IMG/VR virus record: IMGVR_UViG_2534681675_000013
Span: 1 to 39,954 of that record
Length of the DNA: 39,954 nucleotides
Source: a virus
Lineage: Duplodnaviria > Heunggongvirae > Uroviricota > Caudoviricetes
Reading direction: 5' to 3' (one strand)
Shown here: positions 1 through 39,954 of the stretch, one piece after another
Position numbering within the stretch: position 1 is the first letter of the stretch
Layout of the letters: every line of letters begins with the position of its first letter
The notes under the pieces: generated by a model
What the model saw: only the letters and a program-made list of their open reading frames with translations
What the model was told of the DNA's origin: nothing
Database searches by the model: none
Program-made: the position numbers and the translations under genes

Positions 1-1074
1 TCATTTGTCGATTTCAATTTTGTCCCATTCCCGTCCACGGCTGTCCCTATACCGCGCCGCCATTGAATCTGATTTATGCCCGAGAAGACGTTGAGCAAAC
101 TTATCGCCAATCTGGTTCCGGTATAGCCTCGCCGACAGGCTACGCAGTTCATGGAATGTTGGCGGGTCTCCATCAAATGAGAGTCCTGATGCATTTCTCG
201 CCTTTGTAAAATACTTCGATACTGTTTTCGGGGAAAGCGGATCGTGATGCTTTGATGCGATTATTGTTTCACTGCTGCTGGCCTCCCTGCATTTCTGTAG
301 TGTATCAGCCAATGAGATATTGAGCGCGTCAATCGTTAGCGTTAGCGGAATGGCGAGTTTAGCCCCTGTTTTACTCTGTTCAATGTGAAGATGGTTGTCG
401 TTTATGTCTGACCATTTCATTCTGCACAAATCGCCGACTCTCTGCCCTGTAACGACGGCCAAATCCATCGCCAGCCTTAGCCAGATAGGGAGAGGTTCGG
501 CTGCATGGTAAATCTCGACATACTCATTAGCTGTCAGCCTTGAGCGCCTTACTTCTGACTTTGCTGTACGGGTTGCTGTTACCGGATTCGTTGCCACATG
601 CCCCTCGGCTATTGCTTCACGAAAAACGTCAACAAGGGTTGATCTGATTAATTTTGCGGAGGCCGCTTTACCTTCTGCTACGTAGGTGTTTAGCATTGTT
701 GCCACCTCTTTCGTTGATATGTCAGCGAGCGGTTTGTCCGGCAATTTTCTTCGGATTGCCCTGATTTTGCTGGCGTAGTCGAGTAGAGTTTTCGGCCTGA
801 TACCCCTCTCGCTGAGGATTGTTTCATATCGGTCAAGCCACACATGAAGAGTGATTACGTCAGCGCCTTTAATTCTGTCTATCAGTGACTCACGCCTGTT
901 CTCGGATAGCAACTCAATATTGGCCTGAATAGCCTCTGAAACTGCTATCCTTCTGTCTCTGCCTAATCCGAACTCTTTACCCGTCCTTGGGTCCCTGTAG
1001 CAGTAATATCCATTGTTTCTTATATAAAGGTTAGGGGGTAAATCCCGGCGCTCATGACTTCGCCTTCTTCCCAT
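1..1074 (-). CDS. int: Tyrosine integrase, lambda Int family
   Basis: 357-aa ORF; N-terminus MGRRRSHERRDLPPNLYIRNNGYYCYRDPRTGKEFGLGRDRR matches lambda Int as I recall it; C-terminal HELRSLSARLY catalytic region; 3' end overlaps xis as in lambda. Stop codon at window positions 1-3, so attL lies off-window to the left. Confidence 0.95.
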   Translation of the reverse strand: MGRRRSHERRDLPPNLYIRNNGYYCYRDPRTGKEFGLGRDRRIAVSEAIQANIELLSENRRESLIDRIKGADVITLHVWLDRYETILSERGIRPKTLLDYASKIRAIRRKLPDKPLADISTKEVATMLNTYVAEGKAASAKLIRSTLVDVFREAIAEGHVATNPVTATRTAKSEVRRSRLTANEYVEIYHAAEPLPIWLRLAMDLAVVTGQRVGDLCRMKWSDINDNHLHIEQSKTGAKLAIPLTLTIDALNISLADTLQKCREASSSETIIASKHHDPLSPKTVSKYFTKARNASGLSFDGDPPTFHELRSLSARLYRNQIGDKFAQRLLGHKSDSMAARYRDSRGREWDKIEIDK

Positions 1075-1270
1075 TTCTGATCCTCTTCAAAAGGCTACCT
1101 GTTACTGGTCGATTTAAGTCAACCTTTACCGCTGATTCGTGGAACAGATACTCTCTTCCATCCTTAACCGGAGGAGGGAATATCCTGCATTCGCGCACCC
1201 ATCGACGAACTGTTTCAAGACTTCTTGGACGTCGCTGGCGTGCGTTCCACTCCTGAAGTGTTAAGTACAT
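1052..1270 (-). CDS. xis: Excisionase
   Basis: Internal start giving 72 aa MYLTLQEWNARQRRPRSLETVRRWVRECRIFPP..., matching lambda Xis as recalled; overlaps int start region. Confidence 0.9.
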   Translation of the reverse strand: MYLTLQEWNARQRRPRSLETVRRWVRECRIFPPPVKDGREYLFHESAVKVDLNRPVTGSLLKRIRNGKKAKS

Positions 1271-1374
1271 CGCAAAGTCTCCGCAATTACACGCAAGAAA
1301 AAGCCGCATTGATGCGGCGATGGTAGGTCTGGATATCATTGAGCAATGAACAGGCCGGCGGTGTTATTTCATGG

Positions 1375-1719
1375 TTAGTCCTTGCGTAGCTCGCTGATTC
1401 TTCTGTAAGTCTCTGGTGCTTTGTTTCCGTGTATCTTCATTTCAGACTTCAACAGAGCAACGAGGGAATCCCATTCGTTGAGGATTCCTTTGAATGCCGG
1501 AACGCGCTTTGCAACCTTGTTGAATGAATCTCTGATTTCTGGAATCTGCTCAACAAGTGCAACGCATCGTCTGAAATCGGCTGCGTCATGGGGAGCGCCG
1601 AAGTGATGACCATAGATATTCTTTTTCAGTCCACATGCGATTGAGGCAAGAGTTGCGCTACTGATGCCAACATCGCCAGTCGATTGCCATTTCAAAACCT
1701 TCATAGCCAAATCTGACAT
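1375..1719 (-). CDS. Hypothetical early-left protein (114 aa), contains YGHHFGAPHD motif
   Basis: ATG start with GGAGA Shine-Dalgarno upstream; first gene downstream of xis on the leftward operon; no family recognised. Confidence 0.5.
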   Translation of the reverse strand: MSDLAMKVLKWQSTGDVGISSATLASIACGLKKNIYGHHFGAPHDAADFRRCVALVEQIPEIRDSFNKVAKRVPAFKGILNEWDSLVALLKSEMKIHGNKAPETYRRISELRKD

Positions 1720-1791
1720 TTCTTGTCTCCATAAAACAAAACCCGCCGTAGCGAGTTCAGATAAAAGAAATCCCCGCGAGTTCGAGGATTG

Positions 1792-2076
1792 TTATTCATT
1801 GCCGATATTCACCTTTATCGCGAACACCTTTACCGGTTTATCGCCGAAGTGCGGATGTGTGATTGTCTTGATTTCATATCCGTCATACGGAACATCAATT
1901 CTACGGCTGGAATCGTCGCGCTTCGGATATCCCTTTGTGATAATCAGGCGGTCATACTCCCTGAACATAATTCGCTTATTCCAGTAGTCATTACACAGGC
2001 GATACTCTTCCGTTTTCTCCCCGCGAATCATGGCATCGAAGTATTCACCTTTAACGGCAAGTTGCAGGTTAGCCAT
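1792..2076 (-). CDS. Hypothetical protein, possibly ASCH/PUA-like
   Basis: Start MANLQLAVKGEYFDAMIRGEKTEEYR placed at the internal ATG that overlaps the upstream stop (TAATG); pattern resembles ASCH domain N-termini. Family call is tentative. Confidence 0.45.
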   Translation of the reverse strand: MANLQLAVKGEYFDAMIRGEKTEEYRLCNDYWNKRIMFREYDRLIITKGYPKRDDSSRRIDVPYDGYEIKTITHPHFGDKPVKVFAIKVNIGNE

Positions 2077-2336
2077 TACCTCACCTCCAGTCTCCATACC
2101 GCCTGACCAATCCGGCTGGCATGGGTATCTTTGGATACTGTTCCGTCTTTAGCCAGCTCCATAAGAATTTTGCGCAAATCTGCCGAACGCCATTCTTCAT
2201 CAGGAAATTCCTTCTCCATTGCCAACCGCAGATTCCAGGTTGCCATCCTGAATGGATATTCCCCGCCGAGAGCTTTATCTTGCAGGGCAGCCCGGGAACG
2301 CATCACCTGCAAAACCTTCTCTTTTACATCCATCAT
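2076..2336 (-). CDS. Hypothetical protein (about 86 aa)
   Basis: Start chosen at MMDVKEKVLQ, where ATG overlaps the stop of the upstream gene (ATGA coupling); the longer ORF-track start would overlap the upstream gene by about 150 nt. Confidence 0.4.
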   Translation of the reverse strand: MMDVKEKVLQVMRSRAALQDKALGGEYPFRMATWNLRLAMEKEFPDEEWRSADLRKILMELAKDGTVSKDTHASRIGQAVWRLEVR

Positions 2337-3163
2337 TTCGCCTCCTGCGGCGGTTCTGGTAGCGGCATCCAGAACAAGGCGTTCCCTAACCACGATAAAG
2401 TGCCGTCGCTCAACTCCACGTATTCCCCTTGTACCTGTCCTGCCATATACTCGCCGTGCTTTGAATAAATTAAAATCCAATCATCTTGAGGGGGCATTCG
2501 CTCACTACAGCTTATCCAACCATCCGGAGTTACCGGAGAGCTGGTTGACGTTTCCGAGATTTCCCGAAAATTGTTGGTTGACGAATTCGTATTTCCCCGA
2601 AATTTTCCGCCATGAAGCACGGCGGCGTTATATCCATCCGCGAAAATCTCTGCTTCTTCGTTATTCAGTTCGGCACCAAGTTTAAGCGCAATAGCTTTTG
2701 CCATTGAGGCGGTAATTTGATGGCATGGCTGACGTCCGTGAAGCATGGCGTCGCTCCGCTCTATGCCATCCAGCGCAATTCGAAGCGCATGAATTGTAGT
2801 GATGCAATCGTTTGGGGTTATTCCGTATCGTTCGAATACAGCGATATGGTTGCGCATAATCGCGGGTGTAAGCTCTTTGTAAGCAAGAGCAAGAGGTCCA
2901 GATACATCGTTCAGCACTACCGTCATCGGTGAGGCGGCGTAGACTTCAATAATCCCAGTATCAATAGGCCATTCCCCATCCTTGATATAGTAACTTGTTC
3001 CGTCAACTTGCTGTTCTACAATGTGGAAAGTACCTATTGGCTCTGCTTCCAGCGATGCCAGTGCAATTTCATAAGCCCGGCGTTCAATATTGTCTCGAAC
3101 GTCCAGGCTGCTGATACGCTCTTTGATTTCTTTAATCAGTTCTTTGTCGGTGAAAGTGGTCAT
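2333..3163 (-). CDS. Hypothetical protein with DUF551-like C-terminus (276 aa)
   Basis: Start MTTFTDKELIKEIK preceded by AAGGAG; C-terminus ends ...LSWLGNALFWMPLPEPP, a pattern I associate with DUF551 proteins of lambdoid ea regions. Confidence 0.5.
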   Translation of the reverse strand: MTTFTDKELIKEIKERISSLDVRDNIERRAYEIALASLEAEPIGTFHIVEQQVDGTSYYIKDGEWPIDTGIIEVYAASPMTVVLNDVSGPLALAYKELTPAIMRNHIAVFERYGITPNDCITTIHALRIALDGIERSDAMLHGRQPCHQITASMAKAIALKLGAELNNEEAEIFADGYNAAVLHGGKFRGNTNSSTNNFREISETSTSSPVTPDGWISCSERMPPQDDWILIYSKHGEYMAGQVQGEYVELSDGTLSWLGNALFWMPLPEPPQEAK

Positions 3164-3164
3164 A

Positions 3165-3719
3165 TCACTCTCCTTTAATGCGAATGCCAGCGGCGCGGAT
3201 AGATTTCCATTGTTTCCACATTCGGTTGAAGTCTGTGCCTGATAAGGTTGCGTTACGGTATCCAGTTTCAGTACGCAATCCTTCAAGCGTCGATTTGGAG
3301 ATACAAATTGAATGCATTACCCATGATTCAAACAAATCACGCTCCCGGGCTTCGCAACTTTGCTTACTCATCTCTTCGATACGTTCAGCCATCGCAGCAC
3401 ACTCTTCAAAGTTGCTTAATGCTTTTCGCTCCCATTCGGCGCATTGTTTTCCAAGCTCTGCAATCAGCTTGTCTTTGCCTTCCAGCTCAACACGCAGCTT
3501 CCCTACCGTTAGCGCAATATCCTCATTCTCCTGGTCGCGGCGTTTGATGTATTGCTGGTTTCTTTCCCGTTCATCCAGAAGCGCCAGCACAGTGCGTGGC
3601 GTTATTAAGGACTCAAATTCGGCAACAGCTTGCTCACCTCGCTTGTAATTCTTAATCTCACCTAAATCTTTCGCGTTCTGTGCTGCCTCACGCAGTGCCT
3701 GGTAATTAATTTCGCTCAC
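3165..3719 (-). CDS. Hypothetical coiled-coil protein (Ea22/Ead-like position)
   Basis: Charged, heptad-like sequence ([27 protein letters not shown]); probable GTG start after AAAGGAGG rather than the ORF-track start at 3740. Confidence 0.4.
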
Positions 3720-3879
3720 TGGTTGCCTCCTTTGCGCCACATAGCATTCAGATATTTGTTTTGATTCACTGATGGAAAAGAATTTCTCTTAAGCAATTCC
3801 TCTCTCGATGGCATTGGCTTTACGCGTTGGCGAATAATCATTTCTGCCGGAAGAATGCCGGGATTGTATGCAAGTCCTC

Positions 3880-4161
3880 TCATGATTTACTCTCCACGAA
3901 CTGGTCAATAGCCATGCTAAGTGACACACCTAAAGTCTCGATATGCTGCTGAATATCCTGTAGCGTCTGCGCCTGAGATAACAGGATTTCACGGTTGCAT
4001 AATTCTTTAACCAGATGCTCAAACTTGCTGTAATAACCGATACGGCTTAGTGTTTCTTTCCCTGCATTCTCACCTTCTTTGATAATTCCTCTTTCATTAA
4101 GAATCAGGTCGTGTTTTGTTCCAGTAATAACGTATTTGCCGAGGTCGATGTTTAGCTTCAT
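3880..4161 (-). CDS. Hypothetical protein (93 aa)
   Basis: ORF in the same leftward operon; no recognisable motif. Confidence 0.4.
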
Positions 4162-4177
4162 TGTTAATTACTCCATG

Positions 4178-4492
4178 TTAATTTATTCGTATGCCTGCTC
4201 TTTCTTCATCGAGTTTTTTTAGCTTGTATCGCATAGCCCTTACTGAATAAATTGAGCGGCAGGTTGCAATTGCTATTTCTTCTGCGGAGAACTTACCGAA
4301 AAGTGATACTTCGGCTCTTGTCCATCGTCTTCCACGAAGTCGGCTAACAATGTCAGCGCCAATCCTTGTTGCTTTCGCCATTACTGCTTTTTCAGTCCTT
4401 TCCAGTTTTTCAGCGATAACTTCAACTGGCATTGTCGCCGCCACTTCGCGCAAGAAATCGACTTCCCATTTCTCCCATGGAGTCTTTTTCAT
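4178..4492 (-). CDS. Hypothetical protein (104 aa)
   Basis: ORF in leftward operon; basic, possibly nucleic-acid binding; no family recognised. Confidence 0.4.
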   Translation of the reverse strand: MKKTPWEKWEVDFLREVAATMPVEVIAEKLERTEKAVMAKATRIGADIVSRLRGRRWTRAEVSLFGKFSAEEIAIATCRSIYSVRAMRYKLKKLDEERAGIRIN

Positions 4493-4503
4493 AGGCGATA
4501 CCG

Positions 4504-4986
4504 TTATTTGATAAGAAGTGAAGGTTTCCCAACTTTGAGTTGAGCGCCGGGGATATTTATTCCTGCTTTTAGCTGGTGTTTGATTGCCAGTTTGTCGGCT
4601 TTAATTGTCGTTTCAAACTCAACGTATTCAGGAGGAAGGGCGCTTGAGTCGATTATTTCTACAATTTCTGACGGTTTGCGAATTGTTACCTGGTGAATAC
4701 CTGCTCGAATCTTTTTCTTGCCAACCATTTCAAGCGATGACGCTATATACGCCATAATGCTGTCAATCTTATTTTGAATTACTGCGGCTCTCTCATTTAG
4801 TGACTTTGCCTCGTCCTTGAGGCGTTCAGCATAACCAGATTCATTTTTAATAATGGCAAGAAGTTGCTCTATTTTATCGGTAAATTCTCCTTCCATTCCT
4901 TCTATTGTGTCAGCAATCATCTCTGGCTCTAAATCTGAATCCATCAGCTTTGCGTATTCATTGACTATTTCATACAGTTTGCTCAC
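4504..4986 (-). CDS. Gp157-family-like protein adjacent to recombinase
   Basis: About 160 aa, acidic/coiled; lies immediately downstream of the RecT-like gene, where Gp157-type proteins usually sit; start taken at GTG after GGAGG. Confidence 0.45.
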   Translation of the reverse strand: MSKLYEIVNEYAKLMDSDLEPEMIADTIEGMEGEFTDKIEQLLAIIKNESGYAERLKDEAKSLNERAAVIQNKIDSIMAYIASSLEMVGKKKIRAGIHQVTIRKPSEIVEIIDSSALPPEYVEFETTIKADKLAIKHQLKAGINIPGAQLKVGKPSLLIK

Positions 4987-5881
4987 TGGCAACCTCCAGT
5001 TTCGCTTTGCATTCTATGTAAATGGCTTGTACGTTCTGCTGCAATTTCATTCCAGATGTCAGGCGATATGCTTCTGCAAAATATCGTTTCAAATCATCCA
5101 TGTTTTCTGCCTGAGCCATTTCATCACAAAGAAGTTGAGCTTTTTCCATAATTTCCTGCTGGCGTTTCCGTTCATCTTCGCGGATATCTTCCTCTGATTT
5201 GTGCGGCATAACTGGTTCAGTCCATACACCTTCTTCTTCGTTTAGTACGTGAATAGCACTATCAAGACGTGATGCCTTAGGCCAATACTTGCTTGCACGC
5301 TTTACGACCGTCTTTCGCGCCATCTCATTCCAGTGATTTACCCATGGTCCTTTATCTCTGAATGCCGCCTTGCTTGTTTTCCTTACAGCCTCAATTTCAG
5401 CCAGACTCATCTCTTCCGTTAGATAATCACCTGCTGGCGTCTTAACTGTGCAGTAAACGCCAACGATATCACCACGATCACCGAAGGCGTTGTATTTATG
5501 GGTTGGTGCTTTATCAAGCCCGTTTGACTCATAGGTATCGTTAGCATGAACAAGTTTTGCCTGACCCCATGAGATAACACCAGACTCCATTGCAATATGG
5601 AGCAATCCCATATAACTGATATCAAGGCACACCATGCCGTCGCGCGGAACCAGATAAGCCAGTTTGCTAGCCGGGTTTAAGGTGATGCCGATCGCCGCAA
5701 CATTGATGATGGCGTTCTGTGCGCTGGTTGGATTTTCCAGTGCTGTTTTAGCCAGGTAATCATTTTTCTGGAAATACTGAATTGCAAACTGGCTTTCCTT
5801 AGCCCATGTCACCGTCTGTTCAGTCAATGCTCCGCAGAATAACTGCTCTTGCTGTTTAACGAATTCAACGATATTGCTCAT
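4970..5881 (-). CDS. RecT-family single-strand annealing protein
   Basis: 303 aa; region AAIGITLNPASKLAYLVPRDG...LDISYMGLLHIAMESGVISW fits the RecT pattern as I recall it; occupies the position of lambda bet/exo. Confidence 0.7.
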   Translation of the reverse strand: MSNIVEFVKQQEQLFCGALTEQTVTWAKESQFAIQYFQKNDYLAKTALENPTSAQNAIINVAAIGITLNPASKLAYLVPRDGMVCLDISYMGLLHIAMESGVISWGQAKLVHANDTYESNGLDKAPTHKYNAFGDRGDIVGVYCTVKTPAGDYLTEEMSLAEIEAVRKTSKAAFRDKGPWVNHWNEMARKTVVKRASKYWPKASRLDSAIHVLNEEEGVWTEPVMPHKSEEDIREDERKRQQEIMEKAQLLCDEMAQAENMDDLKRYFAEAYRLTSGMKLQQNVQAIYIECKAKLEVASEQTV

Positions 5882-6189
5882 GCTGCTTCTCCAAAAATGT
5901 GTCTGCGTTTGAATATTGCGAAGGCATATTCAGCCTTAACTCTTTTGGTTATTGCATCCCAGAACCATTCAGCGGCTTTTTCCTGATAGTCACAGTCATC
6001 ATCTTCCAGCCAGTCGATAGCGTCCTTAGTGTGTTCATCTGGCTTATATGAGCGAAGCATTTCGCTTATTGGGTCACAACGTTTGCAGAGGCGATCAACT
6101 TCACTGTTGATTCGTTCGTAATCTTCATCAGTAAAACTTGCGATGATTTGCGATATTTCACGCTTATCATTCAGAGTCAGAATCATCAT
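5878..6189 (-). CDS. Hypothetical protein (103 aa)
   Basis: ATGA-coupled to the RecT-like start; acidic; unknown function. Confidence 0.4.
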   Translation of the reverse strand: MMILTLNDKREISQIIASFTDEDYERINSEVDRLCKRCDPISEMLRSYKPDEHTKDAIDWLEDDDCDYQEKAAEWFWDAITKRVKAEYAFAIFKRRHIFGEAA

Positions 6190-6270
6190 CTTTCTCCTGT
6201 TCTTTGTGCTGATTGAGCATTTTGTTCATCTGACGAATGAATTCTTCGTCTGACCAGTTATCTGTAAAAC

Positions 6271-6423
6271 TCATTTCCTGCGATACCACGGAAGGTTGAT
6301 AGCTGATTTCATCTCTTTATTTGCTTCAAGCCACATTTTGGAATCACCAATAAATCTGGCTATTACTGCTTTGTTTTGTGCCGCACGAAGCATCTGGTGA
6401 TTGATGGCTATTTCATTGCGCAT
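6271..6423 (-). CDS. Small protein (50 aa) in the position of lambda kil
   Basis: Hand-translated MRNEIAINHQMLRAAQNKAVIARFIGDSKMWLEANKEMKSAINLPWYRRK with GGAGG upstream; below the ORF-track size cutoff; identity to Kil is positional only. Confidence 0.35.
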   Translation of the reverse strand: MRNEIAINHQMLRAAQNKAVIARFIGDSKMWLEANKEMKSAINLPWYRRK

Positions 6424-6542
6424 AACGCCTCCAGTTGTTTCTTTGCTGCTCTGATTAATTGTTTAACTCGGCGTGATAATTCAGATTCGTGCGGGTAGAA
6501 AGCGGACATGACGCCGCTACCCGCGAGCTGAAAGTGCATCAT
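6408..6542 (-). CDS. CIII-like small protein (44 aa)
   Basis: Hand-translated MMHFQLAGSGVMSAFYPHESELSRRVKQLIRAAKKQLEALCAMK with AAGGAG upstream; resembles CIII-type protease inhibitors and sits in the cIII position. Confidence 0.5.
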   Translation of the reverse strand: MMHFQLAGSGVMSAFYPHESELSRRVKQLIRAAKKQLEALCAMK

Positions 6543-6617
6543 GGGTAACTCCTTATATTTGATTGCATAACGAAAACGCCTCGAGTGAAGCGTTATTGGT
6601 ATGCGGTAACGCAGCGC

Positions 6618-6986
6618 TCAGGCGGCTTTGATAGTCATATCATCTGAATCAAATATTCCTGATGTATCGATATCGGTAATTCTTATTCCTTCGCTACCAT
6701 CCATTGGAGGCCATCCTTCCTGACCATTTCCATCATTCCAGTCGAACTCACACACAACACCATATGCATTTAAGTCGCTTGAAATTGCTATAAGCAGAGC
6801 ATGTTGCGCCAGCATGATTAATACAGCATTTAATACAGAGCCGTGTTTATTGAGTCGGTATTCAGAGTCTGACCAGAAATTATTAATTTGGTGAAGTTTT
6901 TCCTCTGTCATTAAGTCATGGTCGATTTCAATTTCTATTGATGCTTTCCAGTCGTAATCAATGATGTATTTTTTGATGTTTGACAT
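6618..6986 (-). CDS. Hypothetical protein (122 aa) in the lambda ea10 position
   Basis: Located between the cIII-like gene and ral, as ea10 is in lambda; assignment by position and size only. Confidence 0.35.
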   Translation of the reverse strand: MSNIKKYIIDYDWKASIEIEIDHDLMTEEKLHQINNFWSDSEYRLNKHGSVLNAVLIMLAQHALLIAISSDLNAYGVVCEFDWNDGNGQEGWPPMDGSEGIRITDIDTSGIFDSDDMTIKAA

Positions 6987-7188
6987 CTATTCATATCCTC
7001 ACAGAAAAAAATCGCCCTCACACTGGAGGGCAAAGAAGATTTCCAATAATCAGAACAAGTCGGCTCCTGTTTAGTTACGAGCGACATTGCTCCGTGTATT
7101 CACTCGTTGGAATGAATACACAGTGCAGTGTTTATTCTGTTATTTATGCCAAAAATAAAGGCCACTATCAGGCAGCTTTGTTGTTCTG

Positions 7189-7368
7189 TTAACCAAGTTC
7201 TCTGGCAATCATTGCCGTCGTTCGTATTGCCCATTTATCGACATATTTCCCATCTTCCATTACAGGAAACATTTCTTCAGGCTTAACCATGCATTCCGAT
7301 TGCAGCTTGCATCCATTGCATCGCTTGAATTGTCCACACCATTGATTTTTATCAATAGTCGTAGTCAT
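7189..7368 (-). CDS. ral: Restriction alleviation protein Ral
   Basis: Hand-translated MTTTIDKNQWCGQFKRCNGCKLQSECMVKPEEMFPVMEDGKYVDKWAIRTTAMIARELG, which matches lambda Ral as I recall it; 59 aa, so absent from the ORF track. Confidence 0.6.
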   Translation of the reverse strand: MTTTIDKNQWCGQFKRCNGCKLQSECMVKPEEMFPVMEDGKYVDKWAIRTTAMIARELG

Positions 7369-7446
7369 ACGGATAGTCTTGGTATTGTTCCATCACATCC
7401 TGAGGATGCTCTTCGAACTCTTCAAATTCTTCTTCCATATATCACC

Positions 7447-7773
7447 TCAAATAAGTTGTTTGCTGCCTAATTTCATTTTCTGGCGACCAACACAAGTCAC
7501 ACCCATTTCACTGCGTGGCTTGCTGTACCATGTGCGCTGATTCTTGCGCTCAATACGCTGCAGGTTGCTTTCAATCTGTTCGTGGTATTCAGCCAGCACC
7601 GTAAGGTCTATCGGATTCAGTGCGCTTTCTACTCGTGATTTCGGTTTGCGATTCAGCGAGAGAATAGGGCGGTTAACTGGTTTTGCGCTTACCCCAACCA
7701 ACAGGGGATTTGCTGCTTTCCATTGAGCCTGTTTCTCTGCGCGACGTTCGCGGCGGCGTGTTTGTGCATCCAT
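7447..7773 (-). CDS. N: Antiterminator N
   Basis: Internal start MDAQTRRRERRAEKQAQWKAANPLLVGVSAKPVNRP..., near-identical to lambda N as recalled (arginine-rich boxB-binding motif). Confidence 0.9.
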   Translation of the reverse strand: MDAQTRRRERRAEKQAQWKAANPLLVGVSAKPVNRPILSLNRKPKSRVESALNPIDLTVLAEYHEQIESNLQRIERKNQRTWYSKPRSEMGVTCVGRQKMKLGSKQLI

Positions 7774-7883
7774 CTGGATTCTCCTGTCAGTTAGCTTTGA
7801 GTAACGCGCCGTGATGCTTATCTCCACGGTTGCTGTCTTGCAGCTGCATTTCGCGCTACTCAAAGCCTTCTGCTTTGAATGCT

Positions 7884-7914
7884 GCCCTTCTTCAGGGCTA
7901 AATTTTTAAGAGCG
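7884..7914 (-). promoter_or_regulatory. nutL (boxB hairpin and boxA)
   Basis: Minus strand carries GCCCTGAAGAAGGGC (boxB) and CGCTCTTA (boxA) between pL and N. Confidence 0.7.
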
Positions 7915-7955
7915 TCACCTTCATGGTGGTCAGTGCGTCCTGCTGATGTGCTTAG

Positions 7956-8016
7956 TATCACCGCCAGTGGTATTTGTGTCAACACCGCCAGAGATAGTTT
8001 ATCACCGCAGATGGTT
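7956..8016 (-). promoter_or_regulatory. oL1-oL2-oL3 operators with pL
   Basis: TATCACCGCCAGTGGTA, CAACACCGCCAGAGATA and TATCACCGCAGATGGTT read directly; these are the canonical lambda oL half-site pairs. Confidence 0.85.
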
Positions 8017-8061
8017 ATCTGTATGTTTTTTATATAGATTTATTTTTTGCAGGGTTGTGTG

Positions 8062-8069
8062 GATTGGGA
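8062..8069. repeat. Left copy of 8-bp target-site duplication GATTGGGA
   Basis: GATTGGGA immediately precedes the IS left end and recurs immediately after the right end. Confidence 0.7.
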
Positions 8070-8154
8070 GTAAGCGTAAACCGACCGCCGTATGTAGCCA
8101 TTAGACAAGAATTGGTAACTTAGACGCCCATCTGACACAGACGGACATCTAAGT

Positions 8155-8574
8155 ATGGAATTACAGGACTGGCGAAAAGAACCTCGTAAAAAGTATTCGA
8201 ATGAATTCAAACTTCGTATGGTTGAACTGGCATCACAACCCGGTGCTTGTGTGGCTCAGATTGCACGAGAAAATGGCGTCAATGATAATGTTATTTTCAA
8301 ATGGCTCAGACTCTGGCAAAACGAAGGGCGTATATCACGGCGTCTTCCGGTGACAACCACTTCTGATGCAGGCCTTGAATTATTACCTGTAGAGATAACC
8401 TCTGATGAGCCGAAAGAACCGATGGCTGCTCTTACTCCGCCCTTATCCACTCAGACTACTGTCAGTGCCAGCTCCTGCAAGGTGGAGTTCCGTCACGGTA
8501 ACATGACGCTGGAAAATCCTTCACCAGAGCTGCTCACTGTATTGATTCGTGAACTGACCGGGAGGGGAAGATGA
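8155..8574 (+). CDS. tnpA: IS66 accessory protein TnpA (orf1)
   Basis: 139 aa, first ORF of the element; ATGA-coupled to the next ORF. Confidence 0.8.
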   Translation: MELQDWRKEPRKKYSNEFKLRMVELASQPGACVAQIARENGVNDNVIFKWLRLWQNEGRISRRLPVTTTSDAGLELLPVEITSDEPKEPMAALTPPLSTQTTVSASSCKVEFRHGNMTLENPSPELLTVLIRELTGRGR

Positions 8575-8920
8575 TCTCACTCCCATCCGGTACCCGTATC
8601 TGGCTCGTTGCCGGGATAACCGATATGCGTAAGTCTTTCAACGGGCTGGGTGAACAGGTACAGCATGTGTTAAATGTTAATCCCTTCTCCGGTCACCTGT
8701 TATCTTCCGTGGCCGACGGGGTGACACCGTTAAAATTCTTTGGGCTGATGCTGATGGTCTGTGCCTGTTCACCAAACGCCTGGAGGAAGGCCAGTTTATC
8801 TGGCCTGCGGTGCGTGACGGTAAGGTATCCATTACCCGCTCGCAACTGGCAATGCTCCTCGATAAGCTGGACTGGCGTCAGCCAAAAACATCCCGCCTTA
8901 ACGCCCTGACAATGTTGTAA
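8571..8920 (+). pseudogene. tnpB: IS66 TnpB (orf2), apparently frameshifted
   Basis: First 40 aa (MISLPSGTRIWLVAGITDMRKSFNGLGEQVQHVLNVNPFSGHL) are in one frame; the conserved C-terminus (...VKILWADADGLCLFTKRLEEGQFIWPAVRDGKVSITRSQLAMLLDKLDWRQPKTSRLNALTML) is in the +1 frame, consistent with a 1-nt deletion near 8700. Confidence 0.55.
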
Positions 8921-8950
8921 AAAACGCCTGGCCGCATTATAAAAACGGCC

Positions 8951-10543
8951 ATGAGTCAGAAATACCTCATTCGCATTGCAGAACTGGAAAGCCAGCTCCG
9001 TCAGAAAGACCAGCAACTGAGTCTGGTTGAAGAGACGGAGGCCTTCCTGCGCTCTGCACTGGCACGTGCCGAAGAAAAGATCGAAGAAGATGAACGGGAA
9101 ATAGAACATCTGCGGGCTCAGATAGAAAAACTGCGCCGGATGCTGTTCGGTACCCGTTCTGAAAAACTGCGTCGTGAAGTTGAACAGGCTGAGGCCCTGC
9201 TGAAACAACGCGAACAGGACAGCGATCGTTACAGTGGGCGGGAAGACGATCCACAGGTTCCCCGCCAGTTGCGACAGTCGCGCCATCGTCGTCCGTTACC
9301 GGCACACCTTCCCCGTGAAATACACCGTCTGGAGTCTGAAGAAAGTTGTTGCCCGGAATGTGGCGGCGAGCTGGATTATCTGGGGGAAGTCAGTACTGAG
9401 CAGCTGGAACTGGTGAGCAGCGCCCTGAAAGTGATCCGCACAGAACGGGTAAAAAAAGCCTGTACAAAATGTGACTGCATCATTGAAGCACCGGCGCCGT
9501 CCCGCCCGATAGAGCGTGGTATCGCGGGCCCCGGATTACTTGCCCGCGTGTTAACGGGAAAATACTGCGAACACCTGCCACTGTATCGTCAGAGTGAAAT
9601 CTTTGCCCGACAGGGTGTCGAACTGAGCCGTGCATTACTCTCCAACTGGGTTGACGCGTGCTGCCAGTTAATGATGCCGCTGAATGATGCCCTGTACCGT
9701 TATGTGATGAATACCCGCAAGCTTCACACTGACGACACACCGGTAAAGGTACTGGCACCGGGCTTGAAAAAGACGAAAACAGGGCGCATCTGGACGTATG
9801 TCCGGGATGATCGCAATGCGGGTTCGTCATCTCCTCCGGCGGTCTGGTTCGCGTACTCACCGAACCGGCAGGGGAAACACCCGGAGCAACACCTCCGCCC
9901 CTTCCGGGGTATCCTGCAGGCGGATGCGTTCACAGGTTATGACAGGCTGTTCAGTGCAGAACGTGAAGGTGGTGCGCTGACAGAAGTTGCGTGCTGGGCC
10001 CATGCCCGGAGAAAAATCCACGATGTATACATCAGCAGCAAAAGTGCGACGGCAGAAGAAGCCCTGAAGCGAATCAGTGAACTGTACGCCATCGAGGATG
10101 AAATACGGGGATTACCAGAGTCAGAGCGTCTTGCAGTCAGACAGCAGCGAAGCAAAGCGTTACTGACGTCGCTGCATGAATGGATGGTGGAGAAGAATGG
10201 CACGCTGTCGAAAAAATCCAGACTGGGCGAAGCGTTCAGCTATGTACTGAATCAGTGGGACGCCCTCTGTTATTACAGTGATGACGGACTGGCGGAGACG
10301 GACAATAACACAGCGGAAAGAGCGCTTCGTGCAGTCTGTCTTGGAAAGAAAAATTACGTGTTCTTCGGTAGCGATCACGGTGGCGAGCGTGGTGCACTGC
10401 TATACGGGCTGATCGGCACCTGCCGTCTGAACGGTATCGATCCGGAAGCGTATCTGCGCCATATTCTGAGCGTACTGCCGGAATGGCCCTCCAACCGTGT
10501 TGACGAACTCCTGCCATGGAACGTGGTTCTCACCAATAAATAA
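8951..10543 (+). CDS. tnpC: IS66 transposase TnpC
   Basis: 530 aa; cysteine cluster CPECGGEL...CTKCDC and a long conserved core typical of IS66 transposases. Confidence 0.9.
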   Translation: MSQKYLIRIAELESQLRQKDQQLSLVEETEAFLRSALARAEEKIEEDEREIEHLRAQIEKLRRMLFGTRSEKLRREVEQAEALLKQREQDSDRYSGREDDPQVPRQLRQSRHRRPLPAHLPREIHRLESEESCCPECGGELDYLGEVSTEQLELVSSALKVIRTERVKKACTKCDCIIEAPAPSRPIERGIAGPGLLARVLTGKYCEHLPLYRQSEIFARQGVELSRALLSNWVDACCQLMMPLNDALYRYVMNTRKLHTDDTPVKVLAPGLKKTKTGRIWTYVRDDRNAGSSSPPAVWFAYSPNRQGKHPEQHLRPFRGILQADAFTGYDRLFSAEREGGALTEVACWAHARRKIHDVYISSKSATAEEALKRISELYAIEDEIRGLPESERLAVRQQRSKALLTSLHEWMVEKNGTLSKKSRLGEAFSYVLNQWDALCYYSDDGLAETDNNTAERALRAVCLGKKNYVFFGSDHGGERGALLYGLIGTCRLNGIDPEAYLRHILSVLPEWPSNRVDELLPWNVVLTNK

Positions 10544-10573
10544 GCGTCAATACGGTGCTCCGTTGACGCTTAC

Positions 10574-10581
10574 GATTGGGA
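10574..10581. repeat. Right copy of 8-bp target-site duplication GATTGGGA
   Basis: Exact repeat of 8062-8069 directly after the IS right end. Confidence 0.7.
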
Positions 10582-10689
10582 AGGTGATCGAGAGATCTGA
10601 ATTGCGATGTTTAGTGAGTTGTATCTATTAATTTTCAAATAAATACAATTGGTTATGTGTTCTTGGGTGAGGGGGATCGTGAGGCAAAG

Positions 10690-10715
10690 AAAACCCGGCT
10701 CTGTGGCCGGGGTAT
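10690..10715 (-). terminator. Rho-independent terminator of the leftward cI operon
   Basis: Minus-strand hairpin CCCGGCCACAGAGCCGGG followed by a T-rich run, directly downstream of the gene at 10720-11562; the flanking sequence resembles the lambda region downstream of rexB. Confidence 0.6.
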
Positions 10716-10719
10716 GCAT

Positions 10720-11562
10720 TTATGGTTTTTTTTGGTCGTGCTTTGCTAGGGCTTTATGAGTTTTCTTAATGCTGCTTCTAACTTTCTGAATTTTTTCTTG
10801 GGAAAGTTTTATGTTTTCAGGGGCTGTTCCAGTGTTAGAAATCATTACATTGCGAACAGATCTCCCTACGGTCTCAGCAGCATTCTCTAGTTGAGACTGT
10901 CCCTTCAGGTTCTGGTTTCTGATTCTTGCTTCTGTCTGTGTAATTCTGAATATATTGGCCGCGAGCTCTTCGCTTCCCATGAAGTCAAGCATCGTTCCAT
11001 CTTTTTTAGTTAGGCCTTTTCGAGCTTTCAACTGTGAGAGATTCATATTGTACATCCCACGGTAGCCCGCATTTTGAAATAGACCATAGTCGACTACTCC
11101 GTGTTTATGGGCTACATGACTGAGAGTTTTCTCTCTAGATGTAATCTCGCCACGCAAATAAACTCGATTAACTGCGTCATGGTTATGATATGTAGTGTGT
11201 ATTTCTGCTGCGAGCCCAGCAAAATAAGCTTGTGCATTTGCAACTTTTTGATTGCTGATGTCACCATTCATTACAATCAGATAACAAGCGAAACGAGTTA
11301 ATTTAAAGTCATTTTTCGCATTTTCTGAAGGCATCTGGATGAAGTTATCGTATACAGGGATATCGAGGCTCACACATACAGATGTAGCTTTGTTGATGGC
11401 TTTCAATATCTGATCCATGCCATTATATCCAAGCATCATCGCTAAATCAGATGCAAACCAATAGGTAACACCGTTTTCTCTAGCGAAATCATCAAATGTT
11501 AACTGTGATGTGTCATCGAAAACAGTAATTTGCCTACTCATATCACACCCGAACTTACTCAT
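10720..11562 (-). CDS. DinD/RhuM-like protein with Bro-N-like N-terminus, in the lambda rexAB slot
   Basis: 280 aa; N-terminal YWFASDLAMMLGY fits the Bro-N pattern; central and C-terminal regions (GLFQNAGYRGMYN, SEELAANIFRITQTE) resemble DinD-family proteins as I recall them. Family call is from memory. Confidence 0.6.
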   Translation of the reverse strand: MSKFGCDMSRQITVFDDTSQLTFDDFARENGVTYWFASDLAMMLGYNGMDQILKAINKATSVCVSLDIPVYDNFIQMPSENAKNDFKLTRFACYLIVMNGDISNQKVANAQAYFAGLAAEIHTTYHNHDAVNRVYLRGEITSREKTLSHVAHKHGVVDYGLFQNAGYRGMYNMNLSQLKARKGLTKKDGTMLDFMGSEELAANIFRITQTEARIRNQNLKGQSQLENAAETVGRSVRNVMISNTGTAPENIKLSQEKIQKVRSSIKKTHKALAKHDQKKP

Positions 11563-11642
11563 CGATTTTCCCTTATATTAATATAATGTGGATAGTTTGT
11601 CGCCAACTCGCTAAAGTTATTCATTATGAGGTTTGCCATCCA

Positions 11643-12359
<717 letters not shown>

Positions 12360-12366
12360 TTAAATC

Positions 12367-12430
12367 TATCACCGCAAGGGATAAATATCTAACACCGTGC
12401 GTGTTGACTGTTTTACCTCTAGCGGTGATA
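12367..12430. promoter_or_regulatory. oR3-oR2-oR1 with divergent pRM and pR
   Basis: TATCACCGCAAGGGATA (oR3), TAACACCGTGCGTGTTG (oR2), TACCTCTAGCGGTGATA (oR1-like) plus TTGACT and GATAAT pR hexamers upstream of cro. Confidence 0.9.
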
Positions 12431-12447
12431 ATAGTTGCATGTACTAA

Positions 12448-12657
<210 letters not shown>

Positions 12658-12664
12658 ATAACCC

Positions 12665-12697
12665 CGCTCTTACACATCCCAGCCCTGAAAAAGGGCA
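12665..12697 (+). promoter_or_regulatory. nutR (boxA and boxB)
   Basis: CGCTCTTA followed by the hairpin AGCCCTGAAAAAGGGCA between cro and cII. Confidence 0.7.
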
Positions 12698-12775
12698 TCA
12701 AATTAAACCACACCTATGGTGTATGCATTTATTTGCATACATTCAATCAATTGTTATCTAAGGAAATACTTACAT

Positions 12776-13069
12776 ATGGTTCGTGCAAACAAACGCAACG
12801 AGGCTCTACGAATCGAGAGTGCGTTGCTTAACAAAATCGCAATGCTTGGAACTGAGAAGACAGCGGAAGCTGTGGGAGTTGATAAGTCGCAGATCAGCAG
12901 GTGGAAGAGGGATTGGATTCCAAAGTTCTCAATGCTGCTTGCTGTTCTTGAATGGGGCGTCGTTGACGACGATATGGCTCGATTGGCGCGACAAGTTGCT
13001 GCGATTCTCACCAATAAAAAACGCCCGGCGGCAACCGAGCGTTCTGAACAAATCCAGATGGAGTTCTGA
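12776..13069 (+). CDS. cII: Transcriptional activator CII
   Basis: Internal start MVRANKRNEALRIESALLNKIAMLGTEKTAEAVGVDKSQISRWKRDWIPKF..., matching lambda CII (97 aa). Confidence 0.95.
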   Translation: MVRANKRNEALRIESALLNKIAMLGTEKTAEAVGVDKSQISRWKRDWIPKFSMLLAVLEWGVVDDDMARLARQVAAILTNKKRPAATERSEQIQMEF

Positions 13070-13091
13070 GGTCATTACTGGAACTATCAAC
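13013..13091 (-). ncRNA. oop: oop antisense RNA
   Basis: Minus-strand sequence ending in a GC-rich hairpin plus U-run overlaps the cII 3' end, matching the lambda oop region as recalled; ends approximate. Confidence 0.55.
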
Positions 13092-13101
13092 AGGAGTCAT
13101 T

Positions 13102-14001
13102 ATGACAAATACAGCAAAAATACTCAACTTCGGCAGAGGTAACTTTGCCGGACAGGAGCGTAATGTGGCAGATCTCGATGATGGTTACGCCAGACTATCA
13201 AATATGCTGCTTGAGGCTTATTCGGGCGCAGATCTGACCAAGCGACAGTTTAAAGTGCTGCTTGCCATTCTGCGTAAAACCTATGGGTGGAATAAACCAA
13301 TGGACAGAATCACCGATTCTCAACTTAGCGAGATTACAAAGTTACCTGTCAAACGGTGCAATGAAGCCAAGTTAGAACTCGTCAGAATGAATATTATCAA
13401 GCAGCAAGGCGGCATGTTTGGACCAAATAAAAACATCTCAGAATGGTGTATCCCTCAAAACGAGGGAAAATCCCCTAAAACGAGGGATAAAACATCCCTC
13501 AAATTGGGGGATTGCTATCCCTCAAAACAGGGGGACACAAAAGACACTATTACAAAAGAAAAAAGAAAAGATTATTCGTCCGAGAATTCTGGCGAATCCT
13601 CTGACCAGCCAGAAAACGATCTTTCTGTGGTTAAACCGGATGCTGCAATTCAGAGCGGCAGCAAGTGGGGAACAGCAGAAGACCTGACCGCCGCAGAGTG
13701 GATGTTTGACATGGTGAAGACCATCGCGCCATCAGCCAGAAAACCGAATTTTGCTGGGTGGGCTAACGATATCCGCCTGATGCGTGAACGTGACGGACGT
13801 AACCACCGCGATATGTGTGTGCTTTTCCGCTGGGCCTGCCAGGACAACTTCTGGTCCGGTAACGTGCTGAGTCCGGCCAAACTCCGCGACAAGTGGACCC
13901 AGCTCGAAATCAACCGTAACAAGCAACAGGCAGGCGTGACAGCCAGCAAACCAAAACTCGACCTGACAAACACTGACTGGATTTACGGGGTGGATTTATG
14001 A
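13102..14001 (+). CDS. O: Replication initiator O
   Basis: 299 aa matching lambda O as recalled; contains the ori iterons internally. Confidence 0.95.
   Translation: MTNTAKILNFGRGNFAGQERNVADLDDGYARLSNMLLEAYSGADLTKRQFKVLLAILRKTYGWNKPMDRITDSQLSEITKLPVKRCNEAKLELVRMNIIKQQGGMFGPNKNISEWCIPQNEGKSPKTRDKTSLKLGDCYPSKQGDTKDTITKEKRKDYSSENSGESSDQPENDLSVVKPDAAIQSGSKWGTAEDLTAAEWMFDMVKTIAPSARKPNFAGWANDIRLMRERDGRNHRDMCVLFRWACQDNFWSGNVLSPAKLRDKWTQLEINRNKQQAGVTASKPKLDLTNTDWIYGVDL
13450..13533 (+). repeat. ori-lambda iterons (four about 19-bp repeats) followed by AT-rich region
   Basis: Four tandem copies of ATCCCTCAAAACGAGGGA-like units inside O, followed by an A/T-rich stretch. Confidence 0.8.
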
Positions 14002-14699
14002 AAAACATCGCCGCACAGATGGTTAACTTTGACCGTGAGCAGATGCGTCGGATCGCCAACAACATGCCGGAACAGTACGACGAAAAGCCGCAGGTACAAC
14101 AGGTAGCGCAGATCATCAATGGTGTGTTCAGCCAGTTACTGGCAACTTTCCCGGCGAGCCTAGCTAACCGGGACCAGAACGAACTGAACGAAATCCGCCG
14201 CCAGTGGGTGCTGGCTTTCCGGGAAAACGGGATCACCACAATGGAACAGGTTAACGCAGGAATGCGCGTAGCCCGTCGGCAGAATCGACCATTTCTGCCA
14301 TCACCCGGGCAGTTTGTTGCATGGTGCCGGGAAGAAGCATCCGTTATCGCCGGACTGCCAAACGTCAGCGAGCTGGTTGATATGGTTTACGAGTATTGCC
14401 GGAAGCGAGGCCTGTATCCGGATGCGGAGTCTTATCCGTGGAAATCAAACGCGCACTACTGGCTGGTTACCAACCTGTATCAGAACATGCGGGCCAATGC
14501 GCTTACTGATGCGGAATTACGCCGTAAGGCCGCAGATGAGCTTGTCCATATGACTGCGAGAATTAACCGTGGTGAGGCGATCCCTGAACCAGTAAAACAA
14601 CTTCCTGTCATGGGCGGTAGACCTCTAAATCGTGCACAGGCTCTGGCGAAGATCGCAGAAATCAAAGCTAAGTTCGGACTGAAAGGAGCAAGTGTATGA
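13998..14699 (+). CDS. P: Replication protein P (helicase loader)
   Basis: 233 aa matching lambda P as recalled; ATGA-coupled to O. Confidence 0.95.
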   Translation: MKNIAAQMVNFDREQMRRIANNMPEQYDEKPQVQQVAQIINGVFSQLLATFPASLANRDQNELNEIRRQWVLAFRENGITTMEQVNAGMRVARRQNRPFLPSPGQFVAWCREEASVIAGLPNVSELVDMVYEYCRKRGLYPDAESYPWKSNAHYWLVTNLYQNMRANALTDAELRRKAADELVHMTARINRGEAIPEPVKQLPVMGGRPLNRAQALAKIAEIKAKFGLKGASV

Positions 14700-14986
14700 C
14701 GGGCAAAGAGGCAATTATTCATTACCTGGGGACGCATAATAGCTTCTGTGCGCCGGACGTTGCCGCGCTAACAGGCGCAACAGTAACCAGCATAAATCAG
14801 GCCGCGGCTAAAATGGCACGGGCAGGTCTTCTGGTTATCGAAGGTAAGGTCTGGCGAACGGTGTATTACCGGTTTGCTACCAGGGAAGAACGGGAAGGAA
14901 AGATGAGCACGAACCTGATTTTTAAGGAGTGTCGCCAGAGTGCCGCGATGAAACGGGTATTGGCGGTATATGGAGTTAAAAGATGA
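14696..14986 (+). CDS. ren: Ren
   Basis: 96 aa MTGKEAIIHYLGTHNSFCAPDVAALTG..., matching lambda Ren. Confidence 0.9.
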   Translation: MTGKEAIIHYLGTHNSFCAPDVAALTGATVTSINQAAAKMARAGLLVIEGKVWRTVYYRFATREEREGKMSTNLIFKECRQSAAMKRVLAVYGVKR

Positions 14987-15059
14987 CCATCTACATCACT
15001 GAGCTAATAACAGGCCTGCTGGTAATCGCAGGCCTTTTTATTTGGGGGAGAGGGAAGTC

Positions 15060-15500
15060 ATGAAAAAACTAACCTTTGAAATTCGATCTCCAGCACATCA
15101 GCAAAACGCTATTCACGCAGTACAGCAAATCCTTCCAGACCCAACCAAACCAATCGTAGTAACCATTCAGGAACGCAACCGCAGCTTAGACCAAAACAGG
15201 AAGCTATGGGCCTGCTTAGGTGACGTCTCTCGTCAGGTTGAATGGCATGGTCGCTGGCTGGATGCAGAAAGCTGGAAGTGTGTGTTTACCGCAGCATTAA
15301 AGCAGCAGGATGTTGTTCCTAACCTTGCCGGGAATGGCTTTGTGGTAATAGGCCAGTCAACCAGCAGGATGCGTGTAGGCGAATTTGCGGAGCTATTAGA
15401 GCTTATACAGGCATTCGGTACAGAGCGTGGCGTTAAGTGGTCAGACGAAGCGAGACTGGCTCTGGAGTGGAAAGCGAGATGGGGAGATCGGGCTGCATGA
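15060..15500 (+). CDS. ninB: NinB
   Basis: Internal start MKKLTFEIRSPAHQQNAIHAVQQILPD... preceded by GGGAGAGGGAAG; matches lambda NinB (146 aa). Confidence 0.9.
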   Translation: MKKLTFEIRSPAHQQNAIHAVQQILPDPTKPIVVTIQERNRSLDQNRKLWACLGDVSRQVEWHGRWLDAESWKCVFTAALKQQDVVPNLAGNGFVVIGQSTSRMRVGEFAELLELIQAFGTERGVKWSDEARLALEWKARWGDRAA

Positions 15501-16024
15501 CTATCAAATCAAATACGCCAGCACACGACAAGGACTGCTGGCAAACGCCGCTTTGGCTTTTTGATGCACTGGATATTGAGTTTGGATTCTGGCTGGATTC
15601 AGCTGCGAGCGACAAAAACGCTCTGTGCGCTCACTGGCTAACTGAGGTCGACGACGCGCTCAATTCTGAGTGGGTAAGCCACGGTGCAATCTGGAATAAC
15701 CCACCGTACAGCAATATCAGGCCGTGGGTGGAAAAAGCCGCTGAGCAGTGCATACAACAGCGACAGACGGTAGTGATGCTTGTGCCAGAGGATATGTCAG
15801 TCGGATGGTTCAGCAAGGCTCTGGAGAGTGTTGACGAAGTTCGCATCATCACTGATGGACGGATTAATTTTATCGAACCATCGACAGGGCTGGAGAAGAA
15901 GGGAAACAGCAAAGGCTCCATGCTGCTGATTTGGCGACCGTTCATCAGTCCTCGACGGATGTTTACTACCGTATCCAAAGCGGCATTGATGGCGATCGGG
16001 CAGGGCATCAGGAGGGCGGCATGA
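15497..16024 (+). CDS. Phage N6-adenine DNA methyltransferase (Dam-like), in place of ninC
   Basis: Start [29 protein letters not shown]-coupled to ninB; catalytic NPPY motif visible (WNNPPYS). Confidence 0.75.
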
Positions 16025-16197
16025 GGCGACAGCGACGAAGTATCACCGACATCATCTGCGAAAACTGCAAATACCTTCCAACGAAACGCTCCAGAAATAA
16101 ACCCAAGCCAATCCCAAAAGAATCTGACGTAAAAACCTTCAACTACACGGCTCACCTGTGGGATATCCGGTGGCTAAGACATCGTGCGAGGAAATGA
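16021..16197 (+). CDS. ninE: NinE
   Basis: Internal start [58 protein letters not shown], matching lambda NinE; ATGA-coupled to the methyltransferase. Confidence 0.7.
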
Positions 16198-16559
16198 CAA
16201 TGGATTATTCACAGTTAAGTGATTTTGAAATTAACAAGCGAGTGGCAATTTGCTGTGGATTTGCTCCCGAAGATTGCGAAATCGCAAAGTTGGGAACATC
16301 AATCGTTGGTGTTGAGTGGGATGACGAAACTGGTTATGCAATAAAAACGGTTGATTACTGTAAAAGCCCATCAGACGCAGAGCCGATTATCGTAGAGAAC
16401 AGAATTGGCATTATTCCAGCGCCAGAAAATGGATTATGGAAGGCAGCGCATAGAAAAGTTGGCAGTGATAGTACCCCATATCATATGACTCAAGATGAAA
16501 ACCCACTCCGCGCTGCCATGATTGTCTTTCTCATGATGCAGGACGCCAATAATGCTTAG
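16194..16559 (+). CDS. Hypothetical nin-region protein (about 121 aa)
   Basis: Start [23 protein letters not shown] overlapping ninE stop; not a lambda gene I recognise. Confidence 0.45.
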
Positions 16560-16728
16560 CCCATCCCAATCCCTTCAATACCAGAAAGAAAGCGTCGAGC
16601 GGGCTTTAACGTGCGCTAACTGCGGTCAGAAGCTGCATGTGCTGGAAGTTCACGTGTGTGAGCACTGCTGCGCAGAACTGATGAGCGATCCGAATAGCTC
16701 AATGCACGAGGAAGAAGACGATGGCTAA
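16552..16728 (+). CDS. ninF: NinF
   Basis: Hand-translated 58 aa ...[46 protein letters not shown], matching lambda NinF C-terminus; below ORF-track cutoff. Confidence 0.6.
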
Positions 16729-17332
16729 ACCAGCGCGAAGACGATGTAAAAACGATGAATGTCGGGAATGGTTTCACCCTGCATTCGCCAATCAGTGGTG
16801 GTGCTCTCCAGAGTGTGGAACCAAGATAGCACTCGAACGACGAAGCAAAGAACGCGAAAAAGCGGAAAAGGCAGCAGAGAAGAAACGACGACGAGAGGAG
16901 CAGAAACAGAAAGATAAACTTAAGATTCGAAAACTCGCCTTAAAGCCCCGCAGTTACTGGATTAAACAAGCCCAACAAGCCGTAAACGCCTTCATCAGAG
17001 AAAGAGACCGCGACTTACCATGTATCTCGTGCGGAACGCTCACGTCTGCTCAGTGGGATGCCGGACATTACCGGACAACTGCTGCGGCACCTCAACTCCG
17101 ATTTGATGAACGCAATATTCACAAGCAATGCGTGGTGTGCAACCAGCACAAAAGCGGAAATCTCGTTCCGTATCGCGTCGAACTGATTAATCGCATCGGG
17201 CAGGAAGCAGTAGACGAAATCGAATCAAACCATAACCGCCATCGCTGGACTGTCGAAGAGTGCAGGGCCATCAAGGCGGAGTATCAGCAGAAACTCAAAG
17301 ACCTGCGAAATAGCAGAAGTGAGGCCGCATGA
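16721..17332 (+). CDS. ninG: NinG (Rap) recombination-associated protein
   Basis: 203 aa [33 protein letters not shown]..., matching lambda NinG. Confidence 0.9.
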
Positions 17333-17535
17333 CGTTCTCAGTAAAAACCATTCCAGACATGCTCGTTGAAGCATACGGAAACCAGACAGAAGTAGCACGC
17401 AGACTGAAATGTAGTCGCGGTACGGTCAGAAAATACGTTGATGATAAAGACGGGAAAATGCACGCCATCGTCAACGACGTTCTCATGGTTCATCGTGGAT
17501 GGAGTGAAAGAGATGCGCTATTACGAAAAAATTGA
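17329..17535 (+). CDS. ninH: NinH
   Basis: 68 aa [37 protein letters not shown]..., matching lambda NinH. Confidence 0.85.
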
Positions 17536-18184
17536 TGGCAGCAAATACCGAAATATTTGGGTAGTTGGCGATCTGCACGGATGCTACACGAACCTGATGA
17601 AAAAACTGGAGACGATAGGATTCGACACCAAAAAAGACCTGCTTATCTCGGTTGGCGATTTGGTCGATCGCGGTACAGAGAACGTTGAATGCCTGGAATT
17701 AATCACATTCCCCTGGTTCATAGCTGTACGTGGAAACCATGAGCAAATGATGATTGATGGCTTATCAGAGCGTGGAAACGTCAATCACTGGCTGCTTAAT
17801 GGCGGTGGCTGGTTCTTTAATCTCGATTACGACAAAGAAATTCTGGCTAAAGCTCTTGCCCATAAAGCAGATGAACTTCCGTTAATCATCGAACTGGTGA
17901 GCAAAGATAAAAAATATATCATCTGCCACGCCGATTATCCTTGTGACGAATACGAGTTTGGAAAGCCAGTTGATCATCAGCAGGTAATCTGGAACCGCGA
18001 ACGAATCAGCAACTCACAAGACGGGATCGTGAAAGAAATCAAAGGCGCGGACATGTTCATCTTTGGTCATACGCCCGCAGTGAAACCACTCAAATTTGCC
18101 AACCAGATGTATATCGATACTGGGGCAGTGTTCTGCGGAAATCTCACATTGATTCAGGTACAGGGAGAAGGCGCATGGGCATAA
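17513..18184 (+). CDS. ninI: NinI serine/threonine protein phosphatase
   Basis: Internal start [25 protein letters not shown]; metallophosphatase motifs GDLHG, GDLVDRG and GNHE visible. Confidence 0.85.
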
Positions 18185-18693
18185 GAGAACTAAACCTCAC
18201 CAAAGAACAGCACGAGTGGCTGAATGGCTGGCTTGAACTGTGGGGCGCATGGGTTTATTCAGGTCGTCTGGAAAAGCGCATGAGCAGCGTAATAGCGAAG
18301 TTTATGGAGAGCGTAGAGCCGGGAAGAGTTATTACAAGGCCAATGTGCAATGATGATGATGGAATGTTGATTTCTCAGGTCGTCGATTCCGTCATGTACA
18401 TTGACAAAAAAGCTTTTGGCATCCTCCTCAGCTACTACGCTCATGGTTCATCTAAGCGAGCAATTGCATCCTACTATCACGAGACTGCAAAGCCACGCAA
18501 GATGTGTGGACGTGGTGGCGAGGGATGGAGAAAACCTTCACTGGCAACCTGTAGAAACGAAATTGACGACATCCTGAAAGCGTCATTATTTGTTTTGTAC
18601 CAACCAATGCAAAATGCTTTCAAAATGCGTAAACGTGTTGATAAAGTTAAGCATGTTGCTGTTAAAAACCTTGACATGCAATTAGCCATTTAG
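18175..18693 (+). CDS. Q: Late antiterminator Q, non-lambda type
   Basis: Position (overlaps ninI stop, directly upstream of the lysis cassette); sequence is unlike lambda Q, so the call is positional. Likely a phage 21/82-type Q. Confidence 0.55.
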
Positions 18694-18724
18694 CCATAAT
18701 TAGAAGGTAAGCTGCCGTTAGTGA

Positions 18725-18753
18725 ATCTTAAGTTGCAACGGTGGCTTTTTTTT
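18725..18753 (+). terminator. Candidate tR'-like terminator downstream of Q
   Basis: Short inverted repeat (CCGTT...AACGG) followed by a run of eight T just before the first tRNA-like gene. Confidence 0.3.
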
Positions 18754-18757
18754 ATTT

Positions 18758-18832
18758 GGGTTAGTCGTATAAAGGTCATTACGGAAGGCTGTTAACCTTC
18801 TTATCGTGGTTCGAGTCCACGCTGTCCCGCCA
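18758..18832 (+). tRNA. tRNA-like gene, anticodon GTT (Asn), one acceptor-stem mismatch
   Basis: Hand-folded cloverleaf: anticodon stem GAAGG/CCTTC with loop CTGTTAA, T-arm CGTGG-TTCGAGT-CCACG, 3' CCA encoded; acceptor stem GGGTTAG/CTGTCCC has one T-T mismatch. Coordinates within 1-2 nt. Confidence 0.5.
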
Positions 18833-18837
18833 AACAT

Positions 18838-18913
18838 GCTGGTTTAGCTCCAATGGTAGAGCGGTCGCCTTGTAAGCGAATGGGTAGCGGTTCAAGTCCG
18901 TTAACCAGCACCA
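18838..18913 (+). tRNA. tRNA-like gene, anticodon TGT (Thr)
   Basis: Hand-folded: perfect 7-bp acceptor stem GCTGGTT/AACCAGC, D-arm GCTC-CAATGGTA-GAGC, anticodon loop CTTGTAA, T-arm AGCGG-TTCAAGT-CCGTT, discriminator A plus CCA. Confidence 0.55.
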
Positions 18914-19030
18914 TAACTGAGCCGTAGCCACTGGCTATCCTGAACTCATCAGTGATAGTTATGCCGCGGCCTTCTTTTTCCCCTTCCCAATATAAGAACT
19001 ACGCAATCCGTTACTTGCGGAGGCGTTGCT

Positions 19031-19246
19031 ATGAAATCAATGGACAAAATCTCTACTGGCATTGCCTACGGAACATCCGCGGGTAGTGCGGGATACTGGT
19101 TTTTGCAGTGGTTGGATCAGGTCAGTCCATCACAGTGGGCTGCGATTGGAGTGCTTGGAAGCCTTGTGTTGGGCTTTCTCACCTATCTGACAAATCTGTA
19201 CTTCAAAATCAGAGAAGACAGAAGAAAGGCTGCGAGAGGTGAATAA
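19031..19246 (+). CDS. S: Pinholin S (phage 21 type), dual-start
   Basis: 71 aa [71 protein letters not shown]; two in-frame Met (M1 and M4) and two TM segments, as in S21. Confidence 0.9.
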
Positions 19247-19743
19247 TGCCTCCATCATTACGAAAAGCCGTTGCTGCGGCTATTGGTGGCGGGGCTATTG
19301 CTATAGCATCTGTGTTAATCACTGGCCCAAGTGGTAACGATGGTCTGGAAGGCGTCAGCTACGTACCATATAAAGATATCGTTGGTGTATGGACTGTATG
19401 TCACGGACACACCGGAAAAGACATTATTCCCGGTAAAACGTATACCGAAGCAGAATGCAAAGCCCTCCTGAATAAAGACCTTGCTACGGTCGCCAGACAA
19501 ATTAACCCGTACATCAAAGCTGATATACCAGAAACAACACGCGGCGCTCTTTACTCGTTCGTTTACAACGTGGGCGCTGGCAATTTCAGAACATCGACGC
19601 TTCTTCGCAAAATAAACCAGGGCGATATCAAAGGCGCATGTGATCAACTACGTCGCTGGACATATGCTGGCGGTAAGCAATGGAAAGGGCTGATGACTCG
19701 CCGTGAGATTGAGCGTGAAGTCTGTTTGTGGGGGCAGCAATGA
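19246..19743 (+). CDS. R: SAR endolysin R (lysozyme)
   Basis: 165 aa with N-terminal signal-anchor-release segment ([20 protein letters not shown]) and lysozyme-like body; start overlaps S stop. Confidence 0.9.
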
Positions 19744-20177
19744 GCAGAGTAACCGCGATTATTTACGCTCTGGTTATCTGCATCATCGTCTGCCTGTCAT
19801 GGGCTGTTAATCATTACCGTGATAACGCAATCGCCTACAAAGAGCAGCGCGATAAAGCCACGTACATCATCGCTGACATGCAGAAGCGTCAACGTGATGT
19901 AGCAGAACTCGACGCCAGATACACAAAGGAGCTTGCTGATGCTAACGCGACTATCGAAAGTCTCCGTGCTGATGTTTCTGCTGGTCGTAAGCGCCTGCAA
20001 GTCGCCGCCACCTGTGCAAAGTCAACGACCGGAGCCAGCAGCATGGGCGATGGAGAAAGCCCAAGACTTACAGCAGATGCTGAACTCAATTATTACCGTC
20101 TCCGAAGTGGAATCGACAGGATAACCGCGCAGGTTAACTACCTGCAGGAGTACATCAGGACGCAATGCCTGAAATGA
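19740..20177 (+). CDS. Rz: Spanin inner-membrane subunit Rz
   Basis: Internal start [39 protein letters not shown]..., lambda Rz-like; ATGA-coupled to R. Confidence 0.85.
19933..20124 (+). CDS. Rz1: Spanin outer-membrane lipoprotein Rz1 (embedded in Rz, +1 frame)
   Basis: Embedded ORF with hydrophobic leader and lipobox (LLVVSAC) followed by a proline-rich segment; exact start among M1/M3/M14 is uncertain. Confidence 0.6.
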
Positions 20178-20212
20178 TCGGGCGATGAAAAACAAAAAAA
20201 CAGGAGCAATAC

Positions 20213-20488
20213 ATGACTAAGCTTTATCACCGCATCTCAACTTTTCTCTCTGGTTGCTGGGCGTTTATCACGTCTATTTCGATCGCCATCTTTAGTTTCG
20301 GTAGCACAGCGTGCTCGCTTAGTCGGGGTCTGTGGCGTGCTATTTCAGCACTAGCGCCGAAATTTTTACCTGAAAAGGCTGTTTGGCGAATTGTAGAGCG
20401 AATGTGTAGTGAGAGCGTTCGCGAGAAGATTAACGTATTTGGACGTCATCCTCGAAATACAGGCGCATTGTGCAGTCCGTTACTGTAG
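20213..20488 (+). CDS. Hypothetical small membrane protein (91 aa) downstream of lysis genes
   Basis: ATG with CAGGAG upstream; one hydrophobic segment (FLSGCWAFITSISIAIFSFG); occupies the moron slot after Rz. Confidence 0.35.
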   Translation: MTKLYHRISTFLSGCWAFITSISIAIFSFGSTACSLSRGLWRAISALAPKFLPEKAVWRIVERMCSESVREKINVFGRHPRNTGALCSPLL

Positions 20489-20782
20489 TCATTACAAAGC
20501 TCATCTACGGGTGGGCTTGATAATGAAACCGGAATTTATTCTGGGCAACCAGTTACGGCAGTACAGCGAAACAACCCAAGCCAGTAAGTGGGGAAATAAC
20601 ACTGGCAGCCACTGAAAGATGAACCTCCTGCCTTATGGCAAAAAAGATTCTTTGTGGTGGCGGACTGATGGAAAGACATCGGTTATTGCAGAGACCATTC
20701 AATGAGTGGTCTCGACAATAGCTTATACCCTACACGGGATAACTTAACTGATATCCCTTTTAACGGATAAACGGAGCCAACA

Positions 20783-21025
20783 ATGGCAGAGATTATTCCC
20801 ATGACTGAAGAACAGAAATTCCAGTTAGAGATTTACAAACTGGTCATGAACCAGAACGCAGCCGCAGAGGAAGCATTTCAGTTCATTGGCACTGACGAAC
20901 TGAAGCTTGAGCTATTCAAAATTCACTTCCAGTCAGGTGGCGCTAATTCAGATATCACGACCAGAACTATCGAAGCGGTGCGTAAATCGAAGGAAGCGTT
21001 AGACCTGTTCACTACCGGAGCATGA
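20783..21025 (+). CDS. Hypothetical protein (80 aa) upstream of small terminase
   Basis: ATG with GGAG upstream; conserved position ahead of gene 3 in P22-like genomes. Confidence 0.5.
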   Translation: MAEIIPMTEEQKFQLEIYKLVMNQNAAAEEAFQFIGTDELKLELFKIHFQSGGANSDITTRTIEAVRKSKEALDLFTTGA

Positions 21026-21054
21026 TGCTCAACCTGAAATAACAACTAAGTGAG

Positions 21055-21549
21055 ATGAATATGGCAGCACCAAAGGGCAACCGATTTTGGGAGGCCCGCA
21101 GTAGTCATGGGCGAAATCCTAAATTCGAATCGCCTGAGGCGCTGTGGGCTGCTTGTTGTGAATACTTCGAGTGGGTGGAAGCTAACCCGCTATGGGAGAT
21201 GAAGGCGTTCTCGTATCAGGGTGAAGTGATACAAGAGCCTATCGCCAAGATGCGAGCGATGACCATTACCGGCCTCACTCTGTTCATTGATGTGACGCTT
21301 GAAACATGGCGCACATATCGCCTGAGAGAAGATTTATCTGAAGTCGTTACGCGAGCAGAGCAGGTCATCTACGATCAGAAATTCTCTGGCGCAGCCGCTG
21401 ACCTTCTCAACGCTAACATCATCGCCCGTGATTTGGGCCTCAAAGAGCAGTCGCAAGTTGAAGACGTGACACCTGATAAGGGAGATCGCGATAAGCGACG
21501 CTCTCGTATCAAGGAGCTATTCAACCGTGGAACTGGACGCGATTCTTGA
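21055..21549 (+). CDS. Terminase small subunit (P22 gp3-like)
   Basis: Sequence ...[50 protein letters not shown]... matches P22 gp3 as recalled; true start may be the ATG 6 nt downstream. Confidence 0.85.
21328..21349 (+). other. Candidate P22-type pac site inside the small terminase gene
   Basis: GAAGATTTATCTGAAGTCGTTA found within gene 3; this matches my recollection of the P22 pac sequence, which I cannot verify here. Confidence 0.5.
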
Positions 21550-23026
21550 TAACCTGAGCGACGAAGAGCAAATCGAGTTGCTCGAGCTACTCGAAGAAGA
21601 AGAGAACTACCGGAACACACACCTGCTATATGAATTTACGCCATACAGCAAACAGCGTGAGTTCATCGACGCCGGACATGACTATCCAGAGCGATGTTTT
21701 ATGGCTGGTAACCAGCTTGGTAAGTCATTTACTGGTGCTGCTGAAGTCGCGTTTCACCTTACTGGGCGTTATCCGGGAACAAAAGGCTATCCGGCTGATG
21801 GTAAATATGGCGGGGAGTGGAAAGGTAAGCGTTTCTATGAGCCTGTTGTCTTCTGGATTGGTGGCGAGACAAACGAGACTGTAACCAAAACGACTCAACG
21901 CATCCTGTGCGGTCGTATCGAAGAGAATGGTGAACCTGGCTACGGTTCCATACCGAAAGAAGACATCATTAGCTGGAAGAAGTCTCCTTTCTTTCCGAAC
22001 CTTGTTGATCACCTTCTGGTTAAGCATCACACGGCTGATGGCGTTGAAGATGGCATTTCAATCTGTTACTTCAAACCATACTCGCAAGGCCGTGCTCGAT
22101 GGCAGGGTGACACAATCCACGGTGTGTGGTTTGACGAAGAGCCACCATACAGCATTTATGGCGAAGGGCTTACCCGTACCAACAAATACGGGCAATTCTC
22201 AATTCTGACGTTTACCCCGCTGATGGGGATGTCTGACGTTGTTACCAAGTTCCTGAAGAATCCCAGCAAGTCTCAGAAAGTGGTCAACATGACCATCTAT
22301 GACGCTGAGCACTACACCGACGAGCAGAAAGAGCAAATCATCGCATCCTATCCTGAGCATGAGAGAGAGGCGCGTGCTCGCGGTATTCCTACGATGGGTA
22401 GCGGGCGAATATTCCAGATACCGGAAGAGACGATTAAGTGTCAGCCGTTCGAGTGTCCTGATCACTTCTACGTAATTGGCGGGATGGATTTCGGATGGGA
22501 TCACCCGCAGGCGCATGTTCAGCTTTGGTGGGATAAAGACGCAGACACAATCTACGTTTCACGCGTGTGGAAGGCGAAAGAAAAAACAGCCGTTCAGGCG
22601 TGGGGAGCCGTTAAATCATGGGCGCATAAAGTGCCAACCGCATGGCCTCATGACGGAAACCAGCATGAGAAGGGCGGCGGTGAGCAGCTCAAAGGGCAGT
22701 ATGCAGACGCTGGATTTATGATGTTACAGGAGCATGCGACATGGCCTGATGGCGGTAATGCTGTTGAGCCTGGCATCACTGAATTGCGCGACATGATGCT
22801 CGATGGTCGCTTCAAAGTATTCAACACCTGTGAGCCATTCTTTGAGGAGTTCCGCCTCTATCACCGTGATGAAAACGGGAAAATCGTCAAGCTTAACGAC
22901 GACGTTCTCTCAGCCGTTCGCTATGCATACATGATGCGCCGCTTTGCCAAAATGATGCGCGACATCAAAAAACCAAAAGAGAAAAAGATACCAGCCCCAA
23001 TCAGGCCCATCGCACGGAGAACTTAA
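21527..23026 (+). CDS. Terminase large subunit (P22 gp2-like)
   Basis: 499 aa; N-terminus [37 protein letters not shown] and P-loop-like GNQLGKS; same length as P22 gp2. Confidence 0.95.
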
Positions 23027-25192
23027 ATGGCCGACGAAAACAGACTCAATTCCATTCTGTGTAAGTTTGACGCGGACTGGATGGCGAGCGATGAAGCCAG
23101 AACCGAGGCGACAAATGACCTGTATTTTAGCCGAGTGTCGCAATGGGATGACTGGCTATCAAACTACACCACCCTGCAATATCGCGGACAATTCGATGTT
23201 GTCCGCCCGGTTGTCAGGAAACTGGTCGCAGAGATGCGCCGTAACCCTATCGACGTTCTCTTCAGACCAAAAGACGGCGCTAATCCTGATGCTGCCGATG
23301 TGTTGATGGGAATGTATCGTACTGATATGCGCCATAACACGGCAAAAATTGCCGTTAACGTTGGCGTTCGTGAGCAGATAGAGTCCGGCGTTGGTGCATG
23401 GCGTCTGGTCACACAGTACGAAGACAACGACCCAACAAGCAACAATCAGGTAATCCGACGCCTGCCAATCCATGAAGCCTGCTCACACGTCATATGGGAC
23501 GCCAACAGCAAGCAGATGGATAAGAGCGACGCTAAGCACTGCACGGTGATTAACGCTTTGTCACGCAATGGCTGGAAAGAGTTCGCAGAGGATTACGGTA
23601 TTGATCCTGACACCTTGCCATCTTTCCAGAATCCTAACGATACATGGCTATTCCCGTGGGTGTCGAATGATGTCGTCTACGTCGCTGAGTATTACGAGGT
23701 AGAAGAGAAGAAGGAGAGAGTCTTCATCTACCGCGACCCGCTGACAGGTGAGCCGGTCAGCTATTACCAGCAGGATATCAAAGACGTCATCGACGACCTG
23801 GCTAATCGTGGATTCATTAAGGTAGCAGAGCGCAAGGTGAAGCGTCGGCGTGTGTATAAGTCGATCATCACCTGCACGCAGATACTGAAAGACCGCGAGA
23901 AGATAGCCGGAGAGCATATTCCAATCGTTCCAGTGTATGGTGAATGGTCATTCGCTGGTGACAAGGAGTGCTACGAGGGCGTGGTAAGACTGACGAAAGA
24001 CGGTCAACGCCTTCGTAACATGATCATGTCGTTCAACGCCGATATCGTTGCTCGTTCACCGAAGAAGAAACCTACCTTCTTCCCTGAGCAAATCGAAGGC
24101 TACGAATACATGTACGGTGGAAATGATGACTATCCGTACTATCTGCAGAACAGGACCGATGAAAACGGTAACGACCTGCCGATTGGTCCAATCTCCTACA
24201 TGGAAAACCCTGAAGTGCCGCAAGCCAACGCTTACATGCTTGAGGCTGCCACCAACGCAGTGAAAGAGGTGGCTAGTCTTGGCGTGGATGCGCAGGCGGC
24301 AAACTCTCAGGTCGCTTTCGATACCGTCAATCAACTGAACATGCGGGCAGATCTTGAGACATACGTGTTTCAGGATAACCTGGCTACCGCAATGCGACGT
24401 GATGGCGAGATTTATGCCTCAATGGTCAACGATATTTATGACGTTCCTCGTCATGTAACGCTGACACTTGAAGATGGAAGCGAGAAAGACGTTCAACTCT
24501 ATGCGCAAGTTGTCGATTATCAGTCCGGCAATGTGGTCACACTCAACGACATTCGCGGTCGCTATGAGTGCTATACGGACGTTGGGCCATCCTTCCAGAG
24601 CATGAAGGAACAGAACCGCGCAGAGATTCAGGAGTTACTCACCAAGGTTCCGCAAGGTACTCCAGAGTTCCAGATGCTGATGCTGCAATACTTCACGCTG
24701 CTTGACGGTAAAGGCGTCGAGATGATGCGAGAGTACGCGAACAAGCAACTGGTGATGATGGGGCTGAAGAAACCAGAAACACCTGAAGAGATGGAGATGG
24801 TACAGCAGGCTCAACAGCAGCCGCAGCAGCCATCAGCAGAGCAAATTCAGGCGCAGGGCATTCTTCTGCAAGGTCAGGCTGAATTGCTCAAGGCAGAGAA
24901 CCAACAGGCGCAGATTCAGGTTGAAGCCGCCAAGGTTGAAGCCCAAAACCAACTCAACGCCGCGAAGATTGCAGAAATCTTCAACAATATGGACCTCGAC
25001 AAGCAGGCAGAACTGCGTGAGTACCTCAAGCTCGTAGGTCAATTCCAGCAACAGCGCAGCAAAGATGCTCGTGCTAACGCTGAGCTGCTTCTTAAAGATG
25101 CAGACCAGACTCATTCACAACGCATGGACTTCGCGAATCTTATGCGTCAAGTTCAAATCCCCTCCGGCGGAGTAGCCGAGACACCTCAATAA
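23027..25192 (+). CDS. Portal protein (P22 gp1-like)
   Basis: 721 aa with Q-rich C-terminal barrel region; position and size match P22 portal. Confidence 0.95.
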
Positions 25193-25205
25193 GAGAGAGT
25201 TAATC

Positions 25206-26117
25206 ATGGAACAAACCACCGACATTCAGGCTTCTGAAGAATTAACCCTACCCGGCAATCATGCAGCGGCATCTGCTGATGGCTTAGTTGTCGATAATGC
25301 CAACGACAACGCAGGTCAGGAAGAAGGCTTCGAGATTGTCCTGAAAGACGATGAGAAACCAAAACAAGACCCGGCAACTAATGCTGAATTTGCCCGTCGC
25401 CGCATCGAACGCAAACGCCAGCGTGAGCTTGAGCAGCAGATGGAAGCGGTTAAGCGTGGAGAGTTGCCGGAGCACCTGCGGGTGAACCCTGAGTTACCAA
25501 AACAACCAGACCCTAACGATTATCTTTCCGAAGATGCACTGGCTAAGTACGACTATGATCAGAGCCGCGCACTGGCTGCCTTCCAGCAGGCAAACAGTGA
25601 ATGGCAGATCAAGGCTATGGACGCACGAAGCCAGGCTGTCGCCGAGCAGGGTCGCAAAACTCAGGAGTTCACCCAGCAATCAGCTCAATACGTCGAGGCA
25701 GCCCGTAAGCACTACGACGCAGCGGAAAAGCTCAATATCCCTGACTATCAGGAGAAAGAGGATGCATTCATGCAACTGGTGCCGCCAGCAGTCGGTGCCG
25801 ACATCATGCGCCTCTTCCCGGAGAAATCCGCTGCTCTCATGTATCACCTTGGTGCTAATCCTGAAAAAACACGCCAGTTGCTGGCGATGGACGGGCAATC
25901 CGCGCTGATTGAACTCACTCGACTGTCAGAACGTTTAACTCTCAAGCCTCGAGCCAAGCCTGTTTCAGAAGCCCCGTTACCTGATGAACCCATTCAGGGA
26001 CACGCTGTTGCTGCAAATATCTCTGCGATTGAAAAGCAGATGGAAGCGGCAGCAAACAAAGGGGATGTAGAGACATACCGCAAGCTCAAGGCGCAACTGA
26101 ATAAAGGAATTCGATAA
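25206..26117 (+). CDS. Scaffolding protein (P22 gp8-like)
   Basis: 303 aa, helical and charged; same length and position as P22 gp8. Confidence 0.9.
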
Positions 26118-27412
26118 TGGCATTAAATGAAGGTCAACTGGTCACGTATGCTCTGGATGAAATCATCGAAACCGTCCAGAACCTGACGCCAATGGCGTCC
26201 AAAGTGACAAAATACACCCCTCCGGCAGAATCCATGCAGCGTTCAAGCAACACCGTGTGGATGCCTGTTGAGCAGGAAGCGCCAACCCAGACTGGCTGGG
26301 ATTTAACTGGCAACGCAACTGGGATTCTGGAACTCTCCGTGAAATGCAACATGGGCGATCCGGATAACGATTTCTTCGAGCTTCGTGCAGATGACCTGCG
26401 TGATGAGCGTTCTTACCGTCGCCGCATCCAGGCATCCGCTAAAAAACTGGCGAATAACATTGAGTCAGCAATTGCCAAACAGGCAACTGAAATGGGCTCA
26501 CTTGTTGTTCACGATACCCGAGCAATTGGTCCATCTACTGGCCTGTCTGGCTGGGATTTTGTGTCTGATGCAGAGCGCCTGATGTTCTCCCGTGAGCTAA
26601 ACCGCGATATGGGCATCAGTTACTTCCTGAACCCTGACGATTACCGCAAAGCAGGCCGCAACCTGGTAGATGGTGACATCTTCGGGCGCGTTCCTGAAGA
26701 AGCGTATCGCAACGGTACTATTCAGCGTCAGATTGCTGGCTTTGATGAAATTCTTCGCTCACCGAAACTTCCGGCAGTTACCAAGTCAACCGCTACTGGT
26801 GTAACTGTTTCTGGTGCGCAGAAGTTTAAGCCGCAGGCATACACTCTTGATACCGATGGTAACAAAGAGAACGTCGACAACCGTGTTGCAACGGTGACCG
26901 TATCCTCCACCACCGGGTTTAAGCGCGGCGACAAAATCAGCTTCACTGGTGTGAAATTCCTGTCTCAGATGGCGAAGAACGTGCTGACTGATGATGCTAC
27001 TTTCTCAATCACCCGTGTGATCGATGGTACTCACATCGAAATCACGCCGAAGCCGATTGCGCTTGATGACTCTTCACTGACAAAAGAAGAGAAGGCTTAC
27101 GCTAACGTAAACACCTCTCTTGCTGATTCCACTCCGGTAAACGTTCTGAACGTGGCAACAACCACCGCTAACGTGTTCTGGGCTGATGACTCAATCCGTC
27201 TGCTGTCTCAGCCGATCCCGGTAACCCATGAACTGTTTGCTGGCATGAAAACGTCTTCCTTCAGCATTCCTGGTATTGGTGTTAACGGCATCTTCGCAAC
27301 GCAGGGTGATATCAACACTCTGTCTGGTAAGTGCCGTATTGCTGTGTGGTATTCAGCATGTGCTGTACGACCAGAGGCAATTGGTATTGGTCTGCCTAAC
27401 CAGACCGCGTGA
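26117..27412 (+). CDS. Major coat protein (P22 gp5-like)
   Basis: 431 aa; [19 protein letters not shown]...[20 protein letters not shown] aligns to P22 coat as recalled, at roughly three-quarters identity by eye. Confidence 0.95.
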
Positions 27413-27418
27413 TAACCA

Positions 27419-27443
27419 GAGGGAGCTTCGGCTCCCTTTTTTA
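27419..27443 (+). terminator. Rho-independent terminator after coat gene
   Basis: GGGAGC-TTCG-GCTCCC hairpin followed by TTTTTT. Confidence 0.7.
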
Positions 27444-27456
27444 TATGGAGACAAGC

Positions 27457-27718
<262 letters not shown>

Positions 27719-27741
<23 letters not shown>

Positions 27742-28219
27742 TTTAGTTCTTGCGGCATTACGTAAGCTCGGTGTGGCATCAAATGCCACGTTAACCGATG
27801 TCGAACCGCAGTCTATGGAAGACGGCGTCAACGACCTTGAAATGATGATGGCTGAATGGCTTGGCGGTGATGCGTCACCTGGTGTCAACGTTGGCTACAT
27901 TTTTGCTGATGCAGATGTTGCTCCGGATCCGGGCGATGAGCACGGTTTATCAAATAACGCTATCAATGCCGTCATTTTCAACCTTGCCTGCCGCATTGCT
28001 CCAGATTATGCGCTGGAAGCGTCTGCAAAACTTATAACCACTGCCAGATACGGGAAAGAGCGACTCGTCAAACTGTCTGCAATGGATAGGGCAAAGGCCG
28101 CTAAATGTAAGTCCGGTTATCCAAACCGTATGCCTGTTGGTAGCGGTAACCAGTTGGCGAAGTGGAACGGTTGGAATTACTTCCACCGGAAGGAACCTTG
28201 CGATAACGGGAGCGAATAA
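27719..28219 (+). CDS. Head completion/tail accessory protein (P22 gp4-like)
   Basis: Internal start [47 protein letters not shown], matching P22 gp4 as recalled; the ORF-track upstream extension is the repeat read out of frame. Confidence 0.85.
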
Positions 28220-29637
28220 TGCCGATTCAGCAACTTCCGCTTATGAAAGGTGTCGGCAAAGACTTTCGAAACGCCGATTATATCGACTATCTGCCAGTGA
28301 ATATGTTGGCTACACCCAAAGAAATCCTCAACAGCAGCGGATATCTTCGCTCATTCCCGGGCATTGCCAAACGTTCTGATGTGAACGGTATATCGCGCGG
28401 CGTCGAATACAACATGGCGCAGAGTGCTGTTTATCGCGTGTGTGGTGGGAAGCTCTACAAAGGCGAAAGCGAAGTCGGTGATGTTGCCGGAAGTGGTCGC
28501 GTATCAATGGCGCATGGTCGGACATCACAGGCGGTAGGCGTTAATGGTCAACTGGTTGAGTATCGCTATGATGGCACGGTTAAAACCGTCTCAAACTGGC
28601 CTACAGACAGCGGATTCACGCAGTATGAGTTAGGTTCGGTTCGCGACATTACGCGCTTGCGCGGGCGTTATGCGTGGTCAAAAGACGGAACTGATTCATG
28701 GTTTATCACTGACCCTGAAGACGAATCGCACCCTGACCGCTACAGCGCACAATATCGCGCAGAATCGCAGCCTGACGGCATCATCGGCATCGGAACATGG
28801 CGAGACTTCATCGTATGCTTTGGTTCATCAACGATTGAATATTTCTCCCTGACGGGTGCAACCACCGTTGGTGCTGCTTTGTATGTCGCACAGCCATCTC
28901 TTATGGTGCAGAAAGGCATTGCCGGGACTTACTGCAAAACGCCATTCGCTGATTCTTATGCGTTCATCAGCAATCCGGCAACGGGTGCGCCGTCTGTATA
29001 CATCATCGGCTCCGGTCAGGTATCACCAATCGCCAGCGCGAGCATTGAGAAAATCCTCCGCTCCTACACTGCTGATGAACTGGCTGATGGCGTGATGGAG
29101 TCTCTGCGATTTGATGCGCATGAGTTGCTGATTATCCATCTTCCGCGCCATGTACTTGTGTACGACGCATCTTCAAGCGCTAATGGTCCGCAATGGTGTG
29201 TGCTGAAAACAGGCCTGTATGACGATGTGTACCGCGCTATCGACTTCATTTTCGAAGGCAATCAGATAACGTGCGGCGATAAACTGGAACCCGTGACCGG
29301 GAAATTGCAATTCGACATCAGCAGCCAGTATGGTCTTCAACAGGAACACCTGCTGTTTACTCCACTCTTCAAAGCAGATAACGCCAGAGTTTTCGACCTT
29401 GAAGTTGAATCTTCAACTGGCGTTGCGCAGTATGCTGACCGCCTGTTCCTCTCTGCAACCACTGACGGCATAAATTATGGGCGTGAGCAGATGATTGAGC
29501 AGAATGAACCGTTCGTTTACGACAAACGCGTTTTGTGGAAACGAGTAGGGCGCATCAGGAAAAACATTGGTTTCAAATTGCGCGTTATCACGAAGTCACC
29601 TGTCACTCTGTCTGGCGCTCAGATAAGGATTGAGTAA
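28219..29637 (+). CDS. Tail accessory protein (P22 gp10-like)
   Basis: 472 aa, same length and position as P22 gp10. Confidence 0.9.
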
Positions 29638-30485
29638 TGGCGGATTCGAATCTCAATGTGCCGGTAATCATTCAGGCTACACAACTCGACACATCAGTCC
29701 TTCCACGCAATATCTTCTCGCAGTCATATCTGCTGTACGTTATTGCACAGGGCACTGATGTTGGTAACGTGGCTAACAAGGCCAACGAGGCCGGACAGGG
29801 CGCTTATGACGCACAAGTCAGGAACGATGAGCAGGATGTGATTCTCGCTGACCATGAGCAGCGAATTTCTGCTGCGGAAGCAACGCTTGTTAATCATGAG
29901 GAGCGAATCAGCCAGGCAGAATCAACTCTTCAGGAACATGAAACGCGAATCGCTCAGAATGAAAGCGATATTGCGTCGCTTGATACCAGAGTTCAGTCGC
30001 TGGAATCGCAGGTTTCAGACCATGAAACGCGCATTGATGCTCTGGAGTATGCCACTACTCGCAAGAAGTCAGAGGTTGTTTACTCTGGCGTATCTGTAAC
30101 CATCCCGACAGCGCCGACCAACCTTGTTAGCCTGCTGAAAACGCTCACGCCGTCATCCGGCACGTTGGCACCATTCTTCGACACCGTTAACAACAAGATG
30201 GTTGTGTTCAACGAGAACAAAACCTTGTTCTTCAAGCTGTCTATTGTCGGGACGTGGCCCAGCGGAACCACCAACAGGTCAATGCAGCTAACATTTTCCG
30301 GCTCTGTTCCTGACACGTTGGTCAGCAGTCGTAATGCGGCGACAACAACCGACAACATCCTGTTAGCTACGTTCTTCAGCGTGGATAAAGACGGCTTTCT
30401 TGCCACAAATGGCAGCACGTTAACCATTCAGTCGAATGGTGCGGCGTTTACTGCCACAACTATCAAGATAATCGCGGAGCAGTAA
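29637..30485 (+). CDS. Tail needle (P22 gp26-like) with extended C-terminal domain
   Basis: N-terminus [43 protein letters not shown] matches P22 gp26; heptad coiled-coil middle; 282 aa, about 50 aa longer than P22 gp26 (knob-type, as I recall for Sf6). Confidence 0.85.
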
Positions 30486-30940
30486 TGATTCAGTTCAAAC
30501 CAACGCGAAACATCGACCTGATCGAAGCAGTCGGAAATCACCCCGACATTATCACCGGGAGCAACAACGGTGATGGATACGACTACAAGCCTGAATGCCG
30601 TTACTTCGAGGTGAACGTGCACGGGCAGTTCGGCGGCATTGTTTACTATCAGGAGATTCAGCCGCTTACATTCGATTGCCACGCCATGTACCTGCCAGAG
30701 ATTCGCGGCTTCAGCAAGGAAATCGGGCTGGCGTTCTGGCGATACATTCTGACTAACACCACCGTTCAGTGCGTCACATCGTTCGCCGCACGCAAATTCC
30801 GCCACGGGCAGATTTACTGCGTAATGATTGGCCTTAAGCGTGTAGGAACCATCAAGAAATACTTCAAAGGCGTGGATGACGTGACGTTTTACAGCGCCAC
30901 ACGCGAAGAACTAATCGACTTCCTGAATCACGGGAGATAG
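30485..30940 (+). CDS. Tail accessory protein (P22 gp14-like)
   Basis: Position in the conserved order 4-10-26-14-7-20-16. Confidence 0.7.
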   Translation: MIQFKPTRNIDLIEAVGNHPDIITGSNNGDGYDYKPECRYFEVNVHGQFGGIVYYQEIQPLTFDCHAMYLPEIRGFSKEIGLAFWRYILTNTTVQCVTSFAARKFRHGQIYCVMIGLKRVGTIKKYFKGVDDVTFYSATREELIDFLNHGR

Positions 30941-30942
30941 CC

Positions 30943-31638
30943 ATGTTATATGCATTTAAGCTGGGCAGAAAACTGCGCGGCGAGGAACCTTGGTGCCCTG
31001 AAAAAGGCGGGAAAGGTGGTAGCTCTGATAAAAGCGCAAAGTATGCAGCAGAAGCCCAGAAGTATGCCGCAGACCTGCAAAATCAGCAGTTCAACACCAT
31101 CATGAACAACCTGAAGCCGTTTACTCCTCTGGCTGATAAGTATGTCGGCAGCCTCGAGAACTTATCGTCTCTGGAAGGGCAAGGTCAGGCACTTAACCAG
31201 TATTACAACTCTCAGCAGTACAAAGATCTTGCTGGTCAGGCTCGCTATCAGAGTCTGGCGGCAGCGGAAGCAACAGGTGGATTGGGTTCCACTGCAACCG
31301 GTAATCAGTTAGCAACAATCGCACCAACGCTTGGTCAGCAATGGCTATCTGGTCAGATGAACAACTACCAGAATCTGGCAAATATTGGTCTTGGCGCACT
31401 GCAAGGTCAGGCAAACGCCGGGCAGACGTACGCCAACAACATGAGTCAGATTTCGCAGCAAAGTGCGGCTCTTGCAGCGGCAAATGCCAACAGACCATCA
31501 GCAATGCAATCTGCTATTGGCGGAGGTGCGTCTGGTGCTATTGCTGGGGCTGGACTTGCGAAATTAATTGGTTCATCAACTCCGTGGGGTGCTGGTATCG
31601 GTGCTGGTATCGGCCTGCTTGGTTCACTGCTTTATTAA
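30943..31638 (+). CDS. Ejection protein (P22 gp7-like)
   Basis: 231 aa, Gly/Ala-rich C-terminus; position matches gp7. Confidence 0.8.
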   Translation: MLYAFKLGRKLRGEEPWCPEKGGKGGSSDKSAKYAAEAQKYAADLQNQQFNTIMNNLKPFTPLADKYVGSLENLSSLEGQGQALNQYYNSQQYKDLAGQARYQSLAAAEATGGLGSTATGNQLATIAPTLGQQWLSGQMNNYQNLANIGLGALQGQANAGQTYANNMSQISQQSAALAAANANRPSAMQSAIGGGASGAIAGAGLAKLIGSSTPWGAGIGAGIGLLGSLLY

Positions 31639-31648
31639 GGGGTAATCA

Positions 31649-33064
31649 ATGGCTACGTGGCAACAGGGTATTAATTCTGGTGGTTTTCTGGCTGGCATCG
31701 GTACGCAAAATGAGAATGCGCCAAAGGCAAGCGACATTAACGCAACGCTTGGTCTGATCCGCGAAAACAATGAACTGGCTCGCTCAGGTGCAAATAACGT
31801 TGGTCTGACCGCGTTACGTGGTCTGGCTGGAGTTGCTGATATTTACAATCAGGAACAGCAACAGAAAGCTATTAGTGCGTTCAATAAGGTTCACGCTGAT
31901 GCATGGGCTTCTGGTGATCCATCGGGACTATTTAAGTTTGCCCAGGAAAATCCAGCGTTTGTTGCACAGGCACAACAGGCGTTTTCCGGTCTTAATGATC
32001 AGCAACGCAACGATATGGGCGATTTAGCCATGAGGGCTAACGTCGCTCTTTCTCAGGGGCCGGAAGCCTACAGTAAATTCATTACTGACAACAAGGACAG
32101 GTTAAATCGCGTTGGTGCTAATGCTGACTGGATGATTCAGACAGGTATCCAGAATCCAGAGCAGCTATCACACATGCTGACTACTATGTCTCTCGGTGCG
32201 CTTGGACCAGAAAAGGCGTTTGCTGTTCAGGATAAGATGGCTGGTCGTGAAATTGACCGAGGCAGGCTGGCAGAGACAATCCGCAGCAATCAGGCTGGTG
32301 AAGCACTTCAGGCGAGAGGGCAAAACCTTTCCTATCAGTCAGCAATGACTGGGCACAATATCGCAGCACAACGCTTGGCTCTGGATCAGCAAGAGTTCGG
32401 GTTTAAGATGCAGCAAGCGCAGGAAAAGGCTCAGCAGTTGATTAGCGAAGCACCTAAGCTGTCAGTAAACATGGAAAAAGGCATCGAGACGGCTGTAAAC
32501 AATGCCACAGCATCATCAAACTCAGCCAATTCTATGAGTGCGCTTGCTCAACAGTTCAGAGCAGAAAAACCAACGACAGGTTTGTTCGGTAACGCACAGA
32601 ACATGTTCGCAAAACTTACCGGAAGCGATACGACATTGCGTGATTTGCGCATTCGCCAAAATGCCCTTGTTAACAGTCAGGTTCTTAAATTCCTACCTCC
32701 CGGCCCAGCAACGGATAAAGACGTTGAGATCGTTCGACAGGGTGCGCCAACTGACATGGATAACCCTGAGACGGTCGCAAGATGGCTTGATGCAATGGCA
32801 AACCTTGAGCGACGAAACGCGCAGTTTAATGAGTTTAAAGCTGAGTGGATGAGCGCGAATGGCAACCCTGGACAATCGCGTAATGGCGGTCAGATATTGG
32901 GGTTGGATGTTAAAAAAGGTGAATCATTGGGGAGTGCCGTTAAGCGGTATATGTCAATGAATACTGACGCAGCACCAGCGCAAGATTCGACACCTTCAGG
33001 AGAACCACGGAATCAGGTTGGATCATATACCTCAAAATCAGGCATTCAATTTACGGTGGAATGA
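31649..33064 (+). CDS. Ejection protein (P22 gp20-like)
   Basis: 471 aa, same size and position as P22 gp20. Confidence 0.85.
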
Positions 33065-34902
33065 TGAAAGTAACTGCAAACGGTAAGACATTTACCTTCC
33101 CTGATGGTACGAGCACGGAAGATATTGGATCTGCCATTGATGAGTATTTTGCTGGACAGTCTGTTCAGCAACAAACTGTCAGCCAGGATAGCAATGAACC
33201 AGCACGTGAAGAACCATCATTGATGCAACAAGCTGGCGATTGGCTCACTGGTGGTCAAAGTGCAGGGCAAATTGCAGAACAGGCTGGTCGTGGTCTGGTA
33301 AACATACCATTTGACGTATTGCAGGGTGGCGCAAGTCTGATTAATGCAATCAGTCAGGGGCTTGGTGGACCCAAGGTTTTGGATGATGTTTATCGTCCAG
33401 TAGACAGACCGACAGACCCCTACGCGCAAGCCGGTGAAACAATTGGTGGGTATTTAGTTCCAGGAGTTGGAACGGCAGGAAGCATGGCTATTGGCTCACT
33501 GGCAGAGGCTGCAAATCAGAAAGGCGATTTCGCACAAAATGCAGCAAGAAACGCCGGAGTTAACCTTGCCGCTCAGGGGGTTCTTTCCGCAGCAGCAAAG
33601 GGAATAGGGCGTGGAATAACGGCTATAAAAGGTGATATTGCGCCAGAAGTGGCGAAGAAAATTGCCACATCAGAATCGATGGGCGTGACACCAATGACAT
33701 CTGATGTTATCCCGCCGAAAAATGCTTTCACTCGCGGCCTTACTCAGGATGCCGAGGGGGCTTTGCTCGGGACAGGCTCAAAGAGAGCGGAGCAATATGC
33801 AACGCGTAGTAAGCTGGTAAGCAATTATTTTGACCGTTTTGGTGAGTACAACCCTGATGATGTGGTGAAATCTCTGACCACCACGTTAAGGGGGCGGAAG
33901 GATGCCGCTGGCGCTGTTATCAATGACGTCACCAATAAAATGGGTAATGCCGCAGTTGATACCACAAATACCATGAATGCTCTGAATACAGCGATCGCAA
34001 GACAGGAACGGCTTGGGACTTCAGCCAATCAAAGCCTGCTTACATCCTTGCGTAACCTACGTGAAGAATTAGCAAACCCTGCAACTGATTTGGATGTTAC
34101 GTTTGATCTCTTGCGTCAGCACAGAACAGCATTTAGATCTAATGTTCAGGGAGATTCTATGGTCTTCCCCAACCAGGCAAAAGCAGCTACCAATATGGTA
34201 GAGAATGCAATGTCAAAAGACCTTCGTAACGCAGTTGCAAAAAACCTCGGTGCGTCAGACGCAGCAAAATACCTTAAAGCAAATTCCGATTATGCAAACG
34301 TTTATAATAAGGTGCTTAATAAAAACATTGCTAACAAGCTCAACAAGGCAAGCAGTGAAGCCAGTCCTGAACTTATAAATACCGTTGTATTAAGCAGAAA
34401 GCCATCTGACGTGAAACGAATCTGGAGCGCATTGGATGATAAAGGGAAAGATGCTATGCGTGCAGCTTACGTCAGCAAAATAGCGGAAAAGGCCGGTGAC
34501 TTTCCAGCCAAGTTCATCACTGAAGTTAATAAGCTTAAATCTCAGTCAGGCGGTGAAATTTACAACACTATTTTTTCTGGAAAGCACATGAAAGAGCTTG
34601 ATGCTCTTCATGAAGTTCTACAGCAAACAGCAAGGTCAGACACCGCAAATGTAGTAACTCAGACGGGGCAATCACAAGCCAACAGGATAAGGACGATTGG
34701 CGCAACTGCGACTCTTGGAGTATCAATGGGGCTTGAGGCTGGCTTTGGTGCAATGATGCGTTTGTATGAGTCCAAAGCCGCAAGGAATATGCTTCTTCGT
34801 TTGGCAAACACCAAAGCAGGAACACCAGCCTATGAAAGAGCGCTAAATAACGCTGCGAATGCCATCAGACCGCTGTTTGCTACTGAGGCAACACAGCAGT
34901 AA
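33061..34902 (+). CDS. Ejection protein (P22 gp16-like)
   Basis: 613 aa, ATGA-coupled to the gp20-like gene; size and position match gp16. Confidence 0.85.
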
Positions 34903-34926
34903 CGTATGGGAAATTGGATTCAATCG

Positions 34927-35316
34927 CTAACATTTTCTTTTTACTTTTCCAACAAAAGCTTTGGTTGAATCCATATTTCCATAACCGGAAATGGTTTTTG
35001 ACATTAAAACTGTTCCAGTAGGATGTATTACCCATGAGTCGATAACGCGTTGAGTTTCGCCATTCGCGCCGATTCCTATGATGGAGTTTTTAGACAATGC
35101 TTTGTAAGCCATGCCGCCCGCATCTGTCCCAGAATATGTGATGCTGGCATCTTCACCGCTTGTCTTAATGATGAATGTTCCACTAAAACCATCTTCTTCC
35201 GGATGGAAATTATTTCGTTCTGAATAGCTTATTCCGCGCATATCTCCAACGACCCAGCACTCTGCTGTAGCCCCAAAAGATATGAATAAGAACATAGCAG
35301 CAAGAAATTGCTTCAC
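34927..35316 (-). CDS. Small secreted protein (about 130 aa), cargo in the sieA slot
   Basis: GTG start after AGGAGG; predicted signal peptide VKQFLAAMFLFISFGATA with cleavage before ECW; cysteines near both ends of the mature protein; opposite strand to the virion genes. Confidence 0.5.
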   Translation of the reverse strand: MKQFLAAMFLFISFGATAECWVVGDMRGISYSERNNFHPEEDGFSGTFIIKTSGEDASITYSGTDAGGMAYKALSKNSIIGIGANGETQRVIDSWVIHPTGTVLMSKTISGYGNMDSTKAFVGKVKRKC

Positions 35317-35379
35317 ACCAACCTCCTTAGTTTTGAGCAGGATACCAGATGATAATGTGTAGTTGGAGTAGCGCGGTTG

Positions 35380-35452
35380 TAATGCAAGCATTTTGTTTTA
35401 GTTTTATGCTTGCTTGTATGTGTGCACAGTGTATATAATGCAAGCATAAATC
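35380..35452 (+). promoter_or_regulatory. Divergent intergenic region with sigma70-like promoter (TTGCTT-18-TATAAT) flanked by ATGCAAGCAT-type repeats
   Basis: -35/-10 hexamers read directly upstream of the 35473 start; three copies of a near-palindromic ATGCAAGCAT/ATGCTTGC motif around them. Confidence 0.35.
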
Positions 35453-35472
35453 ACAACAAAGGTGCTTGCATT

Positions 35473-36441
35473 ATGACTGAAAAGAAAAGTGGCGAAGGGA
35501 AAGCTAAGGGCGGGATCGCTCGCGCAAAGTCGCTGACTAAAGAGCAGCGTTCTGAAATAGCAAAGAAAGCAGCTGCTGCAAGATGGAAAAGTAAGATTCT
35601 CAGGGCAACTCATCGTGGTAACTTTTTAGATGATTTTGGCATTGATGCTGAATGTTATGTACTGGATGACGAGTCGAAAACTGTCGTTGTTACGAAAACT
35701 GGATTATCTCAGTTGCTAGGGATTGGTGAACATGCCAGGGATTTAGATCAACTGCTTGGCGCTCAGTATATGAGCAAATACCGAGATCTAGAATTGCAGC
35801 GAAAAATGGAAAATCCCTATAAATTTCAACTTACTTCGAAGTCTAAAACCGTTCATCAAGCGTTAGGTTATGACATTACAGCAATTGTTGATATTGGTAG
35901 GGCACTAATAGAAGCCAAAGATAATGACGATCTACCACAATCACGGTTAAAGGCAGCCGCCGCAGCACAGAGACTTATTAATGCCTCCGCTAAGGCGGGA
36001 ATTAAGGGGGTTGCGTATGCGCTTGCTGGTTATCGTCCAGAAGTTCAGGCTGTCATTGACGAGTTCAAAGCGTTTGTTCGTGAAGAGGCTCGTCAATATG
36101 AAAAGGAATTTCCAGATGAGCTATACGAGGAGTGGTATCGACTGTACGGCCTGAATAGGCCAGAGAAAGGACGGCCTATTCGTTTTGGGCAGCTAACCAA
36201 CATGCAGATATACACCCCGCTAGCAAAGAGTAAAGGTAAAATCCTTGAACAGATTCGAGCCAGCCGAGACGAGAACGGAAAACAATCTGATAAGTTGCAT
36301 CTGTTCCTTTCTGAAATTGGTGTCAAGGCTTTGCGTCAGCATATCGGTAAGCTTCTTGGGGTCGCAGCGATGAGTGAGACAAGAGAAGAATACGAAAAAG
36401 GAATAGAAAAGGTTTTTGGAAGAATGAAACCAGAAATCTAA
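35473..36441 (+). CDS. Hypothetical protein (323 aa) with basic DNA-binding-like N-terminus, cargo in the sieA slot
   Basis: Start MTEKKSGEGKAKGGIARAKSLTKEQRSEIAKKAAAARWKS after AAAGGTG; no family recognised with confidence; followed by a strong terminator. Confidence 0.6.
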   Translation: MTEKKSGEGKAKGGIARAKSLTKEQRSEIAKKAAAARWKSKILRATHRGNFLDDFGIDAECYVLDDESKTVVVTKTGLSQLLGIGEHARDLDQLLGAQYMSKYRDLELQRKMENPYKFQLTSKSKTVHQALGYDITAIVDIGRALIEAKDNDDLPQSRLKAAAAAQRLINASAKAGIKGVAYALAGYRPEVQAVIDEFKAFVREEARQYEKEFPDELYEEWYRLYGLNRPEKGRPIRFGQLTNMQIYTPLAKSKGKILEQIRASRDENGKQSDKLHLFLSEIGVKALRQHIGKLLGVAAMSETREEYEKGIEKVFGRMKPEI

Positions 36442-36446
36442 TTATG

Positions 36447-36471
36447 AAACCCACCGTCAGGTGGGTTTTTT
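36447..36471. terminator. Bidirectional rho-independent terminator between the 323-aa gene and mnt
   Basis: AAA-CCCACC-GTCA-GGTGGG-TTTTTT hairpin flanked by A-run and T-run; the two genes converge on it. Confidence 0.7.
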
Positions 36472-36708
36472 GTACAAATCCTTCAGCGTATCAAACACCA
36501 TCTTCTTAACAAGTTCGGACTGCTCATCAGCGAGTCGTTCTGCATCGTCGCGATATCCAGTCACAGGCGATGGTTTTGATAGAGCATCTTGGACGATTTG
36601 TAACAACTCGGAGTTCATTGATCTCCCATTCGCCTCCGCCCTGAATTTTAATTTCTCCCTTACTTCCATAGGCATACGGAAGTTAAAGTGCGGATCATCT
36701 CTAGCCAT
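36457..36708 (-). CDS. mnt: Mnt repressor (ribbon-helix-helix)
   Basis: 83 aa MARDDPHFNFRMPMEVREKLKFRAEANGRSMNSELLQIVQDALSKPSPVTGYR..., near-identical to P22 Mnt as recalled. Confidence 0.9.
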   Translation of the reverse strand: MARDDPHFNFRMPMEVREKLKFRAEANGRSMNSELLQIVQDALSKPSPVTGYRDDAERLADEQSELVKKMVFDTLKDLYKKPT

Positions 36709-36798
36709 GCCATCACTCCAAGTTAGTGTATTGACATGATAGAAGCACTCTACTATATTCTCAATAGGTCCACGGTGGACCTATATTGTGAGGTGAAT
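36709..36798. promoter_or_regulatory. immI control region: Pant/Pmnt with Mnt and Arc operators
   Basis: TTGACA -35, Arc operator-like ATGATAGAAGCACTCTACTAT, and the palindrome AGGTCCACGGTGGACCT (Mnt operator) read directly; matches the P22 arrangement as recalled. Confidence 0.8.
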
Positions 36799-36960
36799 AT
36801 GAAAGGAATGAGCAAGATGCCGCAGTTCAATTTGCGGTGGCCTAAAGAAGTATTGGATTTGGTACGCAAGGTGGCGGAAGAGAATGGTCGGTCTGTTAAC
36901 TCTGAGATTTATCAGAGAGTAATGGAAAGCTTTAAGAAGGAAGGGCGCATTGGCGCGTAA
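36799..36960 (+). CDS. arc: Arc repressor
   Basis: Internal start [53 protein letters not shown] (53 aa), matching P22 Arc. Confidence 0.9.
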
Positions 36961-37028
36961 AGTTGAAGCCCCAACTGCGGGAACAGTCAGGGCTTCGGTT
37001 GTCAGTAAATCTGTGGAGAAAAACCAAC

Positions 37029-37931
37029 ATGAATAGTATAGCAATTTTAGAAGCAGTGAACACCTCTTACGTACCATTCAACGGTCAGCAAATTATCACC
37101 GCCATGGCTGCCGGAGTTGCATATGTTGCGATGAAGCCAATCGTTGAAAACCTTGGAATGAGCTGGTCAACGCAGCAAACAAAACTCATGAAGCAGATTA
37201 GCAAATTCAACTGTGTTCATATGAACATGGTTGCCGCTGATGGTAAGCTTCGTAAGCTACTCTGCCTTCCTTTGAAGAAGTTAAATGGATGGCTGTTCAG
37301 CATCAACCCTGAGAAAGTTCGTGCTGACATCCGCGATAAACTGATTCAGTACCAGGAAGAATGCTTTACTGTGCTGCATGACTACTGGACAAAGGGAAAG
37401 GCAGAAAATGCACGTAAGAAAACATCTGTTGATGACAGGACTCCACTTCGTGATGCTGTAAATATGCTAGTCAGCAAAAAGCATCTAATGTACCCAGAAG
37501 CTTATGCAATGATTCATCAGCGTTTCAATGTGGAAAGTATTGAAGAGCTTGATGCATCTCAGATACCGCAAGCTGTAGAGTACATCCACAGGGTAGTGCT
37601 TGAAGGTGAGTTCATCGGTAAACAAGAGAGGAAAACCAACGAGCTTTCTGCAAAAGAAGCAAACAGCCTTGTATGGTTATGGGATTATGCCAACCGCTCA
37701 CAGGCATTATTCCGCGAACTGTATCCGGCATTAAAACAAATTCAATCTAACTATTCCGGCAGATGCTACGACTACGGTCATGAGTTTTCGTATGTTATCG
37801 GGATGGCGAGAGACGTTTTAATAAACCACACACGAGATGTTGATATTAATGAGCCAGACGGACCAACGAATCTTTCCGCATGGATGAGACTTAAGAATAA
37901 AGAATTACCTCCTTCAGTACATAACTACTGA
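37029..37931 (+). CDS. ant: Antirepressor Ant
   Basis: Internal start [43 protein letters not shown]... (300 aa), position and length of P22 Ant. Confidence 0.85.
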
Positions 37932-37947
37932 CAGATAACCAACGCAA

Positions 37948-37972
37948 CGACCCAGCTTCGGCTGGGTTTTTT
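37948..37972 (+). terminator. Rho-independent terminator after ant
   Basis: CCCAGC-TTCG-GCTGGG hairpin followed by TTTTTT. Confidence 0.7.
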
Positions 37973-38031
37973 ATGCCCAAAATTCACCGTAGCCATGCTG
38001 CGGCGATTCCTTGTATCTGGAGCAAATTAAA

Positions 38032-39954
38032 ATGACAGATTCAATAAATGCCAATGTTGTAGTGAGCATGCCTTCGCAACTCTTCACTATGGCTCGTTCT
38101 TTTAAAGCCGTAGCCAATGGCAAAATTTATATCGGTAAAATTGACACTGACCCGGTAAATCCTGAAAACCAGATTCAGGTTTATGTAGAGAATGAAGACG
38201 GCTCTCACGTTCCTGTATCGCAACCAATCATCATTAACGCTGCTGGTTATCCTGTATATAACGGGCAGATTGCCAAGTTCGTCACTGTGCAAGGTCACTC
38301 GATGGCTGTGTATGACGCATTTAATGCACGACAGTTCTACCACCCAAATGTACTCAAGTACGATCCAGATCAATTCAAGCAGCAGCTAGCAAGCTCAGAA
38401 GATGGAATGGGTGACGCACTAGTTGCAGTTAAGCAGCCATATATCGGCTCAATAGCTTTAACTCAACATGATAAAAATACCAACTTCATTTCAGCCAAGG
38501 ATTTCGGTGCAACAGCTGACGGAACTCTGCATCCACTCAGCGAGAAATTCTCCACACTATCAGCGGCGCAGGCTGTTTATCCATTCGTAACATCACTAAC
38601 TCAGTCTCTTGACTATGCAGGCATACAGGCCGCAATTAATACAGGGCGGAATGTATTATTGACATCTGGAACTTACTTCGTAAATGCAACGATAGAGATG
38701 AATTCAAACTGCACAATAAATGGCGAAACAAACAGCAACATAAATAGGCCGGAAACTTTCATAGCAGTAATAGGAAATATAGCTTGTTTCCATTACCACG
38801 CAGCGTTTAATACAATAAATATTGAAAATGTCTATATTTTTTACGATGGAGGACGCCCTACATCACCTACTGGCAATGATGGTAAAATTGGCATTCTAAT
38901 TGATGGAGGAACTACTTCACCAGGCGTTATGCACATTAAAAATGTTGAGGTTGATGGTGCATGGTGGGCCATATATGATGACTCTGGAAATTACCTAACA
39001 AAGTATACCCAGGTATGGGCGAGGAGAGTTGCGCATGGTTTCTATAAGGCGAACGGAACGACAATACAGTGGGATACATGTTATGTGCTGGATGCAGCAC
39101 AGGCATGGTATGTTGTAAATTGCCTGTCTCCTCAGCTAATAAACTGTGCAGGAGACCAGATCACAGTTGACGGGTCGCAATATACATTTGATTCCTCAGG
39201 GTTATATTTTTCTGGATGTAAGTGTCTTACTATTACAGGGTATGATGGTGAGTCTAATATAATAAAAAATACAAATGGAATTACTGCGTCGTATATAAAA
39301 CTTAATGATACTATTGCCCATATATCAGGATTGGCCGGGCATGAAAACTCAATGCAAACAACGGGGAGTGGGACAGCAGCATTTATCTTTGCAACAGGCA
39401 CAAGCATTGTTAACATAAAATCAAGTACCGATAGCTTCCTTGATAGCGAATCAATAACCTACACTGGCTCTGGATACCCAAACACATTGCTGACAGACTC
39501 AACAGCAAAAATAATTGCTGAGGGATGCCGGTTTAAGGCTCCGACTGGTGGGACTCCTGTAATATCAACTTACAGCACAGGGAATGGAGTATTTACTGAC
39601 TGCTCATTAACTGGGACGCAAACTTCAGGCTCATATGTTGAATCACGAAGCTCTGCAGGTAATCAGTTGCCAGCAGTGTACACAGCGAAAGGAACTCAGG
39701 CTGTTGCAGCTAACGTAGCAACTACGTTGTTTGAACTGCCAAATAGCCAAGGGATGTACCTGATAAGCGTTTGGGCAGAAAGCAGTGGAACAAATTTCTC
39801 TTCGCTTCAGCTTGCCATGTGGGACGGAACAACACTTACTTTAACTCCGCTTAAGTCAGGAGGGTTGATATCATTTACAGTGACAGGAAGGATTGTAACC
39901 ATCACAAGCCAGGGAACAACAACATTTAACTGGACATACACCAAGGCAGGGTGA
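38032..39954 (+). CDS. Tailspike protein: P22-like head-binding N-terminus, divergent receptor-binding domain
   Basis: Internal start [51 protein letters not shown]... matches the P22 gp9 N-terminal domain for about 115 aa; the remainder is unrelated to P22 gp9 and Thr/Gly/Asn-rich; stop codon is the last triplet of the window. Confidence 0.9.

Follow-up and report, generated by a model that had tools for sequence, protein, structure and literature searches.

Eight early-left accessory genes between xis and the recombination module of a P22-like Escherichia coli prophage

Gene content and transcription of the block

The window, by which we mean the whole stretch of 39,954 nt analysed here, carries a compact block of minus-strand genes at positions 1375-4492. 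We counted eight of them (g1 to g8, numbered from the xis side), and they are given below with their neighbours and the control elements of the operon.

7982-7954, minus: lambda-type pL, TTGACA-17-GATACT, from the promoter scan
7898-7884, minus: nutL boxB hairpin GCCCTTCTTCAGGGC (given as the opposite strand), from a scan
7447-7773, minus: lambda-type N (phrog_271), sequence MDAQTRRRERRAEKQAQW
4970-5881, minus: RecT, forming the recombination module with Gp157
4504-4986, minus: Siphovirus Gp157 / Mu Gam-like protein, upstream neighbour (Sipho_Gp157, E 1.6e-35; phrog_253, 'Mu Gam-like end protection')
4178-4492, minus: g8, 104 aa, tandem helix-turn-helix (HTH), phrog_323 'D5-like transcriptional regulator', in the Abc1 slot of P22
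3880-4161, minus: g7, 93 aa, DUF5405 (Pfam E 5e-6), phrog_154
3716-3883, minus: g6, 55 aa, DUF2737, P22 orf56 family (Pfam E 9.1e-32)
3165-3719, minus: g5, 184 aa, Ead/Ea22-family coiled coil with a non-lambda C-terminal domain (phrog_29036); its GTG start at 3719 overlaps the g6 stop
2333-3163, minus: g4, 276 aa, EaA-type modular protein made up of an N-terminal segment, a middle part that varies, a linker rich in Ser/Thr and DUF551 at the C-terminus
2076-2336, minus: g3, 86 aa, stand-alone winged helix, phrog_2814; homologues are named 'eaa protein' in NCBI records
1792-2076, minus: g2, 94 aa, ASCH/PUA-like, phrog_625, with a GxKxxExR motif (G19, K21, E24, R26)
1739-1790, minus: two tandem terminator-like hairpins in the g2/g1 spacer, corresponding to tL4 as annotated in phage 434
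1375-1719, minus: g1, 114 aa, ORF114 family of phage 434, phrog_1229, all-helical, carrying YGHHFGAPHD; last gene before xis
1303-1318, minus: terminator-like hairpin GCCGCATCAATGCGGC followed by a T-run, between g1 and xis, corresponding to the t'I feature of phage 434
1052-1270, minus: xis, downstream neighbour, lambda/HK022 type (Pfam Exc, E 1e-40; 100% identical to HK022 Xis)

An earlier note on this DNA had described the span as tightly packed, mostly coupled minus-strand ORFs between xis and the recombination module, and in these respects it was accurate. The block runs exactly from the final base of the g1 stop codon (1375) to the first base of the g8 ATG (4492), 97% of it is coding (89 of 3118 nt are not), and at five of its seven internal junctions the genes overlap or are separated by a single nucleotide. 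From g8 to g1, the junctions are a 16-nt spacer (g8/g7), ATGA (g7/g6), GTGA (g6/g5), a 1-nt gap (g5/g4), ATGA (g4/g3), TAATG (g3/g2) and a 72-nt spacer (g2/g1). The note had listed seven ORFs and probably overlooked the 55-aa DUF2737 gene g6; the features that it did name, an ASCH-like protein (weak Pfam match plus motif), a DUF551 protein (E 3.9e-10), a coiled-coil protein and the YGHHFGAPHD protein, were all found.

All eight proteins match PHROG families with E values of 1e-20 to 1e-57, GGAG-type ribosome-binding sites (Shine-Dalgarno) stand upstream of seven of the eight starts, and of the 192 nucleotide differences counted when homologous phage DNA was aligned without gaps (21 comparisons), 132 affect the third codon position of the minus-strand frames. 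On this sequence evidence, g1 to g8 are real genes. That the ORFs are chance frames, or that the plus strand is the coding one, was also tested and is practically out of the question: long plus-strand ORFs do lie over g2 and g5, and two match small PHROG families (phrog_20945 and phrog_31165), but the substitution bias for g2 puts the differences at position 1 of the plus ORF, the plus ORF over g5 is a classic shadow frame sharing third codon positions with g5, and it is the minus-strand proteins, with ribosome-binding sites before their starts, whose families are broad and divergent.

The promoter scan gave no minus-strand promoter-like sites within 1375-4492, and pL, nutL, N, ral (7189-7368, same operon, phrog_1055), cIII and kil all lie upstream of the block. 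This arrangement in the sequence assigns the block to a predicted N-antiterminated early-left operon. By analogy with lambda biology, transcription of g1 to g8 would start at pL and give a delayed-early message, N and nutL allowing polymerase to read through both the tL4-type hairpins in the g2/g1 spacer and the t'I-type hairpin before xis. The t'I identity comes from the hairpin scan, an alignment with the 434 t'I region and the 434 annotation, and the hairpins in the g2/g1 spacer gave z = -2.8. The tL4-type element, 89 nt long, was found in 314 phage records, including lambda (29284-29362) and 434 (feature 't-L4'), and the DNA flanking it bears no relation from phage to phage. Judged by these alignments, it is a conserved element that serves as a mosaic junction.

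Families and predicted roles of the eight proteins

The clearest family assignments are those of g5 and g4. The g5 protein matches Pfam Ead_Ea22 (PF13935) at E 5.8e-20 (72.7 bits, cut-off 27) and shares 66% identity with lambda Ea22 in the N-terminus and coiled coil (residues 1-85 only); by sequence it belongs to the Ead/Ea22 family. Lambda Ea22 finds the structure of its own C-terminal domain (8DSX) at E 1e-51, whereas g5 finds nothing at E <= 1; C-terminal domains vary normally in this family (PMC10834534). Ea22 is a pro-lysogenic developmental modulator (PMC7093339), and its pro-lysogenic effect and tetrameric state have been established by experiment for the lambda and Stx-phage Ea22 proteins only (PMC7093339, PMC10834534). 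By analogy, g5 may be an Ea22-type coiled-coil oligomer that biases the phage to lysogeny, with its C-terminal domain swapped. The lambda and Stx-phage proteins with the demonstrated role have C-terminal domains that differ from that of g5.

For g4, DUF551 scores 40.9 bits against a Pfam cut-off of 22, five PHROG families (phrog_60, 3323, 660, 924 and 7704) are common to g4 and P22 EaA, and the C-terminal 72 aa are 42% identical to EaA, which identifies g4 as a protein of the P22 EaA / DUF551 type at the sequence level. The 51-nt DUF551 core (2493-2543) is 92-100% conserved across genes that are unrelated elsewhere, and g4 would be an EaA-type carrier of a portable DUF551 domain.

The g8 protein contains two W-x3-E...IA...RS..SV repeats, of which homologues of 151-154 aa have three, and it matches the NarL/LuxR HTH weakly (E 0.005). 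Both g8 and P22 Abc1 match phrog_323, with profile positions overlapping at 145-190; a direct BLASTP comparison of the two gave no match, and hhalign returned 24% probability (E 8e-4). In Citrobacter prophages the slot after the recombinase genes holds the same gene type, and a phage Gally protein 100% identical to g8 is annotated 'similar to P22 Abc1'. We predict g8 to be an Abc1-type tandem-HTH DNA binder beside the recombination genes. Its neighbour g7 shares 96% identity with Sf6 gene 24 and about 34% with an early ORF of P2 that has a TraR-like gene and gene A beside it; the 'replication initiation protein' label given to this family in PHROG looks like a carry-over from the P2 neighbour gene. 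The g6 protein is 77% identical to P22 orf56, and 24 of the 38 differences from P22 fall at codon position 3.

The g2 protein reaches 14.1 bits against Pfam ASCH (PF04266; gathering threshold 21.2; E 0.08), over profile positions 1-23 only. Its family comprises 752 representative homologues, and an alignment of 40 of these shows no variation at K21 and at least 90% conservation at G19, E24 and R26, in the pattern GxKxxExR that defines the ASCH octapeptide motif (PMC6803910). Five of the 40 match ASCH (E <= 0.01) and two match DUF3850; a PDB profile search with g2 did not find ASCH structures. With the motif and sub-threshold Pfam matches as its basis, we call g2 ASCH-like, a predicted ASCH/PUA-like RNA-binding protein or N4-acetylcytidine amidohydrolase. 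As a candidate amidohydrolase, it may erase N4-acetylcytidine from host RNA early in infection, for example at the wobble base of elongator tRNA-Met. The adjacent g3 is modelled with an a1-b1-a2-a3-b2-wing-b3 topology and has strong structural matches that indicate a winged-helix fold; from the model, we predict that g3 binds nucleic acid as a free-standing winged helix.

The g1 protein and ORF114 of phage 434, a phage assigned to Lambdavirus lambda, share 96% identity. Homologues 60% identical to g1 do not keep the His residues of YGHHFGAPHD; only Y36, F40, A42, P43, D45, D48, R51 and C52 are invariant among them. No Pfam match was obtained, and a structure search with the predicted model, itself confident, found no match among solved folds. 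Recombinant chimeras that join g1 to DUF550, Erf, Kil or Ea22 proteins occur in databases. An identity as a dATP/dGTP pyrophosphohydrolase (PF04447, DUF550) was considered and rejected, the three PF04447 matches being such chimeras that contain only part of g1. The position of the family is fixed as the last gene before xis/int across several integrase types, and g1 may modulate the excision/integration switch or act as a small-protein inhibitor of a new kind. For g1, g6 and g7, all small proteins, we propose no activity in the scheme that follows.

Mosaic origin and possible functions

Parts of the queried DNA occur in 593 phage records and, with window positions 1-12000 as the query, in 5240 of 5426 E. 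coli genomes; none in either set has 80% of it in one piece. Copies 96-100% identical were found in 434, HK022, Sf6, Gally, Louie and 720R6, and short conserved islands (1717-1796, 2493-2543, 3479-3593 and 3688-3736) are bordered on either side by unrelated DNA. Every one of the eight genes has near-identical copies in published phages and, as far as sequence comparison goes, the arrangement is a new mosaic of known cassettes. Cassette exchange between phages by recombination at short conserved linkers would explain the mosaic of this phage.

We therefore regard the block as probably the standard non-essential ea segment (exo-xis in lambda) of the early-left pL operon in a Lederbergvirus-type E. 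coli prophage with lambda/HK022-type int-xis. According to published work, expression of the exo-xis region is early and the region has effects on lysogenisation and induction (PMC7093339, PMC3824215, PMC10834534). The eight genes would be independent cassettes rather than one machine, and their most likely joint role is the fine-tuning of host physiology and of the choice between lysis and lysogeny.

The earlier note had instead proposed a set of anti-defence or host-takeover factors, each neutralising an immune system (RM, CBASS, Thoeris or RecBCD-linked). We consider this unlikely for the set. In its favour, the block is N-dependent and early and shares an operon with ral and the Gam-like protein, its content is highly variable and mosaic, as arms-race genes would be, and the confident g1 model lacking a solved-fold match resembles many small inhibitor proteins in this respect. 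Direct support, however, did not emerge: profile searches of PADLOC, NCBIfam, Pfam and PHROG gave no labelled defence or counter-defence family for any of the eight proteins, although the PHROG library recognised the positive controls P22 Abc2 (phrog_656) and the window's own ral. The only indirect link runs through g8, by way of phrog_323 and the slot common with P22 Abc1, which had counter-defence and cell-death-trigger phenotypes in one screen (bioRxiv 10.1101/2023.04.06.535777); Abc1 made several wild E. coli strains sensitive to phages and set off cell death that depended on P4. Against this stand the BLASTP and hhalign results for g8 and Abc1, and the documented role of the Ea22 family, which is developmental and not anti-defence (PMC7093339). 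In the accessory-gene table of Silas et al., the sole DUF551 fragment has 0 in the adjacent column, which we read as no phenotype; g1 and g8 are both absent from the Silas preprint supplements, and the starts of g1, g2, g3, g4, g7 and g8 (the six searched) do not occur in the supplements of a related Nat Commun screen paper. The literature searched held no functional tests of g1, g3, g4, g6 or g7 in any phage. None of g1 to g8 maps to a housekeeping phage function. Anti-defence activity is possible for individual members, with our results pointing neither for nor against it.

It is also conceivable, if rather improbable, that g8, perhaps with g7 and g6, forms an accessory arm of the recombination module, working with RecT and Gp157 as Abc1/Abc2 do with Erf in P22 and modulating RecBCD or DNA-end processing. 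Tandem-HTH genes of the g8 type directly follow recombinase genes here, in P22 (erf-abc1) and in Citrobacter prophages (RecT-YqaJ-HTH). In two of the Cronobacter-group prophages examined, the interval from the recombination genes to DUF2737 contains one ORF of about 101 aa that belongs to no known family (ERF, SSB, Rv2179c-like, 101 aa, DUF2737 in L014; ERF, 125 aa, 101 aa, DUF2737 in L015); in a third, L012, RecT-YqaJ and DUF2737 are separated by a 65-aa ORF. Positional conservation is nevertheless the rule in lambdoid mosaics and functional coupling need not follow; the block has no abc2 homologue, the place of abc2 in P22 being occupied by Gp157 (Gam-like), and the role of Abc1 itself is poorly defined.

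With the block read as an ordinary ea segment, it is textbook lambdoid mosaicism: all of its genes are already present in sequenced phages, and as it stands it matters little. Its value lies in a short list of very common prophage genes, 434 ORF114 included, that have gone uncharacterised for decades; thousands of copies of the block genes reside in E. coli, Salmonella and Klebsiella genomes. There is a slim chance that at least one uncharacterised cassette, with g1 and g2 as candidates, holds a new host-directed mechanism. Should one of them turn out to counter host defence, to erase an RNA modification or to regulate the choice between lysis and lysogeny, the finding would immediately extend to medically relevant prophages with the same cassettes, Stx-converting ones among them.

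Comparison with known proteins and early-left regions

Like g2, the ASCH proteins E. coli YqfB, T. thermophilus TthASCH, human EOLA1 and TRIP4 are single domains of about 100 aa, and the octapeptide residues G19, K21, E24 and R26 carry the same numbers in g2 as in EOLA1; g2 differs in that it scores below the Pfam gathering threshold. P22 Abc1 (anti-RecBCD 1; orf116 of Silas et al.) resembles g8 as a small HTH protein of phrog_323 encoded immediately promoter-distal to the recombination genes, but g8 lacks an adjacent abc2 and pairwise BLASTP similarity, and has two clear repeats of one HTH type.

At the integration end, int-xis-g1 (window 1-1743) is about 95-96% identical to the early-left end of HK022 and to Gally. 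The int-xis-ORF114-ORF55 segment of 434 (GenBank M60848) has t'I and tL4 annotated at places matching those of the window; in 434, Gally and 720R6 an additional 55-aa ORF lies between ORF114 and tL4, whereas here g1 directly abuts the tL4 spacer.

The lambda exo-xis region (ea8.5, ea22, orf61, orf63, orf60a, orf73) has the same position and the same pL/N control as the block, and its tL4-type intergenic element is 94% identical to that of the window. Ea22, with a different C-terminal domain, is the only gene common to the two; homologues of ea8.5, orf61, orf63 and orf60a were not found in the block (the lambda record used has no orf73 annotation). The earlier note had called the block non-lambda and its ORFs unlike any lambda ea gene, and both statements were mistaken in view of the Ea22 homologue g5, the phage 434 gene g1 and the lambda/434 tL4 element. 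Its description of an early-left accessory segment of mostly uncharacterised genes holds; of its "ea/b-region equivalent", the exo-xis (ea) part stands, while the b region lies across att in lambda.

The closest counterpart is the ea region of P22, a Lederbergvirus (eaC-eaG-eaA-eaI-eaD-eaF-eaE-orf56, then abc2/abc1), which has the same place, strand and operon. The block follows the P22 order of abc1-type HTH, orf56/DUF2737, EaD/Ea22 and EaA/DUF551. It lacks eaC, eaG, eaI, eaF, eaE and abc2, and contains g1 (434 ORF114), g2 (ASCH), g3 (winged helix) and g7 (DUF5405), which are not in the P22 ea region; int and xis are of lambda/HK022 type here and of P22 type in P22. The rest of the window is P22-like in its ORF layout, from a terminase-size ORF to a 647-aa end ORF, and its closest phages, Gally and Louie, have tailspike genes. 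Most early-left genes of P22-like phages are without known function (PMC8022706). By its sequence relationships, the block lies in the canonical ea (exo-xis) region of a P22-like E. coli prophage and is ordinary rather than novel.

Gene content and transcriptional setting

At 1375-4492 we mapped eight minus-strand genes, where the earlier note had counted seven, and numbered them from the xis side (g1) to the Gp157/RecT side (g8). The tight packing that it described was borne out, with only 89 of 3118 nt being non-coding. Genes overlap at the g7/g6 (ATGA), g6/g5 (GTGA), g4/g3 (ATGA) and g3/g2 (TAATG) junctions and are separated by 1 nt at g5/g4, while wider gaps are found at g8/g7 (16 nt) and g2/g1 (72 nt).

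Features of the early-left block and its flanks (window positions)
1318-1303, minus: terminator-like hairpin between g1 and xis; the homologous site is t'I in phage 434
1375-1719, minus: g1, 114 aa
1790-1739, minus: two tandem terminator-like hairpins in the g2/g1 spacer; the homologous site is tL4 in phage 434
1792-2076, minus: g2, 94 aa
2076-2336, minus: g3, 86 aa
2333-3163, minus: g4, 276 aa
3165-3719, minus: g5, 184 aa, GTG start
3716-3883, minus: g6, 55 aa
3880-4161, minus: g7, 93 aa
4178-4492, minus: g8, 104 aa
4504-4986, minus: Siphovirus Gp157/Mu Gam-like end-protection gene, between RecT and g8
4970-5881: RecT
7189-7368, minus: ral (restriction alleviation) homologue, phrog_1055, E 2e-45
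7898-7884: nutL boxB hairpin
7982-7954: lambda-type pL, TTGACA-17-GATACT

For g2 to g5, the mechanical ORF list gave longer versions than those adopted here, whose starts were placed by GGAG-type Shine-Dalgarno sites. At g2, g3 and g5 the adopted start overlaps the stop codon of the gene upstream, at g4 it lies 1 nt past that stop, and all four starts coincide with the first residues matched by family profiles. All eight proteins have PHROG matches (E 1e-20 to 1e-57). Comparison without gaps to homologous DNA of the phages Gally, Louie, 720R6, HK022, lambda and P22 (21 comparisons) gave 192 nucleotide differences, 132 of them at third codon positions of the minus-strand frames. Plus-strand ORFs were rejected as genes and treated as shadow frames. 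Two long ones, antisense to g2 (1789-2106) and to g5 (3178-3648), match the small PHROG families phrog_20945 and phrog_31165; substitutions fall at codon position 1 of the ORF over g2, and the ORF over g5 has its third codon positions in common with g5. An antisense frame that shares third positions is a frame in which antisense stops are rare. It is probable that both families arose from shadow ORFs mis-called in the annotation of other phages.

The window represents an E. coli phage or prophage that is P22-like (Lederbergvirus-type). Position 1 interrupts a lambda/HK022-type integrase gene, and a 647-aa ORF at the tailspike position reaches the right end. As had been proposed, the block lies between xis and the recombination module: xis and int are downstream, and RecT and Gp157 are upstream in transcription, together with lambda-type pL, nutL, lambda-type N, ral, cIII and kil. 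A scan revealed no minus-strand promoter-like site inside 1375-4492, and an Rfam scan of window 1-12000 returned no RNA family at gathering scores. Since pL, nutL and N lie upstream, no internal promoter-like site was found and tL4/t'I-type hairpins (annotated in the 434 record, GenBank M60848) are present, the block is taken to be the portion of the early-left operon far from the promoter and presumably dependent on N. Its equation with an ea/b region is correct for "ea" (the P22 name; "exo-xis" in lambda) but not for the b region, which is located beyond att.

Just to the right of pL and N, three successive transposase-family ORFs (139, 112 and 530 aa; 8155-10543, plus strand) separate the early-left promoter region from putative immunity genes at 10720-12356; their E. 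coli matches are annotated as IS66-like ISEc23. They represent insertion of an IS element into the immunity region, which may affect prophage functionality.

Families of the eight proteins

PDB sequence searches returned nothing significant for g1, g2, g4 or g5; g3, a stand-alone winged-helix protein, gave a low-complexity TPR match without a scored stretch, and g8 gave a weak profile match to the NarL/LuxR HTH.

The g1 protein is 96% identical to phage 434 ORF114, and its counterparts encoded by unnamed genes in HK022, Gally and 720R6 show 97-100% identity; a word-indexed search found homologues (to 58% identity) in Enterobacteriaceae only. Its AF2 model is confident (pLDDT 93.5) and contains seven helices; the matches in BFVD are uncharacterised phage proteins only, one of them from Clavibacter phage CN1A. 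Invariant residues are Y36, F40, A42, P43, D45, D48, R51 and C52. The YGHHFGAPHD motif was rejected as a catalytic or metal site because its His residues vary among homologues, and a relationship to DUF550/MazZ pyrophosphohydrolases was rejected because the matching proteins are recombinant chimeras. In Citrobacter and Cronobacter prophages, homologues of 60-79% identity form the last gene before xis/int and adjoin at least three integrase types.

The g2 family comprises 752 representatives at 50% identity. Its description as ASCH-like holds for the signature GxKxxExR (G19, K21, E24, R26), invariant or nearly so among 40 diverse homologues; the Pfam ASCH match itself stays below threshold. In a 2026 preprint, all 19 ASCH proteins tested removed N4-acetylcytidine (ac4C) from tRNA, which suggests a concrete activity for g2 as a candidate ac4C eraser.

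The DUF551-like protein of the earlier note is g4, a modular EaA-type protein in which a Ser/Thr-rich linker is followed by a C-terminal DUF551 sharing 42% identity with the P22 EaA C-terminus; the N-terminal and whole-protein PHROG families are also common to both. The statement that no gene resembles lambda ea genes fails for g5, an Ea22/EaD protein (Pfam E 5.8e-20) with 66% identity to lambda Ea22 over residues 1-85, although the C-terminal domain differs. Domain swapping has been described for the Ea22 family (PMC10834534).

The g6 product belongs to DUF2737, the P22 orf56 family, and g7 to DUF5405, with 96% identity to Sf6 gene 24; our literature search found no functional study of either domain. 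The g7 protein also shares ~34% identity with an early ORF of P2 beside a TraR-like gene and gene A. Its PHROG label, "replication initiation protein", was rejected as probably carried over from this P2 neighbourhood, in which the homologue adjoins A and is not A.

Two repeats of an HTH unit make up g8, and longer homologues have three. It shares phrog_323 with P22 Abc1 and, like its homologues in Citrobacter prophages, follows the recombination genes in the slot that Abc1 takes in P22. The annotation as Abc1 in phage Gally was not confirmed at the sequence level, direct similarity to Abc1 not being demonstrable.

Mosaicism of the block

No phage record contained at least 80% of 1375-4492 in one piece, and no E. 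coli genome contained at least 80% of window 1-12000, while parts of the former occur in 593 phage records and parts of the latter in 5240 of 5426 E. coli genomes. Pairwise blastn revealed short islands of 88-100% identity amid unrelated DNA.

Conserved islands (window positions)
1717-1796: tL4 spacer
2493-2543: DUF551 core
3479-3593 and 3688-3736: both within Ea22

An 89-nt stretch around the tL4-type element (1712-1800, minus) is present in 314 phage records with 88-99% conservation (lambda copy at 29284-29362), and the genes flanking it differ between phages; it looks like a terminator and a recombination linker at once. The 51-nt stretch encoding the DUF551 core (GWISCSERMPP...) retains 92-100% identity across Louie, HK022, Gally, 720R6 and P22, within gene sequence that is otherwise unrelated, and is likely a hot spot for domain shuffling. 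Chimeric entries in protein databases also combine pieces of g1 with DUF550, Erf, Kil or Ea22 sequence. In these entries, from other genomes, near-identical g1 fragments are fused in frame to the partner (database proteins P0015, P0051, P0063, P0030, P0037 and P0053), and such fusions are evidence of recombination inside early-left genes, or of assembly or annotation artefacts. Judged from sequence, islands and chimeras point to classical cassette exchange at conserved linkers. How widely the cargo of this slot can differ between related prophages is seen in two Citrobacter prophages (L008 and L009): the genes of their ea regions that lie upstream of the g1 homologue encode Dam methyltransferase, DndB-like, TraR/DksA-like zinc-finger and NinX proteins.

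Anti-defence question and known early-left regions

The genes of this block had been proposed as candidate anti-defence genes. Profile searches against Pfam, PHROGs, NCBIfam and PADLOC, which recognised both P22 Abc2 and the window's own ral as positive controls, matched none of the eight proteins to a labelled counter-defence or defence family; PADLOC and NCBIfam gave only a sub-significant JetA match for g4 (PADLOC, E 0.032). Gene-start strings of g1, g2, g3, g4, g7 and g8 were absent from the supplements of a Nat Commun accessory-gene screen, and those of g1 and g8 from the Silas preprint supplements. The proposal, though not refuted, has no direct support. Its sole indirect lead comes from g8, which is remotely related to Abc1 and shares its position; in one screen Abc1 made wild E. 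coli strains sensitive to phages and set off cell death that depended on the P4 satellite (bioRxiv 10.1101/2023.04.06.535777).

Among the genes of the early-left operon, ral alone carries a recognised anti-restriction label, and its position is outside 1375-4492. The Gp157/Mu Gam-like gene occupies the place of P22 abc2; a 2025 preprint (PMC12407980) reports that Gabija targeting is licensed by end-binding proteins of the Mu Gam type.

Overall, the earlier observation was confirmed in part and its interpretation partly supported. The best-supported reading of 1375-4492 is an ordinary "ea" accessory region of independent small genes, not one system. What remains of value are three leads that can be tested: a candidate ac4C-erasing activity of g2, a possible Abc1-type role for g8, and g1, a common prophage protein that matches no solved fold and always precedes xis/int.

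In published work the homologous region of lambda and Stx phages is assigned a role in tuning lysogenisation and induction, Ea22 being pro-lysogenic (PMC3824215, PMC7093339), and for most early-left genes of P22-like phages no function is known (PMC8022706). The region type is well described, and every component has a known sequence counterpart (434 ORF114 and the HK022, Sf6, P22 and lambda families); only the particular gene combination is new here.

Follow-up and report, generated by a model that had tools for sequence, protein, structure and literature searches.

The window, a 39,954-nucleotide stretch of viral DNA (IMG/VR record IMGVR_UViG_2534681675_000013), carries an ISEc23-like insertion sequence of the IS66 family within a lambda-type immunity region. 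The element is 2504 bp long, occupies window positions 8070-10573 and contains tnpA, tnpB and tnpC, in this order, on the plus strand (Table 1). The first-pass annotation had given its span as 8062-10581, which matches the IS plus both target duplications but not the IS proper. The IS66-type ends and the three tnp genes described there were borne out by the inverted repeats and by matches of the genes to Pfam and NCBIfam IS66 models.

Table 1. Features of the insertion sequence and of the adjacent immunity region (window coordinates)
Feature	Position	Strand	Basis
pL promoter, intact	-10 at 7954-7959, -35 at 7977-7982	-	promoter scan; HK542 annotation
Operators, intact	oL1 7956-7972, oL2 7980-7996, oL3 8000-8016	-	alignment to lambda J02459; HK542 annotation
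Left target-site duplication GATTGGGA	8062-8069	no strand	direct read; single at the same place in HK542 and AP025754.1
Left terminal inverted repeat (IRL) GTAAGCGTAAACCGACCGCCGTAT	8070-8093	+	24-nt repeat, 83% complementary to 10550-10573
tnpA, 139 aa, intact	8155-8574	+	Pfam HTH_Tnp_1, E=6.6e-13; NCBIfam IS66_ISRel24_TnpA (NF047595), 81.2 bits, cut-off 74
tnpB, frameshifted pseudogene	8571-8920	+	prefix/suffix comparison with two intact copies; three-frame translation
1-nt deletion, TTT to TT	8700-8701	+	TT in the window copy; TTT in all other copies examined
tnpC, 530-aa DDE transposase, intact	8951-10543	+	Pfam DDE_Tnp_IS66 (PF03050), E=8.6e-98
Right terminal inverted repeat (IRR), reverse complement GTAAGCGTCAACGGAGCACCGTAT	10550-10573	-	24-nt repeat pairing with IRL
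Right target-site duplication GATTGGGA	10574-10581	no strand	direct read; comparison with AP025754.1
Timm, cI-operon terminator, intact	10684-10711; stem-loop 10694-10711, then T-tract	-	terminator scan; homology with Timm as annotated in HK542

Terminal inverted repeats of IS66-family elements are about 20-30 bp long and start with GTAAGCG (ISfinder consensus). The window copy has the left end GTAAGCGT... and the right end ...ACGCTTAC; its inverted repeats are imperfect, being complementary at 20 of 24 positions, and each begins with GTAAGCGT. The 8-bp direct repeat noticed at the first pass is present at both IS edges as GATTGGGA, with all eight positions matching (probability of such a match by chance at fixed positions, ~1.5e-5). 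Eight base pairs is the usual length of an IS66 target duplication (PMC6778807).

The TGA stop codon of tnpA overlaps the ATG of tnpB in an ATGA at 8571-8574. The TnpC match to PF03050 covers profile positions 1-283 of 284; additional Pfam domains (LZ, zinc-finger and C-terminal) were detected in this protein, which also scored 447.6 bits with the NCBIfam model transpos_IS66 (NF033517, cut-off 180). Proteins identical to TnpA and TnpC are found elsewhere on 986 and 55 contigs, respectively. Of the hallmarks of the family, the TnpC catalytic domain, the coupled tnpA, the inverted repeats and the 8-bp duplication are thus present, and an intact tnpB is missing: the window copy is a member of the IS66 family by descent, but a mutant one.

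The insertion is located 46 bp beyond oL3 and ~110 bp before Timm, at a place equivalent to lambda 35697-35704 and, as annotated at the outset, between oL3 and the terminator of the cI operon. Timm, with a predicted RNA fold of -12.6 kcal/mol, is upstream of the IS in the sense of cI-operon transcription. Operators oL1-3 and oR2-3 exactly match the lambda operator 17-mers and are placed as expected from the annotation of lambda J02459 and the alignment to it. The cI product (237 aa) contains HTH_3 and Peptidase_S24 domains and the N product an N36 domain; lambda-specificity operators, cI, cro and N are all present, which defines the region as one of lambda immunity. The IS sits past the end of the cI operon and ahead of pL, and so interrupts neither a gene nor a mapped operator. 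The initial statement that pL-N and cI were left intact agrees with this result, pL, oL1-3, N and cI all being unbroken. The oR1 operator differs from that of lambda by one base. This difference was considered as a private operator mutation and rejected, since the same variant, TACCTCTAGCGGTGATA, is common to the window prophage, HK542 and other wild lambda-immunity phages.

The empty site and relatives of the inserted copy

The near-identical prophage AP025754.1 has an uninterrupted site. When the sequences flanking the IS were aligned to it, the two flanks abutted, their subject coordinates overlapping by exactly 8 bp. The left flank aligned over 1505 nt with 0 mismatches and the right flank over 5621 nt with 99.36% identity. 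The 8-mer GATTGGGA is single in AP025754.1, at 6982-6989, and phage HK542 has the same empty site, again with one copy of the 8-mer. The contiguous empty site in related prophages, on which the reading as an insertion had been made to depend, is therefore present in both HK542 and AP025754.1.

At every base except one T, the window IS is identical to two intact 2505-bp copies, one from strain 06-00048 and the other from plasmid pMFDS1022581_1. One intact 2505-bp copy is flanked by an 8-bp duplication of its own, CATGATAT, indicating that this sequence variant has transposed. Matches to the IS66 family are widespread, being present in 4,787 of the 5,426 E. coli genomes searched, with a median of 3 places per genome.

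The junction between the IS and the prophage was not found in 5,426 complete E. coli genomes, 50,697 phage records, GTDB representatives, IMG/VR or JGI metagenomes. The absence of the junction from these five collections, the perfect duplication, the one-base difference from intact IS copies and the lack of mismatches in the immediate flanks all support the view, already put forward in the first-pass annotation, that the insertion is probably a relatively recent one.

Frameshift in tnpB and competence for transposition

Comparison of tnpB with the corresponding gene of the two otherwise identical 2505-bp copies revealed a 1-nt deletion that shortens a TTT run to TT. Of 116 codons, the first 43 are in frame. 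After codon 43 the frame is shifted, and the open reading frame ends at a TGA at 8907-8909 to give a 112-aa product; the conserved C-terminal 72 codons continue in the -1 frame up to the natural TAA at 8918-8920. The switch of frame near 8700 was thus correctly located at the first pass, but the C-terminus is offset from the ATG by +2 (equal to -1) and not by +1 as stated there. TnpB was tested with models PF05717 and NF033819. The shifted product scored 32.5 bits with NCBIfam IS66_TnpB (NF033819), below the cut-off of 50, and matched profile positions 1-35 of 90 only; the protein of the intact allele scored 119.4 bits.

Programmed frameshifting in tnpB was considered and rejected, since all other copies contain an uninterrupted 116-codon open reading frame and since translational coupling, not programmed frameshifting, is what PMC3469429 (citing Han 2001) describes for the IS66 family.

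No match to the deletion allele was found among ~5,150 tnpB places in complete E. coli genomes, where an 81-nt probe had a best identity of 98.8% and every match was gapped. The allele was likewise not found in GTDB representatives, JGI metagenomes or IMG/VR; as a positive control, the intact allele retrieved 37 IMG/VR loci. The 112-aa product was found neither in a collection of 15 billion proteins nor in gene collections.

The insertion may be real and the frameshift a sequencing or consensus error in the T-run, in which case this ISEc23-like copy would be autonomous and fully intact. The sole departure from the intact copies is a difference of 1 nt in homopolymer length, and an error would look just like an allele found nowhere else. 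However, the T-run is just 3 nt long. Alignments of 6.6 kb and 1.4 kb between the window and a relative contain no gaps, ~12 kb of conserved coding DNA compared with a relative contains no uncompensated indels, and identical database proteins exist for 13 other proteins of the window (5,011 aa). Newly arisen inactivating mutations are, moreover, common in IS copies. We consider such an error unlikely.

A genuine deletion would mean that one T was lost from the TTT run of tnpB during or after insertion, which would remove 62% of the accessory protein TnpB and leave TnpA, TnpC and both ends. With these components intact and TnpB truncated, the copy is most likely non-autonomous, yet it could still be mobilisable in trans if an intact copy is present. 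Han and co-workers reportedly found in 2001 that tnpA, tnpB and tnpC are each needed for transposition of IS679, a member of the family distinct from ISEc23. The ISBst12 group of single-ORF IS66-family elements transposes without any TnpB (PMC12898284), so that a requirement for TnpB is not universal in the family. The earlier suggestion that the copy may be transposition-defective is, then, reasonable in view of the sub-threshold score and truncated profile match of TnpB, but it hinges on the published genetics of IS679 and would fall if the deletion were a sequencing error.

Consequences for the prophage and comparison with known systems

A scan for consensus promoters detected none directed outward from the IS, the one promoter in its output being pL. 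The proposal that the insertion may alter local transcription is without support: the IS sits beyond Timm, on the upstream side of pL, and the scan gave no outward consensus promoter. The sole effect on the phage that should be expected is a longer oL-oR loop: with the IS, the oL2-oR2 spacing increases from 1898 to 4410 bp, so the loop likely grows from ~1.9 to 4.4 kb, and looping should become modestly weaker. The J factor declines as a power law of distance (PMC5435920). Taking F=J/(J+I), with J scaling as d^-1.054 and an I of ~30 nM for lambda CI (PMC5435920), the computed loop occupancy changes from ~0.86 to ~0.71, an extrapolation to this phage from reporter constructs.

An insertion that more than doubles the oL-oR distance might have been selected for its function: the distance, or read-out from the IS, would retune CI autoregulation or spontaneous induction within the lysogenic switch, or lock the prophage in place. 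An extra 2.5 kb in a P22-like genome packaged by the headful mechanism would consume terminal redundancy, as in oversized P22 genomes, and this would fit selection, as would the increase in spacing itself and the importance of looping for repression and for PRM control (PMC3708714; PMC8053113). Against it, the predicted change of loop occupancy is small, and reporters with 3.8 kb between OL and OR still show looping-dependent regulation of PR and PRM by a hybrid lambda-186 CI repressor (PMC8053113). The IS provides no outward consensus promoter, and the AT-rich tract beside oL3 remains on the oL side. The insertion is unique to the window sequence across the five collections and hence shows no sign of spread or recurrence; in sister prophages, IS insertions are frequent at other places of the early regions (IS21 and IS3 in three of them), as expected if such events are neutral or mildly deleterious. 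Selection for the insertion thus appears improbable. We regard as similarly speculative a scenario in which the lambda switch has, in the IS, a naturally arisen spacer mutation, with the 4.4-kb loop measurably weakening CI octamer looping, changing PRM autoregulation or raising spontaneous induction and, together with the added 2.5 kb in a headful-packaging P22-like genome, shifting the prophage toward a trapped or unstable state.

Most E. coli genomes carry several IS66-family copies, and such repeats may confuse assemblers, but misplacement of a repeat into the prophage contig is hardly credible, since a misjoin would not place a perfect 8-bp duplication, of a sequence that the empty site has once, precisely at the two ends of the IS.

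We therefore favor, with considerable confidence, a recent IS66 insertion that is tolerated as a passenger and is non-autonomous through the tnpB deletion. In this reading an ISEc23-like IS transposed recently into the non-coding oL3-Timm spacer of a P22-like prophage bearing a lambda immunity region, and the family-typical 8-bp target duplication was made on insertion. The site, beyond the terminator of the cI operon and ~115 bp ahead of the pL start, is transcriptionally quiet, so that cI, the operators, pL and N are untouched and the IS is tolerated.

This is a routine insertion of an already known kind, and its importance outside annotation is slight. It represents a well-documented case of an IS66-family element that transposed recently, the filled site and an isogenic empty site both being on record, and identifies a place in the lambda immunity region where 2.5 kb of foreign DNA is tolerated. 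The window tnpB should be annotated as a pseudogene. Provided that the source strain is available, the window prophage and a prophage of the AP025754.1 type form a pair that could serve as a natural test of oL-oR distance versus lysogen stability.

The wild lambda-immunity phages HK542, HK244, HK544 and mEp332 (GenBank EF120455-58) and prophage AP025754.1 share with the window prophage oL/pL, Timm, cI, oR (with the TACCTCTAGCGGTGATA form of oR1) and cro; AP025754.1 also shares with it the BRO-family gene in the rex position. Unlike the window, all five have an uninterrupted oL3-Timm spacer. Elements of the ISEc23/ISEc8 type from E. coli and Salmonella share with the window copy the tnpA-tnpB-tnpC order, the ATGA overlap of tnpA and tnpB, the GTAAGCGT termini and the 8-bp duplication, whereas the window copy is 2504 rather than 2505 bp long and has a frameshifted tnpB. 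The link to ISEc23 is through TnpC, which clusters at 90% identity with proteins named by NCBI "IS66-like element ISEc23 family transposase"; one member of the TnpA cluster is labelled ISEc8. IS679, an IS66-family element of an EPEC plasmid, likewise has three ORFs and an 8-bp duplication, and its proteins are described in PMC3469429 as made via translational coupling. In the engineered lambda OL-OR looping constructs of the Dodd/Shearwin laboratory the oL-oR distance was also changed by inserting unrelated DNA; in the window prophage, by comparison, a naturally inserted IS forms the spacer.

Structure and family of the element

Reading of the sequence between 8040 and 10600 placed the IS proper at 8070-10573 (2504 bp), beginning with GTAAGCGTAAACC and finishing with GTTGACGCTTAC. 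The octamer GATTGGGA abuts both termini (8062-8069 and 10574-10581), and the span 8062-10581 reported in the first-pass annotation thus comprises the element and both 8-bp duplications. The termini were the longest inverted pair in a repeat search (24 nt, 20/24 complementary); no further copy of the ends was found inside the window. The IS is occupied by three ORFs, all on the + strand. TnpC matched PF03050 of Pfam (E=8.6e-98) and NF033517 of NCBIfam (447.6 bits, cut-off 180), and TnpA matched NF047595 (81.2 bits, cut-off 74). The 112-aa product of the middle ORF matched the TnpB model PF05717 over its first third only (positions 2-36 of 101) and scored 32.5 bits with NF033819, below the cut-off of 50. 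By these Pfam and NCBIfam profile matches, the element is assigned to the IS66 family. TnpC clusters at 90% or higher identity with proteins named ISEc23 family by NCBI.

Coordinates of features of the insertion, the immunity region and related prophages
Feature	Position	Strand	Remarks
tnpA	8155-8574	+	139 aa ORF
tnpB ORF	from 8571	+	112 aa; ATG overlaps tnpA stop (ATGA)
tnpC	8951-10543	+	530 aa ORF
oL1	7956-7972		exact match to lambda 17-mer; position confirmed by alignment with lambda J02459
oL2	7980-7996		as oL1
oL3	8000-8016		as oL1
pL	-35 TTGACA 7977-7982; -10 7954-7959	-	consensus scan
Timm (cI operon terminator)	stem-loop 10694-10711, then TTTTCTTT	-	homologous to annotated HK542 Timm
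Other IS in early regions of sister prophages	L047 11370-12843; L054 8683-10484; L056 3117-4330		IS21-type (IstA/IstB) and IS3-type

Megablast revealed relatives of the IS in 4,787 of the 5,426 complete E. coli genomes; the best 30 matches to the 2504-base query all cover 2505 bases. Two of these, in the chromosome of strain 06-00048 and in plasmid pMFDS1022581_1, are identical to each other and differ from the window IS by one base. The plasmid copy is located within traD and is flanked by an 8-bp duplication of its own, CATGATAT. The IS is a known one, and most E. coli genomes contain members of its wider family. A 17-nt inverted repeat inside the IS (8118-8154, 82% complementary, 3-nt loop), found in all identical copies, ends directly before the tnpA ATG and might act as a hairpin in translation or regulation of the IS.

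Empty site and age of the insertion

The pre-insertion sequence was rebuilt from the left flank, a single 8-mer and the right flank and compared with other records. The rebuilt junction is matched without a break by many prophages and phages that have lambda immunity. The wild phage HK542 (EF120458) contains GCAGGGTTGTGTGGATTGGGAAGGTGATCGAGAGATCTG, the same as the rebuilt site, with GATTGGGA occurring once. A near-identical prophage in AP025754.1 (locus L048), reached via the neighbouring BRO-family protein, has the same BRO gene and lambda cI, cro and N, and no IS. The uninterrupted site in these two records bears out the continuous lambda-like flanks described earlier. The left flank (window 6566-8069) aligns with L048 8486-6982 with 0 mismatches, and the right flank (window 10574-16194) aligns with L048 6989-1369 at 99.36% identity with no gaps. 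The L048 ranges overlap by exactly 8 bp (6982-6989), as is classical for transposition that duplicates its target; this overlap at the empty site excludes misassembly. The insertion junction was absent from five collections (E. coli complete genomes, phage records, GTDB representatives, IMG/VR and JGI metagenomes). Together with the zero divergence of the flanks, this argues for a recent event, as the first-pass annotation had proposed.

Sister prophages often have insertions in their early regions. Ten loci share the BRO gene, and IS21 and IS3 elements occur among them (in L047, L054 and L056), one of these elements lying within the O replication gene. The BRO-N/DinD-like protein itself (280 aa; 10720-11562, - strand) is encoded in the place of rexAB, between cI and Timm. 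It matched the PADLOC candidate defence family PDC-S13 (E=2e-86) and scored 198.6 bits with the NCBIfam model "DNA damage-inducible protein D", below the cut-off of 242. Elsewhere the identical protein is encoded 3' of two repressor types, a 237-aa lambda cI and a 231/256-aa HTH_3-S24 repressor, and the gene resembles a mobile moron of immunity regions.

The tnpB allele and mobility of the copy

The single base that distinguishes the window IS is in tnpB, where CACCTG-TT-ATCTTCC (T-run at 8700-8701) replaces the TTT of both intact copies. Intact TnpB has 116 aa; the window copy is correct for codons 1-43, after which 69 unrelated codons lead to TGA at 8907-8909. The conserved C-terminus (FIFRGRRGDTVKILWADADGL...NALTML) and the natural TAA (8918-8920) follow in another frame. 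The earlier reading of a frame switch near 8700 caused by a 1-nt deletion was right, but the offset is +2 (-1) and not +1. Since only 11 nt separate the end of the aberrant ORF from the natural stop, the flow of ribosomes to tnpC should be little changed.

The 112-aa product was absent from a 15-billion-protein collection and from the gene-position index, and an exact 24-nt pattern bearing the deletion had 0 matches in GTDB representative genomes, JGI metagenomes and IMG/VR, the last of which has the intact-allele pattern at 37 loci. An 81-nt probe over the deletion site matched 5,153 places in 2,801 E. coli records; none carried the deletion allele, the best place in each record showing at most 98.8% identity, so that every best match has the extra T. 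An allele unique among the collections searched fits a new mutation and is also what a sequencing or assembly error would give. Speaking against an assembly that is error-prone throughout, the T-run is only 3 nt long, and 13 other window proteins (5,011 aa) are identical to proteins recorded elsewhere. Moreover, alignment with the YZ22PE165 prophage (96-98% identical) is free of gaps over 6.6 kb of morphogenesis genes and over 1.4 kb of cI-cII; the indels found elsewhere lie in divergent or intergenic stretches, mostly as nearby compensating pairs. We consider that the deletion is quite probably genuine.

TnpA, TnpC and both ends are intact in this copy and TnpB is lost. Han and colleagues are said to have reported in 2001 that all three genes of the three-ORF element IS679 are necessary. 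Judged by this analogy, the copy is most likely non-autonomous and could be mobilisable in trans, which supports the earlier suggestion that it may be transposition-defective. IS66-family proteins arise through translational coupling rather than frameshifting (PMC3469429). As a caveat to the loss of autonomy, the ISBst12 group, single-ORF members of the family, transposes without TnpB (PMC12898284).

The immunity region and the prophage

The window holds a P22-like prophage (portal, P22-type coat, gp10, needle and ejection proteins were identified) with lambda-type O/P replication and a lambda immunity module. As a whole (1-39954) it is a mosaic in which P22-like genes for packaging, head and ejection are joined to these lambda parts. 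Coverage of 21 kb of it by complete E. coli genomes reaches 80% at most, at 96-97% identity. Neither end of the prophage is in the window: the integrase ORF stops right at base 1, and the tailspike is cut off by the right edge. Genes for tRNA-Asn(GTT) and tRNA-Thr(TGT) (18758-18913, + strand), just downstream of the Q-type antiterminator region, are kept in the YZ22PE165 prophage. In a headful-packaging P22-like genome, 2.5 kb extra would leave less terminal redundancy.

Operators oL1-oL3 and oR1 were compared with the lambda 17-mers. The oR1 (region 12367-12430) is TACCTCTAGCGGTGATA, one base off its lambda 17-mer, and the base following the pR -10 is also unlike lambda; both variants are common to HK542 and two E. 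coli prophages. One substitution, A->G at 12409, is private to the window and falls within the pR spacer that separates oR2 from oR1. As annotated at first, the IS lies between oL3 and Timm. The target 8-mer aligns with lambda 35697-35704, 46 bp past oL3 (lambda 35651). Since the cI operon and pL are both transcribed leftward, the IS follows the cI-operon terminator and lies ~115-122 bp upstream of the pL start, in the opposite orientation, its tnpC being read toward Timm. The insertion breaks no gene, operator, promoter or terminator, in agreement with the claim that pL-N and cI are left intact. The same annotation held that local transcription may be altered; however, no outward-facing promoter was detected in the IS by a consensus scan. 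From oL3 to the insertion there is an AT-rich tract (8017-8050) that corresponds roughly to the OL-proximal UP/IHF region and is untouched. That region is reported to stimulate pL and, via the loop, PRM (PMC3708714; PMC8053113).

The IS lengthens the oL2-oR2 centre-to-centre distance from 1898 to 4410 bp; the figures for lambda and HK542 are 2359 and 2077 bp, respectively. With F=J/(J+I), I ~30 nM for lambda CI, J 193 nM at 1.8 kb and an exponent of -1.054 (PMC5435920), loop occupancy extrapolated from these published parameters would fall from ~0.86 to ~0.71. In vivo, looping of 79% was measured for wild-type lambda at 2.3 kb (PMC3708714), and looping-dependent regulation was seen with OL 3.8 kb from OR and a hybrid lambda-186 CI repressor (PMC8053113). 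The effect of the longer loop on the phage is, by this extrapolation, predicted to be small. The insertion is ordinary and of a kind known before, the original observation being confirmed and its interpretation supported with minor corrections. Only this one insertion and its tnpB allele are new, and knowledge of IS66 elements and of the lambda switch is unchanged.

Follow-up and report, generated by a model that had tools for sequence, protein, structure and literature searches.

The DNA analysed here, a stretch of 39,954 nucleotides (the window), comes from a P22-like prophage with lambda immunity, and the gene of interest lies in the cI-N hotspot of that element. The features of the locus are as follows:

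7954..8016, no strand assigned: oL1-oL2-oL3, exact lambda operator sequences
8070..10573, plus strand: IS66-family insertion, outside the gene unit (three ORFs; Pfam DDE_Tnp_IS66, E 8.6e-98)
10694..10711, minus strand: Timm-type intrinsic terminator closing the unit (terminator scan)
10720..11562, minus strand: DinD-family/Bro-N gene, 280 aa, ATG start (ORF call; PHROG 8036; PADLOC PDC-S13)
10723-10812, minus strand: Lys-rich tail after the C-terminal domain of the DinD-family protein
10813..11172, minus strand: conserved basic helical C-terminal domain, residues 131-250, with the motifs FQNAGYRGMYNMN and LDFMGxEELAANxFRxTQTE
11233..11478, minus strand: Bro-N domain, residues 29-110, an acidic, winged-helix-like N-terminal domain
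11563..11642, minus strand: 80-bp spacer between cI and the gene, with a Shine-Dalgarno sequence (AAGGGA, 11569-11574), a -10-like element (TATATTAATAT, 11575-11585) and a -35-like element (TTGGCG, 11601-11606)
11643..12356, minus strand: lambda-type cI repressor, 237 aa, immediately 5' of the DinD-like gene (ORF call and nucleotide identity)
12367..12430, no strand assigned: oR3-oR2-oR1 with pRM and pR (operator half-sites; pR-like promoter call)

An earlier note on this DNA had described cI and oL as lambda-type and had placed a lone 280-aa gene of the cI strand in the position of rexAB, ending at the operon terminator, and both descriptions are borne out. The DNA from cI to cro is 98.7% identical to that of lambda, and oR differs from the annotated oR of HK244 by one base, in the oR2-oR1 spacer. 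Homology to lambda DNA ends exactly at the cI stop codon. In lambda itself rexA and rexB lie between cI and oL, the distance separating the cI stop and oL3 being 1575 bp; here that slot is filled by one gene. The sole terminator-like site within 10500-12700, at 10711..10694 on the minus strand, is directly 3' of the DinD-like ORF and falls in DNA that can be aligned with the part of HK244 where Timm is annotated, and the same scan gave no terminator between cI and the DinD-like gene. A 2.5-kb IS66-family element, absent from the earlier note, lies between oL and the terminator; oL/pL is thereby set apart from the unit, and oL and oR are further from each other. The element is bordered by an 8-bp target duplication (GATTGGGA, at 8062-8069 and 10574-10581), and in an IS-free allele (L008) the flanks are 99.9% (left) and 100% (right) identical to those of the window. 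Rfam placed no known RNA family near the DinD-like gene, its matches in the window being limited to sar RNA and two tRNAs at other positions, and a search for repeats or aba-like elements returned only short repeats at chance level and a 14-bp AT palindrome overlapping the -10-like element. The window also encodes RecT. A P22-type Ant, with its sar RNA, is found at 36963-37931 in immI of the same prophage, and since this antirepressor is already present we rejected the DinD-like gene as the phage's own.

The GC content of the DinD-like gene is 39.9%, against 47.6% for the window. At the site homologous to its -10-like element, 18 of the 29 distinct sequences upstream of relatives of the gene contain TGnTAnnnT (shuffled mean 3.2, maximum 9), and this extended -10 sits directly 5' of the ribosome-binding site. 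Other relatives have TTGACT-17-TACAAT upstream, and in some cases a terminator-like hairpin precedes the gene. These strong promoters and hairpins tell against the dependence on co-transcription with cI that the earlier note implied. The extended -10 of the relatives, together with the low GC content, points to a moron; the gene also has its own terminator, and the slot is differently filled in related phages. The window's own element lacks the TG of an extended -10 and is not called by a consensus scan, which argues against a self-contained unit. The combination of putative promoter, gene, terminator and low GC is, as far as sequence can tell, that of a self-contained accessory cassette.

The 280-aa protein is, on sequence criteria, a homologue of DinD but not an equivalog. 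The NCBIfam DinD model (NF008573) matches it with E 1.4e-58 and covers 257 of the 280 residues, but at 198.6 bits the match misses the equivalog cut-off of 242 bits. BLASTP aligns 258 residues with DinD of E. coli K-12 at 33% identity (E 9e-44, residues 30-270 against 17-273). The N-terminal region, including the motif YWFASDLAMMLGY at residues 34-46, passes as Bro-N in Pfam (PF02498; 33.6 bits against a gathering threshold of 25.6, E 6.3e-8, residues 29-110). Bro-N is the only Pfam domain; ANT, KilAC and P22_AR domains were not found, and RhuM (PF13310) gave no Pfam match at E <= 1. Of the domains named in the earlier note, Bro-N and DinD were therefore recovered by HMM search and RhuM was not. 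A remote relation between DinD and RhuM may nevertheless exist, as CDD gives dinD and RhuM matches together in some proteins embedded in restriction-modification (R-M) loci (PMC9881135). The protein further matches PHROG 8036 (E 3e-147) and the PADLOC model for PDC-S13 (PDLC04919, E 2.1e-86, residues 17-279), and none of the five PADLOC families that it matches is a Rex model.

E. coli DinD (PcsA) has the same two-domain architecture, is colinear with the present protein over 258 residues and also matches the PDC-S13 model (E 2.4e-121). The 280-aa protein differs from it in having extra N-terminal residues and the Lys-rich tail. The two genes also differ in their setting. Chromosomal dinD is an SOS gene regulated by LexA, whereas the present gene is carried by a prophage beside cI, its relatives have a promoter of constitutive type and, as the earlier note had remarked, there is no LexA box upstream (CTGT-N8-ACAG, at most one mismatch, in the spacer). 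The only site with one mismatch near the gene is inside the DinD-like ORF, and the window-wide count of such sites is at chance level.

The identical protein is recorded in 973 blocks of a public assembly collection, where the gene is intact. With a dN/dS of 0.014-0.02 and synonymous sites near saturation, the gene is under very strong purifying selection. Among 80 viral contigs, the non-redundant upstream neighbours on the same strand carry Peptidase_S24 in 29 of 50 cases and HTH_3 in 30 of 50, and the slot after the repressor is shared across dozens of unrelated repressors. In E. coli the slot holds the gene in prophages of two repressor types, and the synteny extends to Yersinia (81% identity); in Pasteurella phage Pmp14 a relative with 66% identity lies directly 3' of a CI-like repressor, and a Microbulbifer prophage has a relative with 51% identity. 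The same flanks hold other cargo in HK244, HK97, HK544 and E. coli D5. A 97%-identical block (10590-12053), spanning the terminator, the DinD-like gene and the C-terminal half of cI, is common to prophages of another immunity type. Lambda-type cI and the DinD-like gene were not found together in the complete RefSeq E. coli genomes or phage records searched; genomes with both do exist in the wider assembly collection (L008 and L012). Among other homologues, some are carried by streptococcal satellites, adjacent to the first (int-position) gene, one adjoins int in another prophage and one is next to AbiTii. Several, like E. coli dinD, are in ordinary chromosomal settings with no mobile element nearby.

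The predicted structure connects this family to a protein from a quite different source. In a model made by AF2 with no templates (pLDDT 81), the fold is that of the two-domain protein DdrC of Deinococcus radiodurans (PDB 7qvb, 7udi, 8u0g), the only match in the PDB at E <= 0.001 by Foldseek (best 1.9e-5, about 220-237 aligned columns). Full-length TM-scores to DdrC are 0.31-0.48, which we attribute to differing orientations of the domains. The likeness lies in the predicted fold and not in the sequence: with HMMER profiles A1 and A3, at E <= 10, there were only chance matches, with no DdrC chain in the PDB and no link to any other solved structure. The charge pattern is parallel, with an acidic N-terminal and a basic C-terminal domain, and an acidic N-terminal domain has been noted for DdrC itself (PMC9303277). 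DdrC can hold two breaks, close linear DNA into circles and compact DNA that carries nicks (PMC11347143); it is an asymmetric domain-swapped dimer whose targets are pairs of nicks or double-strand ends. According to published descriptions, sequence homologs of DdrC cannot be identified beyond the genus Deinococcus (PMC11347143) and structural homologues are not known (PMC9303277), and our literature search found no relevant paper joining DdrC and DinD. Invariant columns of the family alignment include R90, R133, R137, R206, R237 and K266, and no nuclease or NTPase motif was seen by eye among them. The DinD-family protein is most likely non-enzymatic and probably dimeric. In a viral structure library, Foldseek matches carried the names KilA-N, "repressor domain" and "regulatory protein", several of them full-length.

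What might such a protein do next to a prophage repressor? RexAB and BstA are both found in the cI-N interval, which the literature treats as a hotspot (PMC8585504, citing Degnan 2007), and the DinD-like gene follows cI-type repressors across unrelated immunity types, in keeping with the earlier view of the rexAB position as a site for cargo. RexAB of lambda lies in the same place between cI and oL, on the cI strand and ending at Timm, but consists of two genes, reported to encode a sensor and a membrane ion channel (PMC8585504), whereas the present slot has one, in whose product no feature of a membrane protein was noted. BstA of prophage BTP1 is closer in plan: a single-protein abortive-infection system, encoded directly 3' of the prophage repressor in the same slot by one gene with its own terminator, and composed of an N-terminal KilA-N/Bro-N-type domain and a C-terminal domain (PMC8585504). 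A BstA-like gene is found in the same slot, beside a lambda-type cI, in E. coli D5. The likeness to BstA is not one of detectable homology (hhalign with the D5 BstA-like protein gives a probability of 0.3%, and there is no PADLOC BstA match), and BstA is a proven defence protein while the DinD-like protein is a candidate. The PADLOC PDC class comprises 145 phage defence candidates, described as such, for which the starting point was genes located within BREX, DISARM and type I R-M loci (bioRxiv 10.1101/2024.01.29.577857); PDC-S13 is thus defined by that embedding, whereas the present copy lies in a prophage immunity region. DinD genes have also been found inside type I R-M loci (PMC9881135; bioRxiv 10.64898/2026.01.10.698759). 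No paper treating PDC-S13 by name turned up in our literature search, and DinD, Bro-N and KilA terms did not occur in the main text of the DefensePredictor paper. The match to PDC-S13 lends indirect support to the suggestion that the gene is an exclusion factor.

The most likely role, which we put forward tentatively, is that of a non-enzymatic, lysogen-made protein that binds DNA structures and serves as a single-gene defence against superinfection in the place of RexAB or BstA. The protein would be made in the lysogen from pRM read-through, its own promoter or both. Built from an acidic Bro-N winged-helix domain, a very conserved basic helical domain and a lysine-rich tail, it would engage entering or replicating DNA at ends, at nicks or at joint molecules bound by RecA, and would thereby hinder the circularisation or recombination-dependent replication of superinfecting phages. 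More speculatively, the resident prophage could be told from the invader because it is excised in circular form and encodes a RecT. Several points argue against a role in defence. The PADLOC class is one of candidates, and guilt by location is weak; several homologues, and E. coli dinD, are in plain chromosomal settings. The likeness to DdrC is structural only, and since DdrC joins DNA ends, such a protein could aid circularisation and not hinder it. Defence sensors are often engaged in an arms race. Conservation as extreme as that seen here is unusual for them and would equally suit a housekeeping-like interaction. Removal of a dinD-like gene, along with the regulatory genes, from a pneumococcal island had no large effect on transformation (PMC10602874), which also speaks against defence. 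A broader proposal, which we think unlikely, is that the DinD family/PDC-S13 is a widespread counterpart of DdrC, a non-enzymatic sensor of ends and nicks that temperate phages, satellites and type I R-M loci employ as a one-gene defence; it would recognise incoming linear or nicked DNA, or restriction breaks, and block circularisation or recombinational rescue, sparing a prophage excised as a circle.

The same fold and conservation could be read in terms of the host. It is conceivable, though somewhat doubtful, that the protein moderates recombination or DNA damage to the benefit of the lysogen and does not exclude phages. It would act like DinD, stripping duplex or joint-molecule DNA of RecA, or like DdrC, holding breaks together; a constitutive product would then limit RecA-driven rearrangements between similar prophages or raise damage tolerance, and SOS signalling and spontaneous induction would be lowered indirectly. 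The 258-residue alignment with K-12 DinD, the DdrC-like predicted fold and the homologues in plain chromosomal contexts are all consistent with this, strong purifying selection suits a protein whose partner is conserved in the cell, RecA for example, or is some generic DNA structure, and the phage, with its own RecT, would be independent of RecA. A direct effect on induction is nevertheless not expected, because DinD, to go by the title of the study, reportedly acts on postsynaptic RecA filaments, and those on ssDNA, which drive the cleavage of cI, are said to be unaffected; the earlier proposal that the gene modulates RecA-dependent induction is weakened as well. A passage of PMC4849656, citing Uranga 2011, lists DinD among the proteins that strip RecA filaments, and the dismantling of RecA from duplex or joint-molecule DNA is known for E. 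coli DinD only (Uranga 2011, via PMC4849656 and PMC10602874). A moderator of this kind leaves unexplained the repeated embedding of the family in type I R-M, BREX and DISARM loci (bioRxiv 10.1101/2024.01.29.577857) and its presence in the cargo slots of satellites and prophages; it fits poorly with the small effect on transformation of the pneumococcal deletion that included a dinD-like gene (PMC10602874), and the selective gain to the phage would be only indirect.

Two further explanations start from the position of the gene in the immunity region. Given that location, the Bro-N domain and the viral Foldseek matches to KilA-N, "repressor domain" and "regulatory protein", the product might bind the repressors of other prophages or of incoming phages, or specific DNA sites, and so alter expression, and Bro-N proteins are commonly annotated as antirepressors. 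We regard this as quite improbable: ANT, KilAC and P22_AR domains are absent in Pfam, the prophage already has its P22-type Ant, the charge of the N-terminal domain is acidic, conservation is highest in the C-terminal domain, which is of DinD type and which chromosomal dinD has as well, and constitutive production together with cI would be hazardous unless the protein acted on other repressors only. The 97%-identical block that takes in the terminator, the gene and part of cI could alternatively mean that the gene is a passenger with no current role, carried by linkage to the C-terminal half of cI and the terminator as one recombining module. Such neutrality is very hard to reconcile with a dN/dS of 0.014-0.02 at near-saturated synonymous sites, an intact, identical gene in 973 collection blocks, a conserved promoter and the use of the same slot with dozens of unrelated repressors.

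Should the DinD-like protein prove to act in defence, it would be the third system known from the rexAB slot, one made up of a single gene and different in mechanism, and PDC-S13 would be validated by a gene that is very common. The match to the DdrC fold matters independently of any role in defence. It bridges two literatures that were unconnected in the papers searched, that of DinD as a modulator of RecA and that of DdrC as a sensor of breaks, and it provides a biochemical hypothesis for the DinD family, namely the paired binding of nicks or ends, as well as a testable way in which a prophage may recognise linear DNA entering the cell as distinct from its own genome, which is circular.

The rexAB position of this prophage is occupied by a single gene, as the earlier note had described, and the immunity region around it is otherwise of lambda type. 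The window is a nearly complete P22-like prophage that joins lambda immC and P22 immI to P22-like virion genes (closest record phage IME10, 95%). Its mapped features are listed here.

Features of the window (coordinates; strand where assigned; description)
1-1074; integrase
4970-5881; RecT
7447-7863; N
7954-8016; oL1-3, exact lambda operator sequences
8062-8069 and 10574-10581; 8-bp target duplication GATTGGGA flanking the IS66-family element
8070-10573; plus strand; IS66-family element (three ORFs) separating oL3 from the Timm-type terminator
10711..10694; minus strand; intrinsic-terminator-like hairpin directly 3' of the DinD-like ORF
10720..11562; minus strand; DinD-like ORF, 280 aa, ATG start
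11643..12356; minus strand; lambda-type cI, 237 aa
12414-12430; oR1, reading TACCTCTAGCGGTGATA
18758-18910; two tRNA genes
34927-35391; minus strand; 154-aa ORF between the virion genes and the immI region
about 36960-37931; P22-type Ant (P22_AR_N/C domains) and sar RNA (Rfam sar, 92 bits), the immI region
from 38011; tailspike

The sar antisense RNA overlaps the start of the Ant gene. The 154-aa ORF, which gave no match in a Pfam search, may be another accessory gene.

The cI-cro DNA is 98.7% identical to that of lambda, and the homology ends exactly at the cI stop codon, 80 bp before the start of the DinD-like gene; lambda itself has rexA and rexB after cI, with 1575 bp from cI to oL3. The DinD-like gene is the single ORF, on the minus strand with cI, in the interval that the earlier note singled out, and it runs up to a hairpin that is the sole terminator-like site within 10500-12700 and falls in a stretch aligning to a segment of the lambda-immunity phage HK244 with an annotated Timm. 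The oR1 sequence departs from that of lambda, which has G at the eighth base; HK244 shares the window's base, so the difference is natural variation among wild lambda-immunity phages. The earlier note was thus correct in nearly every detail of observation, the exceptions being a RhuM label that is not supported and an insertion sequence between oL and the terminator that it missed. This IS66-family element (transposase match, E 8.6e-98) separates oL1-3 from the Timm-type terminator. An allele free of it is found in AP025754.1 (L008), where the left and right flanks are 99.9% and 100% identical to the window and their alignments overlap by 8 bp; the element, with its 8-bp duplication, is therefore a recent simple insertion, and it left the DinD-like gene untouched. 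With the insertion, oL1 to oR1 spans about 4.5 kb instead of about 2.0 kb, so that oL-oR looping by cI could be weakened.

The family assignment of the protein had been proposed as Bro-N-like at its N-terminus and DinD/RhuM-like elsewhere. Bro-N is its sole Pfam match (33.6 bits against a curated threshold of 25.6; residues 29-110), the motif YWFASDLAMMLGY lying at residues 34-46, and the DinD resemblance was borne out by BLASTP against E. coli K-12 DinD (33% identity over 258 residues, E 9e-44), whereas the Pfam search gave no match to RhuM. The NCBI DinD model covers almost the whole protein (E 1.4e-58), with a score of 198.6 that falls short of the equivalog cut-off (242). Its PHROGs family, 8036, is of unknown function. 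In PADLOC it matches the phage defence candidate PDC-S13 (E 2e-86). K-12 DinD matches that model better still (2.4e-121), so PDC-S13 is in effect the DinD family. There are 145 such PDC candidates, selected on the ground that members are embedded within BREX, DISARM or type I restriction-modification loci, and described by their own authors as untested (bioRxiv 10.1101/2024.01.29.577857), and there are independent examples of DinD genes within type I restriction-modification loci (PMC9881135, bioRxiv 10.64898/2026.01.10.698759). As a separate observation, the PADLOC model PDLC03083 'Specificity_I' (type I specificity subunit, 717 positions) aligns with DinD proteins at its positions 6-276 (K-12 DinD, E 3e-114), and thus appears to contain a DinD-like N-terminal segment; either there are DinD-HsdS fusions, or DinD proteins will be wrongly labelled HsdS by this model.

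At E <= 1e-5 the family counts 2393 matches, a large and broad set, and its most conserved part is the C-terminal two-thirds, including FQNAGYRGMYNMN and LDFMGxEELAANxFRxTQTE. Among the invariant residues are R90, R133, R137, R206, R237 and K266, and no nuclease or NTPase motif was recognised by eye among the invariant alignment columns. Net charge is -6 over the N-terminal 130 residues, +6 over residues 131-250 and +8 in the tail. Against relatives whose protein is 95% identical while their DNA is only 84-86% identical, dN/dS is 0.014-0.02, which indicates very strong constraint on the protein. That the gene is a functionless passenger is contradicted by these values and is very hard to credit.

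The identical protein is recorded in 973 blocks of a public assembly collection, and at every locus shown it sits between N and a cI-type repressor (HTH_3 and Peptidase_S24). The repressor itself is of two types, one of 231/256 aa and the other the lambda-type 237-aa cI with Cro (L008 and a second locus, L012). The stretch 10590-12053, from just beyond the terminator to the middle of cI, is shared at 97% with prophages of a different immunity type (loci L001/L007; for example that of EPEC E2348/69). Because this block ends within cI, the DinD-like gene travels with the C-terminal half of the repressor: the S24 half, the gene and the terminator form one recombination module, and the DNA-binding half of cI is exchanged. 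Homologues keep the position in Yersinia prophages (81% identity), directly 3' of a CI-like repressor in Pasteurella phage Pmp14 (66%) and downstream of an HTH_3 repressor in a Microbulbifer prophage (51%). When the nearest upstream same-strand ORFs of 80 sampled IMG/VR contigs, all viral and representing the closest relatives (45-100% identity), were clustered at 80% identity, Peptidase_S24 was found in 29 and HTH_3 in 30 of the 50 groups, and the repressors vary greatly among themselves (mean column identity 11%). Other homologues lie beside the first gene (int position) of streptococcal satellites, beside int in a P2-like prophage, next to AbiTii at one locus, in the early region of Riemerella phages or, like E. 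coli dinD, in ordinary chromosomal neighbourhoods. Between the same lambda-type flanks the slot holds other cargo in HK244, HK97, HK544 and E. coli D5. The cI-N interval is a known mosaic hotspot (PMC8585504, citing Degnan 2007), and the statement in the earlier note that the rexAB position is a hotspot for exclusion cargo agrees with the common synteny there of RexAB and the abortive-infection protein BstA (PMC8585504). Dense packing of exclusion genes is illustrated by a sister lambda-immunity prophage in E. coli D5 (L103; 406-888, 1647-2408), whose cI-N slot holds a BstA-like KilA-N gene and which has a SieB-family gene on the far side of N.

No terminator was found by the scan between cI and the DinD-like gene, which leaves room for read-through from pRM or pRE. 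The gene seems, in addition, to carry a promoter of its own. Among 29 distinct upstream regions from relatives with 60% identity or more, 18 carry an extended -10 (TGnTAnnnT) immediately 5' of the ribosome-binding site, against an average of 3.2 and a maximum of 9 in shuffled controls; in many prophages it stands only about 9-20 nt before the ATG (loci L030, L034, L035, L038, L051, L056-L080, in the stretch about 10-25 nt before the gene start). Several other regions have TTGACT-17-TACAAT, and some have a terminator-like hairpin 5' of the promoter; in several loci (e.g. L060, L063, L065) a GC-rich hairpin lies just 5' of the element. A transcript from the extended -10 would be nearly leaderless and could be without a Shine-Dalgarno sequence, like cI mRNA from pRM. 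The window's own -10-like element, TATATTAATAT at 11575-11585, is without the TG and was not called by a consensus promoter scan; TTGGCG lies at 11601-11606. An apparent promoter, a terminator of its own and a GC content of 39.9% (47.6% for the window) give the gene what looks like the anatomy of a moron. Our search, like the earlier note, found no LexA box; unlike chromosomal dinD, the gene should not be switched on by SOS.

An AlphaFold2 model of the protein (32-sequence alignment, no templates; mean pLDDT 81.2) was compared with the PDB by Foldseek. All five matches at E <= 0.001 are chains of Deinococcus radiodurans DdrC (best 1.9e-5, probability 1.0), a sixth DdrC chain is next at 6.6e-3, and the alignment of about 220-237 columns takes in nearly all of DdrC. 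Over the full length, TM-scores reach only 0.31-0.48, since the two domains are oriented differently relative to each other. HMMER profiles built from the DinD-like family do not detect DdrC, so the predicted link is one of fold, homology being not yet demonstrated. In a viral structure library, full-length but weaker matches were to KilA-N, Bro-N and 'repressor domain' proteins. DdrC is a damage-induced homodimer with an acidic-surfaced winged-helix N-terminal domain and a four-helix-bundle C-terminal domain; the protein binds nicks, or double-strand ends, two at a time, and it both circularises linear DNA and compacts DNA that is nicked (PMC9303277, PMC11347143). No structural homologues of it are known (PMC9303277), nor identifiable sequence homologs outside the genus (PMC11347143), and no paper connecting it with DinD was found in the literature searched.

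The analysis shows how the gene is built, which family it belongs to, that its position recurs, that it is strongly constrained and that its predicted fold is DdrC-like. The functional interpretation in the earlier note, of a lysogen-expressed gene that may act in exclusion, is a plausible hypothesis. Given the precedent of the slot and the PDC-S13 and restriction-modification association, we tentatively favor a single-gene superinfection defence, at somewhat below an even chance. The protein would be made in the lysogen and would bind DNA structures rather than act as an enzyme; its targets may be ends, nicks or RecA-bound joint molecules, so that incoming phage DNA would be impeded in its circularisation or its recombination-dependent replication. 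More speculatively, self could be told from non-self in that incoming genomes are linear, with two ends, while the resident prophage comes out of the chromosome as a circle and encodes a RecT of its own.

The main rival, that the protein moderates recombination or DNA damage to the benefit of the lysogen, fits both the extreme conservation and the chromosomal homologues, and we give it a slightly lower chance. The earlier note had also raised RecA-dependent induction. By its title, Uranga 2011 reports an action of DinD on postsynaptic filaments, for which reason a direct effect on induction seems unlikely; RecA-ssDNA filaments are reportedly unaffected. An antirepressor role is improbable: the protein has no antirepressor domain, its N-terminal domain is acidic, and the prophage has a genuine Ant.

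The DinD-like gene is common, sits in a known hotspot and belongs to a candidate family that had been flagged before. What is new relative to the literature searched is how widely the repressor-DinD synteny extends, the private promoter conserved before these genes and the match in fold of the DinD family to DdrC. A role in defence, if true, would have consequences for phage defence and DNA-repair biology alike.

Follow-up and report, generated by a model that had tools for sequence, protein, structure and literature searches.

Open reading frames (ORFs) resembling adenine methyltransferases are found in many phages, and one of them lies among the nin genes of the lambdoid prophage analyzed here. 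In Escherichia coli, the host enzyme Dam methylates GATC in any case. This locus raises the question of what the gene, referred to below as dam, encodes, which sequence its product modifies, and what a phage would gain from such an enzyme. All positions refer to the window, i.e., the entire stretch of 39,954 nucleotides of viral DNA (Caudoviricetes) that was analyzed, and the features discussed are compiled in Table 1.

Gene boundaries, family membership, and distribution

The ORF list and a direct reading of the sequence identify dam as an intact plus-strand ORF of 175 codons plus a stop codon, with the ATG at 15497 to 15499 and the TGA at 16022 to 16024. A first-pass annotation of this DNA had reported a 175-amino-acid protein with an NPPY motif, and the translation bears this out, the motif occupying residues 68 to 71. 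Two longer in-frame versions, starting at GTG 15437 and ATG 15479, were ruled out by the family profiles and the N termini of homologues; since the PF05869 and TIGR01712 profiles begin at residues 2 to 4 and the homologues within approximately 3 residues, 15497 was retained as the start. The sequence GGGGAG, located 10 nt 5' of the ATG within the end of ninB, could serve as the ribosome-binding site. Nearly all of dam is also spanned by an antisense ORF of 174 amino acids (15631 to 16155, minus strand), which had no Pfam match. Since the conserved coding block of dam and ninE contains it in full, we regard it as a probable shadow ORF.

The domain search that had been proposed for the suspected Dam-like adenine methyltransferase returned full-length matches to two families. 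(i) The Pfam scan assigned the product to PF05869, "DNA N-6-adenine-methyltransferase (Dam)," with an E value of 1.2e-64 and 217.5 bits (cutoff, 28.1), residues 4 to 169 aligning with profile positions 1 to 167 of 169. (ii) The NCBIfam equivalog TIGR01712, "phage N-6-adenine-methyltransferase," was matched with an E value of 3.4e-79 and 264.1 bits (cutoff, 97.05), and its profile was covered from position 1 to 165 of 165. The product also matches phrog_111 (PHROG 111). Family E values of 1e-64 to 3e-79 exclude a chance match, and the Pfam scan, at E values of up to 0.01, retrieved nothing besides PF05869 and no other methyltransferase family. By both profiles, the dam product belongs to the phage N-6-adenine-methyltransferase family over its full length.

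The gene is widespread. DNA that is 95 to 99% identical to dam is present in 244 phage records, most of them from Stx-converting phages but also including Sf101, Louie, and others. Among 5,426 complete E. coli genomes, 1,566 (approximately 29%) contain dam, at up to five places per genome; there, it carries the RefSeq name "phage N-6-adenine-methyltransferase" and is located between NinB and NinE. The exact 175-amino-acid sequence is found on 65 contigs in NCBI. At the family level, searching 1.84 billion cluster representatives (50% identity) with a profile retrieved 15,821 clusters at an E value of ≤1e-3 and 6,514 at ≤1e-10, and members of the family were detected by tblastn in 1,899 of the 50,697 phage records searched, with carriers that include T1-like coliphages as well as Klebsiella, Vibrio, Lactococcus, Gordonia, and Staphylococcus phages. 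The window thus contains an ordinary copy of a very large, well-known phage methyltransferase family. Databases and the literature already cover the gene and its family, its place in lambdoid nin regions, and the GATC target reported for it, and the annotation pipeline of NCBI gives it the correct name.

A separate observation concerns the phages P27, Stx2a_F723, and phi345 and one E. coli chromosome, in which an HNH or NUMOD4 endonuclease is also annotated under the 528-base dam match. This gene is absent from the window, where dam runs straight into ninE.

Table 1. Positions of dam, its expression signals, its neighbors, and other features in the window
Feature	Position	Strand	Basis
ral, restriction alleviation, 59-amino-acid allele	7189-7368	-	PF11058, E value 4.4e-44; ORF
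IS66-family ORFs	8155-8574, 8571-8909, 8951-10543		HTH_Tnp_1, IS66 Orf2-like, DDE_Tnp_IS66
pR-like promoter, TTGACT-17-GATAAT	12404-12432	+	Promoter scan; block 98.9% identical to lambda immunity region
Terminator-like hairpin with T run, upstream of ninB	15012-15035	+	Terminator scan; lambda-identical stretch
ninB/orf, upstream neighbor, recombination mediator	15060-15500	+	PF05772, E value 2.1e-54
GGGGAG, possible Shine-Dalgarno sequence	15481-15486	+	Sequence
dam, phage orphan N6-adenine DNA methyltransferase, coding sequence	15497-16024	+	ORF, PF05869, TIGR01712, phrog_111, VT2-Sakai identity
ATGA, overlap of dam start codon and ninB stop codon (15498-15500)	15497-15500	+	Sequence
Codons of catalytic motif IV, NPPY (residues 68-71)	15698-15709	+	Translation; alignment of 28 homologues; preceded by strand 64-68 in model
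ATGA, overlap of ninE start codon (16021-16023) and dam stop codon	16021-16024	+	Sequence
ninE, downstream neighbor	16021-16197	+	PF05322, E value 4.4e-44

Position in the nin region and expected transcription

From O through ninB (13000 to 15500), the window is 98.8% identical to lambda, and this stretch ends at the last base of the ninB stop codon. In the DNA alignment, similarity to lambda is absent from 15501 to 16027 and is back at 16028, within ninE. The missing lambda segment (41085 to 42096) corresponds to ninC and most of ninD; in lambda, NinC, a phosphoadenosine phosphosulfate reductase-like protein of 290 amino acids, and NinD lie between NinB and NinE. The break of identity at 15500 and its resumption at 16028 therefore indicate that dam replaces ninC and ninD. 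The first-pass annotation had placed dam at the position of ninC, which is correct as to the slot after ninB but not as to the extent of the exchange, which involves ninC plus ninD rather than ninC alone. As judged from the alignment, the exchange points coincide with gene junctions, and the arrangement is one of ordinary lambdoid mosaicism. The block comprising dam and ninE (15490 to 16194) is 98.6% identical to VT2-Sakai DNA, and the genes downstream of dam encode NinE, NinX, NinF, NinG, NinH, a phosphatase, and the Q antiterminator. A paper on Orf/NinB family proteins was found to contain no functional link between this family and methyltransferases.

Translational coupling of dam to ninB and ninE had also been proposed. 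The ATGA overlaps on both sides of the gene are present, and they suggest that translation may be coupled. Such overlaps are general to the nin regions of all lambdoid phages (PMC8022706), and the two junctions are thus not peculiar to dam.

The pR-like promoter upstream is the likely source of the transcripts that reach dam. Between the two, the terminator-like hairpin occupies what we take to be the place of tR2 in lambda. Since dam lies beyond this tR2-like terminator in the pR operon, its transcription should need N antitermination and would be delayed-early.

Other departures of the prophage from lambda

Several further observations were made outside the immediate surroundings of dam. (i) An IS66-family element occupies positions 8070 to 10573 and separates the oL/pL region from the genes of the immunity region. 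It has ends with 24-nt imperfect inverted repeats starting with GTAAGCG (8070 to 8093 and 10550 to 10573), and lambda homology halts at 8054 and resumes at 10590. (ii) Lambda positions 34382 to 35061, including sieB, are missing; window position 7463 aligns with lambda 34381 and position 7472 with lambda 35062. (iii) A 280-amino-acid ORF with a Bro-N domain (10720 to 11562, minus strand) is found next to cI in place of lambda rexB/rexA and has no DNA similarity to rex. (iv) A P22-type ninX gene (PF10765; 16197 to 16559, plus strand) lies between ninE and ninF, at a second break with respect to lambda (16195 to 16585). (v) The Q gene (18175 to 18693) is not that of lambda; it matches PF06530, and the similarity to lambda stops at 18177. 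(vi) The early-left segment from 4504 to 5881 (minus strand) contains genes for RecT (4970 to 5881) and a Gp157-family protein (4504 to 4992) and shows no resemblance at the DNA level to exo, bet, or gam of lambda. (vii) The late region (19246 to 39954, plus strand) is P22-like, with gp3, the large terminase, the P22 portal and coat proteins, and a tailspike head-binding domain. Taken together, the prophage has a hybrid makeup.

Predicted fold and active site

A PDB search with the dam sequence yielded no relative, the best E value (0.09, to SdiA) being noise, and a predicted structure was therefore used. The AlphaFold model, built with 28 homologues (mean pLDDT, 83.6; pTM, 0.83), is a single alpha/beta domain with a helix at residues 19 to 29, a strand at 31 to 36, mostly coil at 37 to 63, and a strand at 64 to 68 that leads into NPPY. 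Residues N68, P69, P70, and Y71 are invariant across the 28 homologues, whose identity goes down to 59%. Further invariant positions are D34 and A36 after strand 1, the segment from N68 to S72, and R122, K139, and G140 in a hairpin at residues 121 to 140. On the model, these three sets may represent the loop for the cofactor, the catalytic loop, and a hairpin that possibly contacts DNA.

Foldseek returned five significant matches to the model, all of them PCIF1/CAPAM, which places the dam product in the M.EcoKI/M.TaqI-type "group 2" (PMC4738411). The model has a small single-domain class I methyltransferase fold with no separate recognition domain, and the predicted fold is that of a minimal M.TaqI/HsdM/PCIF1-like core. 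Neither the fold nor the literature found accounts for the way in which a core of 175 amino acids lacking a recognition domain selects GATC, and for no member of this very large family is a PDB structure detectable by sequence.

A bare core of this kind might not recognize GATC in the usual way on its own; it might have a wider or context-dependent specificity, might act on single-stranded intermediates passed on by NinB, or might accept an RNA substrate, all of which we consider decidedly improbable. RNA is hinted at by the best structural match, PCIF1, which methylates adenosine in RNA caps, and by what is known of the MT-A70 enzyme of an Stx phage, which is inactive alone on DNA and, together with PNB-2, prefers 16S rRNA (PMC10810198). 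By analogy with that phage "Dam homologue," the dam product would need a partner or act on RNA. The same two points speak for this reading, the PCIF1 match and a phage "DNA adenine methyltransferase" annotation that proved misleading (PMC10810198), and we regard it as very unlikely. The latter case illustrates that annotation alone is no proof, and a small probability is thus assigned to an unexpected substrate.

Target sequence

The product of dam is identical to the VT2-Sakai protein BAA94133 (M.EcoVT2Dam) in 173 of 175 residues, and both proteins have the same length. The sole differences, the conservative substitutions V51A and I171V, are in variable columns of the alignment of 28 homologues. 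M.EcoVT2Dam is stated to target 5'-GATC-3' in PMC6602927, which cites Radlinska & Bujnicki 2001 and gives this specificity to 99%-identical M.EcoVT2Dam copies, and VT-2 is named among the phages with Dam-like proteins (PMC7556043). The GATC assignment is second-hand, coming from two citing papers and REBASE-derived tables. The target of the methylase had been called unknown in the first-pass annotation; given 99% identity to an enzyme reported to recognize GATC, this statement was wrong. By extrapolation from this near-identity, the dam product most likely methylates the adenine of GATC.

It is unlikely that the specificity is broader than or different from GATC, for example, a relaxed-context adenine methylation that would protect against many restriction systems. 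Such enzymes are known from other phages (PMC7556043, PMC3299994), the dam product has only 175 amino acids and no target recognition domain, and restriction digest assays of the type used around 2001 can miss secondary sites. However, its 99% identity is to an enzyme that is reportedly GATC specific, and SMRT methylomes of bacteria with two M.EcoVT2Dam copies revealed GATC, CTGCAG, and CRARCAG (PMC6602927), the last of which was not attributed to the Dam homologues by the authors of that study. A link to the nonspecific adenine methyltransferases Hia5 and Hin1523 was considered and dismissed, as the paper describing them mentions neither HP1, VT2, nor PF05869.

GATC is scarce in the window as a whole, with 83 sites observed versus approximately 190 expected from trinucleotide counts (ratio, 0.44); the ratio for CTAG is similar (0.43). 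The depletion of GATC despite the presence of dam indicates that carriage of the gene has evidently not relaxed selection against GATC. Such a depletion would not be expected if the phage Dam fully removed that selection.

Orphan status, ral, and anti-restriction

The ORFs scanned across the window yielded no endonuclease domain, and dam is thus an orphan, as had been proposed; its surroundings are formed by nin genes, the phosphatase gene, and Q. A Yersinia prophage homologue with 66% identity is located in the early-left operon near an integrase gene, again without an adjacent endonuclease, which suggests that the gene moves as a solitary module.

The presence of ral in the same prophage was likewise confirmed, and we add that it is on the minus strand. 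The protein covers positions 1 to 59 of the 66 positions of the PF11058 profile. Its residues 1 to 59 are identical to those of lambda Ral (66 amino acids); a stop codon replaces K60, and the last 7 residues are gone. The exact 59-amino-acid allele occurs on at least 1,000 contigs under the name "antirestriction Ral family protein," indicating a common natural variant and not a private lesion. A search of the early-left region for a second methyltransferase or a further anti-restriction gene was negative.

It might be argued that dam is a decaying, nonfunctional remnant in a defective prophage, since an IS66-family element has inserted in the same prophage and ral has a stop at lambda codon 60. 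We consider this extremely unlikely: the dam ORF has full length with all invariant family residues intact, the exact protein is found on 65 contigs, the IS66-family element lies outside the pR operon, and the short Ral allele is itself common.

Ral modulates type I restriction systems, and the enzymes affected by a GATC methyltransferase would belong to another class. The proposal of two layers of anti-restriction, drawn from the predicted activities of dam and ral, is plausible; the two genes are independent, and their effects could be additive. Because the host Dam already methylates GATC, the anti-restriction benefit of dam would be conditional.

Proposed role of dam

We consider it highly probable that dam encodes an orphan, delayed-early GATC methyltransferase of the phage Dam family that tops up host Dam methylation, and this account as a whole best explains the data. 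Its family, motif, predicted fold, near-identity to M.EcoVT2Dam, genomic context, and orphan status were established in this study, the GATC specificity and the expression of the Phi24B dam gene come from the literature, and both the time of expression and the gain for the phage are inferred. According to this model, the gene product would be a small, single-domain, S-adenosylmethionine-dependent enzyme that methylates N6 of the GATC adenine, the NPPY loop binding the flipped-out base. Its delayed-early synthesis after N antitermination would coincide with phage DNA replication. It would complete, before packaging, the GATC methylation that the host Dam cannot keep up with on fast-replicating DNA. 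The progeny DNA would then be fully modified and shielded from MutH and from endonucleases that cut only unmethylated GATC, a protection that may be useful upon entry into the next host or where the host has little or no Dam. Ral would act separately on type I systems. As E. coli already methylates GATC, the phage enzyme would be redundant in a resting cell, and for the same reason a top-up function is the best-supported working model.

The function of phage Dam proteins has been described as not well understood (PMC7556043). In Phi24B, whose dam gene is 98.9% identical to that of the window, the product was detected in lysogen cultures and the transcript level changed significantly upon induction (PMC3342100). 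The host Dam was reported to be essential for keeping 933W lysogeny, and, as suggested by the authors of that study, the phage Dam may supplement it (PMC3342100).

The latter finding is among the arguments for a role of the same GATC enzyme that is mainly epigenetic or housekeeping and not anti-restriction. For example, phage DNA undergoing replication or recombination could be kept fully methylated and thereby escape MutH cutting and SeqA binding, or lysogeny and induction could be tuned. Further points in its favor are that GATC methylation in E. coli is already provided by the host Dam, that dam directly follows the gene of a recombination mediator, ninB, and that its presence in 29% of complete E. 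coli genomes, at up to five places, suggests a benefit beyond rare restriction systems. However, no direct evidence was found for roles in MutH or SeqA avoidance or in lysogeny tuning, a gene of the pR operon that lies past the tR2-like terminator would hardly be expected to be expressed while the prophage is stably repressed, and homologues exist in phages with annotations like those of lytic phages, such as T1-like coliphages and Klebsiella and Vibrio phages, in which lysogeny control cannot be what the gene does. Such a role is possible, but we view it with some doubt.

Comparison with known systems

Lambda NinC occupies the same position as the dam product but is an unrelated protein, with no DNA similarity across 15501 to 16027. 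Closer in annotation is the MT-A70 type (M.EcoPA8orf6770P; M.EcoGV-like), which resembles it in being an orphan carried by phages and in its annotation as a GATC adenine methyltransferase. The enzyme of this type from an Stx phage differs in having a DPPW motif and a cotranscribed partner gene for PNB-2; its own gene, gp5, is located toward the left prophage end and is cotranscribed with gp6 (PMC10810198). The dam product had no MT-A70 match in Pfam, and no such gene was found in the window. An identity with the "prophage-encoded rRNA methyltransferase" of PA8 was discarded on account of the NPPY motif, in place of DPPW, and the nin neighbors of dam.

The group 2 enzymes M.TaqI, M.EcoKI HsdM, MmeI, and PCIF1 (PMC4738411) share 9 to 16% identity with the dam product. 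Whereas they carry a recognition domain, a specificity subunit, or a helical RNA-binding domain, the dam product is a bare core. Approximately 105 to 107 core residues of the alpha-class enzymes E. coli Dam and T4 Dam align structurally with the model, at 8 to 9% identity. The product is not a member of this class (E. coli Dam/T4 Dam/DpnM), and no PDB Dam chain was retrieved by sequence. Compared with E. coli Dam, it lacks approximately 100 residues of length and a separate DNA recognition domain. Given these differences and the lack of a detectable sequence relationship, the GATC specificity that both have in common looks convergent.

The family to which the dam product belongs (PF05869/TIGR01712; founding members, HP1 Dam and T1 Dam) shares with it the NPPY motif, a length of approximately 165 to 185 amino acids, a single domain, and the orphan character, and the VT2-Sakai record itself notes the similarity to HP1 Orf13 and T1 M.T1. 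Homologues that do not belong to the lambdoid group of the Enterobacterales, for example, those of T1-like coliphages and of Vibrio, Klebsiella, and Aaphi23 phages, share only approximately 30 to 45% identity with the window dam and are at other genomic positions. The closest counterpart is M.EcoVT2Dam, which is reported in the citing literature to be an orphan and GATC specific; the window dam is likewise an orphan. The M.EcoVT2Dam gene is also present in 933W, Phi24B, HK97, Sf101, and Min27, in the same slot between ninB and ninE as the window dam, whose carrier is not an Stx phage but one that combines a lambda-like early region with P22-like virion genes.

Follow-up and report, generated by a model that had tools for sequence, protein, structure and literature searches.

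Introduction

In Stx-converting lambdoid phages, the tRNA genes ileZ-argN-argO lie downstream of Q, between the Q/pR'/tR' region and the lysis genes, under late control, and their specificities for the rare AUA, AGA, and AGG codons, which differ from those of the pair described here, are explained by codon usage. The late region of phage 21 (OL657228) has the order pR'-QBE-tR'-tRNA-Asn-tRNA-Thr-S21, and its tRNA-Thr is known as 'tRNA-Thr21' (PMC12445682). The nuclease P2-OLD cleaves the host tRNA-Thr encoded by thrU at paired CNG motifs (positions 28–30 and 40–42), with the cut following the C (PMC12445682); tRNA-Thr21 is protective against P2-OLD and resistant to cleavage in vitro (Govande 2025, PMC12445682), properties that stem from a shortened anticodon stem and from changes in the CNG motifs, C28U/G42A (PMC12445682). 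The rescue reported by Govande et al. was partial, giving small colonies, and over-expression of host thrU, unlike the phage tRNA, conferred little or no protection against OLD (PMC12445682). The tRNA-Thr of phage HK446 strongly rescues OLD-sensitive phages, but a single viral tRNA-Thr neither saved lambda nor relieved OLD toxicity in cells deficient in recB (preprint 10.64898/2026.07.10.737580). The B185 PARIS system acts mainly on tRNA-Lys(UUU) (Belukhina 2025); host tRNA-Asn is cut by AriB, the PARIS nuclease, and by P2-OLD, more slowly than their prime targets.

Here we analyzed a tRNA-Asn/tRNA-Thr pair in the late region of a 39,954-nt stretch of phage DNA (hereafter designated the window). 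The pair is already known and not new: phage 21 was the first phage in which this mobile cassette of two tRNA genes was seen, and lambdoid and P22-like phages carry it.

Results

Two tRNA genes between Q and the lysis genes

The late region of the window contains the following features.

18175–18693, + strand: late antiterminator gene of the Q family (Pfam PF06530 Phage_antitermQ, E 9.7e-26)
18671–18700, + strand: late promoter pR' (TTGACA, 18-nt spacer, CATAAT; 11/12 positions in a promoter scan)
18707–18757, + strand: late leader RNA and intrinsic terminator tR' (hairpin 18709–18747, U8 run 18746–18753)
18758–18832, + strand: tRNA-Asn (GUU), 75 nt, CCA encoded, discriminator G73 (ARAGORN, Rfam, cloverleaf layout)
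18833–18837, + strand: spacer AACAT, 5 nt (5 nt in 110/110 Asn+Thr loci)
18838–18913, + strand: tRNA-Thr (UGU), 76 nt, CCA encoded (ARAGORN, Rfam, motif analysis, covariation)
18914–18975, + strand: right-hand cassette boundary, TAACTGAGCCGTAGCCACTG..., shared with lambda, HK446, and phage 21 (four-way alignment)
19031–19246, + strand: phage 21-type class II pinholin/antiholin S21, 71 aa, the first late gene (ORF list, phage 21 record)
19246–19743: SAR endolysin, following S21
19728–20177: Rz, following the SAR endolysin

ARAGORN called both genes, tRNA-Asn(gtt) and tRNA-Thr(tgt), on the + strand with the limits and lengths listed, and no other tRNA in the whole window, which may be less than the complete phage genome. 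In Rfam RF00005, whose gathering score is 29, tRNA-Asn scored 53.1 bits (E 8.6e-9) and tRNA-Thr 61.2 bits (E 5.1e-11). Both are confirmed as genuine tRNA genes, in agreement with the original prediction of two genes of 75–76 nt with anticodons GTT and TGT and an encoded CCA, which the cloverleaf layout shows in both. Their predicted placement also held, with the Q-family gene on one side and a phage 21-type lysis cassette on the other, and the T-run noted before the first tRNA is the run of eight at 18746–18753, 4 nt upstream of tRNA-Asn. The start had been set at 18725, a position that falls in the loop of the tR' hairpin; the first tRNA begins at 18758.

The acceptor-stem mismatch and the short D-stem recognized earlier in the first tRNA were both found, as U4·U69 and as a D-stem of 3 bp, the latter because positions 13:22 are U·U. 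In addition, tRNA-Asn has a 4-nt variable loop, C9, and the anticodon arm GAAGG-CUGUUAA-CCUUC, and its set of tRNA core nucleotides (U8, A14, G18G19, U33, purine 37, the G53-T54-Psi55-C56 T-loop, A58, and 3' CCA) is complete. The second tRNA had been said to fold cleanly; a cloverleaf is indeed called, but G27·A43 at the top of the anticodon stem is a non-pair and G50·U64 is a wobble. Its anticodon arm, GUCGC-CUUGUAA-GCGAA, contains no CNG motif on either strand, and all core nucleotides are present but A14, replaced by C14. The D-arm of tRNA-Thr, GCUC-CAAUGGUA-GAGC, is shared by cellular genes for tRNA-Trp, Phe, and Thr in many bacteria, and a scan of genome contigs with TAGCTCCAATGGTAGAGC gave, among the matches listed, mostly cellular tRNA-Trp/Phe genes of Campylobacterota and Coriobacteriia. 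Since this D-arm with C14 is found in cellular tRNAs, C14 is compatible with function and not aberrant.

The identity elements are G34, U35, U36, and G73 for AsnRS, and G1-C72, C2-G71, G35, and U36 for ThrRS. When the sequences were read against these lists, the AsnRS elements were present in tRNA-Asn and the ThrRS elements in tRNA-Thr. The window tRNA-Asn is 98.7% identical to the copies in phage 21, Sf6, and HK446, the sole difference being C5 to U, which converts the C5-G68 pair into a U5·G68 wobble adjoining the U4·U69 mismatch; this private change might weaken the acceptor stem. The window tRNA-Thr is 100% identical to the copies in SfI and vB_SosS_Oslo and 98.7% identical to those in phage 21, HK446, and Sf6, equaling tRNA-Thr21 apart from A26 to G.

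Late control region and cassette boundaries

The window Q gene resembles Sf6 gene 59, whose record notes similarity to phage 21 Q, and its homologues are annotated as Q or antiterminator in Sf6, BTP1, and others. In the records of both Sf6 and phage 21, the homologous site is labelled pR'. Direct reading of the window sequence showed a tandem repeat, AATTAGCC/ATTTAGCC, at 18680–18695, where phage 21 has its Q-binding element; the annotated QBE repeats of phage 21, ATTGAGCA/AATGAGCA, lie at the equivalent position and extend by one base into the -10 hexamer. The start site, placed by homology with phage 21, is at about 18707, and the following tR' hairpin has a folding energy of -16.1 kcal/mol (z = -3.8), equaled by 1 of 200 shuffles. 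Sf6 and phage 21 both have a terminator annotated here; a consensus terminator scan of the window did not report it, because its loop exceeds the 8-nt limit of the scan.

Among related loci, a T-run lies at most 16 nt upstream of the cassette in 117 of 118, and the cassettes stand behind at least three types of terminator, namely phage 21-type, lambda-type, and a third. On the other side, an 18-mer of the right-hand boundary follows tRNA-Thr in 103 of 109 loci. The window cassette fits the phage 21-type layout, consisting of Asn(GUU), a 5-nt spacer, and Thr(UGU), close to the U-run of tR' and ending at TAACTGAGCCGTAGCC. The lysis genes have the same order and sizes in the phage 21 record, with which the window aligns up to the holin start. 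With the late terminator immediately in front of them, the tRNAs are most naturally read as being expressed late and in dependence on Q. A literature search for expression data on BTP1 gave nothing useful.

As a separate matter, we considered whether the 161-nt filler sequence that follows tR' in lambda is a decayed tRNA pair and rejected the idea: the alignment gave z = 1.6 and was equaled by 31 of 500 shuffles, and Rfam had no match; the only ARAGORN call in it was a relaxed one on the opposite strand and is spurious.

Conservation of the cassette

The pair, annotated in Sf6, phage 21, SfI, and BTP1, was found in 75 phage records and in 369 of 5,426 complete E. coli genomes (about 7%). Copies were sampled by exact match to a 25-mer from the 3' end of tRNA-Asn, a choice that favors close copies, and in a MAFFT alignment of these the diversity was 0.006 for nucleotides 1–50 of tRNA-Asn (the unanchored part), 0.017 for tRNA-Thr, 0.108 for the spacer, and 0.16–0.35 for the flanks. 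The diversity of tRNA-Asn is thus lower than that of tRNA-Thr and about 30 times below that of the flanks. In tRNA-Thr, compensatory double changes were observed at two pairs, 5:68 (GC to UA) and 49:65 (AU to GC), 94% of cells in the covariation analysis were paired, and the observed score was reached by 1 of 500 shuffles; the 27:43 non-pair was present in all 19 distinct variants. The variation of tRNA-Asn was too low for covariation analysis. Low diversity for both tRNAs, together with the compensatory changes for tRNA-Thr, shows that the structures of both are under selection.

These data bear on the earlier suggestion that one of the tRNAs is possibly degenerate, according to which tRNA-Asn would be decaying or non-functional and merely carried along with tRNA-Thr. 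Such decay would account for the U4·U69 mismatch, the U13·U22 non-pair, the 4-nt variable loop, and C9, as well as for the lower Rfam score of the two, the identity of just 57% to host asnT, and the additional wobble beside the mismatch in the window copy. However, phage 21, Sf6, and HK446 have exactly this mismatch and this short D-stem, both of which are fixed in 118 of 119 copies, the anticodon arm is unchanged in 115 of 119, and the diversity is the very low value given above. Moreover, the Rfam score is far over the gathering score, the T-loop and the AsnRS elements GUU and G73 are intact, and tRNA-Asn is kept even in variant cassettes with a rearranged Thr slot. We therefore consider decay of tRNA-Asn very improbable, and the suggestion of degeneracy does not stand.

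Nuclease determinants and the proposed role

We consider it likely that the late cassette provides a stand-in for host tRNA-Thr against P2-OLD/PARIS, with an added benefit in ACA supply, and that tRNA-Asn probably has the same role. As the cassette lies immediately behind tR', it would be transcribed from pR' only with Q antitermination, and read-through of tR' by Q would, judging from position, express it along with the lysis and virion genes. The tRNA-Thr would then serve as a nuclease-resistant substitute for the single-copy host tRNA-Thr(UGU), thrU, which is the prime target of both P2-OLD and PARIS AriB, defence nucleases of the Toprim type, so that ACA codons of the late genes could still be read after the host tRNA has been cut. 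A second benefit would be added ACA decoding capacity, notably for the tailspike gene. The tRNA-Asn most likely stands in likewise for host tRNA-Asn(GUU), a secondary target of P2-OLD and AriB; this part is a prediction.

The substitutions in the window tRNAs agree with such a role. By motif analysis, positions 28–30/40–42 of tRNA-Thr are UCG/CGA in the window versus CUG/CAG in host thrU, which matches the C28U/G42A substitutions of tRNA-Thr21, and the anticodon is UGU with A37 in the loop CUUGUAA; the whole anticodon arm is shared by 104 of 111 copies. With UGU/A37, altered CNG motifs, and an anticodon stem shortened by the unpaired 27:43, the window tRNA-Thr belongs by sequence to the P2-OLD-resistant type, and resistance itself is predicted. 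The replacement role has been shown experimentally for the tRNA-Thr of phage 21 and HK446, which are identical to each other and share the anticodon arm of the window copy; for the latter, which differs at nucleotide 26, we infer the same role. As for AriB, its determinants U39, A41, and U16 are absent from the window tRNA-Thr (G39, G41, A16), and tRNA-Asn has C39, U41, and A16, whereas the host target tRNAs have U39, A41 or C41, and U16. Thus, the AriB-evading sequence changes (at U39, position 41, and U16; Belukhina 2025) are present in both window tRNAs as compared with the host tRNAs. A resistant tRNA-Lys(UUU), which is required to bypass B185 PARIS, is not among the two tRNA genes called by ARAGORN in the 39,954 nt, and the cassette alone therefore cannot defeat that system.

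The late position raises a problem of timing, because the tRNAs lie behind tR', OLD is triggered early in infection, and the Q gene contains ACA; rescue would be too late unless tR' is leaky or some of the host tRNA persists. The idea that Q is free of ACA codons and could thus be made in thrU-depleted cells was ruled out, one of the four Thr codons of Q being ACA. Lambda Gam, Abc2, and Oad2, sought in the window as OLD triggers or inhibitors, were not found there, and this phage may not trigger OLD at all. The search turned up only RecT, a protein of the Gp157/Mu-Gam-like kind, and a stretch of 21 aa matching HK446 Gp33.

Codon usage and integration site

Codon supply was weighed as an explanation in its own right, in which the cassette would supplement decoding of ACA and of virion-gene Asn codons and nuclease resistance would be incidental. 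ACA occurs at 17.9 per 1000 codons in the window versus 5.5 in a K-12 sample, an enrichment of about 3.2–3.3-fold (odds ratio 3.3, p 1e-21), and thrU is single-copy. The tailspike gene is extremely rich in ACA (36 among 641 codons), and in P22, a phage without the tRNAs, ACA is somewhat less frequent (13.3 per 1000). Asn codons amount to 56.6 per 1000 in the late genes versus 37–43 in K-12, with an odds ratio of 1.52 (p 3e-4) for AAC in late versus early genes. The ACA rationale for tRNA-Thr was also reached in the SfI paper, whose authors, however, saw no codon rationale for Asn (PMC3636060). Furthermore, the strongest enrichment over the host is seen for AGG (7.4-fold), AGA (7.1-fold), AUA (4.8-fold), and UCA (3.5-fold), and yet the phage has a tRNA for none of these codons. 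The phage tRNA protects against OLD, whereas extra host thrU does so little or not at all, which indicates that the sequence differences matter, and the changes in both tRNAs cluster on the mapped nuclease determinants. Supplementation alone is therefore unlikely; codon supply and nuclease resistance are mutually compatible, and the former may be a second benefit alongside replacement.

It has also been proposed for HK446 that a phage tRNA makes up for a host tRNA gene into which the phage integrates, in this case thrW (preprint 10.64898/2026.07.10.737580), which is the integration site of both HK446 and SfI. The anticodon of the window tRNA-Thr is UGU, however, and that of thrW is CGU; the cassette behind tR' is expected to be nearly silent in a lysogen, tRNA-Asn is left unexplained, and the pair is also carried by N4, which is virulent, and by P1, whose prophage is a plasmid. 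In addition, attP sites of the thrW kind normally rebuild the tRNA gene. Compensation for an integration site is the least probable account considered here.

Discussion

tRNA-Asn as a possible second arm

Returning to nuclease-resistant replacement, we tentatively raise the possibility, for which the odds are not in favor, that tRNA-Asn is no passenger but the second arm of a minimal anti-Toprim-nuclease cassette, given that OLD/PARIS-type nucleases hit both host tRNAs. On this reading, the phage copies would have shed the cleavage determinants, i.e., paired CNG motifs and U39, and a single selective pressure would have led unrelated coliphages with 2–4 tRNAs (phage 21-type, P1, and N4) to converge on Asn+Thr. 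Indeed, motif analysis showed a paired CNG (CGG/CCG) and U39 in host asnT versus AAG/CUU and C39 in the window tRNA-Asn. P1, in tandem, and N4 likewise combine Asn(GUU) with Thr(UGU), their Asn genes being of a different lineage. The literature searched treats the Thr gene alone. HK446 has been described as having a single tRNA (preprint 10.64898/2026.07.10.737580), yet an identical Asn gene sits 5 nt upstream of its tRNA-Thr. The neglected tRNA-Asn, with its lost determinants, its being overlooked in HK446, and the pairing in P1 and N4, may thus yield a prediction on the target range of OLD/PARIS-type defences.

For annotation, both genes should be entered as late-operon tRNA genes of a well-known cassette, with no pseudogene flag. 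The cassette would represent a natural case of a temperate phage equipped with nuclease-resistant replacement tRNAs instead of a large tRNA array, and its recombination-friendly slot enables it to move among lambdoid phages of different Q systems.

Comparison with known systems

Phage 21 and the window have in common the gene order, the 5-nt spacer, the terminator, the right-hand boundary, the lysis genes, and the anticodon arms, and each tRNA is 1 nt apart (C5U in tRNA-Asn and A26G in tRNA-Thr). The two differ in the Q gene and in the Q-binding repeats, ATTGAGCA/AATGAGCA in phage 21 versus AATTAGCC/ATTTAGCC in the window, and the virion genes are P22-like in the window and lambda-like in phage 21. 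In Sf6, SfI, BTP1, and HK446, the region is 96–98% identical to that of the window. Sf6 has the same Q type and promoter as the window; Sf6 and HK446, unlike the window, have lambda-type S/R lysis genes, and in HK446 the cassette stands behind lambda-type Q, pR', and tR', with both tRNAs unannotated.

Among more distant systems, T5 has tRNAs with the same two anticodons, in which U39, position 41, and D-loop position 16 are changed as in the window tRNAs. The anticodon arms of tRNA-Thr are nearly alike (GUUGC..GCAUC in T5 versus GUCGC..GCGAA in the window), whereas overall identity between the T5 and window tRNAs is just 58–62%. T5 carries at least 24 tRNAs, including an essential tRNA-Lys variant, without Q control; the window has two and no Lys. 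In P1, trnA-trnT encode adjacent Asn(GUU) and Thr(UGU) in the same order as in the window with a 2-nt spacer, and the N4 tRNA cluster contains both specificities. The tRNA-Thr of P1 and N4 are 80–86% identical to that of the window, although the P1 tRNA-Thr, unlike the window's, retains CNG motifs, whereas their tRNA-Asn belong to another lineage, with a GAUGGUG... acceptor stem. The context and regulation of the tRNA genes in P1 and N4 are also unlike those in the window.

Two tRNA genes at the head of the late region

ARAGORN called exactly two tRNA genes in the whole window, with the predicted anticodons, and both scored above the Rfam tRNA gathering score of 29.

Late-region features of the window
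18175–18693, Q-family antiterminator gene (Pfam PF06530, E 9.7e-26)
18671–18700, near-consensus promoter TTGACA-18 nt-CATAAT, overlapped by the 3' end of the Q gene
18707–18757, 51-nt leader with a strong hairpin followed by U8 (-16.1 kcal/mol, z = -3.8)
18758–18832 (+), tRNA-Asn(gtt) (ARAGORN; Rfam tRNA model, 53.1 bits, E 8.6e-9)
18838–18913 (+), tRNA-Thr(tgt) (ARAGORN; Rfam tRNA model, 61.2 bits, E 5.1e-11)
Downstream of the tRNAs, lysis genes for a 71-aa S21-type pinholin, a SAR endolysin and Rz

The original prediction of an Asn and a Thr gene between Q and the lysis genes, directly after a T-run (eight Ts, ending 4 nt upstream of tRNA-Asn), is correct as an observation, and manual cloverleaf layout also confirmed the encoded CCA of both genes, the acceptor-stem mismatch of tRNA-Asn (U4·U69) and its short D-stem, which has only 3 bp because U13·U22 is unpaired. 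Two details are to be amended: the proposed feature start, 18725, falls within the terminator hairpin, outside any tRNA, and the tRNA-Thr, described as folding cleanly, is imperfect because G27·A43 atop the anticodon stem is unpaired and G50·U64 is a wobble.

The feature is already known as the phage 21/Sf6-type late tRNA cassette. Thus, in the homologous stretch of the curated Sf6 and phage 21 records, pR', a qut/QBE site, tR', tRNA-Asn and tRNA-Thr precede the lysis genes, and according to the SfI genome paper, SfI, Sf6, ST64T, PS3 and phage 21 all have the pair after Q (PMC3636060). A 311-nt region matched 75 phage records from Salmonella, Escherichia, Shigella and Klebsiella at 90–98% identity, many with the tRNAs annotated, and the pair was found, almost always on the chromosome, in 369 of 5,426 complete E. 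coli genomes. Between the -35 and -10 elements of pR', the window has a tandem 8-nt repeat, AATTAGCC/ATTTAGCC (18680–18695), at exactly the place of the phage 21 Q-binding elements ATTGAGCA/AATGAGCA, which suggests that the window Q may be a member of the phage 21 Q family with a different DNA specificity. The window as a whole is a mosaic temperate phage: its early region is like that of lambda, its virion genes are like those of P22, and its sar RNA is P22-type. This antisense RNA is full-length (36961–37028 (-); Rfam RF00262, 92.3 bits, E 1.4e-18); in P22 it regulates the immI antirepressor gene ant, and the phage therefore has a second immunity region of P22 type.

An exchangeable slot behind the late terminator

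HK446 (L251, NC_019714) is lambda-like on both sides of the cassette, which follows a Q, pR', 6S leader and tR' of lambda type and precedes the S gene; it carries a tRNA-Asn (35097–35171) and a tRNA-Thr (35177–35252) identical to those of phage 21, neither being annotated in its record. A 2026 preprint on the nuclease OLD assigns HK446 'a single' tRNA, Thr(UGU) (10.64898/2026.07.10.737580); the Asn gene was therefore overlooked, sitting unannotated 5 nt upstream. A four-way alignment placed the left boundary of the slot at the terminator U-run (...TTTTTTATTT, followed by GGG) and the right boundary at TAACTGAGCCGTAGCC, which is present in lambda too. Where the window has its 156-nt tRNA pair (18754–18913), lambda (L252, 44400–45600) has a 161-nt filler, part of 'orf-64', and both are bounded by the tR' U-run and the AACTGAGCCGTAGCC sequence. 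Homology between them was rejected (alignment z = 1.6, with 31 of 500 shuffles scoring as well), and an Rfam search of the lambda filler gave no tRNA match; they occupy one recombination slot as alternatives, with no detectable homology.

A T-run lies at most 16 nt upstream of tRNA-Asn in 117 of 118 loci, and the terminator before the cassette is of phage 21 type in about 95 loci, lambda type in about 21 and a third type in 2. By position, the cassette would be the first item transcribed after antitermination in any Q system, and this placement behind tR' argues strongly that the tRNAs are, as predicted, late and Q-dependent.

Conservation of both tRNA genes

We compared 120 IMG/VR loci anchored on the 3' end of tRNA-Asn, a sample skewed towards close copies by the exact-match anchor. 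The Asn and Thr genes occur together in 109 of them, with a 5-nt spacer in every one. The U4·U69 mismatch and short D-stem, from which one gene had been read as possibly degenerate, recur in 118 of 119 Asn copies and are identical in phage 21, Sf6 and HK446. Nucleotide diversity was 0.006 in the unanchored 50 nt of tRNA-Asn and 0.017 in tRNA-Thr. The flanking values were higher: 0.16 for leader plus terminator, 0.21 for the downstream spacer and 0.35 for promoter plus Q end. Whole-module replacement accounts for much of this flank variation, and the contrast is sharp despite this and the anchor bias. Moreover, two tRNA-Thr pairs have changed in compensatory fashion (G5-C68 to U5-A68 and A49-U65 to G49-C65), 94% of cells overall are paired, and the observed covariation score was reached by only 1 of 500 shuffles. 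A degenerate state is not supported for either gene.

Relative to the common sequence, the window tRNA-Asn has U for C5, making a U5·G68 wobble, and the tRNA-Thr has G for A26, a form shared with SfI, vB_SosS_Oslo and at least 17 IMG/VR loci. Nucleotides 8–25 of tRNA-Thr (18845–18862) form the D-arm UAGCUCCAAUGGUAGAGC, in which C14 replaces the near-universal A. Among the matches listed, many bacteria have this D-arm in cellular tRNA-Trp, tRNA-Phe or tRNA-Thr genes (contigs L126–L245), and it is common in chromosomal tRNA-Trp/Phe of Campylobacterota, Coriobacteriia and other groups; with the same arm in cellular tRNAs, C14 is no defect. These matches, together with the P1 record, whose trnT is 87% identical to Campylobacter jejuni tRNA-Thr, hint at a non-enterobacterial origin of the tRNA-Thr lineage.

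A minority form of the cassette, of ST64T/phage L type, was seen in 8 of the 120 loci (L029, L010, L064, L073 and L091 being examples). Its counterpart of 18838–18913 is a Thr chimera, with 5' 26 nt of phage type and 3' 50 nt like thrU, the host tRNA-Thr(UGU) gene, followed after 3 nt by a glyT-like tRNA-Gly(UCC); the host order is thrU-tyrU-glyT, and tyrU is missing here. The chimera is intact in L091 and has two anticodon-stem mismatches and no ARAGORN call in L029 and L010. The phage L record annotates this area 'tRNA-Leu'.

Nuclease determinants in the window tRNAs

P2-OLD, the Toprim nuclease underlying P2-lambda interference, kills by cleaving the host's tRNA-Thr(UGU), where the cuts fall behind the C in paired CNG motifs (28–30 and 40–42), and cells are rescued by phage tRNA-Thr(UGU) genes, which replace the cut tRNA (Govande et al. 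2025, PMC12445682). The phage 21 tRNA-Thr tested there (tRNA-Thr21) gave protection from P2-OLD and was resistant to cleavage in vitro, owing to its shortened anticodon stem together with changes in the CNG motifs, whereas over-expressed host thrU gave little or no protection (PMC12445682). The July 2026 preprint independently identified Thr(UGU) as the prime target of OLD, listed Gly(UCC) among the targets, and reported strong rescue of OLD-sensitive phages, not of lambda itself, by the HK446 tRNA-Thr (10.64898/2026.07.10.737580). Thr(UGU) is in addition a secondary target of Gifsy-1 HepS (PMC13043305), and the determinants of the PARIS nuclease AriB were mapped to U39, position 41 and D-loop U16 (Belukhina et al.).

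Determinants in host and window tRNAs (anticodon arm; CNG at 28–30/40–42; 27:43; nucleotides 39, 41, 16)
Host thrU: ACUGA-CUUGUAA-UCAGU; CUG/CAG; paired; U, A, U
Window Thr: GUCGC-CUUGUAA-GCGAA; none; G·A unpaired; G, G, A
Host asnT (tRNA-Asn(GUU)): GCGGA-CUGUUAA-UCCGU; CGG/CCG; paired (G·U wobble); U, C, U
Window Asn: GAAGG-CUGUUAA-CCUUC; none; paired; C, U, A

The anticodon arm of the window tRNA-Thr is identical to that of tRNA-Thr21, from which the window gene differs at nucleotide 26, outside the stem, and nearly the same as that of the AriB-resistant T5 tRNA-Thr (GUUGC...GCAUC); the arms are unchanged in 104 of 111 Thr and 115 of 119 Asn copies. Judged by arm, CNG motifs and 27:43 pairing, the window tRNA-Thr would qualify for the published OLD-resistant class on every sequence criterion, and a role as an anti-OLD replacement tRNA, as published, is the best current explanation of the gene. 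For tRNA-Asn, we predict a loss of nuclease determinants and a role in evading such nucleases; the literature searched reported no test of the phage 21 tRNA-Asn.

Timing is an issue for rescue, because early triggering of OLD would come before the late tRNAs are made and the Q gene contains one ACA codon. Single-tRNA rescue was only partial in both OLD studies (PMC12445682; 10.64898/2026.07.10.737580), and the cassette alone cannot overcome B185 PARIS because the window has no tRNA-Lys. Homologues of Gam, Abc2 and Oad2 were not found in the window. Its recombination module (4507–5881 (-)), comprising RecT (PF03837) and a Gp157/Mu-Gam-like protein (PHROG 253), differs from lambda Red/Gam and P22 Erf/Abc, while the remaining early region is lambda-like. 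A 40-aa ORF (6167–6289 (-)) contains a 21-residue stretch 76% identical to the 56-aa HK446 Gp33, a short match (E 1.4e-8 against the window alone); Gp33 is a small protein reported to trigger P2-OLD (10.64898/2026.07.10.737580).

Codon supply and recurrence of the pair

The SfI genome paper gave ACA codon bias as the reason for tRNA-Thr and called the significance of tRNA-Asn 'not clear' (PMC3636060). ORFs were called greedily, and two 50-kb samples of K-12 served as host reference. On this basis, ACA amounts to 17.9 per 1000 codons in the window, compared with 5.5 and 9.0 in the K-12 samples and 4.4 in ribosomal-protein genes (odds ratio for enrichment 3.3, p 1e-21); P22, without tRNAs, has 13.3. 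Asn codons number 56.6 per 1000 in late genes, 44.6 in early genes and 37–43 in K-12. A partial tailspike-like ORF (38032–39954 (+)) has 36 ACA in 641 codons; these are 36 of its 72 Thr codons (56 per 1000, about 10 times the K-12 sample rate of 5.5) and about a sixth of all ACA in window ORFs (36/212). A late boost in Thr(UGU) and Asn decoding capacity would thus plausibly benefit the phage. However, the most enriched codons are AGG, AGA, AUA and UCA, with no phage tRNA for any, and the poor protection by host thrU, as opposed to phage tRNAs, also speaks against codon supply, which we regard as a compatible secondary benefit and not the full explanation.

The pair recurs in other phages. P1 has trnA (Asn-GUU) and trnT (Thr-UGU) in tandem with a 2-nt spacer, plus trnI, and N4 has a cluster of four tRNAs, Asn(GUU), Ser(UGA), Thr(UGU) and Pro(UGG). 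Part of this recurrence could reflect codon preferences that the phages share. The P1 and N4 tRNA-Thr are 80–86% identical to that of the window, whereas their tRNA-Asn belong to another lineage, so that the pairing was assembled more than once. The N4 tRNA-Asn and tRNA-Thr both lack CNG motifs; P1 tRNA-Thr keeps them but has G39. Collectively, the recurrence in P1 and N4 fits selection of the Asn and Thr genes as a set.

Follow-up and report, generated by a model that had tools for sequence, protein, structure and literature searches.

What do the two genes inserted between gene 16 and mnt contribute to a P22-like prophage, and do they act together? The question is raised by the window, by which we mean the whole stretch of 39,954 nucleotides analysed here, which is identical to a P22-like prophage of E. 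coli O111:H8 TW05614. Gene 16 ends at 34902, and beyond mnt follow, in order, arc, the sar RNA, ant and the tailspike gene; the locus lies between gene 16 and gene 9, which is the SieA position. The first-pass annotation saw two genes foreign to the virion module and read them as a single lysogen-expressed defence or conversion module, possibly under repressor control. The first of these observations holds: two such genes are present (Table 1) and neither encodes a virion or immI component. Pfam detects the Arc/Mnt ribbon-helix-helix and the P22 antirepressor domains in the neighbouring genes and in neither cargo protein. The PADLOC-DB v2 models matched neither of the two, and an NCBIfam scan of both returned nothing useful.

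Table 1. Features of the cargo locus between gene 16 and mnt (window coordinates)
Feature	Position	Strand	Description
Hex-family gene	34927..35316	-	129-aa protein with a predicted 8-stranded beta-barrel fold; residues 1-18 are the predicted signal peptide, and the mature part is Glu19-Cys129
Leader and ribosome-binding site of the 'sieA sub-slot'	35317..35348	-	Conserved; SD AAGGAGG at 35322-35328
P63C cassette control region	35349..35472	+	Left recombination joint near 35349
Box 1	35382..35391	+	ATGCAAGCAT; forward
Box 2	35406..35415	-	ATGCTTGCTT on the + strand; reverse orientation; includes the -35 TTGCTT
-10 hexamer TATAAT	35434..35439	+	Two bases overlap with box 3
Box 3	35438..35447	+	ATGCAAGCAT; forward
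Box 4	35462..35471	-	GTGCTTGCAT on the + strand; reverse orientation; between SD and ATG
P63C-domain protein gene	35473..36441	+	322 aa; RefSeq WP_000136767.1
Hairpin terminator	36446..36472		Common to the P63C gene (+) and mnt (-); right cassette boundary
mnt	36457-36708	-	Arc and Repressor_Mnt domains

The sieA slot had been described as variable across P22-like prophages, and comparison of the slot confirmed this. Alternative minus-strand genes have the leader of the sub-slot in common, which also precedes P22 sieA, epsilon34 gene 14 and hkcB-like genes. Similarity to P22 and epsilon34 ends after '...GGATACCA' at the left joint of the P63C cassette, and the control region starting there is kept together with the P63C gene in phage vB_EcoP-611R6 and in E. 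coli loci. The Hex-like gene is present without P63C in phage Emek, and the P63C gene is accompanied by SieA or by an hkcB-like gene, or stands by itself. Relatives of both genes are also located directly behind the CI repressor gene in other lambdoid phages. The separate occurrence of the two genes led us to reject a two-gene operon or a paired system, and the proposed module gives way to two independent cassettes, each found without the other. The reading that we favour, and hold to be rather probable as a whole, is that two self-sufficient morons lie side by side in the sieA slot, one encoding an exclusion protein of the Hex family and the other being a self-controlled P63C unit.

The minus-strand gene had been read as encoding a secreted protein of about 130 aa with terminal cysteines. 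This was borne out by a product of 129 aa whose export is predicted from its sequence. The GTG start lies 5 nt beyond the AAGGAGG of the leader; the RefSeq version begins with an ATG at 35295 and has 122 aa, and the homologues have 129 aa. The two Hex-family hallmarks, an export signal and a conserved Cys pair, can be read from the sequences and alignments: the N-terminus, MKQFLAAMFLFISFGATA followed by ECW, is built like a signal peptide, and Cys20 and the C-terminal Cys129 are conserved in the alignment of homologues. The AF2 model is a soluble eight-stranded beta-barrel beginning at residue 19. No Pfam or NCBIfam match was obtained for this protein. Both it (9.2e-61) and the heterologous exclusion protein Hex of phage 434 (1.4e-58) match phrog_2651, which also includes Sf6 gene 38 and Emek orf129. 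Identity between the window protein and 434 Hex is only 27%, yet the two align end to end (BLASTP, E 4e-12), from the signal peptide through an 'ECW(I/V)V' motif to 'FVGxV..C' at the C-terminus; they share the same length, a signal-peptide-like N-terminus, a Cys immediately following the predicted cleavage site and a C-terminal Cys. The window protein would be exported to the periplasm and its signal peptide cut between ATA and ECW, and the mature form is predicted to fold as a small beta-barrel, with Cys20 and Cys129 probably joined in a disulfide that closes it. The stable Hex fragment begins at Glu43 (PMC3564112), which corresponds to Glu19, the predicted cleavage site of the window protein.

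In phage 434, hex overlaps the end of cI in the PRM operon and is transcribed from PRM in the lysogen (PMC3564112), whereas the window gene has a leader of its own within the sieA slot. No promoter for it was found in the 35317-35472 gap on either strand, by a generic promoter scan or by eye. Both genes occupy a prophage slot expressed in the lysogen, and the reported target of Hex, P22, is the type of phage that carries the window gene. According to those parts of PMC3564112 that cite Susskind & Botstein 1980, exclusion of P22 is seen in a Salmonella lysogen of lambda imm434 and is absent from a hex- lysogen. Homology to a protein whose loss ends P22 exclusion backs, at the level of sequence comparison, the earlier defence reading of the small protein. 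The only study of Hex credits it with a cytoplasmic effect, impairment of the RecA-dependent cleavage of repressor (PMC3564112), which does not fit a periplasmic protein and conflicts with the export predicted here. Instead of being an exclusion factor, the small protein might stabilise lysogeny, as reported for Hex, or be a periplasmic host binding or inhibitor protein, e.g. a lysozyme inhibitor or a virulence factor. We regard this as unlikely, given that the hex exclusion phenotype is the founding observation for the family, that the gene uses the sieA translation start in the sieA position, and that RecA or repressor would not easily be reached by a secreted protein.

[quoted passage not shown] The Hex-like gene has its genomic position, leader and start region in common with sieA, and it employs the translation start region used by sieA in P22. 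The proteins themselves differ. There is no sequence similarity to SieA types A-C, as two SieA probes (tblastn) matched loci L003, L046 and L049 and not L001, the locus identical to the window; for the window protein, a cleavable signal peptide and a soluble beta-barrel are predicted. Membership of the same PHROG as 434 Hex together with the soluble beta-barrel model makes it likely that the Hex-like protein is a periplasmic stand-in for SieA, the two proteins likely serving the same biological purpose, namely blocking the entry of P22-like phage DNA. It would most likely do the job of SieA by another route, with P22-like superinfection blocked at the envelope or DNA-entry step.

The plus-strand product, described earlier as a 323-aa protein with a basic N-terminus, does carry that N-terminus and is one residue shorter. 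It consists of a basic N-terminal motif (aa 9-38), an alpha/beta domain (approximately 43-135) and a helical C-terminal domain containing P63C (PF10546; 52.7 bits over residues 199-286, cut-off 26.1); its AF2 model has a pLDDT of 78.6. With a phrog_2384 match of 1.7e-104 over residues 6-321 it is a significant full-length member of a family that also includes 933W L0095 and ST104 orf23, although the Pfam definition comprises neither the N-terminal module nor the box architecture described below. The basic N-terminal motif also exists as a free-standing small protein. At least 1682 significant protein-search matches were obtained for the family, which is represented in phages of Proteobacteria, Actinobacteria and Firmicutes. 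The place immediately downstream of a CI-type repressor gene, with a terminator in between, is taken by relatives in Klebsiella prophages, ST104, Erwinia phage Midgardsormr38 and many viral contigs; no conserved partner gene stands beside P63C in these cI-downstream loci, only variable small ORFs. Comparison of PDB sequences with the P63C alignment profile gave zero matches and hence no solved structural relative, and a BFVD fold search gave sub-threshold matches only. No functional work on P63C was found in the literature searched, where three papers name it together with phage, one passing mention in each.

The promoter proposed for the P63C gene is present, with TTGCTT at 35410-35415 separated by 18 nt from TATAAT. 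It was not listed by the generic promoter scan of 35317-35472 because only three of the six -35 bases agree with the consensus. The -35/-10 arrangement recurs in homologous loci, with the -10 kept as TATAAT, TATTAT or TTAAAT. Four boxes, in forward-reverse-forward-reverse order, were found where three flanking repeats had been counted. They are conserved, as the earlier annotation had asked of its repeats, and the invariant alignment columns lie in the boxes. In 63 unique upstream regions, ranging from E. coli to a Burkholderia phage, the TGCAAGCA/TGCTTGCA boxes keep this order at about -88, -65, -33 and -9 with variable spacers, and the set accompanies P63C proteins down to 30% identity. Counted over the whole window with at most one mismatch, the 10-mer occurs 7 times against 5.6 expected, i.e. 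not above chance; its clustering is far above chance, at about 4 boxes per 136 nt against a background of 0.135. At the other end of the gene, the strong bidirectional terminator is present as a hairpin (36446-36469) and bidirectional action is plausible, with an asymmetry: the plus strand has -16.2 kcal/mol (z -4.7) and a T-run, the minus strand -14.2 kcal/mol (z -4.3) and a weaker tail (UUUCAUAAUU). In epsilon34 the corresponding position is annotated as a Rho-independent terminator. From the promoter and its four boxes through the gene to the terminator, the cassette would be a stand-alone unit.

In distant relatives the box sequence switches with the basic N-terminal helix of the protein. 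Helix signature KESS occurs with box ACGTGC (7 of 7), TERA/TARA with TAGATA (3 of 3), SESA/SEQG with GCACGC (3 cases) and x[DEA][IQ]A with GCAAGC (about 70), and a P63C homologue without the basic N-terminus has no boxes. Part of this link could reflect physical linkage, helix and boxes being only 30-120 bp apart, and shared descent, not recognition.

Were the boxes bound by the prophage repressor or by a host factor, the gene would be under lysogenic or host control. The boxes do overlap the promoter as operators do, and the GCAAGC core resembles the centre of the SlyA consensus, TTAGCAAGCTAA. However, the same boxes are found with the P63C gene whether it is located downstream of any of many different CI repressors, within immI, close to lysis genes, or in a Burkholderia or a Pseudomonas phage; they change with the N-terminal helix, and the Mnt and Arc operators are located elsewhere. 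Such control is therefore most improbable, and the repressor control suggested in the first-pass annotation is unlikely to apply to a gene whose boxes move with it across immunity types and genera. Alternatively, the inverted boxes might act as nucleic-acid hairpins, i.e. as an attenuator or as a translational operator hiding the start codon, and not as protein sites. Boxes 3 and 4 can form a 14-bp stem reaching the AUG (-16.4 kcal/mol, z -5.4), boxes 1 and 2 a weaker structure (-10.3 kcal/mol), and the free-standing relatives of the N-terminal motif include some annotated as 'RNA-binding protein'. When tested, the hairpin reading was not supported, and it appears very unlikely: box changes break pairs with no compensation, pairing (90.6%) equals that of the shuffled control (90.7%), each box is conserved as sequence, and transcription is expected to begin no earlier than the end of box 3, leaving out the 5' arm, because the conserved -10 overlaps this box. 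Rfam returned only far-sub-threshold miRNA-precursor look-alikes over the dyad region.

That the boxes follow the P63C gene across phages, that the box type follows its helix and that covariation is absent argues for self-regulation as opposed to control by the prophage repressor. Judging from these alignments, the four boxes are probably bound by the P63C protein itself, most likely via its basic N-terminal helix, and the gene most likely controls itself. Since the -35, -10 and ribosome site all lie under boxes, the protein would keep its own production at a fixed level independently of the prophage repressor.

As to the downstream activity of the P63C product, our best guess is a single-protein anti-phage function acting on nucleic acid. 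This guess follows from the recurrent lysogen-expressed slots (rex, hex, bstA, sieA) and from a two-domain build like that of BstA; what points to a defence role is the position of the gene. Against this explanation, the 933W family member is found in the nin region, not one of the classical slots for expression in the lysogen. BstA of prophage BTP1 combines abortive infection by a single protein with self-immunity through aba. The P63C protein resembles it in size (approximately 310-320 aa) and in having two domains, its gene has its own promoter and terminator, and homologues occupy the identical slot directly behind cI, although the window copy lies in the sieA slot and not behind the repressor. 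In both systems a short repeat-bearing DNA element extends across the gene start, aba in BstA and, by position, the candidate boxes in P63C; aba has terminal direct CCCGCC repeats, whereas P63C has four inverted boxes over the promoter. Homology to BstA was rejected: the PADLOC BstA model did not match four P63C proteins up to E 10, with BTP1 BstA as control at 1.9e-124, and hhalign of P63C against BstA gave a probability of 6%. No KilA-N domain was detected in the P63C protein.

A different function would be to regulate the life cycle of the prophage itself, in the manner of antirepressor/Roi/Bro/KilA-type proteins, by acting on induction or on the choice between lysis and lysogeny. P63C was reportedly defined by Iyer et al. 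in 2002 as the C-terminal partner of Bro-N/KilA-N-type domains, and the weak fold matches of the protein are to Bro-N, AntA, Rha, 'repressor domain' and KilAC proteins. The 933W homologue has a weak PHROG match to Ant and adjoins roi, and the window gene adjoins mnt-arc-ant. All of these fold and Ant matches are below significance, however, and the cassette moves among phages with unrelated immunity, in slots typical of accessory genes; since it has its own promoter and terminator, the gene is not wired into the circuits of its host phage. We consider a life-cycle regulator rather unlikely. A lysogen-expressed defence or conversion role is still the most likely reading of the locus, without the single module and the repressor control initially attached to it. 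A doubtful extension of the anti-phage guess is that P63C cassettes form a large unrecognised class of single-gene prophage defence, in which a basic N-terminal helix module of about 30 residues would read a lineage-specific box, the four boxes at the promoter of the gene would set the level and mark or titrate 'self', much as aba does, and the P63C body would act on incoming DNA.

If correct, this interpretation would connect 434 hex, a long-known but poorly understood exclusion gene, with the place of sieA in P22-like prophages. Hex-family proteins would be predicted to be periplasmic, the published cytoplasmic model would be revised, and a second kind of DNA-entry block against short-tailed phages would be at hand. 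The P63C family, which is without a described function, would gain a testable regulatory mechanism with a defined operator code, and its genomic positions would argue strongly for a role expressed in the lysogen. The paired helix signatures and boxes would provide a naturally occurring series of specificities for a DNA-recognition module of very small size.

Over 2051 bp around the cargo site the window, a P22-like (Lederbergvirus) prophage, matches E. coli O111:H8 strain TW05614 at 100% identity. Beyond mnt follow arc, the sar RNA, ant and the tailspike gene, in that order; a sar RNA is expected in an arc-ant unit of P22 type. The two cargo genes have a GC content of 41–44%, versus 47–50% for the ejection genes. 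The first-pass annotation had rightly recognized a genuine cargo site and its general meaning, and its sequence observations were largely accurate: the gene pair exists, the TTGCTT-18-TATAAT promoter is present (unlisted by a generic promoter scan, its −35 being too weak), and the hairpin proposed as a strong bidirectional terminator is strong on both strands (−16.2 and −14.2 kcal/mol), with a terminator annotated at the equivalent position in epsilon34. The plus-strand protein, given as 323 residues, has 322, and there are four upstream repeats instead of three. At the window-identical locus L001 (9314-10051), the tailspike gene is closely followed, on the other strand, by an acyltransferase family gene, probably an O-antigen-modifying conversion gene, which falls at the window's end or beyond it.

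Features of the cargo site and its flanks (window coordinates)
Feature	Position	Strand	Remark
gp16 ejection protein	33061-34902	+	
Small ORF	34927-35316	-	
Gap, small ORF to large ORF			156 bp
Box 1	35382		copy of ATGCAAGCAT
Box 2	35406		inverse copy
−35 element	35410-35415		TTGCTT
−10 element	35434-35439		TATAAT
Box 3	35438		copy of ATGCAAGCAT
Box 4	35462		inverse copy
Large ORF	35473-36441	+	322 aa
Hairpin	36446-36469		
mnt	36457-36708	-	
sar antisense RNA, immI region	36961-37028	-	Rfam RF00262, 92 bits

The two genes had been taken for one module. They are instead two independent morons, each of which is found without the other. In phage Emek the small gene adjoins the gene-16 homologue and quite different genes lie beyond; E. 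coli elppa4 carries an identical P63C protein (the family of the large ORF) beside a SieA gene, and phage vB_EcoP-611R6 carries one beside an hkcB-like gene of phrog_5962. In the sieA slot the partner varies: across 80 viral contigs with a P63C gene it was Hex-like, hkcB-like, SieA or absent. Of 5426 complete E. coli genomes, 46 have the P63C cassette (at least 80% coverage), which spans from about 35349 to the terminator, 146 have the small gene and 6 have the full arrangement. In viral contig IMGVR_UViG_2545824644_000015 the Hex-like gene is downstream of the P63C gene rather than upstream, which points further to separate movement of the two.

In the sieA sub-slot, every one of the alternative minus-strand genes is preceded by a common leader, TGGTATCCTGC(A/T)CAAAACTAAGGAGGTTGGT followed by a GTG start, and their sequences diverge immediately after this GTG. 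The leader includes the SD, with the GTG 5 nt past it (P22, L005 1819-1851; epsilon34, L004 2495-2535; window 35314-35348). The annotated start of P22 sieA is an ATG four codons further on; because leader, SD and GTG are shared and the genes diverge only thereafter, its true start may be the GTG. For the small ORF, the best start is likewise the GTG at 35316, 5 nt past AAGGAGG and 7 codons ahead of the RefSeq start, giving a product of 129 aa, the length of all full-length homologues.

The N-terminus of this protein (MKQFLAAMFLFISFGATA|ECW) combines a basic residue with a hydrophobic core of 11 residues and an A-x-A site; the conserved cysteines are Cys20 and, at the C-terminus, Cys129. By tblastn against phage genomes the gene is near-identical in Emek and ST-35, and matches of 27% identity, each at the 3' end of a repressor gene, were found in 434, lambda imm434, HK446, HK633, Sf6 (gene 38) and Sf101. 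The ORF matched in phage 434 is annotated ‘repressor protection protein’, i.e. Hex. Both proteins match phrog_2651 over their full length (9e-61 for the window protein, 1.4e-58 for 434 Hex), and pairwise (E 4e-12) the signal peptide, SECW(I/V)V and the C-terminal FVGxV..C are aligned, which by sequence places the small protein in the Hex family. No similarity to SieA was found. According to PMC3564112, citing Susskind & Botstein (1980), P22 is excluded by a lambda imm434 lysogen of Salmonella and not by a hex- lysogen. The paper also shows hex to be part of the PRM transcript in the lysogen, reports that overproduction of full-length Hex arrested growth, and puts forward a cytoplasmic action of Hex on RecA-stimulated repressor cleavage. 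Its stable fragment ‘sHex’ comprises Glu43-Asn103 of a 158-aa ORF, and Glu43 is Glu19 of the 134-aa ORF (L015 1501-1905, phage 434), exactly the predicted signal-peptidase site. Since export of Hex was never considered there, the cytoplasmic RecA model is questioned. The small protein is probably periplasmic and, in the SieA position, likely blocks P22-like superinfection at the envelope.

The large protein scored 52.7 bits against Pfam P63C (residues 199-286; cut-off 26.1 bits) and matched phrog_2384 over its full length (1.7e-104), which identifies it at the profile level as a P63C-family member. A protein search returned 1682 significant matches, mostly of about 320 aa. PADLOC and NCBIfam models and PDB sequences gave no match, and within the literature searched just three papers name P63C along with phage, once apiece and in passing. 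In an AF2 model (pLDDT 78.6), the basic helical N-terminus has low confidence; it is followed by an alpha/beta domain (about 43-135), modelled confidently, and a C-terminal domain that is helical. Foldseek against viral models gave sub-threshold matches only, with a common thread: Bro-N, AntA-N, Rha, ‘repressor domain’ and KilAC proteins. Around VGIIALVDEATGYQ in alignment A3, VGIIALVDEATGY is strongly conserved in distant subfamilies (933W, Burkholderia, Pseudomonas, Erwinia); the window's subfamily has AGIKGVAYALAGY in its place, so the acidic pair is not universal. At locus L011 (5001-6583) a mosaic allele shares its promoter and first ~40 residues exactly with the window and is only 53% identical over the remainder, and a ClpP-like protease gene is inserted between it and mnt; E. 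coli GF66.2 has the same ClpP annotation.

The stretch 35380-35473 forms one imperfect 34-nt dyad. Searching 63 unique upstream regions for the 8-mers TGCAAGCA (forward, F) and TGCTTGCA (reverse, R) with one mismatch allowed gave the box order F-R-F-R at about −88, −65, −33 and −9 from the ATG, against a background of 0.135 per 136 nt. Identity of the encoded proteins to the window copy runs from 100% down to 30%; Enterobacterales and Burkholderia phage Bups phi1 are among the hosts. An alignment of 41 sequences has its invariant or near-invariant columns in the four boxes, the first two −10 bases and a short CACA motif, while the spacers vary freely. The −35 falls within box 2, box 3 adjoins the −10 and box 4 is found between SD and ATG. 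A near-invariant (T)TTCACA/ATCACA between boxes 3 and 4 (window 35450-35457; alignment A4) may mark the region of transcript start or provide a fifth contact. Two loci (L074, L079) retain a single F-R pair, some 60 nt ahead of the start of the gene, and, compared with L047, look like a box 2-box 4 deletion that took out the promoter. The boxes could pair with one another and so work as hairpins, but base pairs are kept at 90.6% versus 90.7% in column shuffles, double changes are not in excess and the changes that do occur disrupt pairs; given the −10 position, the 5' arm of a box 3-4 stem would also stay untranscribed. On this evidence the boxes behave like sequence-specific sites.

Between the window protein and ST104 orf23, conservation is highest in the basic N-terminal motif GGxARAxxLTxEQRSEIAKKAAAARW. 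As GG(A/K)ARAxSLTxEQRSEIAKKAAAARW it also forms the C-terminus of many free-standing ~75-aa proteins of diverse bacteria (P0144, P0149, P0162, P0213, P0225 and others), a few of them labelled ‘RNA-binding protein’ (NCBI) or ‘YciG’, and so resembles an autonomous nucleic-acid-binding module. Across 80 additional wider-family loci, the repeats vary with the residues after E(Q/E)R of this helix: x[DEA][IQ]A goes with GCAAGC (about 70 unique loci), KESS (933W type) with ACGTGC (7/7), SESA or SEQG with GCACGC (3), and TERA or TARA with TAGATA (3/3); one relative without the basic N-terminus (Midgardsormr38) has no boxes. This association is suggestive, the helix codons being only 30-120 bp from the boxes and co-inherited with them. 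Control by the prophage repressor, considered earlier, is unlikely, since the sole gene constantly accompanying the boxes is the P63C gene itself and the helix signature tracks box type. The large gene is a self-contained cassette with a conserved four-box operator, and is most likely regulated by its own product.

The cassette resembles BstA/aba in slot, size, two-domain build, possession of its own promoter and terminator, and an element with repeats spanning the gene start. Homology was rejected: the PADLOC BstA model scored 1.9e-124 for BTP1 BstA and nothing for four P63C proteins, and hhalign gave a probability of 6%. By analogy, the P63C protein may work like BstA, and its putative role would be in defence.

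In Klebsiella prophages an 80%-identical P63C copy, preceded by a terminator and with its own promoter, lies immediately behind the CI (HTH + S24) repressor on the same strand. ST104 orf23 (30% identical) and the relative in Erwinia phage Midgardsormr38 likewise follow CI-type repressors, and HTH/S24 repressors make up 8 of the 10 otherwise unclassified ORFs neighbouring P63C genes. Further copies lie ahead of lysis genes, and that of 933W is in the nin region, adjoining roi. The position behind cI is also that of rexAB, hex and bstA (PMC8585504). With P63C and Hex relatives both found there, both cargo families thus alternate between the sieA slot and the slot downstream of cI.
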